In this document: piece after piece, positions 1 through 64,000 of the stretch | Numbering within the stretch: position 1 is the stretch's first letter | Layout of the letters: the number at the start of each line of letters is the position of its first letter | Assembly: GCA_024679065.1 (NCBI GenBank) | Contig: JAGIQG010000011.1 | Location: forward strand, 39,618,001-39,682,000 | Reading direction: 5' to 3' | DNA: 64,000 nt | DNA from: Sphyrna mokarran | Lineage: Eukaryota | Made by a program: the position numbers and the translations under genes | The notes under the pieces: model-generated | What the model was told of the DNA's origin: nothing | Databases searched by the model: none | What the model saw: only the letters and a program-made list of their open reading frames with translations

Positions 1-169
1 CCAACCTGGAAGCACTTTTGACCCTGAGCTTTTTATAACTCACATTGATCATTACCCAATGGAGGCCATAAGCCAATCTTTCCATCTCAAATTGATCTTG
101 CGTGTCCAGCCCTGCCAGTTGGGTTGTCTACTCCTTGAAGTTGGTCAATTAATTTCTGGCTGACCCAGA

Positions 170-285
170 TGGAAAAGTTCCACTCTGTTTCTCTCTCCAC
201 ATGTGTTGCCAGATCTGCTGAGTTTTTCCTGTATTTTGTTTTATTTCAGATTTCTAACACCCACTGTATTTTGCTTTTATTTTAT
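170..285 (+). repeat. Degenerate chondrichthyan interspersed repeat (Penelope-associated terminal-type fragment)
   Basis: ctctgtttctctctccac...tgccagatctgctgagt...ttatttcagattt...gtattttgctttt motif, which I recognise as common in shark genomes. Confidence 0.4.
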
Positions 286-464
286 ATTAATTACTGGCCT
301 ACATAATTTGCCTGTAGCTATTAAAAATCTGTGTGTAGCAGTAAGAAAATAATTATTAATTAGTTAGGAACAGTGCCTGAAGCCATAAAAATATAAACAA
401 TTCCTTTTCTGAAGGAATTGAATTGAAAAACAGATTATGTTGAACTTGCATTGAACTTTGCTCA

Positions 465-960
465 AATACCCATGGAGTACTGTGCACAGTTCTAGTCTCC
501 AAATTGCTAAAGAATGCAAAATGAAAATAAAATACCAAGCCTGGTACCAGAACTGAGAGGTCATATATATCAAGAAAAACTGAACAGGTCAGACTCTTTT
601 CCCCAGAAAACAGGAAGTCGAGTGATGACCTGATGGAGGATTTTATAATTACGAAGGGAATTTGATGGGGTAAATAAAGTGCAACATTTTTCGCTTATGG
701 GAGAGTCAGAAACCAAAGGATACAAATAAGACATAGTCATTAATAAATCCAATGGGGAATTTAGGAGAAATGTCTTTATTCAGAGAATGATTAGAATGTG
801 GAATTTGCCACTACATGGCGTAGATCAATAGCATAAGATATTGAAAAGGACAGCAAGTTAAGTATCTGAAAAAGAAAGATACAGAAATTTATGCAGGTGG
901 AATTAAATGAAATAGAGTGGGAAGTGGCTGAGACATAAATAGCAGCTAAATGGCTTGTTT
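465..960 (+). mobile_element. Degenerate CR1-type LINE 3' fragment
   Basis: Decayed EYCAQFWSP...RGDL...FFTQR..WN-like sequence with stops and frameshifts. Confidence 0.65.
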
Positions 961-1085
961 CACTATTGTTGTTTTGTTACATGAAAATTGCTTTTATCAT
1001 TATCAAAAATTGTAGGTTCTTGTTTTGCTCTTCAAGAAATAAATCTTTAATGTGGCTTACAACAGTTTTAATAATGTCTTTAAAG

Positions 1086-1169
1086 TGCCTGAGATTGCCA
1101 AGAAACTTATGCCTGAAAAAGCTACTCCAATCATACTTACAGAAAGCAAGGAAATAGCTTCAGTAAAAG
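1086..1169 (+). CDS. ttn: titin PEVK exon (84 nt, PPAK-type, VPEIAKKLMPEK...)
   Basis: aag|TGCCT...AAAG|gtacag, phase 1-1, 28 codons. Confidence 0.85.
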
Positions 1170-1494
1170 GTACAGAAGTGAGAGTACTTTCATCTATATG
1201 GTTTTTTCACGTATGTTACTAATGGTAACTTTAATGTTCCATGGGCTTTGTCCAATAACAAATAATATCGTCTCTATTTTTTGTTTTTTCATTGTTTTAT
1301 ATGATTGTTCTGGTGATACCTTGTGTGGTTTTATCTTTACATTCTGATTTTTGTACCAGTCTTTGTAGTAGTGTTTTTGTATTTTATGTTGTGATATTTG
1401 TGTCATCTTATTCATCTTATTCTACACTCTTTTTAAACTTATAAGTTTTTGACCTTTATCTAAAATTCTAAAACTTTTTCTTCAACCTCTGAAG

Positions 1495-1956
1495 CTTTCA
1501 AGAAGATTTTACCTGAAGAGACTATTGAAGTTGACAAGACTGTTCCATATGAGAAAATTATTGAGCATGATGAGATGATCTTACCTGAAGAAACAATTCA
1601 AACTGATGAGACAATTTTACTTGAGGAAATTGAGCATGATGAGACATTCTATGAGGAAAGTGCTGAGTACGATGAGATGATATCTGAAGAAATTGTGCAG
1701 GATGCTGATAGAATTTTACCTGAGGAAATTGTTGAGGCAGATGAAGAAATTTTAGATAAAGAAATAGTTGAACCTGATGAGGTGACTTCATATGAACAAA
1801 GTGTTGAGTTCTATGATATGGGTTTACCTGAGGACACTGCTCAGCTTGAGAAGATTATTTTACCCAAGAAAATTATTGAGGCTGGTAAGAAGACTTTACA
1901 TGAAGAAATTGTTGAAGCAACACTTCCAGAAAAAGAGAAATTTATTTCAGAGAAAG
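1495..1956 (+). CDS. ttn: titin PEVK E-rich exon (462 nt, 11-12-aa repeats)
   Basis: gaag|CTTTC...AAAG|gtatag, open frame, phase 1-1. Confidence 0.85.
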
Positions 1957-2671
1957 GTATAGAACTACTTATTAGAGGATTATATTTTAAATCAGCTGCA
2001 ACATCTCATAACCAATGGAAATGTCTGTGATTTTTTTTTAAATTTTATTTATATTCTCTGCGGGCCCTCTATTCACTCACAGTACTGCTGTCTTCAATGT
2101 TGATACCTATATTTAGATGTTCTCTAGTTACACTGGCTCTATTATTCCCTGTCTTTTGTTTTTAATACCATATTGTAATAGTTATTGAGTAGTGAAAGAG
2201 TTTGTGAGTTCAGTCATTTTTACAAATTCCCCAACAAATCTAAACTTTGCCTAACTAGCTAATTAAAAATTCACATAAACAGTTTAATATTTGCCAGATG
2301 GAGCAAACAGTCTTTTCCACTAGGGACATCCTCCCATTATCTGAGCTTGGAGAATTTAAACCCTGACTTATAAGAACCAAAATTGGAGGCTAATCAACTG
2401 AAACTGTGTGGTATAACATAAAGAAGTATTAGGAATCATCTGCCCTCTCTGAGATCATTTCACATGGTACATATTGACTTTCTGAGTACAAATGAAAAAA
2501 TTCCATGGAGTAACTAACACTCAAAGGTTATTTGTTAAACATTTTTTGAATAAAGTTAAAGAAATATGTCTACTGTTTCTTAAGTATCTCATACATTCAG
2601 TTGTCTGTTTTTAATAATATTAGAAATTTTGTATACACTCTCTAAATATTTAAACAAAATATTTTTTGAAG

Positions 2672-2755
2672 TGACTCCAATTACTGAGAAGATTGAACCT
2701 AAAGGTGATGTTCTAATCACTGCTCCAGTGAAACAAGATTTGGAACCAGCAGAAG
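2672..2755 (+). CDS. ttn: titin PEVK exon (84 nt)
   Basis: gaag|TGACT...GAAG|gtatac, phase 1-1. Confidence 0.85.
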
Positions 2756-3463
2756 GTATACAAATCAATGTCACTCATTGGCTTGTGTCATTGGTCAAAA
2801 TCCATGAAACTTTCAACATTTCAATGTTTTTCACTTCCATTACATCTTTTCATCTGCATTTCATCTTTCTTGTTGTTCATTATTTCATTGCTTAATTGTC
2901 TATGCTTGCTTTCAACTGTTCCTCATTTTAATTTTGTCACTCAGGGCTTGTTCTTACAGTCTAATTAGTAAAGGAGCATTTGTAGTGAAAGAAAAATTTC
3001 CTGGCCACATACAAAATATAACTATGAAAAATGAAGTTCAAACCCCCAACCTATCCAATTACTTATTTTGGTTTGTTTGTCATGAACAATAGTTAGCATG
3101 TTACGCAATTTTAATGTGAGTAATATTTCCTCCACGACAGCAAAGAATAAATAAGAATTATAACTGTCCAAGGACTCTATCAAGACTATTGCACAATTGA
3201 CCAATTATGTGGCATGCTTAAACCCGAAGGAAAAGTATACTTCCCACATTTTTCATCCCTCTGACCTGGATAAACTGGCAAAATTCAGCATCAAGTGGAA
3301 AGTTGGGATACAAATGCTTGTCAAAATTAGGCTGATGCTGAACTCTAATAGTTTGATGCACTCTAGCTGTTGAACCAGGGAATAATTTGGAATAATATTC
3401 CATGTAATTTATTTTTCAAGAGTTGACTTTAATGGTAATAAAATCTTTGAATTGTTTTTAAAG

Positions 3464-3538
3464 TGCCTGAAACTGAAGAGGTACCTGCTACAACACTTCC
3501 TATTTCTGCTCCAGGACCAGTCAAGAAACCCCTTAAAG
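3464..3538 (+). CDS. ttn: titin PEVK exon (75 nt, VPETEEVPATTLPISAPGPVKKPLK)
   Basis: aaag|TGCCT...AAAG|gtacaa, phase 1-1. Confidence 0.85.
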
Positions 3539-3961
3539 GTACAATTTATTAAAAGCTTGAACCTTAATTTACAATGACAAATTTTAAAATATCTAACTAC
3601 ATTATATGTTGATATACAATTTAGTATTTTTTCCTGAATGTTAAATGGTAAATTTATACAGAATTTAATTGCACAGATTTCTAAATGTTGTGTATTGGTT
3701 GTATCAAATTGTCTTCAGTCTATTTAAAAAGTTACAATTCATGTATCTTGTCTCTTGTGATCCCTTCTGTTAATGTGTTTATTTGGAAATTTTGCTGTCT
3801 ATGGGTATGTTTTACAGTGTGTTTAATTTGGTGAACTCACCAATATAGTTTGGAGATGATGACATTGTTTGGTTTTGTTTAAATGGTAGACTGTTCTTTA
3901 ACGGAATTGCAAAAAAAGTCCTTTTTGCTGTGTCACTAAATTATATATGAAACCTTTATAG

Positions 3962-6487
3962 CTGCAGAACAGTTCAAGCCATCTTTGAAACTAAAACCTA
4001 CAGTCAAAGTTCCAAAGGAAGTAGAAGATATAGAAATTTCAGTACAGAAGAAAATTAGTAAGCTTCCCAAGGAAGAGAAAGATGAAGATGAGGGGATTAT
4101 ATTAAAAAAGGTGGATAGCTCTCCTAAAGAAGAAGACAAGTACATAGGGGTAGAACTTAGGAAACCGATTAAAGGTCCTGAGGAAGTGGAAGATGAAGAA
4201 CATGTATCAAGAAAGAAACCAGATGTAATCTTAAAAGAGAAAGAAACAGAAAGAGAAATAATATTGCAGTTGGTTGATGAGATTCCTAAAATAGACAAAG
4301 ATAATGGAAAAGGTGTATCAATAAAGAAATTAGATAAAATTTCTATTGAACAAGATGATGCATACAAAATGTTACCAAGAAAAGTTACCACAGTACAATC
4401 CAAAGAAATGGAAGAGGAGCTGGGTACACCGCTTAAGAAACCTGATAAGATCACTAAACAAAAGGAAGAAGCGGAAAAGATATCACTAAAAAAGCATGAC
4501 GCAGTCCCTAAAAAAGAAACATTAAAAGAAAAACGCATAATATCAAAGAAACTACCCAGTGATGAAGAAGATAGAAAAAAGCAAATAATATTGGAAACAG
4601 TTGGTGAAGTGCCTAAAATTGAAAAAGGTATAGAAAAGACTGTACATTTAACCAGAACAGAACTAGTTCCTATGAAGGTAGAAGACAGAGAAAAAATATC
4701 TGTGAAGCGTATCCTAGATGCTGATACAGAGAAGGATAAGGAGAAAATAATCCCATTGAAGGAATCTAGTCAAATCCCTATAGAACAGAAAGATGAAGGA
4801 AAACATTTGGCACTGAGAAAAGATAGGACATCGCCTCAGCTTGAGAGGGAAAAGGAGCACCCTAGTCTCAAGAAAGTTGACCTTCCTAAAATTATTCATG
4901 AAAAGAACAGGGTTGTACCATCTCTTGAAGAAGAGGCACCCAAAAGTATAGAAATTTATCCAGTCGATAGGATACCCAGGAAGACTACTCCTGAAGAGCC
5001 TGCATCAAAATTGGTACGAGAGGTTACTGCAGAAGAGGCTGCCGATATTACCAAGACAGTGTATGAAAAGAAAATGGTACTCTCCAAAGAAAAACCTCAT
5101 GAACCACCTTTAAAGATTGGAAAAGGGAAAGTTCTGGTTTCAAAAGAAGAACAGGAAACAGCTTTACTGAAAAAAATTCCCTCAAAAGGAAGTGCATTTG
5201 ATGCAAAAGAACCACAAAAGATTCACAAACTACCTGAAAAGGAAGTGGCAGCTTATAAAGAGAAAACACAAATTATCCCTACTAAAATGGATAAAGGGAA
5301 AGTATCTGACGAACAGGAACCAGAGCAGTTAGAAAAATTCCCCTCTAAAGAAATTCTGTTTGAAGATAAGGAATCACAGAAAATACAGAAAGTTCCTGAA
5401 AAGACATCAGTGGTCCCTACAGCGAAAGTTGATGAAACACATTTTAAAATTGCAAAAGGAAAAATTCCTGTTTTGGAAGGACAGAAAGATCACATAGAGC
5501 TGAAGAAAGTTCCTTCAAAGGAAATTGTAATAGAAGAAAAGCCACAGAAAGTACCAGTAAAGAAAGTCCTGACACCCAGGGATGTACCTGATATTGCACA
5601 TCCTAAGATTGGGAAGGGAAAAGTACCAGTGTCAGAAGAAAAAGATCAAGCACAGGTGAAGAAGATTCCTTCAAAAGAAGCTGTGGTGGAAGAAAAGCCA
5701 CAGAAAATACCAATAAAGAAAATACTGACACCCAGGGATATACCTGATACTGCACATCTTAAAATTGGGAAGGGAAAAGTACCAGTATCAGAAGAAGAAA
5801 AAGATCAAGCACAGATAAAGAAGATTCCTTCAAAAGAACCTGCAGTGGAAGAAAAGCTACAGAAAATACCAATAAAGAAAGTCCTGACACCTGATGCTGC
5901 ACATTTTAAAATTGGAAAAGGAAAAGTGCCAGTGTCAGAAGAAGAAAAAGATCACATACAACTGAAAAAGATTCCTTCAAAAGAACTTCCGGTGGAAGAA
6001 AAGCCACAGAAAGTACCAGTAAAGAAAGTACTGACACCCAGGGATATACCTGATACTGCACTTCCTAAAATTGGAAGGGGGAAAGTACCAGTGTCAGAAG
6101 AAGAAAAAGATCAAATGCAGCTAAAAAAGATTCCTTCAAAAGAACTTGTGATGGAAGAAAAGCCACAGAAAATACCAGTAAAGAAAGTACAGACCCCTAG
6201 AGAAGTGGCACACCTTAAAGCAGGCAAAGGGATTCCATCAGTTGTTGAAAAAGAATTGGAACTAACACAAATTAAAAAAGTTCCCTCTGAAAATATCTCA
6301 ACAGAAGATGACTATGAAGTAGAATCAGAAGAAATGTCAATAGAAGAATTACGGGACAAAGGAGACTGGGAATGGGAATTAACTGAAGAGGATGAGGAAT
6401 ATGGCTCATCTGTTGACTGGGAACATGAAGATGATGAAGAGTTAGAGGGTGCAGTTGAGACTCCTTCAAAGCCTTACAAACAACGAG
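3962..6487 (+). CDS. ttn: titin giant PEVK exon (2526 nt, 842 codons)
   Basis: tag|CTGCA...CGAG|gtgaga, phase 1-1, P/E/V/K-rich uninterrupted ORF; alternative in-frame acceptor at 3968. Confidence 0.9.
5107..6290 (+). repeat. Coding tandem repeat, about 8 units of ~49-57 aa (KIGKGKVPVSEEEKD...KKIPSKE...EEKPQK...KKVLTP)
   Basis: Visible in both protein and DNA; best-conserved units lie at ~5440-6210. Confidence 0.9.
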
Positions 6488-7129
6488 GTGAGATGGCTGC
6501 TGCACATCTACCAAACTGATTGTTCATATCTTGTGCTTTGGAAAATAGATCAGTGTTCTTTGTTTTTGTTTGTGTTCATCTTTTGTCAAACATCTTTGTT
6601 TGTCCTCGCAATGCAGCTTGTGTTTATGTGCATGATGTATCATGATTGTCAAAAGTCTTTCAAAAGGTTGTTAAAATTCATGTCTGTTTCTTGAGTTGGT
6701 CCATGTGGTCCTATGCTTCCCAAAGAAAAATTGTCTTAATTTGCTTTGTCGTTTGCTATTAACAGAGCTACGGGTGAATTAAAATCATTTTTCATTTACA
6801 TCATTGAAGGCACAGGCTTCAGCAGACCTTTCAAATTGTCTGGTTTCACATTTTTCATTCAAAACTAATTATGTCTTTTTCTTCATTCTACATCTCCGCA
6901 TGAGTAAACCTTTGTTTAGTGTATCAAACAAGTGGTAGTGCCATTTTTGATTTTTCTTTTGTCTGTATTATAGATAATCAATATATAAATATATTTTTCC
7001 ATCTAAATACAATACACTTTCTGAGCCTCATTGTTTCCATCCTAAGGTTATAACAGAAGCATTTTAACATATAATAATTTGGAAGGATAGTCTTGACATG
7101 CCGATAATTATGTTACTATCTCACTACAG

Positions 7130-7180
7130 ATGCTAAGGTACCAGCAGATGAAGCCGGCAGGGGTAGAGGCTTCCTCAGAG
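7130..7180 (+). CDS. ttn: titin PEVK exon (51 nt, AKVPADEAGRGRGFLR), apparent orthologue of human exon 224
   Basis: cag|ATGCT...AGAG|gtgaga, phase 1-1; resembles human AKAPKEEAAKPKGPIK. Confidence 0.85.
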
Positions 7181-8183
7181 GTGAGAGGGGATATCAAGCA
7201 CTTAGTCACAACTAAGGATCCATGCATGATTGTACACATATATTTGTTTCACAAGCACTACCAAACATTAAGTTGCAAACACATGCAATAATATTCCAAC
7301 ATAACATGCCAATTTAAGATAAATCATTGAATTATATTGCCATTTTTCAGAACTTCATTTAAATTTAATTCATGTATTAGTAAAAAAATCCATTAATTGT
7401 TATGATACATTTCAATTATTTTAGAATTTATTTTGTCATATCAATTTGCATGCTCTTCCAATTACAAAAATGATTGTGGCTCTGTAGACTCGATAGCAGA
7501 CCCTAGATTAATATTGCATTGCTTACTTTTGCATGAACTGTCCTCTCTTTACACGCTTGCAGCTCCAAAGAATAATAGTTGAAGTTTAAATATACTATTT
7601 ACCAAGCATGAGTAATCAGTTTGTATACTGCTCCTGATTATTGGCCAGAACTGATGTTAGTGGAGGAGAACTTAGCATGAAAGCTAAATGAAGAAACATA
7701 CACAATGTTTCAGTGTCCTGATTGCCTTACTAGAATCTAAAATTTTAATGCATGCATTTCATTTTCTATTTGCGTGAAACTTGTGTTTCTGGCTGTATTG
7801 AGTAGTTCCTACTTGAATAAAATTGTGCTGCCTGAAGACTGATTACGAATCATTGGTGCTCCTTGTCAAATAGCAAATATACCAGTGCTGAAATTATAGT
7901 GGCTGTATATTATGCAAATCTTACAACCTGAAAGCATGATGAAATGTGTAGACTTTGAAGGATGAGCTTCAATGCACCAATTTACCTCAGAAAACCAAAT
8001 TTACAGAGTTTGATCTCTTAGTCAGTCAGTCACATTGCTCTGCTTGCATCACTGTCTTTTCTTTTCCAACTGAAAATGGCACGTGGCATCTAAATGTCTG
8101 GTTTGCACCAAACCATCTTCAGAAGCATGCAAAAAAAGCAACAAATAAAACTGAATATATTTATGTTCAACTCTAAATTTTAG

Positions 8184-8579
8184 CGAAAAAGACACCATCT
8201 CCTGGAGAGGGAGACAAGAAGCCACTTAAACCAGGTGGAGGAAGGCCACCCTCAGAGGAGCCACCTTTTGCAGGATTCCAGCTAAAAGCAGTCCCACTGA
8301 AATTTGTCAAAGAGTTAAAAGATGTTGTGCTGGAGGAAGCTGAGTCTATAGGATCTTCTGCCGTCTTTGAATGCCAGATCTCCCCATCTACAGCATTAAC
8401 ATCGTGGATGAAGGATGGAAGCACCGTGAGAGAAAGTCCTAAATACAAATTTACCTCCGATGGCAAAGATAGAAAATTACAGATTATTGACGTGCAGCTT
8501 TCAGATACTGGTGAATATTGCTGTGTAGGTCGCCTCGGCAAACAAGAAAAGACATCCACAGCAAAACTAATTGTTGAAG
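8184..8579 (+). CDS. ttn: titin PEVK C-terminus + Ig I84
   Basis: KKTPSP...QLKAVPLKFVK...AKLIVE; AG/GT. Confidence 0.96.
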
Positions 8580-8876
8580 GTACTGAGCATTGCAGTATGA
8601 GATATTTCACAGCATAAATCATGAGCAAGACTATGCATTCTATTAAAATTGTGCAACTTTGGAATCCTGCTGAATAGTTACTTTCAGTCTAATTACTAAG
8701 GTCAAATGGTCATACTGACTGTCACCATGTTATTTCACAAATTTCATCAATTCAGTACAATCCAAGTACTAGATTTGGATTTTTTAGATGCTTGAAAAGC
8801 TTTTGCACTTTTGTATAAAATGAATATTTGTTTTTTTTAATCGAAAATTAATTGATATTTTCCCAAAACATTTTAG

Positions 8877-9146
8877 AATTGCCGGTGGCATTCTTTAAAA
8901 CATTGGATGAGGAAGTAACTGTCTTCAAAGGACAGCCCCTGTATTTGACCTGTGAGCTGACCAAAGAAAAACCAGTGATTTGGAAGAAGGATGGTGAACC
9001 TCTTGAACCCACAACTGACAGATACACAATTAGTGTCATTGGGCTGCAGCATTCGATTACCATTCCAAGTTCAGATTTTGTGGATGCTGGAGTGTATTCT
9101 GTTGAGACTGCTAACATAAGATGTGAGGGAAAAGTTAATGTACAAG
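8877..9146 (+). CDS. ttn: titin Ig I85 exon
   Basis: LPVAFFKTLDEEV...; AG/GT, 270 nt. Confidence 0.95.
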
Positions 9147-9233
9147 GTTAGTATGTACATCTTAATAAATTTGAAGCAGCAGTAAAGGAATTTGAGGAAT
9201 TGGTATTAGCTTACATATTTTTGTCCATTGTAG

Positions 9234-9509
9234 AGATTGTGAGGAAGTGGTTTGCTAAACCTGTTCGGGACCAGCGGGTCAAACAGAAAGAAAATGCTGT
9301 TTTTCAATGTGAAATTGCAAAAGATACACCAAATATTAAGTGGTTCAAAGGGGAAGAGGAAATTCCAATGGAACCAAATGAAAAAACTGAAATTAAGAAA
9401 GTTGGGAAAATTCTTACTCTCACTGTGAAAAATGCAACACCTGAAGATATGGCTGAATACACAGTGGAGGTGGAAGGACAAGCTTCTACAGCCAATCTGT
9501 TTGTTGATG
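9234..9509 (+). CDS. ttn: titin Ig I86 exon
   Basis: IVRKWFAKPVRDQ...; AG/GT, 276 nt. Confidence 0.95.
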
Positions 9510-9949
9510 GTAGGTATTCTATTACTTGGAGAAATGTGCACTCCTTTGCCCTACCAGCAGTGATGATCAGTATTAGCAATAATTTTAGGTGGGGTACACA
9601 CCACTTGTTCATATGTTTAATTTCTATTGTCATAATGTTTAATCATCATTGTAAATTTCTGTCAGGATTTTCTGTTCTTTTCCTAAATGGACTAAAGGAA
9701 TGTAGCAGCAGGCATTAGTCACAAGGGGCCTTTTGAGTTAATCCTGAACTTCATAGGTACTGACTTGTAGGCAACGCTACAGTCAAGTTACTAGTTTAAT
9801 AAAATGTTTCCTATGTTGCTTATCATCATGAAATAGAAATCTCTAATTGATGATTTTTTGACATTCCAATTCTAAAATTAAATAATTTTACAACCAATGG
9901 AAAATTTCAATCTTTACCTGCACAATTAAATCGATTTTTATCTATCCTA

Positions 9950-11010
9950 GTCCAATCTTTTTCCAGTAGTATCCATGACTCTTTCAATGCTCACTTTAAC
10001 AGTCTCCAATTTCCTAGTGCTAACCATCTCCTCTTCACCACGGACATGTATTCCCGCAATATCTCCATCTTCCACCAGAGTAGTTTGAGGGCTTCACACC
10101 TTTCTTGAATGGAGGCATGAACAGACTCCATCCACCACATTATTTTCTACCTGACTAAATTTATTTTTGCATAGAATAGCCTTCCAAATCCGCTCACTTC
10201 CTTCAAATAGGAGGTGTTGTTAAAGATATCCAAATGGATCGTAGCATTGCCTTCCTTTTTGAGGGTTTGTGGAATGTCCCTTGAATATGGGGCCTTTTTT
10301 TCAGGCAACTTGATGTCAGTGCCATTTCCTGCTTTCACGTTAAACTAGAAAATTTCATCAACGATGCATATTTCCTACCTTCCCCTGATTCATCTCTGAC
10401 TCTTCCCTTCCTTGACTTCTTTGTCTGCATTTCAGGTGATTGGCTGTCAATGAATATTTGCGAGAAAAGTTTCTTATAAAGTTTATTTATTATTGTCACA
10501 AGTAGGCTTACATTAACACTGCAATGAAGTTACTGTGAAAGTCCCCACACTCCGGCACCTGTTCAGACCGATGCACCTAATCAGCATGTCTTTCAAACTG
10601 TGGGAGGAAACCAGAGCATCCGTAGGAAACCCACGTAGACACGGGGAGAGCACACAAACTCCACGCGGACAGTGACCTAAGCCAGGAATCAAATATGGGA
10701 TCCTGGCGCTGTGGGGCAGCAGTGTTAACCACTGTGCTACCGTGCCACCTCCTGAAACCCGTTGGTTGTCACAGCTACCTTGGTCATAATGCCTCATTCC
10801 CTGTTTCTGTAAGGACAGCACTCTATTTTCCAAGATTCCTTGTCTCAGTTGCACCTAATGATGCAACTTGCTATGCTACCACTTCCATGCCATCATCCTT
10901 CGTATTCAGTGGATCATCCACTGCTGTTTGCACTACCTCTGCTCATCAAACACCTCTATCCTCCTCTCAGCTTTCACCACTATTCAGGAACCCTACCCTT
11001 CATTACATTC
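9950..11010 (+). mobile_element. Degenerate Penelope-like retroelement RT fragment, split by a SINE
   Basis: Remnants of LLFT.D, LPFLDF.V.ISGD.LS.NI and HSYL...S.P.S..D RT motifs on either side of the SINE. Confidence 0.6.
10478..10749 (-). mobile_element. tRNA-derived shark SINE (HE1/V-SINE-like), AATAAATAAAC-tail type
   Basis: Minus-strand head GGCACGGTAGCACAGTGGTTAACACTGCTG..., core GGTTTCCTCCCACAG, tail CAGTAACTTCATTGCAGTGTTAATGTAAGCCTACTTGTGAC. Confidence 0.9.
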
Positions 11011-11206
11011 CTAATTCTAATTGCAGATTGTTGTTGCTATGTCTGGTATATATTTTGCAAAAGAAGTGGAAATTATACAAATCAGAAATTCACAACCAAG
11101 AAAACTTGTGTAGACTTTTCAATTCTGCTTTTGATGATAATACTTGTGATGGGATATTTTCAGCCTACTATTCTAATGGGAAGTGAATTTGAATGTTTTA
11201 TTTTAG

Positions 11207-11343
11207 AACGGGAGATCGACATACTTTCAGAATTGCAAAGTGTGGAAGTGTATGAGAAAGAGACAGCCACCTTTGAAACTGAGATCTCTCAAGATGTTCC
11301 AGTTGAGTGGAAGCTCAAGGGAGAAATCCTTCGCCCATCACCT
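11207..11343 (+). CDS. ttn: titin Ig I87 exon a
   Basis: REIDILSELQ...LRPSP; AG/GT. Confidence 0.93.
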
Positions 11344-11452
11344 GTAAGCTTTTCTTCAAAGCTGGAATCTTTGTCACTAAAAAAGTGGAATTCAAGATTG
11401 TAAAGCTGTTTTGTAAAAATGTACCTAATTATGATGTTTTTAAAAATTTCAG

Positions 11453-11579
11453 ACCTGTGAGATGAAAGCAGATGGTGCAAAACGTTTCTTGATTCTTCAT
11501 GATGTCAAACTGGATCAAGCTGGTGAAGTTGTCTTCAAGGCACGCAATGCCACATCCATTGCTTACCTAAGAGTTAAAG
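11453..11579 (+). CDS. ttn: titin Ig I87 exon b
   Basis: TCEMKADGAKRF...LRVK; AG/GT, restores phase 1. Confidence 0.93.
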
Positions 11580-11687
11580 GTAACTAATAATCCTTAAGAA
11601 AAGATTCAGTTTTATTTATGATGAAAGAAGATGAGAAATTTTAAAGTAGTTTGTTTTTGTTTGATTAAAATGTAATTTTGCTTGCAG

Positions 11688-11954
11688 AAATTGAACTTGA
11701 CTTTGAGGCACCACTAAAAGATGTGACTGTTCCTGAAAAGCATCAGGCACGATTTGAATGTGTGCTTAACAAGGAGGTTCCCAAAATTCTGTGGTCGAAA
11801 GGTACCGACATTCTTAAGGCTGGTGATAAGTATGATTTAGTTGCTGATGGAAAGAAACACATTCTTGTTATCAATAAGTCAACCTTTGATGATGAAGGAG
11901 ATTATAGCGCTGAAATTGTGGACAAGAAATCAACTGCAAAGCTCACTGTAACTG
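11688..11954 (+). CDS. ttn: titin Ig I88 exon
   Basis: IELDFEAPLKDV...; 267 nt AG/GT. Confidence 0.95.
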
Positions 11955-12189
11955 GTGAGTCCTTTTAATTAATTACATTTCATGGTTAAACAATTTGCTG
12001 ATTTAATGTGTTGATAATATTTAATTGATCTGACCTCAGTTTGGCTTAAGGTTTGGTAATGTGATAATATATTTGTGAAGTCTTACTTAAATATTCTGTT
12101 GATGCTTTTTACATTTTCTTTAGCTGACTTAACTTTTGTTTTTCTGAAGCACCGAGAAATCTGTATAATTAAAGATGGATATCCATCAT

Positions 12190-12557
12190 ACAGAGTATCA
12201 CATACATAGGATCCTTATTGTGCAACATGACGCCATTTAGCCATTGAGTTTGCACTGACCCACTAACAGGGCATCTTACCCAGGCCCACTCCTGTAACTC
12301 TGCATATTTACTATCACTAATTCCCCTAACTTAAACCTCTTGGGACACTAACGGACAATTTAGCATGGCTAATCTATCTAACCTGCACATCTTTGGACTG
12401 TGGAAGAGAACTAGAACACCCAGAGAAAACACATGCAGACATGAGGAAAACATGTAACATGCAAACTACATGCATACAGTGACCACAAGGCCAAAATCAA
12501 ACACAGGTCCCTGCTGCTGTTAGCAGTAGTGCTAACCACTACACCACAGCGCTGCCA
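12190..12557 (-). mobile_element. HE1-like shark SINE, CR1-tail type
   Basis: Minus-strand head GTGGTTAGCACTACTGC; core reads CTAACCTGCACATCTTTGGACTGTGG on +. Confidence 0.85.
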
Positions 12558-12834
12558 TATTAGATCAAAGCCCGGGTTTGGAGAGTTGCCTCACCCTAAT
12601 GCCAGGCTAATTAGGCCATTTAAAAAGTACTATATTAATGGAAGAACTTGCATTTATTTCATCACTTTCTTCATAGTTTAGATGTACCAAAGCTCAATTA
12701 AATACTTTTGAAGTGTAGCTCCTGTTGGAATGGAGGGAAATAGCAGGGTATAAAAATGTCAATTTCAATTGAATTATTAGTTACACAATTTTGAACTGTA
12801 CAGTAACCGATCCATGCATCACTTCATATTTCAG

Positions 12835-13101
12835 GTATGAGGTTGAAGTTCATTACACCACTAAAAGATCAGACAGTCAAAGAAGGTAACACAGCTCATT
12901 TTGAATTTGAGCTTTCGCATGAAAATCTCCCAGTGACTTGGTACCGGAATGAAGACAAAATTCACCCAAGCAGAACAGTTCTGCTCTCTACTGATGGGAA
13001 GAAGCATGTATTAGAAATTAAAGAAGTAACTCTTGATGATACATGTCAGATACGAGCAGAAGTTGCTCAACTATCCACAAAAGGACAACTGAATGTCATT
13101 G
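12835..13101 (+). CDS. ttn: titin Ig I89 exon
   Basis: MRLKFITPLKDQ...; 267 nt AG/GT. Confidence 0.95.
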
Positions 13102-13299
13102 GTAAGAATTTAGTAAAACAATGATTTGGAATTCTGTTGTGCAGAATGCAATACTAACTGAAGGTGCAGAGAATAAGACTGAGGGGCTGGGGCATTGACG
13201 CAAACAGGAGATCCATGTCTGACCTCCAGCAATGGGGTCAAAGGTCCAAATTATTCTGACAGTTGAGGGAAGCAAGTCAGCAAAACTGACACCAAACAG

Positions 13300-16200
13300 T
13301 GAGAGGGTAATTTTACTGGTTTAGCACATCCTTATAACTCATTAACGTGGAAATTTTTGCGATTGAATAGTAGCTTTAAAATTAACCAAGAGCCACATGG
13401 GATCACAGGTCTTCAGTTGCCCAGCTGTTTAAACTTGAAAGTGAGCAGGCAGCTTAGTCTATAAGAGGAAGGTAAGCCTCCTGCCATTTTCAGAACAAAG
13501 AGAAGGCTATGATGCATCACAGGGAAGGATGCGGTCACTGCATGGTGGGTGAGGATCATTGATGGGAGATCAAGGGTCATTATAGAGAATATGAGAATCT
13601 TTGCAAAAATCTGAAGGTCTTTCGAGGAGGATGAGAGTCATTGTGGGACATCTCAGGAAGAGAGAAGAGTCACTATGGGAGGACAAGGGCCATCTCTTGG
13701 TGGGAGGGGAGGGAACAAGAGCAGATTAACTTGCCCATAGGATCTTGGCGACACATTTCAAACACAGGTGCTAGATGTTTCCTGAAGACTAGGGACACAA
13801 CAAAGGACATATCTTTGTCAGGGCAGTGTTGTGGCGTTTTTTAGACCTGATCATGGTCTTGCCCTCTTGGTGTTCCTGGAACCCTTAGTAAAGAAGTAGC
13901 AATAATCTGGAACTTCAAAGGAACAAGTGGTAGGAGGCTATTGTAAAGTGACTCAGTCTGTGGTTGGATCAAACAGAAAGAACTGTTAACAGGAAGCCCA
14001 AAGTGATGCAGTTAGGTGACGATCATTGCTACGTTTCACAGTATATAGGTCTTGCCTGAATTATCTTCAAATATTAGAGGAATGATGCCAACAAAAGTTC
14101 TGAATGTCTTGGGATGCCATCATGTACCAGTGTGTCCTGCTACAGAATGATCTGCAACTCCTGGAACTTCGAGGACACCCAATGTCTGTGACTTTGATGG
14201 TCTGGTATCATTAAACTTTTACGCCAATGGCTGTTTCCAGGGTGTCACTGGAGGTGTGTGGCATTTATGAGGCAGCTGCTCACCACTGCATCATCAAATT
14301 GATCAGTTCCCTGCACTGAAGAGAGCTAGAGAGTTAGTGCAACATACGATTGACAAAGAGAGTTATGCCAACAATCTGTGGGCTTCAGGATCAGTGCAGG
14401 ATGTTATCCATTGAATCCATATGGCAATTAGGGCTCCCTGGGAGCAGCCTGTGCTATTTATCACCAGAAATGGTTCCAGTCCATTCACTTGCAATTGATG
14501 TGGCACCCAGAGGAAACAAATCTTCAGCTTTGTGCTTCAGGTTTCCAGAAATTTCACAAGATGCATACATTCCACACCCCACCCAGATGCCACAGATATT
14601 CAAGATCACTACATGCCTACATATATATATATACATATATAATCACAGAAACCATTCCAGCCAAGGAGTATTATAATGAATGCCATTGATCAGTAAGGGC
14701 AATGGTTGAATAGATCATTGACTTGTTAAAAATAAAGTATCTAGACTGCTCTTGTAGGCTCTACAATTGGTGTCTTAGTGTGTCTCTGGGATTAACAGCA
14801 CTGTGTGCATTGCATAATCTTGCAGCAAAGGGAAGCAGTCTTTGCTGATTCAGGAGCTTGGGGAACCACATTCTTCATCTGATGATTAAGATGGGGAACA
14901 GGGAACAGAACAGGCAGATCATCAGGCTGAAGCTCCTACACTAGGTGCAAAGGCAATGAAAAGGCCCACAAGAGAAATCCGTGAGCTCCACACTGACACC
15001 AGATTCCAGCAGGCAAAATGCTTTGACAAGCCTTCTCCTTTAGATCTTATGCTTATGCAATCCCCAAATGTCCTTCCAACAGCCACCATTATCCATCAAG
15101 AAGTAACACCATTCTTGTCACTCCAACCATGGAGAAGTCAATACTCTGCTTTCAGTGATATATACATGCAACTTATTCTGCAAGTACCCATATGGCTAAC
15201 CAGGGGACAACATTAGCATCATCCAAAATACAGAAATAAAGGAAATAAGATTATTTAATCACATGCTGCTGTAAGTTATCAACATGGTGCATCTACATGT
15301 GGTCTTTCATGCTATCCTGAGTGCTCTGACTTGGTATCACTTCAATATCAACAGCTGAGGTGGAGAGAGAATGGTTGTGCTCATTCTTATTGCTCTCTCT
15401 GCTTGTTTCTGTCAAGTTCTGGATTCTCCATAGTGATTCCACTGTGCGATACCCCATGCCTGCGATGATCTTGTTGACCTCCTTTGATTGTCCGAGCCTG
15501 GAAGATCCTGGCAAGCTGAGGGACTCCTGCCTGGATGCTGATGTTTCTTTCATTGCCGTGGTTACTGGAGGCACTAGAGTCACTGATTGAGGAGCAGTAC
15601 TCACCTTCTAAGCGCCCTGAGAAGAACTTCTAGGAGAGGGAGGCTGGTGCTTCTCCTTCATCTCTCTGCTTGACAGCAGCTCCCTCTCCACTTGAGGAAG
15701 AGGGAGACCTCGAGGAGTGTCCAGTTATTTCATCTCTTTCTTGTCTGGTCCTTGTTGCAAAGAGCTCATGGCCAATGCAGCAATGACCAGGTCCTGCAAC
15801 GTATGTAGGTCCGAGTACACATCCAGCAGCCACTGAATGGTTTGCTGAATCTGACTCTGCCTGATGGTTGCAGCTTCTCCATGGAGAAGATCATGCCTGA
15901 GACATAGGTAGAATGCTTGGTCAGAATAGACTCCTCCATCATCTGCATATGCCTATACATGGCAGTTCCACCAGATGTTCCTCTGTCTGTTTCTCCATCA
16001 CCAGAAGGTTTCTATTGCCTGTCACCAGAGACCTACCATCCGCTAGATGCCCTGAATGGACCATAATGGACTCCTCCATCATCTGCATATGCCTATACAT
16101 GGCACTTCTACTAGATGTTCTTCTGTCTGTTTCTTCATCACCAGAAGGTTTCTATTGCCTGTCACCAGAGACCATCATCCGCTAAATGCCCTGAATGAAC

Positions 16201-17435
16201 ATGGCTTCCAACAATCCTCTGACTATCAGGTCCGTCAGCTGTCTATCAGCTGTTCGGGCATGTCTGGTTAGTTCATTCAGTCCAATTCTGAATGGTTATC
16301 ACATTCATCGAGGTGAATGTATCTGCACTGATACATGCACCCCTGAGTCTTCAATGTTATCCTCCTCAAAACTGCAAGGACATGAATGACAGAGCAGTTC
16401 CCCCCAGAATCCAAAGAACTCCATTGGAGAACACAAAGAATTAGATTCACATTTGGTTCAGGCGTGAAGGGCCAAATGACCTCCTCCTGCTCCAATTTTT
16501 GGTGCTTTTTATAATTTCTCTTCTCATCCCTTTCTGATGCATGTCTCCTTTCTGTCCATTGATGAACACCAACTGGAGACTTCTTCACTCTCTTCGGTCC
16601 CATTTCACTGTCTTTTATTGCTCAGCTGTCTGTCCAGGCTCATTGCCTCCTTCTGTGCTGATGTAAGTGACCTAATGTTAGCCATTGCTCCATCCACCTT
16701 TTTTTGTTCTTTGCTGTGTGTATTGTGTTTTCCTGAGAACAGAAGGGGAGCAACTCTCTGCCTAATAGACATCTGACCCCCTGACCATCACGCATTCCTC
16801 TGGCAAGGTAATGGAGCCTGCTGGTTATCCATTCTCATGACATTTGGACAACAGTGGAAGCAAGAGCCTTAAACTTGGCGACCACAGGCATTCAAGTCTC
16901 ATTTTGTATCTTGTATCTTTCACCTGTCTTCATACTCCCTCTCCTGGGGCACATTGTATGTTGCACTCATGAGAGCGATGTTGTTCCAAACATTCAGTTA
17001 TGCTCACCCTGGAAACATGGAAGAAGTAGTTGACCCTCTTTCTTCATTCACCTTTGTCCATTTGAGCATTGTGCCACTCCCTGCATAATGCTGATCTCTG
17101 ATCAGGCTGGAAGTCTGAAGCATGAACTTGAGGTACTGTTGCAAGAGAGAAAGTTGAGGCTGAAGGCATTATCAGGATTCCCTTTTGCCTCTGCAACACT
17201 GAAGCTTCTGCCTTGTAGCCATTGTCACTCAGAAATGGTTCCTGGATCTCTGACTCCATCAGTTGGTTGGCGTCTTCCTTCCAGCTCCCATTGCAGAATT
17301 GGCTGGGCCTGGACACCACTTTATTATCCAAAGCCACCATGTAATTATAGTTGGCTAGTTATTCCTGCCAGTAATAACAGTGTCACCACTCCAGGTCTGT
17401 TGCTGGTTGGTATGCTATGATGACTAAATTCTGCC
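13300..17435. mobile_element. Fossil PIF/Harbinger DNA transposon (transposase on +, Myb/SANT-like ORF2 on -); ends approximate
   Basis: + strand ~14100-14830: LNFYANGCFQG, VQDVIH*IHMAIRAP..QP.LFITRNG, RFP...QDAYI, AKEYYNECH*SVRAMVE*IIDLLK (HARBI1-like DDE motifs with stops); - strand ~16620-16720: EQKKVDGAMANIRSLTSAQKEA. Confidence 0.7.
15929..16203. repeat. Direct tandem duplication, two copies, 140-bp period
   Basis: GACTCCTCCATCATCTGCATATGCC...TGCCCTGAATG starts at 15929 and at 16069. Confidence 0.9.
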
Positions 17436-17606
17436 TGATATGTTGCATACAATTCTCTGCATAACAGAACAGATAAAGAAATGATTTTAAAAAAGAGGGC
17501 ATCAGGTGTGCCTAATGATTCATTTCTTGAAATGTTTTAACTGTTAACAAGTTGTGAGACTCTTTCTCTTCAGGCAGTAAATTAGCTGTTTGTCTCTCAT
17601 CCACAG

Positions 17607-17870
17607 AGGCTGATCCTTATTTCACTGTGAAACTCCAAGATTATACAGCTATCGAGAAAGATGAAGTAATTCTCGAATGTGAACTCAGCAAGGATGTGCC
17701 TGTAAAATGGTTGAAGGATGGCAAGGACATCATAGCTTCAAAGATAGTTTCAATGAAGGCTGTTGATAAACGCCGTATTTTGACGATCAAAAAAGTTCAC
17801 AATAAAGACAAGGGTGACTATGAATGTGACTGTGGAACGGACAAGACAAAAGCCACTTTGAATATTGAAG
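17607..17870 (+). CDS. ttn: titin Ig I90 exon
   Basis: ADPYFTVKLQDY...; 264 nt AG/GT. Confidence 0.95.
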
Positions 17871-17972
17871 GTATCGAACTTCTGACTGAGTACAAGTAGA
17901 TTCTTCAACAATTATAAAATAACATTCTTCCAAATGTTCAGTTTAAACATCCATTTTTAATATTGTCTGCAG

Positions 17973-18112
17973 CTCGCATCATCAAGATAGTGCATCCATT
18001 GCATGGTGTAGAAATCTTTGAAGGTGAAACTGCGCGCTTTGAAGTGGAGATCTCAGAAACAGATGTGCATCCTCAATGGAAGCTGAAGGGCGAAAGTTTG
18101 TTTATGTCACCT
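17973..18112 (+). CDS. ttn: titin Ig I91 (I27) exon a
   Basis: RIIKIVHPLHGVEIFEGETARFEVEIS...; AG/GT. Confidence 0.95.
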
Positions 18113-18354
18113 GTAAGTTGTTTCTTTCATTTATCTCAAAGTTAAACATTCCTACCTCTATGTTGGAATTATTTGTTAGTAAATAATTTCACCTCAGAAT
18201 TATATTAATTTAATTAAACATTATAAAATCATCTTCCTAATAATGTTCAGTAAAACTCAAGGGTCTGAATATTTGTTCCTCAAGAAAGTTTTGGGATAAA
18301 TTTTCTACAAATAAACGTCAACCTAAAATATCTTGGGTGATTTTGTATTGGCAG

Positions 18355-18481
18355 CAATGTGAGATTCTCGAGGAAGGCAAGAAACACATCCTTACCCTCT
18401 ACAATTGCAAGCTAAGTGATTCTGGAGAAGTTTTCTTCCAGGCTGCTAATGCTAAGTGTGCAGCTAATCTGAAAGTCAAAG
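18355..18481 (+). CDS. ttn: titin Ig I91 (I27) exon b
   Basis: QCEILEEGKKHIL...QAANAKCAANLKVK; AG/GT. Confidence 0.95.
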
Positions 18482-18621
18482 GTAATTTTTCATACATTTG
18501 GAAGAAGTTGTTACTTTTTTCTGAAGTTTAATAATTGCAATTCAGGCTACTAATGTACTATTGTTCCATTAACTGTATGTGTGATTTGCATATGTTATAT
18601 CAGCATATTAAAAAAATATAT

Positions 18622-18905
18622 AGGGGGGTGGTTCAGATCGGAGTTGTGGAAGGGTTTCTTCACGCAGAGGTTGGTGAATCTTTGGAATTCTCTGCCTGAT
18701 GAGATGGTGGAGGCTTCCTCACTGAATATGTTCAAGACAAGAGTGGATAGGTTTTTAATTGACAAGGGAATTAAGGGTAACGGGGAGAAAGCGGGAAAGT
18801 GGTACTGAACCACTACAGATCAGCCATGATCTTATTGAATGTCAGGGCAGGCTCAAGGGCTGTATGGCCTACTCCTGATCCTATTTCTTATGTTATGTTA
18901 TGTTG
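18622..18905 (+). mobile_element. CR1 LINE 3' end
   Basis: FFTQRLVNLWNSLP...FKTRVDRFL; 3' UTR GATCAGCCATGATC...GGCCTACTCCTG; (TTATG)n tail. Confidence 0.9.
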
Positions 18906-18961
18906 TGTTATATATCTATTTGAATAATTGGTCATTTTTTACTTTCTACACTCCCATTCAG

Positions 18962-19228
18962 AAATTCCACTCACCTTCATTGTACCGCTTAATGATGTGA
19001 AAGTATATGAGAAAGATGAAGCGAAGTTTGAGTGTGAAGTATCCAGAGTGCCCAAGACTTTCCGTTGGCTAAAAGGAGTTGAGGAGCTTACACCTAATGA
19101 GAAATTTGAAATTCTGTCAGATGGGACAAAACATATGTTGACAGTTAAACAGGCTGCATATGATGATGAGGCAAAATATATGTTTGAAGCAGAGGACAAG
19201 AGGACAACTGGCAAACTAATTATCCAAG
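18962..19228 (+). CDS. ttn: titin Ig I92 exon (GC donor)
   Basis: IPLTFIVPLNDV...; 267 nt; CAAG|gcaagt. Confidence 0.93.
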
Positions 19229-19323
19229 GCAAGTGAATGGAGCAAAAAGCAATGTATGAATTCCTTAGTTAGTTTTCTTGGTAAGGTGGCTTGCATTTGA
19301 TTAAAAAATTCCTTTCTTCATAG

Positions 19324-19590
19324 GCATTCGACTTGAATTTACCAAACCTCTTGAAGACCAGACTGTGAAAGAGCGTGAAAGTGCAGAATTTGTCACTGAA
19401 CTTTCTCATGACAACATACCGGTTGTGTGGTACAAAAATGACAAACGTCTGCATCCAAGTAGGTCCGTGACTATGAAAGATGAGGGTAAAGTCCACTCCA
19501 TTATATTCAATGATGTGACCATTGATGATACTTCCCTCATCAAAGTCGAAGCTATGGCTAAAGCTTCGGAGGCCAAGCTTACTGTAATCG
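19324..19590 (+). CDS. ttn: titin Ig I93 exon
   Basis: IRLEFTKPLEDQ...; 267 nt AG/GT. Confidence 0.95.
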
Positions 19591-19700
19591 GTAGGTATTG
19601 CATATGGAAACATGTGAGTGAATTTTGCTCTCCAAATTTGACACGTTACATTTATTGTTTGACTTATTTTCTAATTTGCTTATTTTTCTGGTTTTCTCAG

Positions 19701-19967
19701 AGGGTGACCCATACTTTATAAACAAACTGCAGGATTATACAGCTGTAGAAAAAGATGATGTTATCTTCCAGTGTGAGATCAGTAAATCTGCTGCTCCCGT
19801 TAAGTGGTTTAAGGATGGAAAAGAACTGATTCCTTCAAAGAATATTCAGATTAAAACAGATGGGAAGAAGCGTATACTGATTATTAAACGGGCTCAGAAG
19901 AGTGACCAGGGACAATATTCATGTGACTGTGGCACTGATAACACATCAGCCAAACTAAACATTGAGG
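19701..19967 (+). CDS. ttn: titin Ig I94 exon
   Basis: GDPYFINKLQDY...; 267 nt AG/GT. Confidence 0.95.
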
Positions 19968-20132
19968 GTAAGAGTTTATTGATAGCATTTAGATACCCAA
20001 TATCCTTTGCCCTTTGTATCTGTTTATTGTGGTGAGTCAACTTGCATTTTTAATAAATTAGATGAAATTATTTTTAGTTATTAGTAATGTACTTTTCCAG
20101 GAAAATAACATTTGCACATTATTTTGCTGCAG

Positions 20133-20272
20133 AACGTGATATTAAGATATTACGTCCATTGTACAGTGTTGAAGTCACAGAAACAGAAACTGCTCGTTTC
20201 GAGACTGAAATTTCTGAAGAAGATGTACATGGCAATTGGATGTTGAAGGGGGAGAAATTGCATCCATCTCCT
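20133..20272 (+). CDS. ttn: titin Ig I95 exon a
   Basis: RDIKILRPLYSV...HPSP; AG/GT. Confidence 0.94.
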
Positions 20273-20375
20273 GTAAGTTTTAAACATTGGACAAGTGCTG
20301 AGGTTTCTCTTGTCTTCTTTCTCTCTTTTTTCTTGCCGTCTTCCTTCCTTAAAGGTTTTTTTTTCCTTAATTTAG

Positions 20376-20502
20376 GATATTGAGATTAAAAAGGAAGGTA
20401 CAAAACATTTTCTTACACTGTACAATGTGCAGATGGATCAAGCTGGTCAAGTTGAATTCCAGGCTGCCAATGCCAAAACCGATGCCCATTTGAGAGTTAA
20501 AG
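20376..20502 (+). CDS. ttn: titin Ig I95 exon b
   Basis: DIEIKKEGTKH...LRVK; AG/GT. Confidence 0.94.
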
Positions 20503-20689
20503 GTAAACCTGTTGAATATCATAGATTAAAAATGTTAATAGCCAAGAAATATGCACTTCTGAAACTCTTAAGACGTTTTGACATTTTACGAGGGATCTAT
20601 ATTTCTCTGCATGTTATGAATATCCAGAACAATCTGCAATGATGTTTTCCATTATACACCACTATAGGTTTCCAAAATTATTGACCACC

Positions 20690-21118
20690 TCATTAATAAT
20701 TGATAAAGGGTTACATTGTTGGCAGCGTAAAGCAGGGAGCTGCCATATTTATTGATTTATTATTGAATAATCCCCTTTTTGGCAGCTGCTAAACTGCTGG
20801 TAGATGGAATTGGGCTATTGCCAAGCAAACAGCTGTTTAACTAAACAGATCTGCTAGTACTCTTGGATGGGTTGTTCCTCAAGTAGAAATGGGGGGGATC
20901 GACTACGAAAAGTAGTTTGAATGTGATGTAGGTTAGGTTTACTGTAATATTCTTTAGGAAGTAAAATGTCGAGATACAGATTTTGACTTCACCCATTGCT
21001 TTTATGGCCAGACCTTGGTCATCTGGGTGGTTGAATAGTCACATTCTGTTGGGACAGCTGAAATGCATCTTTAATTTCTTGAGATTAACGGGCACACCCA
21101 TCTCTTTTGCATTCAAAG
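20690..21118 (+). promoter_or_regulatory. Candidate Cronos-type internal titin promoter (intron before I96)
   Basis: Position equals human intron 239-240 by exon count; TGATAA 20701, CArG-like CCCTTTTTGG 20773, E-boxes CAGCTG at 20783, 20830, 21055; no recognisable repeat. Confidence 0.5.
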
Positions 21119-21261
21119 CTCGGGTGATTGGTTTACTTCGGCCCCTCAAGGATGTGACCGTAACCGCTGGAGATTCAGCTACTTTTGAATGTGAACTCTC
21201 ATACGAAGGAATTGAAGTGCAATGGTTCTTGAAGAACAAGTTACTTGAACCCAGTGAAAAG
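21119..21261 (+). CDS. ttn: titin Ig I96 exon a
   Basis: RVIGLLRPLKDVTVTAG...; AG/GT. Confidence 0.95.
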
Positions 21262-21763
21262 GTATGATGAAAAATACTAAAACAAAAATAATATCCATGA
21301 GTTACTGTGTGAATGTGCATGGCTGGCTACACTATGCAAAGCAATCTTTGTTTTAGAGTTTAGAAAAAAAACTTGAACTATTAATTCCTGATTACCAAAA
21401 CCACAATTTTGCAAACCAAATATCCTTTATATAAATATCCATGACAAGCTTATTCCATTTTCAATTATCTGAACTTTACATTATATAGAAATAAAAAGGC
21501 AAGGCTGAACTATAGTTGAAATAAAGCATTAGAAATTTAAACAATGTTAAATTGATTATAATTTCTTAGTATTTTGCAACAGTTAAATTACATCAATATC
21601 TTTTTCAGGTGTCTGATAAACCCCCATTTTTTTGAAAGTTGGAAAAAATAGTTTGTATGAAAATGTGATTGTTATTTGAACTGGACAGTTGCCTACTTTA
21701 AACATGACTTGAATAATCATAAAGTGAATTTACTAATTATATAAAATTCTTATTTTGGATCAG

Positions 21764-21887
21764 GTTGTTACACGCGCTGAAGGCAGAGTGCACACTTTCA
21801 CTCTCAGAGACGTCCAGTTGGATGAGGCTGGTCAAGTCAAACTCACTGCTAAGGACTTCGCAACATCTGCTAAACTTATTGTTAAAG
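21764..21887 (+). CDS. ttn: titin Ig I96 exon b
   Basis: VVTRAEGRVHT...LIVK; AG/GT. Confidence 0.93.
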
Positions 21888-21987
21888 GTGTGTAATGCAT
21901 TATGCCAATTATTTTCTTTCCAAAACAATATATTCGGCAATTCACTTTAAGACTGATGTGCTGAATTTTCATTTATATCTTTTACAG

Positions 21988-22254
21988 AGCCACCAGTTGA
22001 ATTCACTAAACCTCTGGAGGACCAGACAGTTGAAGAAGAAGCCACTGCTGTATTGGAATGTGAGGTCTCCAGAGAGAATGCCAATGTTATATGGCTTAAG
22101 GATGGAAAAGAAATTCATAAAGGCAAGAAGTATGATATAATTGCTGATGGAAAAGTTAGAAAGCTTATTATCCATGACTGCAAGCCTGAAGATGCCAAAA
22201 CATATACATGTGATGCCAAAGACTTCAAAACTTCCTGCTTCCTCACTGTGGAAC
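21988..22254 (+). CDS. ttn: titin Ig I97 exon
   Basis: PPVEFTKPLEDQ...; 267 nt. Confidence 0.95.
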
Positions 22255-22360
22255 GTAAGTAGAATAGTGTCCAACATTCATCCTCTCACATTCAGAGTTA
22301 CATTAATGAAAATACATATGTGGCTATTTCTCGACCAGTAAGACTTTGTTTCTTTCACAG

Positions 22361-22458
22361 CTCCTCATGTTGAATTTTTAAAGCCTCTCACTGATCTTGA
22401 GGTGAAAGAAAAAGAAGTGGCCAAATTTGTATGTGAAATCTCACGTGAAAATGCAAAG
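22361..22458 (+). CDS. ttn: titin Ig I98 exon a
   Basis: PHVEFLKPLTDL...ENAK; AG/GT. Confidence 0.93.
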
Positions 22459-24069
22459 GTTTGCTTTTCATTTATGTCATTCTATTGGTATTTATTTTTA
22501 AGTTTCATTTTATGATGAAAATTAAAATGCAATTATTTTAATTTAAACAAACTTATGGGTTAAATAACAATCTCACCTGCTGTGAGACACATATGCTTTC
22601 ATTTCTTTATCAATCGCAGAGTGAGGTTACAATTAATGAGACTTCATGGTGAAATAAATGTTTTTGTATATTTTCCTGTATAATGGTCTCTTCCACCCTT
22701 TCGGGTCTAAAATTAATAAATTATCAGCATTTCCACTTTTCTTGGAGTTGCATATATGTTCAAGGTCATTTACTAATCCTCATTTTTCCTGTACATGTGC
22801 AAGTGGTCAGCGCTAAATTATATATTCGAGACCTGGTAACTGCCCTTGGACACACCTGAGTCCAACCTTCTTGCCAAGTGCCATCAACAAGCAATGCCTC
22901 CCCCCAACCCCCACCACCAGTCTAGGCCTTCTTTGCAGCTCCCTCCCAGCTCCAAACTGCCTCATCGCAGTACCCCAAGTGTCAATTTGCATGTTATATT
23001 GCATTTTCAGTACCTTTATAGGAGCCTGGGAATTCCAGACTTCACCAAGAATACAGAATATTATTCTCCTGCTCTTGTCACCAGAAGACACTCAGATTTG
23101 AATGTGCCTTGCAACGCTGTCTATCAGTAGCCTGAACGCCCAGATGTTTGTGACAAACAGCACAACCTCAGATTTCTTAGGTCTTTTACGTAAATGTAAC
23201 ATTCTACAATATGTCTCCAAATGTAACTAACCGACCAGAAACCTTCGTTTTTAAGCATATTCTGTCACCAGAATTGCATGATTATTTCCAGGAGTTTAAT
23301 CAATCAACATTTATGAAAATTAGAATTTCTTCTGAACTTGTAGTCATATTTGTAAAATTGAGTGTTCACTTTACTCCATGCATTTATAGGTAGATAAAAA
23401 AAAAAGAACCAGTTCAGTAAAGCCATTCAGAGATGGAAACCAATTTTCCTATTCCATTCTCACAAAATGGTGTTAATTCTTAATACTCTCTGAAATAACC
23501 TTGCAAGCCTTTTAGCTATAAAACAACCACAACAAAGCAGACCAATAAGGGACAAACAAGAAATATTTGCCTAGACCTTGACTAACCAGTCAGTAGGTTA
23601 GGCCAAAGTTCAGACAACCCAAGCCACTCAACCCTAGGAAAAGAAAACATTTTGCTGATCTCTCGGAACTGATTGTTCTTGAATATGTCTTCTCACATTT
23701 ATTGAAAAGATCTACAAAATGGAGACTACTGGGAGCAAAGGCATAGTTGTAATGCTTCTGGATTGGTAATCCACAGTCTTAGACTGATGTTCCAGAGATA
23801 TGGGGCTGGATTTCCCAAATAGTACATGTCCCATTTCTGGGTCAGGAAACAGGTTCCAAGCCCATGCATCAATCGAGCCACCAGAAACAAGAAACGCACA
23901 CCCACTTCCCAGTCCTCCTCAATAACGTCTGATAATTTAAGAATTGGAAGAGCTATCTCAATGACTGACCTATGCTACAGAAAGAGGAAATTAGCTCATC
24001 AAGCCCGCATGCCAACAGCAATCCATAACCCTACGTATTTAACCTGCTAATCCCCCTGATACTTGGAGT

Positions 24070-24240
24070 AATTTAGCATGGTAATCGACATAACCCATGC
24101 ATCTTTGGGAGGAAACCAGAGCACCCAGAGAAGACACAGGGAAAATGTGTAAAATCCACACAGTCACTCAAGACTGGAATTGAACCCAGGCCCCTTGCAC
24201 TACAAAGCAACAGCGCTAACCATCGTGCCACCATGCCACC
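24070..24240 (-). mobile_element. HE1-like shark SINE (5' part)
   Basis: GGGAGGAAACCAGAGCACCC...AGCGCTAACCATCGTGCCACC on +. Confidence 0.85.
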
Positions 24241-24530
24241 CATGATCATTCTCAGAGAATCATGCCTTACAGCCAATGTCCGAGACTCCTCCATCATGAT
24301 CCATGGGCATGTCCTGCCCCATCAACAGAATAGGCCCACCAGAGATAACAGCACAGTGGTTCAGGGGGGAGCAGCCCTCCGATTCTCAATATTGATTCCA
24401 AACTGAAAGACATCATGGACAAGGAAACCTCTTGCTGATTACCACCTAGTACCTTCTCTCAACTGAGAGATCAATCCTCCTTCGTGTCGAAGATCAATTC
24501 AAAGAAGCACTGGGGGTTGCAAATGTACAG
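24241..24530 (+). mobile_element. Degenerate LINE (CR1/L2-group) endonuclease-domain remnant
   Basis: IILRESCLTANVRDSSIMIHGHVL...RPTR..STVV resembles LINE APE motifs. Confidence 0.5.
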
Positions 24531-24998
24531 GATAAATCTAAAAATGTAATCTAGCCCATATTGTGTTTCTTTTTAAATTATATAGCAGCCAATGACTTCC
24601 TCAAGGCATGGCGTAGAATTACACAGAATCTATAGCACAGAAACAATCTTACACTGGTATTCATATTCCATACAAACCTCCTCTCACCTTGTTTGGTCTA
24701 TCTAATCCTCATTTCACTAGATCATATCCTACTGTTCTCTTCACCCTAATAAACTTATCTAATCTCCCTTTAATTGCATCTATGCCATTCAAGTACTTCA
24801 CTGTATAGACAGAAAAATATTTTCCACACACTGAAGTAGACATATAGGCTTGTGGGTTGTCAGATGTGACCACTAATAGTACCACTCCAGATCAATGATT
24901 ATATTCCACAGGATTTGCTTGGAAATATTTAGCACCTAGCCTCATTCATCTCTGTAACTAACAATCTGTGCTCAATGAAAAAAATTAACATGATATCT

Positions 24999-25118
24999 GA
25001 GGCGGAATTTTCCCATCCCATCTGCCATGGGAATTGGAGTGGGCAGAATAGGACCATGCAAAGGATATGGGGCAGGATCTTCTGGTCTTGGGGTGGGCGC
25101 GGATGAAAAATCCCACCC
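24999..25118. mobile_element. Short GC-rich MITE-like element
   Basis: Imperfect inverted ends GAGGCGGAATTTTCC / GAAAAATCCCACCC in an AT-rich intron. Confidence 0.5.
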
Positions 25119-25380
25119 TTGCTGTTATTTTGTTAAGGAAATTACAGGAATTTGAGTATTCTGTGTATACCCGTGTCTCTTTCAGGATCAATAATTCATA
25201 TAGTACCAGCATGTTAGTTTCTAACTTCCCATGATTAGATTTGCCAAATGATTTTCTAGCAAATAATCTATATTTTGAAAACAGCACTTTAAATATTTTG
25301 AAAATGTTTCACATGGTGTTTAAATAAAGGATTTATTAAATTATTCTGAATAAGGCATTGTGGATTTTCTTTTATTTTAG

Positions 25381-25549
25381 GTTCGTTGGTTTAAGGACGG
25401 TGTTGAAGTGAGAAAAGGCAAGAAGTATGACATTGTTGCTAAAGGCAAGGAGAGGATGCTTATTATCCATAAAAGCAGCTTTGATGATGAAGCTGAATAT
25501 GAATGTGATGCAAGGACAGCTAAAACTTCAGGATTGCTTACAGTTTTAG
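25381..25549 (+). CDS. ttn: titin Ig I98 exon b
   Basis: VRWFKDGVEV...LTVL; AG/GT; a+b = 267 nt. Confidence 0.93.
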
Positions 25550-25650
25550 GTAATCAATCAGATCAGAGCATTACATAGTTTTATCTTTCGGGAACATGCT
25601 TTAGATATTATTGATCCATTTGTATTGACATATGATGCCATGTTTTGCAG

Positions 25651-25917
25651 AAGAGGATGCCGTCTTCACAAAGAACCTTACAAATGCAGATGTTACCGAG
25701 ACAGATAGCATTAAATTAATTTGTGAAGTTTCGAAACCAAATGCTGATGTAAGGTGGTACAAGGGAGACACAGAGTTGCCTGAAATTGGTCAATATGAAC
25801 AACTTACAGATGGCAAAAAGCGAATTCTAGTAATTCAGAACACCAACCTAGATAATTCTGGAGAATATAATTGCAGACTTCCAACTGCTCGGACTTCATG
25901 TGAACTGACAGTTCATG
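25651..25917 (+). CDS. ttn: titin Ig I99 exon
   Basis: EDAVFTKNL...; 267 nt. Confidence 0.95.
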
Positions 25918-26010
25918 GTATGTATGGTGGTCTATTCTGTTATGAGTTTGTTTAATATGGCCATGTCATAACTTTATTCAATGTTAATTATCCTCTTATC
26001 TTTATTACAG

Positions 26011-26277
26011 AATTGGCAGCAGAGTTTATTTCTCGACCACGGAATCTGGAGGTAGTAGAAGGAGACAAAGCAGAGTTTGTCTGTTCGGTATCAAAGGAGA
26101 ACTACGAAGTGAAATGGCTTAAAGGAGGCAAAGAACTTGTATCAGATGATAAATATGAAATTGTATCTGATGGCAAAAAGCGAATGCTCATTATCAAGGA
26201 CTCCATACCAAAAGATGAAGGAACTTATGTTGCCATGATTGGTACCTCAAAAGCACCAGCAGAACTGACAGTTATTG
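26011..26277 (+). CDS. ttn: titin Ig I100 exon
   Basis: LAAEFISRPRNL...; 267 nt. Confidence 0.95.
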
Positions 26278-26783
26278 GTAGGTCATGTAAATTAAATTGT
26301 GTACGTACAAACAGGTTCACAGGAAATAGAAGCATTGCATGTGCACTGTCAAATTACATTGAATGTTGCTAAAAAGACAGACAAGTTACTGAAGCATTTT
26401 GTTCATCAGGAATAAATGCAAAAATGACAAATTTCAAAAAGTCATTTGAAATTTGGCATTCTTCTGTTTGTTCTGATGAGTGCAAAACAAAACACTTCAG
26501 CATTATGTTTCTCTTTTCAGCAATATTCATGTTCTGTACTATCAAACAATATATCAAATTATATTACTTTAAATGAATAATCAAAAAGAAAACTCTATAA
26601 ACATGTTAACTCCCATCATCTTGCAAAAGCAGGATCAGTAATGGATTAGGATGCTCCAATTTCATGCTCTATCACCTCACACACCTCCCCTCCCCCCAAG
26701 CTTCCTGCTGGGTGGCTGAGGCATATTGTCTAAACCAAACAGAAGCCATGTTAGTTTTACTAAATCTGCACACTATTTCTTAC

Positions 26784-26900
26784 AGGGCTGGTTAGCCCAG
26801 TTGGCTAGATGGCTAATGTATGATTCAGAATAGTGCCAACTGGCTTGATTCTCATTCTGCCTGAGGTTGATTTGGGGGACCTGTCACCTTGTTCTATTCC
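26784..26900 (+). mobile_element. tRNA-derived SINE head fragment
   Basis: GGGCTGGTTAGCCCAGTTGGCTAGATGG (A-box-like) followed by a degenerate B-box. Confidence 0.4.
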
Positions 26901-27666
26901 TGAGAGTGGAAAGCAAACCATGATTGGCAAAAAGTACCAAGAAAATGGGTCAGGTGAAGCATCAGCTGACATGAGCCAATGACTTGCCTTTGGGCAGAGC
27001 ATACATTATGACAATTTCCTCTGTAGGACACTGATGCCATTTTAACTGCCTGCTGACAAAGCAATGGATGCTCTTTTTGACTTCATTTTGACTTGACAAG
27101 CTGCATTGAGGTGGCAATTTAAAGCTTGCAAGTCACTGCGTGTATCTTAATGAAATCAAGCCCTGGAAATGGGCACTATCAGATGATCAGACAATAGTCA
27201 GGTACCAGAGGGTGTGTTTCAGGCATTATTTCAGATGTTATTTTCCTAACGGAACTTAAATAATTCAAGAATGTGAAAATATCAGGTCAAAGGAAGTTAA
27301 TTTTGAGTTTGAAATGCAATCAAGGGTAATGTTAATGCTACATATCCAGGCTTTCTTGATTCCCTGTCTGAGATTTTTAAGGCACTGGAATTAGAGGCTA
27401 AGGTCAGCAGGGGATTGATTATTAACACTGTATTTTTTTTTGTCTTTCTTGGAGTAGTAAGTTTAATTTCAAAGTTATGAATATTGTAAGTCACCGAGAC
27501 TAGCCCAAGGCCCCAAGTTAGGAAATGCCACTTCAATTGTTGGTGTATCCCACTCCTAATAATAATGTTAAGGGAAAATTTGCTTTCCCCAAATAGACAA
27601 CTTTATGCAAAAGTATATAGACTTCAATTATTTTATTGTTTTGAATAAACTTGTTTCCTTTCTCAG

Positions 27667-27945
27667 AACGTCTTAGGATAATAACTCCGATCAGAGACCA
27701 GCTTGTCACAGAAGGACAAGAAATTGTGTTTAATTGTGAAGTTAATACAGAAGGTGCCAGAGCAAAATGGTTCAGAAATGATGAAACTATCTTTGATAGT
27801 CCAAAATATATCATGGTCCAGAAAGACTTGGTCTTTACTCTCAGAGTCAGAGATTCACAAAAGGAAGATCAAGGAACGTACTCAATTGCACTAACAAATA
27901 ATAGAGCTGAACATGCAAAATGTTCAGCAATGTTAGAAGTACAAG
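27667..27945 (+). CDS. ttn: titin Ig I101 exon
   Basis: RLRIITPIRDQ...; 279 nt. Confidence 0.95.
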
Positions 27946-28038
27946 GTAAGTGCAATTTCTTGGATGTTAAATAGTTGCACATACATTATGTTAAGTAAAG
28001 TGGCATAAGTATTACATAACTCTTTTTCATCTTTTCAG

Positions 28039-28447
28039 AGGAGGAACTGAAAATCATTGAACCTCTTGAAGATTGTGAAACAATGGAGAAGAAGTCTGTC
28101 ACTTTTAGCTGCAAAGTGAACCGTGAAAATGTCACCCTGAAATGGATGAAAAATGGAGAGGAAATCACACTTGACAAACAATTTGTGTATAAAATTGACA
28201 AGAAAAAGCATTCTCTTACAATTAGAAACTGTGCATTCAAAGATGAAGGTGAATACACTGTAATTGCCGGACATGACAAATCAGTTGCTGAACTTCTTAT
28301 CACAGAAGCACCGGCAGATTTCGTGGAGCATATTCAAGATCAGACTGTCATTGAGTTTGAAGATGCAATCTTTTCATGTCAACTGTCAAAGGAAAAAGCT
28401 GCCGTGAAATGGTACAGGAATGGCAGAGAGCTCAGGGAAAGCAAGAA
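28039..28447 (+). CDS. ttn: titin Ig I102 + I103 part a
   Basis: EELKIIEPL...RELRESK; AG/GT. Confidence 0.94.
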
Positions 28448-28548
28448 GTATGTTTTGTTTCTTTTTGCTTTCATTCATAAAAGTTTCATATATGATATAT
28501 GCATAATATATAACATATGTATCATTCATAATCTTGTCATGTTGCCAG

Positions 28549-28673
28549 ATATCAGTTTGAAAAGGACGGTAGTTTGCGCAGACTTATTATAAGGGAATGT
28601 CGACCAGAAGATGAATGTGAATATTCCTGTGGTGTTGAAGACAGACGTTCAAGGGCTAGATTGTTTGTTGAAG
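28549..28673 (+). CDS. ttn: titin Ig I103 part b (GC donor)
   Basis: YQFEKDGSL...LFVE; GAAG|gcaagt; with previous exon totals 534 nt. Confidence 0.92.
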
Positions 28674-28757
28674 GCAAGTGCTGATTTAGAAAAACAAGCA
28701 TACTAAGATTTTAATAATTCAGAAAATGTGAGCTAACTATTATTTTTCTCTTTCCAG

Positions 28758-29024
28758 AAATCCCAGTTGAGATCATTAGGCCGCCACTGGATGCCTTTGA
28801 AGCTCCAGAATCAGATGTTATTTTTGAAGCTGAATTGAACAAAGACAAGGTTGAAGTCAAATGGCTCAGGAACAATATGATAATTGTTCAGGGTGATAAA
28901 CATCAAATGATGAGTGAAGGAAAGGTACATCGATTGCAAGTTTGTGACATCAGACCACGTGACCAGGGTGAATACAGATTTATTGCCAAGGATAAAGATG
29001 CAAGAGCTAAACTGGAACTTGCAG
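28758..29024 (+). CDS. ttn: titin Ig I104 exon
   Basis: IPVEIIRPPLD...; 267 nt. Confidence 0.95.
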
Positions 29025-29130
29025 GTAAGTTTGTTTAACTTCTTCAAGCATTGTTGGGAAATATTTTCTATCACTAGGAGCTGTGCTGAGAATTTGACAT
29101 ATTCGCAATTTGTGAATCTTCTCATTGTAG

Positions 29131-29418
29131 CGGTACCAGTAATCAAGCTGACAGATCTGAACCTTGTGATCGATGCTGGGAAGCCATTCACGATGACACT
29201 TCCATATGATGCTTACCCACGTGGTGAAGCTGAATGGTTCAAGGAAGACACTGCTACTGCTGAGTATGTCAACCTGCCCAAACGGAACATTAACACAACT
29301 GCAGAAATCACTAATTATCGATTGTTTGATCCAAAGAGAACTGACAGAGGAAGATACAAGATTGTGATTCAGAATAAACATGGAAAGGGTGAAGCATATA
29401 TAAATTTGGATGTCATTG
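29131..29418 (+). CDS. ttn: titin Ig I105 exon (start of I/A junction)
   Basis: VPVIKLTD...PYDAYP...; 288 nt. Confidence 0.95.
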
Positions 29419-29532
29419 GTAAGTATTCTTTGTTACATATATGTTTTATAAATGTGCTATTGTGAAAACTATTCTTACATTTTTTTTCTAAAATGTGCTT
29501 CCTAAAATAATATAACCTTTCCGAATTTACAG

Positions 29533-29832
29533 ATGTGCCTGGCCCAATCAAGAATTTGAATGTAGTAGACACTTGCGATGGCGAGGTCAGCCTTGCTTGG
29601 GATGAACCTGACACTGATGGTGGTAGCAAAATCCTTGGTTATGTAGTAGAACGACGTGATGTGTTGCGCAAAACATGGACCTTAGTTACTGATCGTGCTG
29701 ACAATACTGAATTTACTGTGACGGGTCTCCAAAAAGGAGTAGAGTATCTATTCCGTGTCAGTGCAAGGAACAGAATAGGCACAGGTGAACCTGTGGAAAC
29801 TGATAAACCTGTTGAAGCTAAGAATAAGTTTA
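29533..29832 (+). CDS. ttn: titin FN3 I106 exon
   Basis: VPGPIKNL...WDEPDTDGGS; 300 nt. Confidence 0.95.
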
Positions 29833-29936
29833 GTAAGTATCAGATTGTCTTCATTCACTAATTTAACCTCTGAAATCAAATTCATTGCTATGGGTCAGTG
29901 TCAGAAAATAAGAATATTACTATCTTTTTCCACCAG

Positions 29937-30239
29937 GTGTACCTGATGCACCTCTGAACCTCCAAGTGAAAAATGTGAACAAATTTGGTGCCACCATTAC
30001 ATGGGAACCACCAGAATATGATGGTGGATCAGAAATCACAAACTATGTTATTGAGTTACGTGACAGAACCTCTGTCAAATGGGAACCAGCTATGACAACC
30101 AGAGCAGATGAACTCACTGCTCAGCTGAATGATGTAGTAGAAAACAGAGAGTACATATTCCGTGTCAGAGCAGAAAACAAAGCCGGTGTAGGAAAGCCCA
30201 GCGCTGTTTCACATCCTGTGAAGATCATGGATCCAATAT
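29937..30239 (+). CDS. ttn: titin FN3 I107 exon
   Basis: WEPPEYDGGS; 303 nt. Confidence 0.95.
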
Positions 30240-30332
30240 GTTAGTATCGGATCAGAAATATGTGTATTTGTGGTAAATGTTCTTCAATTTTTATGTTTGT
30301 ACATTCCCTCATATGATTTCTCCTTTTTTCAG

Positions 30333-30520
30333 ACAAACCAAGTCCACCTATTGAATTTGCTCATTCAAAGCAAACCAAAGAATCTGTGCAGTTGAAATGG
30401 GAACCTCCTCTAAAGGATGGAGGAAGTCCAATACAGGGCTACATTGTTGAATTATGTGAAGAGGGCACAGATAAATGGAAACCCTGCAATATAAGACTTA
30501 TTCCTGAAACGACTTTCAAG
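30333..30520 (+). CDS. ttn: titin FN3 I108 exon a
   Basis: WEPPLKDGGS; AG/GT. Confidence 0.93.
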
Positions 30521-30974
30521 GTTATTATCTCTTGTGTAATTAATTTGTCAAGAATACTCCTGATGACCTAGTAAGAGCAAGAGGCAATTACTTTCCCAGT
30601 GGTTATTTTAGGGCTGCGATTCACCCACAATCCATCACAAAATCACAGTTTAATTGTCAGTTGATGGTGATGGTCCCTGGGCAGCTGATCTTCCTGGCCT
30701 TCTGATGTGCTGGGTGAGATTCATGAAATAGGTAGCAGGTGTTAATCAGCATTAAGTTTCATTCACAACTTCAGTGCAAATTTTTTGTGAATGGATTTGC
30801 AAATTTGGTACATGATATCTTTACCATTCAATGCAGCATTGGGCTAACTGATGGGTCACATGGATAGGGGACATCATAGGCATGCTTTCTCTTCACATGA
30901 TTGCACATAGGAACTTATCCAGAGAATATGTGCTTTATTGCTAGATTATATGGAGAGTTTAAAAATCAATGGTT

Positions 30975-31262
30975 TTAAGTTTATTTATCATTGTCACAAG
31001 TAGACTTACATTAATACTGCAATGAAGTTACTGTGAAAATTTCCTAGTCGCTACACTCGACATCTGTTTGGGTACACTCAGGGAGATGTTAGCATGGCCA
31101 ATGCACTTAATCAACATGTCTTTCGGACTGCGGGAAAAAACTGGAGCACCCAGAAACACACATAGACACAGGGAGAATGTGCAGGCTCCACACAGACAGT
31201 GACCCAAGCTGGGATCGAACCTGGGTCCCTAGCGCTGTGAGGCAGTAGTGCTAATCACTGGT
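30975..31262 (-). mobile_element. Shark SINE, AATAAATAAAC-tail type
   Basis: Same head, core and tail as the 10478-10749 copy. Confidence 0.9.
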
Positions 31263-31852
31263 TCTTGAGTTCTGAACAATAATGTTGATAATCTTGAATC
31301 AACCACATGGTACACAACTGATTGACAGAAGCCAGACTAGGTAGAGTTGCAGGTTCACAAATATTTGAAGATAAATTTTTAAGTTTTTGAAATCATTTCT
31401 TCAGGAATAAAGCCTTACAGGATTTTATGTAGTATAGGATATAGTTCAGTAAATTCTGAAAGAGCTGAGGTTTGTCAAGGATGGACTTCAGGAAATTAGT
31501 GAAGAAAGCATTAGAGAAATGAAGCCTTGAGGTATTGAAGGATTTCACAATAATTTTATTACTGAAACAGGATGATAAGATAGATACGATAGAAATCAGA
31601 CTCTATACTCTAACTGGAAGTGAATGGATGAAGAGACAGACAGAGAACTGGATATTGATAACTTCTGAAGAGAAAATGGAGATAGATGGTGGAGAAAGTT
31701 CAGAGAAATCAAGATAGGTTAAGTTTTGATAGATATTTATTGTTTTAACTCTAAAATATTTGTGACCTCATACTTGCTGATGGTTGAAAAAAATGTGCTC
31801 AGAGTATTAATACTGTTTTATATTACATGGCTTTTCATTTTTATCATTTCAG

Positions 31853-31967
31853 GTTACTGGTCTGAAACCAGGAGTGAAATATTATTATCGGGTATCGGCA
31901 GAAAATGCAGCAGGTGTTTCAGATCCAGCTGATGCCCTTGGCCCACTAACAGCTGATGATCCTCATG
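31853..31967 (+). CDS. ttn: titin FN3 I108 exon b
   Basis: VTGLKPGVKYYYRVSAENAAG; AG/GT. Confidence 0.93.
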
Positions 31968-32080
31968 GTAATGGAAGTCCTTTTCTAAATGCAAATATAT
32001 TAAAGACTACAAAATTGAGCTTTTTTAAAAAATTATGATATTTGTAGCTTTTCAAGACTGATTGCACTTATCTCTTTCAG

Positions 32081-32365
32081 TGGCTCCTACTCTTGACCTG
32101 AGCGCATTCAAAGATGGTCTTGAGGTCATTGTTCCAGAACCACTTAAGATTCGCGTTCCTATCACTGGCTACCCTGTACCCACTGCAAAGTGGGCTAAGG
32201 ATGAAACACCTATTGAAAGTAGTGATCGTGTGAAGATGCAAACAGCTGCTACATATACACTATTGGTCATTTCTCCCAGTGAGCGCCCTGATAAGGGACT
32301 TTACACCTTGACACTGGAAAACGATGTGTCATCTATCTCAGGAGAAATTAAGGTGAATGTAATTG
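32081..32365 (+). CDS. ttn: titin Ig I109 exon
   Basis: APTLDLSAFKDGL...; 285 nt. Confidence 0.95.
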
Positions 32366-33264
32366 GTAAGTATCTGAATATTTTCAAAAAAAATCAACAT
32401 TTTTAATTAATTGTTTCAAGAGAATTTCACGACAGTTTGTATTTATGTATCACATTTAACACTGAAACCATCCCATGACACTTAACAAAGACAGGAAGAA
32501 AATAAGTATGTTATGTGGGCATGTGCCATGCCTTCAACCTGCAAGTTAGGAGAAGTAAGTGAAAATGTAATTAAAAGGACGAGTTTTGAAAAGGTTTTTA
32601 AAGGTTGGAAAAAAAAGCAAAGCCTAGAAAAGATTCAAGGAAGGCATTTTAGAAAGTGGGGTTAAACTGCCTGAAGGTGTTGAAAGTAATGATGAACTAA
32701 AAGGACTTCAAAAAAAGGAGAAAGTGAGATATAAATAGTCAGCAAGAATGACTGACTGATAAAGAAAGAGTTCTAATCCTTGGAGAAAATGCAGAATAGG
32801 ACATGCAAAGCTGTGGAAGAATTTGAAAAATGGAATCATTATTTTAAATTGCATGCATAATGCAATCATGGAATCAGAGTTAGTCAGAAATGCTGTGGAC
32901 GATGGAAGAGTGCAGTTGATTATTGGGCAGGAAGTAGTTTCTTCTCAAGTTGGATTGTACAAAGAATGAGGAGTGGAAGACTGGCATAAAGAGATAATCA
33001 AAAGAGTGAGCCTAAAAGTATGGCGAAGGAGTTCAACAGGAGTAAATAGTCATGGAGATAAGCAATGTTGAATCAAGTGGTTTTGCTGGCATTATAAGAA
33101 TGGATACTAGTATGAAGCTCAGCTCCAGATCAAATGTGATGGCAGCTTTTCACAGCCACAGCCTCCTTTGAGAGGGGAAAGGAATCATAGCAAGGACATT
33201 TATGTCATGGTTATAAAACAACAAAATTATAAGACATTTAATTCTTCATGTTTTAACTTCATAG

Positions 33265-33416
33265 AACGCCCAAGTGCACCAAAAGACTTGAAAGTGTCAG
33301 AAATTGGTCGAAATACAGTACATTTGATGTGGGAGATACCAGATAGTGATGGTGGAAGTCCATTGACTGGATATCTTGTTGAAAAACGTGAAGTTAACCG
33401 CAAGACTTGGACCAAA
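33265..33416 (+). CDS. ttn: titin FN3 I110 exon a
   Basis: RPSAPKDL...KTWTK; AG/GT. Confidence 0.93.
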
Positions 33417-35035
33417 GTAAGTCATGAACCACACTGGTCTAATTTTACATTTGGTACAAACCCTCAAATATTGAACTTGCTGTTCAAAATTGTCACCTAC
33501 TATCATTAAAGTTACTAATTGAGTCTGGAAACAAAGTAATTGCTGCCTCTTTAGAAAAATGATTTTTCTAAGTTATAAGTTCAGAGACTGAGGTATTGAA
33601 GGAAACAAACAAGAATACAGCTGTTCAAATGTCACTACAAGTGCTGCTCTATTAGTACAAAGAACAAATAACAATACAGCACAAGAACAGCCCACCAAAC
33701 CTGCACTGATTTCTAGCCCTTACATAGACATTATTACCCATATTGCTCTGTATTATATGTAACTAAATATAAACGTCAATCCTATGTCTGTACCATTCTG
33801 CACAGTAAATGTTTACTATGGATTTAAACCGTTCATTTAAATCCTTATGCAGAATTTTCTATTTTCTTTGAGTCCTTGTATTACATTTCTGCAGTCAAAT
33901 CAGTTTTCAAAACTCCTTGAGAGCATTAATTTCCCCAGTAGTATGGGAAGGAGAGGACAAGCAAGGGAGGCTTTTTCCCTTTCAGTTTGTTTTGGAATGT
34001 CTCAGGTTCTTCATACAGGCAATGCTAAGCTTATACTTACTGATATCAGAGGATCAGATCAAGCCATTGCAATGAGGTGAGTGCTAACAGTCCAAATACC
34101 TCATTTTCTTCTAAAAAAAAATCAGTTTTATGCCAGTGTGAATTTCCCACGGATCTTCCACTGCTGCCCACCATGGCAGTTCAGGAAGTCTGCTGGTGGC
34201 TGGCATGAAACGGATTTGTATCCTGCTAATGAGATGAAAATGAAACCCTGACCAGAGTATTCTCACCCACTCTCGACACTCTGTGAAGCTAAAGGGAAAC
34301 AAGCCGGATTAGAACATGACTGGAATAATGTGGAGTGCAGAAATTGGGAGTTACCTGAAAAATGACTGGTGTTATCCCTAGAGTTTGTCGTGGAGGCCGT
34401 CAGCAACTTTAGACCCTGGAGTACTACAGCTGTGGGTGGAAGGAAGCGTCTATTAGGGGGATCATCCAGCTTCAGTGTTTTTGAGAAGGTCCATCTTCTC
34501 GCCTCAACTTGCTCCTGAAGATCCATCTTCTTTCTCAGGAGATCCATCTTCTTTGTTCAATGATGGATCAGTGCTGTTGGATGTTTTTTTAAATATGGCA
34601 TACAGATATAATGGCGAGAGACATACAGTCAGGCACATTCAACCATGGACTATGGTGCAAAACGCTGGATGCATAAGTAATGAGGTCAGGGCTGAAAGAT
34701 ATGACATAGTTTCCCACTAGCCTTTGCAGTAGGAATTACTTCCCATCCCTGTCTCTGCCATAGAACTTAGTCCCACATTGGAGAATTCTCCCTTTGGCTT
34801 TACCAGCCTCTGGAACCCTTCTCATGGCTGTTCCCCAATGGCTTCTCCAGAGGCTAATGCGAGGTCTGCAGTTATGATATGTTATGAATCTGCTTGGCAA
34901 ACAATAGTTCTCAATCTTTTATACATAATTGATGATAGAAAAAAGAGGATTTTGCTGTGTTTAAGAAAGAGGTGGCAGTGTTTTATGTTTTGGATTTATT
35001 AACATTAATGGTTCATTATATTCTCCCATTTCTAG

Positions 35036-35183
35036 GTTATTGAAGGAGTGCAAGATTTGGAATTTACTGTCCCTGACCTCTTCCAAGGAAGAGACTACCT
35101 ATTTAGAGTTTCAGCCTGTAACAAATGTGGTCCAGGGGAACCTGCCTATATTGATGAACCTGTTAATGTGTCTGCACCAGCAA
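35036..35183 (+). CDS. ttn: titin FN3 I110 exon b
   Basis: VIEGVQDL...YLFRVSACNKCG; AG/GT. Confidence 0.93.
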
Positions 35184-35737
35184 GTAAGTATTTAGCTATA
35201 TTAATCATATAGTTGGAATGGTGGCTTATTTTCTTTGTAAATAAAGCCAAATAGATCTATTTGATTTCTTTTTAAATGTATATAGTATAGTTACTCTTTA
35301 AATATTTCATAGTGTTTCACTAGTCAAATGCTAAAATATATCATGTTAAAACATTTGTAGAGGAAGAAGTTGCATTGCAAGCTGAGATCATTCCAAAAAT
35401 GACTTAGCAAGTATTTTCATAGATCGGCTATATAAAGTTGAGATGTAATTTAAGCTAAGCATGTTTCTTCTCCACTCTCTTAATGGATGAATTTTTCTGG
35501 GTTTTTTTCCAATATTGTCTCAGGCAAGAAAATCTGTCAGCTGCATTGCTGGTTTTTCCTGCCAAACTTTTAAATACTTAAAGAACAAAACAGTTAGCAG
35601 CATATCCCATGCCGTCATGCTGGTGGAGCAGGCTCTGAATGAACGGACAATATCTCCCCAATCTTAAAAAAAAATAAGGAAAGGATCTCCTTAATGCACA
35701 TGGGAACCCCATCCACAGACACATTTCCGCCCCTCTG

Positions 35738-36694
35738 AACATAGAACATAGAACATTACAGCGCAGAACAGGTCCTTCGGCCTTCAGTGTTGTGCCAACC
35801 AATTAAGAAAAAGCAATGACCCTCTAACCTAAACCTTTTCATCCATAAACTTATCTACTAACCTCTTAAATGCCACCAAACCTGGCGCATCTACAACTGC
35901 CGCAGGCAGGGCATTCCATACCCTTACCACCCTCTGGGTAAAGAACCTACCTCTGACATCCGTCCTATAACTACCACCCGTTAATTTAAAGCTATGTCCC
36001 CTCGTGCTAGCTTTCTCCATCCTAGGAAAAAGGCTATCACTGTCCACCCTATCTAAACCTCTAATCATCTTATATGCTTCAATAAGGTCTCCTCTTAGCC
36101 GCCTCCTTTCTAACGAAAACAACCTCAAATCCCTCAGCCTCTCTTCATAAGACCTGCCCTCCATACCAGGCAACATCCTGGTAAACCTCCTCTGTACCCT
36201 CTCCAATGCCTCCACATCTTTCTTATAATGTGGGGACCAGAACTGCACACAATACTCCAAGTGCGGCCGCACTAGAGTTTTGTACAGTTGCAACATGACG
36301 TTGCGGCTCCGAAATTCAATCCCCCTACCAATAAAAGCTAAGACTCCATATGCCTTCTTAACAACCTTATCGACTTGATTGCCAACTTTCAGGGATCTAT
36401 GCACATATACACCAAGATCCCTCTGTTCTTCAACACTATTAAGAGTCCTACCATTAGCCCTATACTCTACACATTTGTTATTCCTGCCAAAGTGAATTAC
36501 CTCACACTTTTCCACATTAAACTCCATTTGCCACCTCTCGGCCCAGCTCTGCAACTTGTCCAAGTCTCTCTGCAAACTATAACACCCCTCTTCACTATCT
36601 ACCACTCCTCCGACTTTGGTGTCATCCGCAAATTTACTAATCCATCCTTCAATACCCTCATCCAGATCATTTATAAAAATTACAAACAGCAGGG
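35738..36694 (-). mobile_element. Young 5'-truncated CR1 LINE (RT C-terminal half, intact frame) with 9-bp TSD
   Basis: GPLLFVIFINDL...KFADDTK...HLEYCVQFWSP...FFTQRVV ORF without stops; (TTCTATG)n tail; GCCCCTCTG at 35729-35737 and 36695-36703. Confidence 0.95.
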
Positions 36695-37865
36695 GCCCCT
36701 CTGGGAACACTCTGTCCTGAACCTCCCCAATGGAAGCTGTCCCTGCATTCATGGGCAGTCCCAAGGTACTGCCCAGGCATGACCCTCTCCCCACTGGAGA
36801 CACTGTTCACCTGAGTGCCCCCAATGGAGACTATTTGCCAGGCTCCTGTTTTACAAAAGCTGTGATAAACACTGGCATGAGGGGAGTCCTAATTTGGGGG
36901 ACAATAGAGTGGGGAAGCCTGCTAATGTGAGGGATAATAGAGCAAGGAAGCCTGCTAATGGTATTAAAATGTATGGTAATGGGTTTCCCATCATTACATG
37001 ATGGGAACCTTGTTACATTATTGGTGTGGAGTAGGGACAATCCATTGAGAACATTCCACTGGTGTGAAAGCCATTTTGGGGTACCTGCTGGATTTTCTGA
37101 CAGGCCATCATTCCTGCCTGCCGAAAACAGGGGAAGAAAATCCCAGCTGATGTTTTCCCATCTGGATCATCTGTGAACTTCTTTTAGCTGGCATCAATTA
37201 TTTTTTCACACAGGTACCCTTCCCCTATTTTGAGGAAGATACCTGCGCGAACACAGAGTTTATCAATCATGGGCATTCAACTATTCAACTTCTCTTTTTC
37301 ACTTCCCTTCCCTTTCCCTTCTCGTGTAGGTCTCAGTCACAGCTGAAATCTAACAGGGTGCCAATCTTCTAATTTCAATGTACTTCTGTGCTTTTAGCAG
37401 CGTCTTGGGCTTGGCAGGAGCCCTACCATGAACCTGCCATAATTTGATTTGTGAAATCAGTTTGGTGATGATGATGGATGGAGCTTAAGTCATGCCCTAC
37501 TGCAGCATTGACTGATAGGAAAATCCCACCTTTTGGACAGGATTTTCAAGCCCTGCCTGCCTCCAGGATTGTCTGTCAAACATTTTGGCTAGGCCACTGA
37601 ATCTCCTGCAAATGTCCCCACACAATGAAGTTGGAAAGTCCCAACCTATTGTGACTCACATTCTTTAATCCTACCAATCCTTATACATTTCATAAAATTA
37701 TCATTCAAGAATTGAACATCGTTTGCATTGAGCCATTTGAGCTGTATTAGCATCAAACATAAACTGACTTAAACCCATTCAGGAAATTTGTCTTAAGTAT
37801 GTTTGATGAGTTTTTTTTTTAATTTTTGGACTGTAGGTTTTAATTTGTAATTCTGCACTTCACAG

Positions 37866-38043
37866 CCGTTCCAGATCCTCCAGAAAATGTCAGATGGAGG
37901 AATCCATCTTCCAAAGGAATCTTCCTTACATGGGAGCCACCGAAATATGATGGAGGCTCAAGAATTAAAGGATATATGGTAGAAAAATGTCAACGTGGTG
38001 CTGAGAAGTGGGAGCTCAGTGGAGACTCAGTCAATGAATTGAA
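37866..38043 (+). CDS. ttn: titin FN3 I111 exon a
   Basis: VPDPPENV...WEPPKYDGGS; AG/GT. Confidence 0.93.
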
Positions 38044-38127
38044 GTGAGTTTTGTATTTAATTTTCTGATGTTTTCTATGTTTTCAATAGTACACAGTAAA
38101 TACTTAAACTGCTGATATGTTAAACAG

Positions 38128-38249
38128 GATGGAAGTGACTGGTCTCAATGAAGGGGAATGGTATTCATACCGTGTTAAAGCTTTGAACAAACAAGGAGCC
38201 AGCAAACCAAGCAAACCCACAGATGATATACAAGCAATCGATCCAAAAG
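38128..38249 (+). CDS. ttn: titin FN3 I111 exon b
   Basis: MEVTGLNEGEWYSYRVKA; AG/GT. Confidence 0.93.
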
Positions 38250-38700
38250 GTGCATTGTTATTGATATAAATGTATTGTTCCAAAGCTACATCATTTTAAC
38301 AAGCTTTATTCAAATATTTCAGACTTATTAAAAATGTTGATAGATTTATTTCACAAATATGCTCATTGTGTTAAACTTTGTCACTGCTGCAAGTTTAATT
38401 GCTTTATAAAGAAATAGAATGTTAGTTATTCAGTAACTTACTATAATGCATTTACAGCTGAGGTATATTAAGAAATTCAATGAGATTGTGCAACAAACAA
38501 TTCTAATTTCCCCATTAATTCTTATTAATAATTGGGAGCCACAAATCAGGGCGTGCAGTTTTCAATGCCTGATTCTCCAATCAGTAACCTGTCAAATGTG
38601 GCTTCACAATGGAAGCAAAGCCTTACTGAATTGAAACTATATTTCCATTTTAATTACATGACTTTTTGACTAAAATTATAATATTTTTCCCTCCCAACAG

Positions 38701-38988
38701 AGGCCCCAGAGATTCAACTTGATGTTAAGCTATTGGCTGGCATTACTGTGAAGGCTGGGACAAAGATTGAGCTCCCAGCTTTTATCTCTGGCAAACCTGC
38801 TCCAAAAATTACATGGACAAAAGCTGAGCACTTGCTGAAGCCTGATGACAGACTAACTATTGAGACAAAGCCTGATAGTTCCACTGTGACGATCGTAAAC
38901 ACCAAACGGAGTGACAGCGGTCCTTATCTTATTGAAGCAGTAAATACCAGTGGCCGTGCCACTGCTGTTGTTGAAGTCAATATTCTAG
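38701..38988 (+). CDS. ttn: titin Ig I112 exon
   Basis: APEIQLDVKL...; 288 nt. Confidence 0.95.
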
Positions 38989-39084
38989 GTAATTCAAATG
39001 TTAAGACTCCTTTTATCAACTTAAGTAAAGCTTGAAATAAATTAATTCTCTTAAACACGTACTAACTGGTTCTTTTGTTTACAG

Positions 39085-39381
39085 ACAAACCTGGACCACC
39101 GGCTGCATTTGATATCACTGATATTACAAATGAAACCTGCGCCTTAACATGGAATCCACCCAGAGATGATGGTGGTTCACGCGTTACAAATTATATTGTG
39201 GAATGTAAGGCAGGAACTAGTGAAATATGGAATAAGCTCTCATCCACCATCAAAGAAACCAAATTCAAGGCAACAAACCTTACACCATTGAAAGAATATA
39301 CATTTAGAGTTAGTGCTGAAAACATGTATGGTATTGGAGAACCATCTCAGCATGCTCCAATTATAGCTAAATATAATTTTG
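39085..39381 (+). CDS. ttn: titin FN3 I113 exon
   Basis: KPGPPAAF...; 297 nt. Confidence 0.95.
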
Positions 39382-39491
39382 GTAAGGAAAATATAATTTT
39401 GTGTATTACAATTGTAACATTTGTTAATAATTTGTACATAGTATGTCATTTTGATTTTTTTAAATTCCTGGAAAATGTGATTGTCTATTAG

Positions 39492-39678
39492 ATACACCTG
39501 GTCCTCCAACGCGTCTACAAGGTTCAGATATTGCCAAGGATTCTCTTACGTTGACATGGTATGAACCAGATGATGATGGTGGCAGCCCAATCACTGGATA
39601 TTTTGTTGAAAGATTTGATCCAGAGACTGACAAATGGGTTAGATGTAATAAGGTTCCTGTCAAAGATACATCTTTCAG
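39492..39678 (+). CDS. ttn: titin FN3 I114 exon a
   Basis: TPGPPTRL...WYEPDDDGGS; AG/GT. Confidence 0.93.
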
Positions 39679-40866
39679 GTATTTATGACAATGATGATTT
39701 ATATATGAACCAAATTTTATAAAGCTCAGTAATAGATTATGATAACTGTCATATGTATAATAATGATTTGACTAGAGGTAGTTAATCTCCCATGGCAGTT
39801 CTCTTGGTGAAACTTAAAAAAACTTCCTCTATAAAGAGCTTTTTTGTTTCACATTTTAAAGTCTGTCTTTTTCTCTTCACTTTGATACATGTTTATTGCC
39901 TTGTCTATCATCTCTAATTTAAAGTGGAGGCCCCTACTTGGAATCTTAATGGCTGAGCTACTCATATGATCTGACAGGTGTTAATTGTTGCACAATCCGA
40001 ATCCCACAGGAAAACTTGGCTCTGGTAATAAGATGATAAGTTTACTGAATTCAGAAGCCACAAATTCCAGCTCCCCTTTCTGGAGTTAAAATATCTTATT
40101 AACAGAAGAATTCTTATCAACAGAAGAAAAAGAAAACTTAACTCTCAAGATTACTTTTACACGGTTACAATTATTCGTATAAAACGTTTTCTCAAAAAGA
40201 CTTCTGACCTGGTCAGGCTCACAAGTAAACACTCCTTACATAACAATTTTTTAACTATAAACATTTCAGTAATATTACCATAAACCAAACTTGCAATTAC
40301 TGTAGGAAATGTATATCTCAGGGCTTCTCACTCACTCCCACTCTACTGTGGAAATCCAAGAAACTTCAGAACAAAGCCCTGCTTTATGAGAAACGGGCAC
40401 TGGCAGGAACGCTTCCTTCAGCTCTTTTCCCAACACAGAGCAGTACTCCAGTTCGTCTCATACAGCCACTTAAGTTATGCTCTCAAAACATCTACTCAAA
40501 TATTTCTTTTTCCTCTTTCATCTTTGATGCCCTTTTAATGCATCTTGGGACATTTTATTTTGCCAAATACATTATACAAATATAAACTGTTTCTAAGTAA
40601 GCTTCTGATTAATTGCTGAACTTATGAATGGTGACTTATGATTGATTAGTTTTATTAAGGCACGAAAGGAAGAAAGGTTTAGTTGGAATGTGACCGATCA
40701 GAATTGTTTGAGCAGCGATGGAATGTGATTGCTAAAAGCTGCCAACAATTAACCAATTAGCAAGAACAAAGACAATCTTGCCATTATGGTCATTGCAGAT
40801 ACAAAGAATTAAATAGACACTGTGAGTACAAACTAATGTGTGCTCTTACATTTTTGCAACCAACAG

Positions 40867-40982
40867 AGTGAAAGGACTAACTCCGAAGAAGAAGTACAAG
40901 TTCCGTGTTCTGGCAGAGAACCTAGCCGGCACTGGCAAACCTAGCAATGAAACTGACCCAATCCTAGTGAAGGATCCTATAG
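40867..40982 (+). CDS. ttn: titin FN3 I114 exon b
   Basis: VKGLTPKKKYKFRVLAEN; AG/GT. Confidence 0.93.
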
Positions 40983-41192
40983 GTATGTATACAATTGGCT
41001 CATCAAATGAAGTTTCTTAACATTTTATCTTAGGGTAAATTTTGTCAGACCCTTCACCAGCAACATGCAATCAGCCAAATCAGAAATTCGCATAGTTTTT
41101 CATTATGCACTCGCTCTGTGCAAGGCCTGTTAGAATTGGCCAAGTTGTGTTTCCCGAATTGACCAATATTTTTCCTGTAAATTCATTTATAG

Positions 41193-41492
41193 ACCCACCA
41201 TGGCCTCCTGGAAAGCCTAATGTTAAAGATGTCATGAAGACTTCAGCATTCTTAACTTGGAATAGGCCAGAACATGATGGAGGGGCAAAGATTGAGTCTT
41301 ACGTTATTGAGTTGCTGAAGAGTGGAACAGACGAATGGGTGAGAGTAGCTGACGGCATTCCCATCACTGAATATTTCTTGAAAGGGCTTATGGAAAAACA
41401 AGAGTACTCATTCCGTGTTAGAGCTGTTAACAAAGTTGGTGAAAGCGAACCCAGTGAACCCAGTGATCCTGTGCTATGCAAGGACAGATTGA
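41193..41492 (+). CDS. ttn: titin FN3 I115 exon
   Basis: PPWPPGKP...; 300 nt. Confidence 0.95.
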
Positions 41493-41607
41493 GTAAGTTG
41501 CATTCAGTTTATCATATATTATGTATATCACATAGCAACCTTCAATTACCAAATTAATGCAAAATGTTATAATCTTTTGAGTATGAGGATTGTTTTCTTC
41601 CCCATAG

Positions 41608-41907
41608 ATCCTCCCTCGCCTCCACGCTGGCTTCAAGTTGTTAATATCACAAAAAATACTGCGGATCTTAAATGGACAGCTCCAGAAAAGGATGGTGGTT
41701 CTCCAATAACAAACTATATTGTGGAAAAAAGAGATGTAAGAAGAAAGGGTTGGCAGACTGTTGACACAACAATAAAAGACATCAAGGCTACAGTTACACC
41801 TCTTTCAGAAGGTTCTCTGTATGTATTCAGGGTCGCTGCAGAAAATGCGGTTGGACAGAGTGAATACTGTGAACTGGAAGATTCAGTACTTGCCAAAGAT
41901 ACCTTCA
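41608..41907 (+). CDS. ttn: titin FN3 I116 exon
   Basis: PPSPPRWL...; 300 nt. Confidence 0.95.
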
Positions 41908-42000
41908 GTAAGCTAATTTATGCATATTATTTCCCTGTGTATAATAATTTATTTCTTTGAATTATTTTTATCTTACATATACATTTTGATTTTTCTCAAG

Positions 42001-42106
42001 CAACCCCTGGACCACCTTATGCTCTTACGGTTGTTGATGTAACCAAGAGGCATGTTGAACTGAAATGGGAAGCTCCCAAAAATGATGGTGGAAGACCAAT
42101 ACAGAG
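42001..42106 (+). CDS. ttn: titin FN3 I117 exon a
   Basis: TPGPPYAL...DGGRPIQ; AG/GT. Confidence 0.92.
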
Positions 42107-42198
42107 GTCAATATCATTTTTTTTTATCAGTGCATTTTATGACAATCTCTTTCTTTCTGATAATGTGCATTAATGAATGCTATTGAATGTTCATATAG

Positions 42199-42395
42199 GT
42201 ATGTAATTGAAAAGAAAGAGAAGTTAGGAACTCGCTGGGTTAAAGCTGGGAAGACTCCAGGACCAGAATGCAACTTTAGAGTCACTGATGTTATTGAGGG
42301 CACTGAAGTACAATTCCAAGTCCGTGCTGAAAATGAAGCTGGCTGTGGCCATCCAAGTGAACCAACCGATATGGTTACAATTGAAGACCCAACTA
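42199..42395 (+). CDS. ttn: titin FN3 I117 exon b
   Basis: YVIEKKEKLGTRW...; AG/GT. Confidence 0.93.
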
Positions 42396-42493
42396 GTGAG
42401 TAGAAAGTGATATTAAGAATGGTACAATATGAGTCCCCCAAGTTTGAAAACAAATAGCAGATAACATTTAATATAATTTTTTTTTGTGTCTAG

Positions 42494-42799
42494 CTCCTCC
42501 ATCTCCACCTCTTGAATTACATGTCACAGATGCAAGCAGAGAACACATATCAATTGAATGGAAGCCACCAGATAAAAATGGTGGCAGCCCTATTATTGGT
42601 TATCATGTTGAAATTTGCGAAGCCGGAACAGAGAAGTGGATGAGAATTAATTCTCGCCCAGTAAAGGAACTGAAATACAAAGCAGTAGAAGGCATTATCC
42701 CTGATAAGGAATATGTCTTGAGAGTTAGAGCTGTTAATGCCATTGGAGCAAGTGATCCATCAGAAATTTCAGAAAATGTCATAGCAAAGGATTCTGACT
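42494..42799 (+). CDS. ttn: titin FN3 I118 exon (end of I/A junction)
   Basis: PPSPPLEL...; 306 nt. Confidence 0.95.
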
Positions 42800-42909
42800 G
42801 TAAGTACAGCTTTCTTTTGAAATGATCCCTTTTTTGGTCTTAAACTGTTGTTTTTCCATAAATAGAATTAACTTTTCCAATAGACTTAAAAATATACTTG
42901 TTTTAATAG

Positions 42910-43188
42910 GTAATCCAAGCATCGAACTACAGACTCAAGATATAACTGTTGTGGAGGGTGAGAAATTGAACATGCATGTACCTTTTAGAGCTGTCCCAAC
43001 ACCAACAATTTCATGGTATAAGGATGGAAAAGAATTCAAAACAGATGACAGAATGACCATGAAGAGCGCCTATACTGTTGCATCCCTTGAGATTACAAAG
43101 AGTGTTCATGCTGATGCTGGTGTCTATACTGTTACTTTGGAGAACAAACTGGGTTCGACGACAGGAACCATTCATGTTAAAGTCATCG
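42910..43188 (+). CDS. ttn: titin Ig A1 exon (D-zone start)
   Basis: NPSIELQTQDI...; 279 nt. Confidence 0.95.
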
Positions 43189-43289
43189 GTAATAATCTGA
43201 AATGAAATGGAGGGAAACTTCTTTATTTATTACCTGGCCTGAAAAGTTTATTTTTGGATTAAAATATGTTATCCTTTGTTTTAATTCAG

Positions 43290-43589
43290 GATTGCCTGGT
43301 CAGTGTAAAGATATCAAAGCAAGTGATGTCACCAAGAGTTCTTGCAAAATCACCTGGGAGCCTCCAGATTATGATGGCGGCAGTCCAATTTTGCACTATG
43401 TTCTGCAACGTCGGGAGGCTGGTAGAAGAACATATACACCAGTAATGTCTGGTGAGAATAAACTGAGCTGGCAAGTAAAGGATCTTATTCCAAATAGTGA
43501 ATACTATTTCCGTGTAAAGGCTGTTAACAAAATTGGTGGTGGTGAATACATTGAGCTTCGCAACCCAGTAATTGCAGAGGATCAAAAGC
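43290..43589 (+). CDS. ttn: titin FN3 A2 exon
   Basis: LPGQCKDI...; 300 nt. Confidence 0.95.
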
Positions 43590-43698
43590 GTAAGTACTTT
43601 GGGGGAAAAAAATCATCACTTAACAACATGTATCTATTAAGCCTGCAGTCATTGTCACATTTTGAATCTGATTAATTGATGCTTTAAATTTTCCATAG

Positions 43699-44001
43699 AA
43701 CGTCCTGATCCACCAATTGATCTTGATGTCCAGGATCCAACATCAAAATCAGCAACATTGACATGGAAACCACCTCTTTATGATGGCGGCTGTAAGATCA
43801 TGGGCTATATCATAGAAAAGATAGCTAAAGGAGGTGAAAAATGGGAGAGATGCAATGAGTACTTGGTTCCAGTTCTGTCATATACTGTAAAAAATCTTGA
43901 GAAAGGAAATGAATATCAGTTCCGTGTACGTGCTGAGAATGTTGCTGGAATTAGCGATCCTTCAAGAATTACACCAGGAATCAAAGCTGTAGATCCAGTT
44001 G
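43699..44001 (+). CDS. ttn: titin FN3 A3 exon
   Basis: RPDPPIDL...; 303 nt. Confidence 0.95.
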
Positions 44002-44172
44002 GTGAGTATATTTTTTCATGTGAGGCTTTGGAAAATCATTAATTAGATCAAAACTTGGTTCCTTCACTTTTATAAATGATCAGCTGAGAAAACAAATGCA
44101 CCAATTTCAAGGCTAAACAATTAAATAATGAGAAATCAATAATATTTACAATTATTCTGCTTTTCTGTACAG

Positions 44173-44550
44173 ATCCACCGAAGGTCTTTCTTGTTGGAAA
44201 TCTTCAGTTTGGATTAAATGTCAGAAGGGGTGATGAGATTAATCTTCTAGCCCGTATATCTGGTTCTCCTTACCCAACTGTGACATGGCTTCGAAATGAT
44301 ATAGAAATCAAACCTGAAGAAATCAAAAAGAGAGTAATAAAAATATTTCCAGCTAGGAAGAAGGAAGATGAAGTGGAGGAGGAGGTCTTTTCTCTCAGTT
44401 TACCAGAACGTTTAACTGTTGATAACAGCAGAACAGGAGAGTCTGAAATTATGGTTCGGGATTCCATCAGGAAAGACTATGGAAGATTTACAGTCAAAGT
44501 AGAAAATGATCACGGTGTTGCCCATGCTAGTTGTGATGTTAATGTCCTCG
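44173..44550 (+). CDS. ttn: titin Ig A4 exon (with ~30-aa charged insertion)
   Basis: PPKVFLVG...; 378 nt AG/GT. Confidence 0.95.
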
Positions 44551-44674
44551 GTAAGATTTTACACAAATTCTTTCATGGAATAACAATATTATTTTTACAA
44601 GATGTTGAAAAGGTGCAAACATTTATTGCTGTTACTACAAACGTAACTTATGAATTTTGTATTTGGCATTCTAG

Positions 44675-44977
44675 ACACACCTGGCCCACCAGTCAACTTC
44701 ATATTTGAGGAAGTCAGAAAAGATTCTGTCATCTGTAAATGGGAGCCTCCTTTGGACAATGGTGGCAGTGAGATTCTTAACTATATCTTGGAGAAGAAAG
44801 ATAATTCCAAACCTGGAATCAGCTGGATTACTGCAACAACAACTCTTAGACACTGCATGTATCACGTAACAAAACTTATTGAAGGAAAAGAGTACCTTTT
44901 CCGTGTGGCAGCTGAAAATAAATATGGTCCTGGTCCATTTTGTGTTACAAAGCCTCTTTTGGCCAAAAATCCATTTG
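44675..44977 (+). CDS. ttn: titin FN3 A5 exon
   Basis: TPGPPVNF...; 303 nt. Confidence 0.95.
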
Positions 44978-45179
44978 GTAAGCTTTTCCTGTTATTTTTA
45001 AAGTCAACATAGTATAAGATGCAATACTTAAATGTTATGTTAAAATTTTATTTGTCACAAATATTGTTTAAAAAATGATCTTATTGATATATAGTTTACA
45101 ACTACGTTGCCAATGACATTTGATGTTGGATTGTTAATACCTGTACAGCAACATAATATCCTTGTCATTCCTTATTTAG

Positions 45180-45479
45180 AACCTCCTGAAGCACCTGATA
45201 AACCTGAAGTGGTGGATACTACTAGAAATAGTATGGTTGTTACATGGAAAGAACCAAAAGATAATGGTAGTCCTATTATAGGCTACTGGATTGAAAGAAG
45301 AGAAATTAACAGCACACATTGGACCCGTGTTAATAAAAACTTGATAAATGCTCTAGAAACAAAGGCAGAAGGCCTCATGGAGGGGTTAACATATCTATTC
45401 AGAGTCTGTGCAGAAAATGCAGCTGGTCCTGGAAAATTCAGTTTACCTTCAGATCCCAAGATAGCACGGGACCCGATTT
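45180..45479 (+). CDS. ttn: titin FN3 A6 exon
   Basis: PPEAPDKP...; 300 nt. Confidence 0.95.
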
Positions 45480-45572
45480 GTAAGTATTGGTTTAACAATA
45501 GCTGATAAACTAAAAAGCACATCTTAATGTATCTCTTATTTATTTTACAATTAATTTTTTTTCACTTTTAAG

Positions 45573-45869
45573 TGCCACCTGGGCCACCAATACCAAGTAT
45601 CCTAGATACAAGTGCAACATCAATAGATGTAACTTGGGTTCCTCCTATCTATGACGGTGGTGGTGACATCACTGGTTATTTCGTTGACAAACAACTTGTT
45701 GGATCAAAGGAATGGTCACGCTGCACAGAAAGACCAATTAAAGATTGCAAGTATACAGTCTTTGGGGTTAGAGAAGATGCAGATTATATTATTCGCGTGA
45801 CAGCAGTCAATAATGCTGGAGAAGGAGCTCCTGGCCTCACTCAACCTATAACTGTAATGGATCCAAAAG
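45573..45869 (+). CDS. ttn: titin FN3 A7 exon
   Basis: PPGPPIPS...; 297 nt. Confidence 0.95.
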
Positions 45870-45957
45870 GTATTAAAAATTAAGCAATTATCTAATAACT
45901 AGTTTATATCTTTCAGTTTTCTCTCTGTTTTTAATAAAACATATTTTGTTTTAATAG

Positions 45958-46242
45958 AGCCTCCAATGGTAGAGTTTGATGAAAGCGTAAGAGCAGGCGT
46001 CCTAAAACAAGCTGGAGAAGTACTCAGACTTCCTGCCACTGTAACAGGCCGACCAACTCCAGAAATTAAGTGGACCAAGGATGAAGAAAAAGTTGATGAA
46101 AGTCATGTTGTTATTGAAACAGTTGGTACCAAGACAGAGTTAATTATAAAAAATGCACAAAGAAGCGATTTTGGCAGATATGTGGTCAGTGGAACAAATA
46201 GTAGTGGCTCCAAATCTGCATGGACTCGAGTGGACATCGTAG
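45958..46242 (+). CDS. ttn: titin Ig A8 exon
   Basis: PPMVEFDES...; 285 nt. Confidence 0.95.
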
Positions 46243-46338
46243 GTAAGTCACATACTAAAGAAATAGACTTAAAATAGATTGGAATTCTATGTAGATACCT
46301 TCATTATATCTAAATGGTATCCCACCTTTTCCTTTCAG

Positions 46339-46632
46339 ATGTGCCTGGCCCTATACTGGATCTAAAACCTGTTGTTGTTACAAGAAAGATGATGTTACTT
46401 AACTGGTCTGAACCTATTGATGATGGTGGTAGTGATATCATTGGCTATGTTATTGAGAAAAAGGATGCTAAAATGCACTCTTGGAGACAACCGATGGAGA
46501 CAGAGAAATCCAAATGCGATATTGTTGGTCTTCTTGAAGGACAAGAATATATGTTCCGTATTTGTGCTAAAAATAAATATGGCTGTGGTCCTGCTTCTGT
46601 ACTTGGACCTATTGCTGCAGTTGATCCTCTAA
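46339..46632 (+). CDS. ttn: titin FN3 A9 exon
   Basis: VPGPILDL...; 294 nt. Confidence 0.95.
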
Positions 46633-46717
46633 GTAAGATATGAGAAAAGTAGTAAAATTAAATAATTTTTATTCATTAATGTCACATGTTTGAATTGAAA
46701 ATGTATTTTGATTATAG

Positions 46718-47017
46718 GTCCACCAACGTCGCCTGAGAAATTTACATACACAGACAGGACAAAGTCAACAGTCACGCTTCAGTGGAAACCTCCAAGAAAT
46801 GATGGTGGCCGACCTGTTTTAGGGTACTACATTGAAAAGAAAAGACATGACCAGCCTAAGTTTGAGAGAGTTAACCAAATAGCTTGCCCTGATACAAATT
46901 TTGTGGTTGAAGATCTAGAGGATCTAAACATGTATGATTTCCGTGTCAGAGCTGTCAATGAAGTTGGAGAAAGTGAACCATCAATTACTATTAATGTAAT
47001 TGTGCAAGATGATGAAA
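46718..47017 (+). CDS. ttn: titin FN3 A10 exon
   Basis: PPTSPEKF...; 300 nt. Confidence 0.95.
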
Positions 47018-47128
47018 GTATGTGCATTTAGTTGTTATGTCTTGTGCTATTGACCTTTTCATGTATGATTTTTTTCCAAATTTTAATACTTTTGTAACAC
47101 TTTTGTTCATATTTGATTTGCTTAACAG

Positions 47129-47437
47129 TCCCGCCAATTGTGAGACTGCGACTGAAAGGTAAGAAAACTGTTATAGCTGTGAAAGCTGGTGAACCAATTG
47201 ACATTCCAGCTGAAGTGGAAGGCCTTCCTTTACCCAAAATTGAATGGAGTAAAGCAGAGACTGTAATAGAGAAACCAACTGACCGACAAAAGATAGAAAC
47301 TAAAGTGGTATCAAGAACGAATTTGCTGACCAAGTTTAGTATTCCTGCAACTGATCGAAAGGATGCAGCTACTTACACTATTACAGCCTCCAACCGCCTA
47401 GGAACAGCATCCCAGTCTGTGGATGTTAAAATTCTAG
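47129..47437 (+). CDS. ttn: titin Ig A11 exon
   Basis: PPIVRLRL...; 309 nt. Confidence 0.95.
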
Positions 47438-47560
47438 GTGAGAAAGCAAAGCAATTGCAACAAAGAATTTGAGAAAATATTATGAAGCTTGTATAATAAA
47501 TTCCCCAAAATTTATACATTGTTTCAATATTGATTTACTTGGCACTTTTCTTAACTTTAG

Positions 47561-47751
47561 ATAAACCTACACCACCAAGAAACCTTAAAGTTTTGGATAT
47601 CAAAGCAGAATCCTGCCATCTGACCTGGGATGCCCCTGAGGACAATGGTGGTAGTGAAATAACCAACTACATTGTTGACAAGCGTGATGCAAGCAAGAAG
47701 AAATCTGAATGGGAGGAGATCACAAACTATATTATTGAAAGACGATATGGA
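47561..47751 (+). CDS. ttn: titin FN3 A12 exon a
   Basis: KPTPPRNL...RRYG; AG/GT. Confidence 0.93.
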
Positions 47752-47856
47752 GTAATGTTTCATTTTCATATTACTGCATTAAACCAACATTTCAATAAGC
47801 TTCTTAACTGAATTTGGTGAATTTTATATGTGTAACCAAAGTTTTCTCCTATTTAG

Positions 47857-48286
47857 GTATGGAAACTGACTACAGATGGAGAATATCAGTTCAGAGTTAG
47901 GGCAGAGAACAAATATGGAATTAGTGATGGTTGTATGTCTGATAAAGTGACAATCAAAGATCCATTTGGCCTCCCAGGACCACCAAGTAAACCAAAAGTG
48001 TCTGATGTTACAAGATCCTCAATGCTTGTATCTTGGGATCCTCCAATGGACAATGGTGGTTCTCCAATCACAGGTTATTACATTGAGAAGAGAGAGGTCG
48101 ACGGTGTGTATTGGTCACGTGTCAACAGAGCTCCTCTGACAAAACCAGCTGTAAAAGGCCTAAACTTCAATGTCCTTCGTTTGATTGAAGATGTTGAATA
48201 TCAGTTTAGAGTCATGGCTATAAATGCTGCTGGAATTGGACCTCCGAGTGAACCTTCTGATCCTGTTTTGGCAAGTGATCCTAAAA
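47857..48286 (+). CDS. ttn: titin FN3 A12 part b + FN3 A13
   Basis: VWKLTTDGEYQFRV...SDPK; AG/GT. Confidence 0.94.
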
Positions 48287-48563
48287 GTAAGTTTCACTTT
48301 GAGATATGTGTGTCCGTGTATCTCAGTTAAATAAATAGCTATTGATCAAAACTTTGGTTGAAACAAAACTATCCTGAAATAATCCATATACAATAATAAA
48401 TATGGTCATATTTTAATAAATTTAAACAAGATGAATCTGTAACATGGTCAAATATATTTGACATTTTGCTACGCTGCTTAAAGCAAGCAAGTAGCACAAA
48501 GGCATATTCAAACATATTAAAGAAAATAGATCAACCCAAGTATGATTTTGTTTTTCTTTGAAG

Positions 48564-48872
48564 ATCCACCAAGTGCTCCATCCTGTCCTGAAGTCACTGA
48601 CAAAACCAAGGATACTATATCACTTAAATGGAACAGCCCAGCTAAAGATGGTCATAGCCCAATTCAAGGTTACATTGTTGAGATGCAGGAGGAGGGTTCA
48701 GCTGATTGGACAAGAGCATCAGATCCAGATAAATTAGTTCCCAACTGTGAATATGTGGTGCCCAATCTAAAGACTCTGAAGAAGTACAGGTTCCGTATTA
48801 AAGCTGTTAATGCTGCTGGGGAATCCGAACCAAGCTTACCAACTTCAGAAATAATTATGAAGGAACTTCTAG
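48564..48872 (+). CDS. ttn: titin FN3 A14 exon
   Basis: PPSAPSCP...; 309 nt. Confidence 0.95.
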
Positions 48873-48957
48873 GTATGTACCTCTGCATTTAGAATTTCAG
48901 AATATCACAATACATTTTGTAAGTTATGATTAACATATTTTTCTTCATGATTTACAG

Positions 48958-49106
48958 AGGAACCAGATGTTACGTTGGAAGTCGGTGCACCAGACTTTCT
49001 CAATTGTTATGCTGGTAAACCTTTGAGAATTCCAACTGTTGTCACTGGCCGACCTACTCCAAAGGTTACTTGGGAGTTTGAAGGAGTAACTAAGGCAGTG
49101 ATGAAG
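48958..49106 (+). CDS. ttn: titin Ig A15 exon a
   Basis: EPDVTLEVG...KAVMK; AG/GT. Confidence 0.93.
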
Positions 49107-49359
49107 GTATTAAGTATTCTAATTATATTTAGATATGTACATCTGTTCCAGGAAGAATTTTTTTCAAAAATTCACTTATTAGATGTGGACATCACTGGCT
49201 GGGCCAGCAACTATTACTCATCCCTAATTGCCCTCAAGCTATCCAAATTTAAAATGCCTTGGGCATGTGGGGCTGATGATGACCACACTTGGTAAATGTG
49301 CTTGGAAGATTACAATAGAGAATTACATTTTAAACTCTGGTAAAACTAAATAATAATTC

Positions 49360-49665
49360 GGTAGCATGGTGGCACAGTGGTTAGCACTGCTGCCTCACAG
49401 CACCAAGGAGCCGAGTTTAATTCCAGCCTTGGGTGATTGTGTGGAGTTTCATGTTTTCTCCAAATATGAGTTTCCTCAGATTGCTCCGGTTTCCTCCCAC
49501 AGTCCAAAAATGTGTGGGTTAGGTTAATTGGTCATGCTCAATTGCCTGTTGGTGTCAGGGGGATTAACTGGGTAAATACATGGGGTTATGGCCTGGGTGG
49601 AATTGCTGGTGCGGGATTGATACTGACCAAAAGGCCTCTTTCTGCACTGAAAGGATTCCATGGTT
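49360..49665 (+). mobile_element. HE1-like shark SINE, CR1-tail type
   Basis: GGTGGCACAGTGGTTAGCACTGCTGCCTCACAGC head, GGTTTCCTCCCACAGTCCAA core, GGCCTCTTTCTGCACTG tail. Confidence 0.9.
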
Positions 49666-51289
49666 TTTGGAATATACTGCAACAATCAAAGAATTGTTTC
49701 ATACTGTTCTGTGTTCCTTGATAACTGCTGTCTTTTTATTTGTGAGGCTGTTGAAGTTGATTTGATTTTTGCTCCATCTGGCTTGCACTTATAAGATTGC
49801 TATGAGTGGAATGAGAGGTTCTCGACCTACAGATACTTCCCTTGGAAATGTTTTGTTCACATACTGTATATCAAAACATGAAGAATTGTGCCAATTCATA
49901 CAACACCTTGGGTGACCAGTAAAGAATATCCCTAGAATAGATTTCATCAGTACCACCAAGTTGTGAACCATCCCAGGTATAGGAAGGCAAATATGTGTAA
50001 TTCAGTTTACTTTAATTTTTCTTCCAATTAAATTAAAGGAGAGAAATTAGACTCCATCTATTAGGTATTCAATCCTCCCAGCTCAGTTCTTCTCCCTGAA
50101 AGAACATCCTGATCTCCACATGTATCCCAAAGTTCATCGAGCAACTTTTATCCATCCCAGTTGTACAGTTGCAGACTGACCAAGTCTAAGTAGATACCTT
50201 TCTAATGGCTATTTTTGTCACTAATTACCACTAATGTAGTATCAGATATTGGTTCACAGAAATGCAACAATAGATGATGTTACATATACCAAGTATTACA
50301 CAGAACATGATACTACCTTGCATACAACGCTGCTCCCCATATTTTTGGTTCTGCTCACACTATAAACTACTGCAAAAGCTTTTCTAATTACTCAATGTAC
50401 TAATTTTGGAAGTCAAGTGGAAGGTTAACTAAAGGTTTTCAATGTAACAATTGAACATGTCAAATATAAAGTTAATTGAAATGTACAAATTAGCATATAT
50501 AATTCAAATGAAAATTCCTAATTTTGAAAGATTTCAGGTATTAGAGGTGATTAAGTGCATTCACAATTGGCAGAAATTGAGGGATATTTCTCCAGTTATT
50601 TAAGATGATACCAGATGAAATGATTTCTATGATTGTCAGCCTTATTATACAGAGAATTATCTCCAACAAAGGATTCTGAAATGCAGATGTGCGCATCGCC
50701 CGATAATTTACTGCTTCTTTTATGTGTTCATGTGCAGTCATATACAAAAGAGAGAGGAAAATGTCAACAATTGTATTGCATTAGGTTGGGTGATGTGCCT
50801 GCTGTAAGTATCTGGAAGTATATGGAAGCTATGAGGCATGAGTAGGGGGCTGGCTGTATTGGTAAGTGTATAAGGGAGGATTTGGAACATCTAAATATTA
50901 GGTACGTTTCCCAATGGGTCAGTGAGAAGCCTGTGAAACATTAAGCAGCATGAGAAGTTGCTAGTACAATAGATAGGGATTTAATTTGAAGATGCATTTG
51001 CTGACCTTAACCACCTGTATAAAATCATTGAACTTCTTGTGGCATTGAGCCAGGTTGTCAGACAGACTCTGGGAATTGACATCCATGACCACATATTCAA
51101 AAGGTAGACCAAGAAGGCCTCCTAAACTCCGATGGATACATCACTTCCTCCTGTCTACTTCCAACACCAACGCTTTCACTGTAGTCTCTCTCTCTCTGGC
51201 TTGTTATCCCATTTGCAATCTTCCTTCTTCCAAAGAAAGACTTTGGTGAGGATTTTAATGCAGCTTGCAAGAGCGGGGACCATGGCATG

Positions 51290-51455
51290 TAGGTGATTCA
51301 ATTAAAGATTTCAAAGAGGCATTAAACTGTTATCTGAAAAGAACAAATGTGCAGGGTTACAAGGAAGACAGGAGAATGACATTCAGTGAATTGCTGATTT
51401 GGAGAGTTGGTCTAGTAGTTTAATGATCTCCTTCCTCATTGTAACAATTCTGTGA
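51290..51455 (+). mobile_element. Degenerate CR1 3' end fragment
   Basis: TTCAAAGAGGCATTAAACTGTTATCTGAAAAG...GTGCAGGGTTAC resembles the CR1 ORF2 end and UTR. Confidence 0.5.
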
Positions 51456-51467
51456 TTTATAAGGTAG

Positions 51468-51521
51468 TTTTTTAAATCCTCAATATCTTTCACATTTTTT
51501 AAATCCTCAATATCTTTCACA
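51468..51521. repeat. 27-bp tandem duplication
   Basis: TTTTTTAAATCCTCAATATCTTTCACA twice. Confidence 0.85.
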
Positions 51522-51807
51522 AACAGTGATCCCTCCAAATTATCATCTCCAACTGGTAGCATTTGCATTTTTGGCCAGATAAGTTATTTTCTTGTTTGAA
51601 GTTGATTTTAAGTTAAGTAAATATGAATGGAACCAATATACAAGCCCAGGCTGAAATTGATATGTGGATTCATCCAGTGTGGCATCATGAACAAAATAGT
51701 TGGGGGTAGTGTTTAACTTGATCAAATAAAATATCAATGATCATAGTTTTTCCTAAACAAGGATTAAACAGATTTTGTAACATTTGATGTTTTATTGTTT
51801 TGTGTAG

Positions 51808-51840
51808 GAGGAAGGACATAATCTCCCAGCTGATGCCCAG
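51808..51840 (+). CDS. ttn: titin Ig A15 33-nt micro-exon (EEGHNLPADAQ)
   Basis: tgtag|GAGGAA...GCCCAG|gtaata, phase 0-0. Confidence 0.88.
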
Positions 51841-51943
51841 GTAATAATATGGTTAATGTTTATTTTAAGGTATCATTTTGAAATGTAAAAATGGAATTTG
51901 AATATTACGTACTGCTTAATTATTAATCTTCTTGTCTTTATAG

Positions 51944-52073
51944 GTTGAAAGCGTCAAAAATAAGTCAACTGTGATTATTCCAGAATGTAATAGAGGTCAT
52001 TCTGGTCGATATAGTATTACTGCAAAAAACAAAGCTGGACAAAAAACGTTAAATGTCAGAGTAAATGTTCTTG
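51944..52073 (+). CDS. ttn: titin Ig A15 exon c
   Basis: VESVKNKSTV...VNVL; AG/GT. Confidence 0.93.
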
Positions 52074-52162
52074 GTATGTAATCGTTTTATTTGATTGTAT
52101 TTGATAAAGAATGAATTGTAGTAGTTTAATGTGATTATTAAATGAATTATTTTTGGTTACAG

Positions 52163-52462
52163 ATATGCCAGGACCACCAAAAGACCTCAAAGTAAGTGAC
52201 ATTACAAGGAGTTCCTGCAGACTCTCATGGAAGCCCCCAGACAATGATGGTGGAGATAGAATTAAAAGTTATGTTGTGGAGAAAAAGACTGTAGAAGGAA
52301 AGGCTTGGGTAAAAGCGAACGCTGCCTGTGCAGGCACAACATTTCTTGTGCCTGATCTTATTGAAGGGCAAGAGTACTTCTTCCGTGTCCGGGCAGAAAA
52401 CCGATTTGGTGTTGGTCCACCAGTGGAAACTATTCAGAGGACCAAAGCTAGAGATCCAATTC
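52163..52462 (+). CDS. ttn: titin FN3 A16 exon
   Basis: MPGPPKDL...; 300 nt. Confidence 0.95.
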
Positions 52463-52577
52463 GTAAGTTTATAGTTTTAAAAGTGTATACCTATCTAGTT
52501 CAGAGATCAGTATTATTTGTTTTAGTGAAGGTACTTCTTTGTTGCAATTTTTTTTAATGACTACTTTTATATTTCAG

Positions 52578-52895
52578 ATGCTCCTGAGCCTCCAACAAAA
52601 CTCCGAGTTGGTTTGGTTACTAAGAATTCTGTTTCACTTACTTGGAAGCCACCAAAGAAAGATGGAGGGGCTCCAGTATCACATTACATTATTGAAAGTC
52701 TTCTCGTGGATCCAACTGGTCAAAAGAAGGCAACTTGGAAGCAATGCAATAGGCGTGATGTGGAAGAAACCAAATTTACAGTAGAAGATCTTATTGAGGG
52801 TGCACAATATGAATTCCGTGTGAAAGCTGTAAATGAAGCTGGTGTGAGTAAACCATGTAACTCTGTTGGACCCGTCATTGTGAAAGATCAAACAT
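52578..52895 (+). CDS. ttn: titin FN3 A17 exon
   Basis: APEPPTKL...; 318 nt. Confidence 0.95.
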
Positions 52896-52990
52896 GTAAG
52901 TGCTGACACAATTATGGCATAATGCTATGTAACAATTGAACATATCAAATTAAAACCTAATTGAAATGTACTAAATTTTCTCATGCTCAG

Positions 52991-53287
52991 GTGCACCTGA
53001 AATTGAACTTCAAGAATTTTTGGAGGCAGAACAAAATACTGATGTCAGCATTGTAGCCAAAGTCAAGGGCACACCATTCCCAACTTTGACATGGTATAAA
53101 GCACCTGCCCATAAACCAGAAGAAAAATCTAAAGTAGAATATGACCAACACGTCAACAAAATTGTGACTGAGGATGGGTGCACTTTACTAATTCACCAGT
53201 CCCTCCGAAAAGACACCGGTCTTTACACCCTCACTGCTACAAACAATTTGGGAACCGCTTCTAAGGAAATGAGACTCAATGTTCTTG
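52991..53287 (+). CDS. ttn: titin Ig A18 exon
   Basis: APEIELQEF...; 297 nt. Confidence 0.95.
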
Positions 53288-53415
53288 GTAATTATTCTTA
53301 TTAGTTATCTCATTAAATTCTTAATTTTAGCAATGCAATTATAATTGCATTTCTGTCACTTGCTATAGTGAGTGCAACCGAAAATATTTATATTTTGACT
53401 TGTATTAATACTCAG

Positions 53416-53715
53416 GTCCCCCGGGTCCTCCAGTTGGTCCTATTAAGTTTGAAGGAATTAGTGCTGAACAGATGACTATATCATGGCTCCCTCCAAAAGA
53501 TGATGGTGGTGCCAAGATCACTAACTATGTTGTTGAAAAGAAAGAAGCAAGTAGGAGGACTTGGATTCAAGTTTCTAATGACGTTAAAGAGTGCATTTGC
53601 ACAGTGCCCAAGTTATTGGAAGGACATGAATATGTATTCCGCATCATGGCTCAGAATAAATACGGTATTGGGGCACCACTTGACAGTGAACCAGAGACAG
53701 CAAGAAATCTGTTTA
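53416..53715 (+). CDS. ttn: titin FN3 A19 exon
   Basis: PPGPPVGPIKF...; 300 nt. Confidence 0.95.
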
Positions 53716-53922
53716 GTAAGTACTGAAATATACAATTCCTCCTGATATTCCATAATTTGTTATTTCTGATTTTATGAATCCGTGCTGTTCAATTCTATAC
53801 GATCTTACACCCAATCTTTAAATGTTCTACCTTTAATTTCAAAGTGACTGTCAGAATATAATTAGGTTACCTTCTTTTGTAGATTTAGAAAGTACTAATG
53901 AAATATATATTTCGTTTTAAAG

Positions 53923-54237
53923 CTGTACCTGGAGCTTGTGACAAACCTACTATTGGTAGTGTGACTCGTGATTCAATGGTTGTCAATTGGGAAGAGCCAG
54001 AGTATGATGGTGGTTCTCCAGTAACTGGCTACTGGTTAGAGCGTAAAGAGACTACTGGGAAGAGATGGAATAGAGTAAATCGTGATCCAATTAGGATTAT
54101 GCCACTTGGAGTATCCCATCAAGTAGCTGGTCTTATTGAAGGCTCTTATTATCAATTCCGTGTGTTTGCCATCAATGCAGCAGGCATTGGACCCCCAAGC
54201 ATGCCTTCTGACCCAGTGGTAGCAAGAGATCCCATTG
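53923..54237 (+). CDS. ttn: titin FN3 A20 exon
   Basis: VPGACDKP...; 315 nt. Confidence 0.95.
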
Positions 54238-54456
54238 GTAGGTATACATTTTTGCTCGGAGTTTTCAAACTTTTATGTGTCGGAAACGTCTGCGAATAAC
54301 AAAAAACCAGTATAACTATTTTCACATTCCTTGGGACCAAATATACTAACTTCTAATACTATTGACTACCCATAAGTAAAGCAATGTAGTATTGCAAACA
54401 ATATCTTTATTAGTGTAAAATAACAGAAGCAACAAACAGGTTATGTGCACTGACCC

Positions 54457-54552
54457 AAACAGGCAGTGGAGTGTGGCAACTAGGGGAATTTCACTGAAAC
54501 TTCATTGCACTGTTAATGTAAAGCCTACTTGTGACTAATAAATAAACTTTAA
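54457..54552 (+). mobile_element. 5'-truncated SINE/LINE tail (AATAAATAAAC type)
   Basis: GGAGTGTGGCAACTAGGGGAATTTCAC...CTTCATTGCACTGTTAATGTAAAGCCTACTTGTGACTAATAAATAAAC. Confidence 0.8.
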
Positions 54553-54696
54553 AGCAAGTCAACAAAAAATCTAATTATTACATTCTATGAGGAACTACTC
54601 ATTCTCATTTTTAAAACTTGTGTTTTATGATGCATCTAGATTAACAAGATGTTGGTGATAGCTTGTTCAGAATTTTCCCTTTTTCTTTCTAAACAG

Positions 54697-54845
54697 CACC
54701 ACCTGGTCCTCCATTCCCTAAGGTAACAGACTGGACTAGGTCAACTGTAGATCTTGAATGGGCTCCACCAACAAAAGATGGTGGATCCAGGATTACTGGA
54801 TATTTTGTTGAATTTAAGGAGGAAGGAAAAGAAGAATGGGAAAAG
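54697..54845 (+). CDS. ttn: titin FN3 A21 exon a
   Basis: PPGPPFPKV...EEWEK; AG/GT. Confidence 0.93.
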
Positions 54846-55537
54846 GTAAATGAATAAACAATGATTTGGTGTATGTTAAGTGTAGGGCTGATTTTCTAGT
54901 TCCCTATCCTATGCCTTTACCAGGTTCAGGATAGATAGAGCAAAATTGAACTTCAATTTTGGGGGCCACATATTCACCCCCGAATATTTCGGGGCCACAT
55001 ATTCGCCCCCAAATATGTGGGCGAAGTCAATAAATAGATCCCACTGCAGCTTCTTCCCTTGGCAGAGCCATACAGTGAGGATGAAACGAAGTGCAGATGA
55101 AGTCACTCAGGCCGACAGTGGCGCTCCTGCTCCATTAGCCCTCAGATTCTACTGGCTTTTGATGAAAAACAGCACCTGAAGGCCCTAGCAACCTAAAGGC
55201 TTGCCATCTTTCTTTTGGCCTGCCTTTGTCACATGCTTCTGTCAAACCCTCCCAAATGAGAAGACCCAAACTCAAAATCTAGCTACCGCTGAATTTGGTT
55301 CCTCTTTTCCAAAGCAATAAGACAAATATGAGATTGTCATGTTTGAAATGCACTTCATTTCCACAAGAACTGGCAATGTACATGTAGTCCCAAGTATTGT
55401 AGGCACAGGACTTACTTCACCTTCCAAGCAAAGCAGACAGTATGAAAAGCCAGAAATCTGGCATCAGAGTTTCTGGTTCCAATTTCTGTTGCTCGATCTT
55501 GGCTAATGTTTTTGCCTTTTGTGCCGTTTATTCATAG

Positions 55538-55688
55538 GTAAAAGACAAAGAAATTAGAGGCACAAAGTTTGTTGTGCCAGATCTGAAGGAAGGCGGATTG
55601 TACAGATTTAGAGTAAGGGCAGTGAACGCTGCTGGAGTTGGTGAACCAGGAGAGGTTTCTGATGTCATTGAAGTCAAGGACAGAACAG
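55538..55688 (+). CDS. ttn: titin FN3 A21 exon b
   Basis: VKDKEIRGTKF...; AG/GT; a+b = 300 nt. Confidence 0.93.
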
Positions 55689-55774
55689 GTAAAAAAAGTG
55701 AAGACTTTGGTTGCATTTCTTCTGTATTGCTTAGACAAAGATATTAATTTACATCATGTCTTTATTTACTCTAG

Positions 55775-56056
55775 TTGTTCCAGACATTAGCTTGGATGCC
55801 AGCGTGAGAGACAGAATTGTAGTGCATGCTGGTGGTGTCATTCGCATCTTGGCATATGTATCAGGTAAACCACCTCCAGAGATCACATGGCAAAGAGATG
55901 ATAAACCAATACCAGAAGAAGCCGCAATTGAAACCACAGCTATTAGTTCGGCTCTTGTCATTAAGAATTGTCAGAGAAAGCATCAAGGTGTGTACAATCT
56001 CATCGCAAAGAATGCAGGAGGTGAAAGAAGAAAGACAATTATTGTTGATGTTTTGG
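55775..56056 (+). CDS. ttn: titin Ig A22 exon
   Basis: VPDISLDASV...; 282 nt. Confidence 0.95.
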
Positions 56057-56146
56057 GTAAATATTCTTACTTTTTGATTTTACATTTAGTGCAGTCAACT
56101 TTTCTTAAGACCTTAAGTGAAATCAATTAATATTTTTTAATTGCAG

Positions 56147-56449
56147 ATGTTCCTGGGCCAGTTGGCGAACCTTTCCGCTGTGAAAACCTAACAAATGATT
56201 CGTGCAAATTGACCTGGTTCCTTCCAGATGATGATGGTGGATCTGCTGTCACCAATTATATCATTGAAAAACGTGAAGCTGAACGACGAGGCTGGTCCCC
56301 TGTCTCATACACAGTCACAAGACAGAGTGCTGTCGTTCAGGATCTAATTCAAGGAAGTAGTTATTTCTTCAGAATTGCAGCTGAAAATATCATAGGCATG
56401 GGCCCCTGGGTGCAGACAGCACAAGAAATTATGGTTAAAGAACCAATGT
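56147..56449 (+). CDS. ttn: titin FN3 A23 exon
   Basis: VPGPVGEPF...; 303 nt. Confidence 0.95.
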
Positions 56450-56557
56450 GTAAGTAATGTTCCTAGTTGCATGTTTTTCTTAGCATCTTTGCGTCTTAAA
56501 GAAATCAATTGTAACCACTGAATACATTAATTTTATTATATTTTTCCTAATGTATAG

Positions 56558-56860
56558 CTGTCCCTGAACGCCCTGAAGATCTTGAAGTGGCAGCAGTCAC
56601 GAAGCAGTCAGTTAGCTTGAAATGGAACCCTCCTAAATATGATGGTGGCTCAGACATTACAATGTATGTTCTTGAGGGCCGTCTTATTGGCAAAGAGAAG
56701 TTCATTAAGCTTACTAAAGAGAAATTGTTAGATCGCGTTTACAACCATAGTGGATTAAAGGAAGGTGACACTTACGAGTACCGTGTCAGTGCAGTGAACG
56801 AAGTTGGACAGGGCAAACCATCATTCTGCACAAAACCAATCACCTGCAAGGATCAACTTG
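56558..56860 (+). CDS. ttn: titin FN3 A24 exon
   Basis: VPERPEDL...; 303 nt. Confidence 0.95.
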
Positions 56861-56936
56861 GTAAGACTTTTTCAAAAATGTTTTAAGAAATATCTCTTTT
56901 CTTCTAGAAAGGTAATAATTGTATTATAATCTTTAG

Positions 56937-57218
56937 AACCACCGACACTTGAGCTGGATTTCCGCGACAAATTTGTTGTGCGCGTTGGTGAATCGTTCAG
57001 CCTGACTGGAACATACAAAGGGAAACCTGCTCCAAAGGTTTCTTGGCTGAAGGATGATGAAGTAGTTGAAGAAACCAAACGCTTGAAGATAAACACTACA
57101 CCGTCAAAACTGTGTCTCGGAATCCTGAAAGGTGTTCGTGAAGACTCTGGCAAATACTGTGTGGTTGTGGAGAACAGCACGGGGGTACGAAAGGGTCTCT
57201 GTCAAGTGACTGTTGTTG
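56937..57218 (+). CDS. ttn: titin Ig A25 exon
   Basis: PPTLELDFRD...; 282 nt. Confidence 0.95.
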
Positions 57219-57300
57219 GTAAGTTAGTTATTTTTCTTCTTTTTCCATTTAAAATCTTATAAGTAGGAAACAGGATTGAAACCAAATGTTTTTTTTCCAG

Positions 57301-57600
57301 ATCGTCCACTACCTCCAGTTGGCCCAGTTGTGTTCCATGAAGTTCATAAAGATCACATGGTTATTTCCTGGAAACCGCCACTTGACGATGGAGGCAGTAT
57401 GATCACTAATTATATTGTTGAGAAAAGAGATACAAACCGAGAACTTTGGATGCCTGTTACTTCTTCAATTACTAAAACAACTTGCAAAGTTCCAAAATTA
57501 ATTGAGGGCAGAGAGTATATTATCCGCATCTATGCTGAAAACATGTATGGAATCAGTGATCCATTGCTTTCAGAAGAAACAAAAGCCAAAGATCGTTTTA
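57301..57600 (+). CDS. ttn: titin FN3 A26 exon
   Basis: RPLPPVGPV...; 300 nt. Confidence 0.95.
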
Positions 57601-57683
57601 GTAAGTACTGGACTTTTGAATTTTCTCATTAATATATTAAGTGAAACAAAAAAAATAAACAAATGCTCAATAAAGCAAATTAA

Positions 57684-58365
57684 GGGCCTTATTTTACCAT
57701 TGCGTCATGTCCGTTTTCAGGCATGAAAATATGGTAAAGTCGGGTGTGAGGCCATTAACGCGATCTGCACCCAGATCATTCTCTGGGGGGGAAGAGAAGG
57801 AAGAGGCGGCGGGTCAGATGCCCCTTTTGAGGCGGGAATGGGGGTAGTGAGGTCAGATCATTCTCGGGTGGGGGAGAGTGAGGCCAGATCATTCTTGGGC
57901 GGGGTTGGGGTGGGGAGAGAGAGGAGTATAAGATATATCTCTGGTGGAATGGGAAGGCCAGATGGATTTCTGATCAGGGGAGGGTTCCGCTGCCCCTCTG
58001 CGGGTGATTGGTGGGGGAAAGGGGCAGGCGATCACAATCAGTCTGGGGAATGGAGGGAGTGGGTGGATAAGGGGGACAGTGGTGCCATCACTGCCGCTTT
58101 TCGCTCCCGAGCTGTTTTCTCCCTTTCTGTGACCCGGTAGTGATCTGACACAGCTGCGCTTTTTCAAATTTTTTTTCTAATTGCGCATGTGCAGTTCAGA
58201 GCTCCAGTTGTTTTGGTCATGCTAAGCCCTGCCCACAGCGCAAATCGGATCCGCGATTTTGTTTTAGGCTGAGTGCATATGGGGGCGCCTGAAAACAGAT
58301 CTCCAAGTCGGATCTGCATTGCACCCAGATCCAACACTTAGAATGAAAATGGTAAAGTTGGGCTC
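57684..58365. mobile_element. PIF/Harbinger-type MITE with TAA target-site duplication
   Basis: TAA|GGGCCTTATTTTACCATT ... AATGGTAAAGTTGGGCTC|TAA; 18-bp imperfect TIR (14/18), GC-rich interior. Confidence 0.8.
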
Positions 58366-58603
58366 TAACAGTCTTGCTTTCTCCTAACTGGATCCAGCTA
58401 AAGGAAGGTAGCATTCTGGCTTCATATTCAATATTGTATTAAATATTTTGTGGTTTTGATATTAAAATCATTTTAGTTATAAGTGTTTTGCACACAACAA
58501 AGTGTCTCTTTCCTATTTATCCACAAGTTTGTATAACATTAGTCGTGAGGGCGAAATCTTTGTTTTCATTTTTCTCAATCCGCTTTCACTATTTTCTTTA
58601 AAG

Positions 58604-58906
58604 GGGTCCCTGAAGCACCCGAACAACCAACGATAAAAGATGTGACTAAGGATTCTGCTGTGGTGGTTTGGAATAGACCACGTGATGGTGGAAAACCTAT
58701 CACCAGATATATTGTGGAAAAGAAAGAAACCATGTCCAAACGTTGGGCAAAGGTATCCATGGAGCCAATTTATCCAGATACTAAGTTCAAAGTAACTGAT
58801 CTGCTTGAAGGTTGTGAATATGAATTCCGCGTTTCAGCAGAAAATGAAATAGGAGTTGGTGATCCTAGTCCACCATCCAACCCCGTCTTTGCAAAAGATC
58901 CAATTG
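58604..58906 (+). CDS. ttn: titin FN3 A27 exon
   Basis: VPEAPEQP...; 303 nt. Confidence 0.95.
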
Positions 58907-59012
58907 GTATGTCAAAATATATGCATCCAATTTCTTTTCTCCTTTAAAATAACTTCTTGTAATGTGTGTGTTCTGATTTACATTGACCATATTGTTAACT
59001 GTTTTTATTCAG

Positions 59013-59321
59013 TCAAACCAAGCCCACCCATTAACCCCGAAGCAGTGGACAAAACCAAATCTACTGTTGATTTATCTTGGCTACCACCACGCCATGATGG
59101 AAAAGGGAAAATACTAGGTTACTTAGTGGAGTATCAAAAAGTTGGTGATGAAGATTGGAAGAAAGCAAATCAAACACCGGATTCATGCCCTGACACTCAT
59201 TTGCGGGTGACAGGTCTAACTGAAGGTGATAAGTACAAATTCCGGGTGATGGCAGTCAACCAGGCTGGTCCGTCAGATCCGGCTTATGTCCGCGATCCAG
59301 TTGAAGCAAAAGACAGGCTTG
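59013..59321 (+). CDS. ttn: titin FN3 A28 exon
   Basis: KPSPPINP...; 309 nt. Confidence 0.95.
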
Positions 59322-59424
59322 GTGAGTGTGAATACAGCGTGGATCATCCCACGATGAAGAATTTTACTCTTAATTCTGTTTTGTGCAGTTGATTCTGTTC
59401 ACTCAAATTTTCTTTCTTTCACAG

Positions 59425-59706
59425 AGGCACCTGAATTGTTTGTGGATGCTAACATGACTCGAAATGTGAACCTAAAAGCAGGAACTACTTTAACCCTCAG
59501 TGCAAACGTAAAGGGAATGCCATTTCCAAAGATCACATGGAAAAAGAATGACTTGGAAGTACCGATGAAAGCTGATATTGAAATTACTCCTGTTAGGAGC
59601 AAGCTTGAAATCCGTAATACTGTTAGAGCTGACAGTGGAAATTACACACTCACTGCCGAAAATGAAGCTGGAAGCAAGAGTGCTACGTGTATAGTTACAG
59701 TATTAG
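59425..59706 (+). CDS. ttn: titin Ig A29 exon
   Basis: APELFVDANM...; 282 nt. Confidence 0.95.
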
Positions 59707-59820
59707 GTAATATAGCAGAGCATAAAGATTGTAGGAACTATCTGTGTATTTAATTCAATTTTCATCTATTTGTCTTTTTTCATGTAATTACAATATTAAG
59801 AATACATTAATTATTTTCAG

Positions 59821-60120
59821 ACAAGCCTGGTCCACCACGTAACCTGAATATCAGTGAAGTCAGAAGAGATTCATGCTACCTGACATGGAAAGAACCAGAA
59901 GACAATGGTGGTGCTGTTATCTCCAACTACGTAATTGAGAAAAGGGATGTTGCAGCTCCTCAGTGGGTCCCTGTCTCATCCACAACCAAAAAGCACAGTG
60001 TTATGGCTAGGTACTTAATGGAAGGCATTCAGTATTTGTTCCGAGTGGCTGCTGAAAATCAATACGGTAGAAGTAGCTTCGTTGAATCAACGAAACCTAT
60101 AAAGGCAATTGATCCAATAT
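59821..60120 (+). CDS. ttn: titin FN3 A30 exon
   Basis: KPGPPRNL...; 300 nt. Confidence 0.95.
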
Positions 60121-60209
60121 GTGAGTACTCATTTGTTGAAATTAATATTTCACTCACAACTTTCATCCCTGTTCACAGCAGCTAAATTATCATGTTTTAT
60201 TTTTGATAG

Positions 60210-60503
60210 CTCCACCTGGCCCACCGAAGAACTTACACCATGTTGATGTGGACAAGACAGAAGTGTCTCTTCTTTGGAATTATCCAGATCGTGATGGAGG
60301 TTCTGAAGTCACAGGATTTTTAGTTGAATACCAGGAGGATGGAGCACAAGATTGGATTAAATTCAAGACTGTTAGCATACCAGAATGTGTTGTAACTGGT
60401 TTACAACAAGGAAAGACGTACAAGTTCCGTGTTAAAGCTCAAAATGCAGCTGGGCTTGGTCGACCAGATTCAACCATACCTATCCTCTGCCAGGAGAAAT
60501 TAG
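60210..60503 (+). CDS. ttn: titin FN3 A31 exon
   Basis: PPGPPKNL...; 294 nt. Confidence 0.95.
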
Positions 60504-60614
60504 GTTAGTTAGTTACATTGACTCAGATCATTTGCTTTGTGTTTTCCATTGCATTCGATCTGCAATTTATTTTTCATAATAATCATTGGTTTCCTGTATG
60601 CTTTTGTTTTACAG

Positions 60615-63581
60615 TATCCCCATCAGTGGATATAGATGTGAAGCTGATTGAAGGTCTTGTTGTAAAGGCTGGAAGCACAGTCAGACTTCCTGCTTTGATG
60701 AGGGGCATTCCTCCTCCTTCAGCAAAGTGGGTCACTGACAGTACTGAGATTAAATCAGAAGGCAATTACAAAATCGATACTGACAACTATTCAACTGTAC
60801 TCACTATTAAAGATTGTACCAGAAAACATACTGGTGAATATATTCTTACTGTTTCCAATCCAGTTGGCAGCAAGACAGTGGGTCTACATTTGACAGTCCT
60901 GGATGTTCCTGGTCCACCTGTTGGCCCAATCAATATCCTTGAAGTAACACCACAGCACATGATTATCTCTTGGCGCCCACCTAAGGATGATGGTGGAAGT
61001 CCCATCATCAATTATATCATTGAGAAACGAGAAACCAAGAAGGAAACCTGGGGTATTGTTAGCTCTGGAAGCACAAGCACTCAATTTAAAATTCCCCGTC
61101 TTCAGAAAGGATGTGAATACATTATGCGTGTTCGAGCAGAAAACAAAATTGGCATTGGTGAACCACTCGAGTCTAAACCCACTGTTGCCAAGTACATGTT
61201 TGATGTTCCAGGCCCACCCACTAAACCAACTGTTTATGATATCACAGAAAATGCTGTAACAGTTTCTTGGGGCATACCAAAGTACGATGGTGGCAGCCCG
61301 ATTATTGGTTACATTATGGAACGCAGAGAAACAACTGGTAAATGGATTCGGGTGAATAAGACACCAATTTTAGATCTAAAAATGAGAACGGTTGGACTTT
61401 TTGAAGGAAATGTGTATGAATTCAGAATATTTGCTGAAAATATTGCTGGTCTAAGTAAACCATCACCAATCTCCGATCCTGTCTCAGCAAAGCGCCCTAT
61501 TAGACCACCGGGACCACCAATCAATCCTAAACTGAAAGACAAGACAAGAGAATCTGTTGACTTAGTCTGGACAAAGCCTAGCAAGGATGGAGGTAGCCCA
61601 ATCTTAGGATATATTGTAGAATGTCAGAAGGCAAGTACTACACAGTGGAATAGAATTAATAAGGATAATTTAATCGAGCAATGTGCTTTTAGAGTACCTG
61701 GTCTTATCGAAGGTAATGAATATCGATTCCGTGTAAAGGCTGCCAATGTTGTCGGTGAAGGTGAACCAAGAGAACTACCAGAATCTGTAATTACAAAGGA
61801 CATCCTTCATCCTCCAGAGCTAGAACTTGATATTGTTTGTCGTGAGCTGGTCACAGTTCGTGTGGGACAAACAATTAGCATAACTGGCCGTGTTAAAGGC
61901 AGACCAGATCCAGAAATCACATGGTCAAAAGAAGGCAAGATGCTTTCTGATGACAAACGTGTAAAGATGAATAATGACTATCCTGTTATACAACTTTTGA
62001 TTAAAGAGGCGACCAGAGCTGACCATGGTAAATATATTGTTGTTGCGAAAAATAGTAGTGGACATGCCCAAGCTGCTGTTGTCGTCAATGTACTTGATAG
62101 ACCTGGCCCTTGTAAAAACATCAAGGTCAGCTATGTCACTAAAGATTCCTGTATGCTTGCCTGGGAAAATCCAGATGATAATGGAGGCTCAGAAATTACT
62201 AACTACATAGCAGAAAACCGTCAACCCAGCCAGAGAGGATGGTCTGTGATCTCATCTGATTTGACTAAACGTGTGGTCAAAGTTCCACTTACAACAAATC
62301 ATGAATATTTCTTCCGCGTGTGTGCAGAAAACAAAGTAGGACTAGGTCCAACCATTGAAACCAAAACACCAGTTTTAGCCATAGATCCCATTGAAAGACC
62401 TGGAGAACCTGAAAACTTCCATGTTGCTGACATAGGAAAGACATTTGTCCTGCTTAATTGGAGGCGACCTGACTATGATGGTGGTAGTCCTAATCTATCT
62501 TATCATGTTGAAAGAAAGCTAAAGGATTCAGCTGAATGGGAAAGATTACACAAAGGAAGCATTAAAGACACTAGTTTCATGGCTGACCGATGTATTGAGA
62601 ACCAAACCTATCAGTTTAGAGTTCAAACAAAGAATGAAGGTGGTGAAAGCAACTGGGTGAAGACAGATTATGTTATTGTTAAGCCAGAAATACAGAAACC
62701 AGTCTTGGATCTAAAGCTGACTGGAGTGTTAACTGTAAGAGCAGGTGACACCATCAGAATTGAAGCATCTCTCAGAGGCAAGCCTCAACCAGAAGTTGTT
62801 TGGGTAAAGGACAAAGATGCAGTTGATCTGAGCAGATCACCTCGAGCTAAGATTGAAACAACTGCTGACACAGCCAAACTCACTATAACTAAATCTAAAC
62901 GCGAAGACAGTGGCAAATATGTAATCACTGCAACTAATTCAGCAGGTAGCTTCACAGCATATGCCACCGTGAATGTGTTGGATGTACCAAGTGAAGTCAG
63001 AAGCTTGAAGGTCTCTGGCATTGCAAGTGATAGATGTAGAGTCAGCTGGGACCCACCAGCAGATGATGGTGGCTGTGAAATTCAAAACTATGTTCTAGAG
63101 AAGTGTGAAAGTAAGAGAATGGTCTGGTCCGTGTTCTCCTCTTCTATAATTGCCGAATATGCAAATGTTACTCGTCTTATTGAAGGAAACGAATATATCT
63201 TCAGGGTACGTGCAGAAAACAAAATAGGCACAGGTCCACCAACAGAAACAACGCCAATGGTAGCTAAGACACAGTTTAATAGACCTGGTCCTCCAGATGC
63301 ACCAGAGGTCACTAAAGTTAGCAAGGAAGAAATGACTGTTGTTTGGAATGCACCAGAAGATGATGGTGGAAAATCAATCACAGGATATATTCTGGAGAAG
63401 AAAGAGAAACGAGCTGTTAGATGGATTCCAGTCACCAAGAGTTCAATCCCAGAGAGACGCATGAAGGTTACAAATCTGATTCCTGAACGTGAATACCAGT
63501 TCCGTGTCAAAGCTGAAAATGAAATTGGATTAGGAGACCCAAGCCCACCATCAAAACCGGCAATAGCAAAGGATCCAATGG
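60615..63581 (+). CDS. ttn: titin large D-zone exon, A32-A41 (Ig-FN3x3-Ig-FN3x2-Ig-FN3x2), 2967 nt
   Basis: acag|TATCC...ATGG|gtactt; ten tandem domains in one ORF. Confidence 0.97.
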
Positions 63582-63685
63582 GTACTTACATTATAACATT
63601 TTTAAAAATTCTCAAAGTACAAATATTTAATTCCTTGTCACTTTATAAATTTCTCCTGACTCATTTCCTATCTTTCTTTGCACAG

Positions 63686-64000
63686 AACCTCCTGGCCCTC
63701 CAACTGGTCTAAAGGTGGTTGATAGTACAAAGACTTCAATTTCCCTTGGCTGGACAAAGCCAGTGTACGACGGCGGTTCTCCCATCATTGGTTATGTTGT
63801 TGAAATGAGATCAAAGGGTGTCAGCAAATTACCCGAAGAAGGATGGAAGAGATGTAATGTTCCAGCTCAGCTTGTCCTTACTCAATTTACCATGACAGGC
63901 CTTAATGAGAAAGAAGAATATGAATTTAGAGTTTCTGCACAAAACCAGGTTGGAATTGGTCGCCCTGCTGAACTGAAGGAAGCAGTATCACCAAAGGAGA
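63686..64000 (+). CDS. ttn: titin FN3 A42 exon (truncated by window end)
   Basis: cacag|AACCT; PPGPPTGL...WTKPVYDGGS... Confidence 0.94.

Follow-up and report, generated by a model that had tools for sequence, protein, structure and literature searches.

A Cronos-orthologous intron in titin of Sphyrna mokarran, with clustered E-boxes and an in-frame ACG at a predicted branch point

The titin intron and its flanking exons

The 64,000-nt stretch of Sphyrna mokarran DNA analysed here (hereafter the window) lies within the titin gene, and four of its features frame the site at which the internal titin product Cronos begins in other vertebrates:

20376 to 20502, plus strand: upstream titin exon, orthologue of human e239, mouse e222 and zebrafish e115 (from a primer peptide and RNA joints)
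20503 to 21118, plus strand: Cronos-orthologous intron, 616 nt, with joints in the RNA-type runs X1 and X3
21119 to 21261, plus strand: first half of the Cronos-opening Ig domain, orthologue of human e240, mouse e223 and zebrafish e116 (from primer peptides and Pfam I-set)
21764 to 21887, plus strand: second half of the same Ig domain, orthologue of mouse e224 (from the e224 primer peptide)

Cronos comprises about two thirds of titin and is a protein of developing muscle. It has been described for zebrafish ttn.2 (ttna), mouse and human, and its transcript runs unspliced from the intron into the exon in zebrafish and mammals (PMC4720518). According to the same source, the cap site lies 110 nt upstream of the exon in zebrafish and 256-257 nt upstream in human and mouse, the first Met lies 7 codons upstream of the exon in zebrafish and 12 codons upstream in mammals, and the promoter marks the position at which titin truncations become severe, as seen in zebrafish and in patients with cardiomyopathy (PMC4720518). 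In literature outside subscription journals we found no paper that treats Cronos in cartilaginous fish, the word 'cronos' has 0 occurrences in the elephant-shark connectin paper, and our searches returned no literature on E-boxes of the Cronos promoter.

A first-pass annotation of this DNA had proposed, from a count of exons, that the exon at 21119 is the equivalent of human exon 240. To place the intron, we used the peptides encoded by the published Cronos primers (PMC4720518). The exon at 20376-20502 ends in AHLRVK, the single such match in the window, and the e239/e222 primer encodes SSAHLRV. The exon at 21119-21261 contains RVIGL, CELSY and EGIxV, which are the peptides of the e116 and e223 primers and have one match each in the window (the e116 guide and nested primer translate to CELSY and EGIPVE), and RVHTxT in the exon at 21764-21887 matches the e224 primer (RVHTLT). 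These counterparts lie at 20484-20501, 21121-21222 (21190, 21205) and 21785, each once in the window. Because the primer peptides are unique at the flanking exons, the intron at 20503-21118 is, judged by these peptides, the Cronos intron (human e239-e240, mouse e222-e223, zebrafish e115-e116), and the proposed equivalence of the exon at 21119 to exon 240 is borne out. We take the Ig domain that opens in this exon to be I96; no PDB structure of this domain itself was found at high identity. At the second half of the domain (21764-21887), 38/41 residues are identical to Callorhinchus milii and 25-30/41 to starling, frog, grenadier and goby, the four bony-vertebrate proteins holding that exon, a pattern that marks the animal as a cartilaginous fish.

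The intron has the borders GT...AAG and is absent from full-length titin mRNA, contigs from 2/2 RNA-type runs being spliced across it; the contig of run X1 displayed 0 differences from the window over four titin exons. The X1 and X3 contigs (one each) do not cover the inside of the intron, which is uninformative, since contigs lose rare forms and adult zebrafish Cronos is scarce, amounting to 1:30 to 1:70 of full-length titin (PMC4720518). The annotated absence of a recognisable repeat from the intron was confirmed: self-BLAST of 224 kb of the locus masked 4/616 nt, no second genomic copy was found, and there was no Rfam match.

Elsewhere in the window, an 859-codon open frame rich in Glu, Lys and Pro (3940-6516) belongs to the elastic region, and a 1067-codon open frame (60509-63709) is a large A-band exon. 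Short interspersed repeats, presumably the shark HE1 SINE, were observed at 10516-10854 and 24000-24400, the first with 7 BLAST matches in 224 kb including itself, and a LINE reverse-transcriptase fragment (Pfam RVT_1; minus strand, 35832-36806) lies in a titin intron and is 89% covered by other copies in the locus. Among unique stretches of the 224 kb, the one richest in CpG (observed/expected about 1.0) lies about 64 kb past the end of the window (L018, about 3800-4500) and is possibly a promoter-like island near the gene end.

Motifs and conservation within the intron

The intron was also compared with X7 and X9, DNA contigs of two related species that are about 95% identical to the window; the sequence comparisons covered four of 12 runs (X1, X3, X7 and X9). 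The intron holds the following motifs:

20701 to 20706, plus strand: GATA-like site TGATAA, at chance level
20773 to 20782, plus strand: CArG-like site CCCTTTTTGG with one mismatch, at chance level
20783 to 20838, no strand: CAGCTG pair 47 nt apart (20783, and 20830 in a 12-nt palindrome), candidate promoter or enhancer core
21055 to 21060, no strand: third CAGCTG, not conserved (X7 and X9 both have T for G at 21057, and X7 also has T for C at 21055)

The intron, the motifs and the ATGs recorded by the first-pass annotation are all present at their positions. Its further claim that muscle-type motifs cluster here held for CAGCTG and failed for the GATA and CArG-like sites. CAGCTG occurs 3 times in the intron against 0.12 expected, and 0/5000 dinucleotide shuffles reach 3. 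Measured against the unique non-coding DNA of the 224-kb locus, the Poisson P is 0.0024 for 3 occurrences and 0.028 for 2, for a motif that was chosen after seeing the sequence. Two or more CAGCTG are found in 1/17 inter-exon gaps of 300-1200 nt, and two other non-coding CAGCTG triples lie within the 224 kb. CANNTG as a class is not enriched in the intron (4 vs 3.14, P=0.39), nor are CArG-like sites with one mismatch (3 vs 1.5, P=0.19) or GATA (1 vs 1.97), and the intron has no canonical CArG or MEF2 site. The 10-nt palindromic core around 20830 occurs once in 224 kb. The comparison of E-boxes with the relatives covers 21055 alone, which is broken in both X7 and X9. Clustered CAGCTG exceeds background (P 0.002-0.03, with the motif selected afterwards), as would be expected of a muscle bHLH promoter or enhancer. 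The mammalian cap-site distance of 256-257 nt, transposed to the window, falls about 30 nt past the second E-box. CpG observed/expected is 0.52 over 20860-21259, a weak signal that is reached by 6.4% of 1354 windows. Beside the E-boxes, we also observed a 7-bp inverted repeat without mismatches, its arms 12 nt apart, as well as TGGCA/TGCCA half-sites (20720-20745, 20780-20788, 20819-20823), which we take to resemble NFI half-sites.

The 3' part of the intron differs from X7 at 10/134 positions and the next intron at 16/304 (P=0.38), indicating that the former is not better conserved than the latter. The suggested alignment to the human and zebrafish Cronos leaders, run with primers, produced no match above the window background: for the five 5'-leader primers (from human, mouse and zebrafish Cronos), matches in the intron are no better than those elsewhere in the window, although the comparison has low power at such a distance. 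The upstream stretches of 8 bony-vertebrate ORFs, once translated, likewise had no significant plus-strand match in the intron, again at low power. Three individual resemblances were rejected. The human near-cap primer reaches at best 14/26 in the intron versus 17 elsewhere; a bird-type upstream peptide noticed by eye at 20835-20856 is equalled by 123/212 control tiles; and minus-strand matches of two upstream peptides (20716-20745 and 20653-20690, with 0 and 1/212 tiles scoring as high) fall in differing places and in the wrong orientation. The reverse strand near 20720-20745 resembles the translated upstream stretch of a teleost ORF, with 0/212 control tiles as high, and this resemblance is probably due to chance.

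Candidate start codons upstream of the exon

Four further features concern the start of translation:

20867 to 20937, plus strand: ATGs 20867 and 20889, both out of frame, together with TAG 20913 and weak donor-like sites; no support for a first exon
21004 to 21118, plus strand: open extension from ATG 21004, 38 codons, in frame only in this genome
21085 to 21090, plus strand: TTAAC, a predicted branch point with A 21088 as the branch base, sharing bases with an in-frame ACG (21088-21090)
21097 to 21099, plus strand: position of the zebrafish and elephant-shark Met, 7 codons upstream of the exon; here CCC

As annotated, ATG 21004 reads without a stop into the exon, through 38 codons, and its Kozak context is weak (T at -3). 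It is out of frame in both relatives, by +1 nt in X7, where that frame contains a stop as well, and by -13 nt in X9. Among 121 near-length, 39 longer and 0 shorter protein matches, none was homologous to the leader that it would encode. The proposal of a shark-specific N-terminus is therefore not supported for this ATG, since a start that is frameshifted in both relatives does not provide a shark-wide one. Open in-frame ATGs are also not rare by chance, with 20/118 automatically called titin acceptors having one within 39 codons (21004's included) and 11/118 within 13 codons.

A second possible start, absent from the first-pass annotation, lies at the predicted branch point. Between 12 and 45 nt before the acceptor, TTAAC with A21088 is the sole yUnAy motif, and the ACG beginning on this A is in frame, 10 codons before the exon. 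Both X7 and X9 carry T instead of C at 21089, so that this codon reads ATG in them. There is no gap between 21088 and the exon in either relative (the listed gaps account for all gaps of both contigs). In X9, where 71 rows of differences lie outside the listing and all 18 gap positions are accounted for, single changes beside 21089 are possible. At -22 the window has CCC, and none of the X7 differences listed (29 of the contig's 31) falls there. This genome has no in-frame AUG at 7 or 12 codons upstream and no ATG within 37 codons, so that its upstream in-frame starts are ATG 21004, which is private and at chance level, and ACG 21088. The next in-frame Met downstream lies at about 25460, several exons on, and three out-of-frame ATGs in the first exon precede it. 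Both the relocated ATG on the predicted branch point in the two relatives and the ACG here are new.

The direction of the change at 21089 was considered in a comparison without a root. Of the 29 listed X7 differences, 21 are common to X9, making the window the outlier, and one reading of the site is a change from ATG to ACG on the window's branch. ACG to ATG is, on the other hand, a frequent CpG change. In addition, a zebrafish primer (PMC4720518 supplement) has CTAAC at the matching branch-point motif. Given these two points, the relatives' ATG 21088 may be a neutral gain from an ACG in their ancestor. ACG can initiate translation at low efficiency (PMC5666671), and ACG 21088, as a putative start, resembles such eukaryotic non-AUG initiation in having G at +4 and lying in frame with a long ORF; it differs from the known cases in having T at -3.

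The position of the Met in other vertebrates was determined from a protein search with 21004-21264, which returned 121 near-length ORFs reading into the exon, 120 of them listed and most from anonymous sources. Among the 120 listed ORFs, the nearest upstream Met lies 7 codons before the exon in 61, 12 codons in 25 and 6 codons in 12, and there is none in 5; gene callers require a start, so the presence of a Met is selected among these ORFs, and its position is not. When the ORFs were divided by core residues, into classes that we defined ourselves and after dropping 4 ORFs starting inside the exon, 44/44 of the teleost ttn.2-type have the Met at 7 codons and 24/26 of the mammal-type at 12. These positions agree with the published 5'-RACE results. 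Together with the relatives' ATG, an ATG occupies three places (-22, -31 and -37 nt), in frame at each. A further, more divergent group of 27 teleost ORFs (among P0064-P0120) has a Met 5-24 codons before the exon; these are probably ttn.1, and ttn.1 too may have a Cronos. A metagenome scan gave one fish locus, with 113 nt upstream only, and in the fish contig L003 (93-114) an ATG lies 7 codons upstream of the exon.

Among cartilaginous fish, the Callorhinchus milii model UniRef100_A0A4W3IPV7 opens with a Met located 7 codons before the exon, the same distance as in zebrafish, and continues into the next exon. This predicted 98-aa model is closely alike in both exons of the Ig domain, with 37/47 and 38/41 residues identical to the window's two exons, and it differs from the window in opening with a Met where the window has CCC. 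It is filed as an anonymous Ig-domain protein rather than as Cronos, and is a prediction. Its Met at 7 codons supports an origin of Cronos before the cartilaginous and bony fish split, and on this model Cronos likely predates that split, as the first-pass annotation had suggested in dating it to the jawed-vertebrate ancestor. No shark-type ORF was found among the 121 near-length, 39 longer and 0 shorter matches, or among the best 150 of 398 representatives, in a collection that is itself a sample.

The zebrafish ttna/ttn.2 site shares with the window the same intron and downstream exon, the possibility of an unspliced in-frame extension and the same unusual AAG acceptor, but it has ATG at -22, which the window lacks; X7 and X9 have theirs at -31, where the window has ACG. 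The mouse Ttn and human TTN sites lie in the same intron (e222-e223 and e239-e240), with a Met 12 codons upstream where the window has none. The zebrafish leader primers have no detectable similarity to the window intron. DNase and H3K4me3 peaks mark the human site (PMC4720518). The acceptor itself (21116-21118) has A at -3, as in the zebrafish probe primer, and since many Cronos leaders end in Lys, coding may constrain this AAG.

Possible fates of Cronos in this lineage

Based on the data presented above, we consider it about an even chance that a Cronos promoter has been retained in this intron by inheritance, that its start codon has shifted position in evolution and reads ACG here, and that Cronos is made weakly in this lineage. 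Under this model, myogenic bHLH factors would bind the E-box pair at 20783/20830, and an unspliced transcript would start in the 3' half of the intron and continue into the exon at 21119, in the manner known from zebrafish and mammals. The relatives would translate from ATG 21088, its A doubling as the predicted branch point, while in this lineage translation would begin inefficiently at ACG 21088, or at ATG 21004 if the cap site lies upstream of 21004. The weakness of Cronos expected here follows from the ACG standing in place of ATG at 21088. A wider version, which we put forward tentatively as possible, is that Cronos is as old as jawed vertebrates and has kept its reading frame while the start codon shifted about the branch point, lying at -22 in teleosts and the chimaera, at -31 in the related sharks and at -37 in mammals. 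Here it would have shifted again, to ACG or to the private 38-residue ATG, in which case this gene would be a natural hypomorph or would have a new titin N-terminus.

The chief alternative is that an ancestral Cronos no longer functions in this shark group, with the -22 Met lost early, the ATG at 21088 a case of neutral CpG decay, ATG 21004 due to chance, and the E-boxes either due to chance or part of an enhancer for full-length titin. Several results are consistent with this: the CCC at -22, where no listed X7 difference falls, the lack of excess conservation in the intron, the 9% and 17% frequencies at which open in-frame ATGs arise by chance, and the lack of a shark-type ORF among the protein matches and of any leader similarity. 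However, it needs a chance ATG in the relatives, another one here and a chance E-box cluster (P 0.002-0.03), all in one known promoter intron, and in zebrafish skeletal sarcomere assembly is supported by Cronos (PMC4720518). We therefore regard loss of Cronos in this group as unlikely, though a serious competitor.

It is also conceivable that an indel brought ATG 21004 into frame and let 21088 decay, leaving a normal Cronos with a private 38-residue leader. The sole genome of the three without ATG 21088 is indeed the sole one with 21004 open and in frame, and the X7 stop in that frame fits as well, but such an ATG is a 17-23% chance event with T at -3. Moreover, a cap site placed as in zebrafish (110 nt upstream, near 21009) would rule out 21004, and one placed as in mammals would leave five ATGs before it. 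This full compensation is, in our view, improbable.

The C at 21089, which is read from the assembly, might instead be an assembly error or a rare allele in a species that otherwise has ATG like its relatives. The window nevertheless differs from both relatives at 7/134 sites in this part of the intron and at 12/304 in the next, so one more difference at 21089 is ordinary, and the X1 exons match the window with 0 differences; we judge a wrong or atypical base very improbable.

Most improbable of all is a spliced new first exon beginning at ATG 20867 or 20889, as the first-pass annotation had envisaged, for despite the good Kozak context at 20889 and the existence of phase-1 donor-like sites, including G|gttagg at 20931, known Cronos is unspliced, TAG 20913 interrupts the frame, and the donors match consensus at 5-6/9 positions, with T>C at 20934 in X9 changing the +3 base. 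That annotation had asked for a check of the TAG and a G7 run for assembly error. X9 has no difference among the rows listed at the TAG (inferred from the order of the rows shown), so the TAG is probably not an error; the G7 run lies at the end of a contig. If transcribed, the two ATGs would be short upstream ORFs.

Should the inherited promoter with a moved start codon prove true, Cronos would date back at least to the origin of jawed vertebrates, and a single base would serve both as the predicted branch point and as the opening base of a start codon. The occurrence of ACG in one lineage, with ATG in its relatives, would then be a natural experiment on the need for the Cronos protein.
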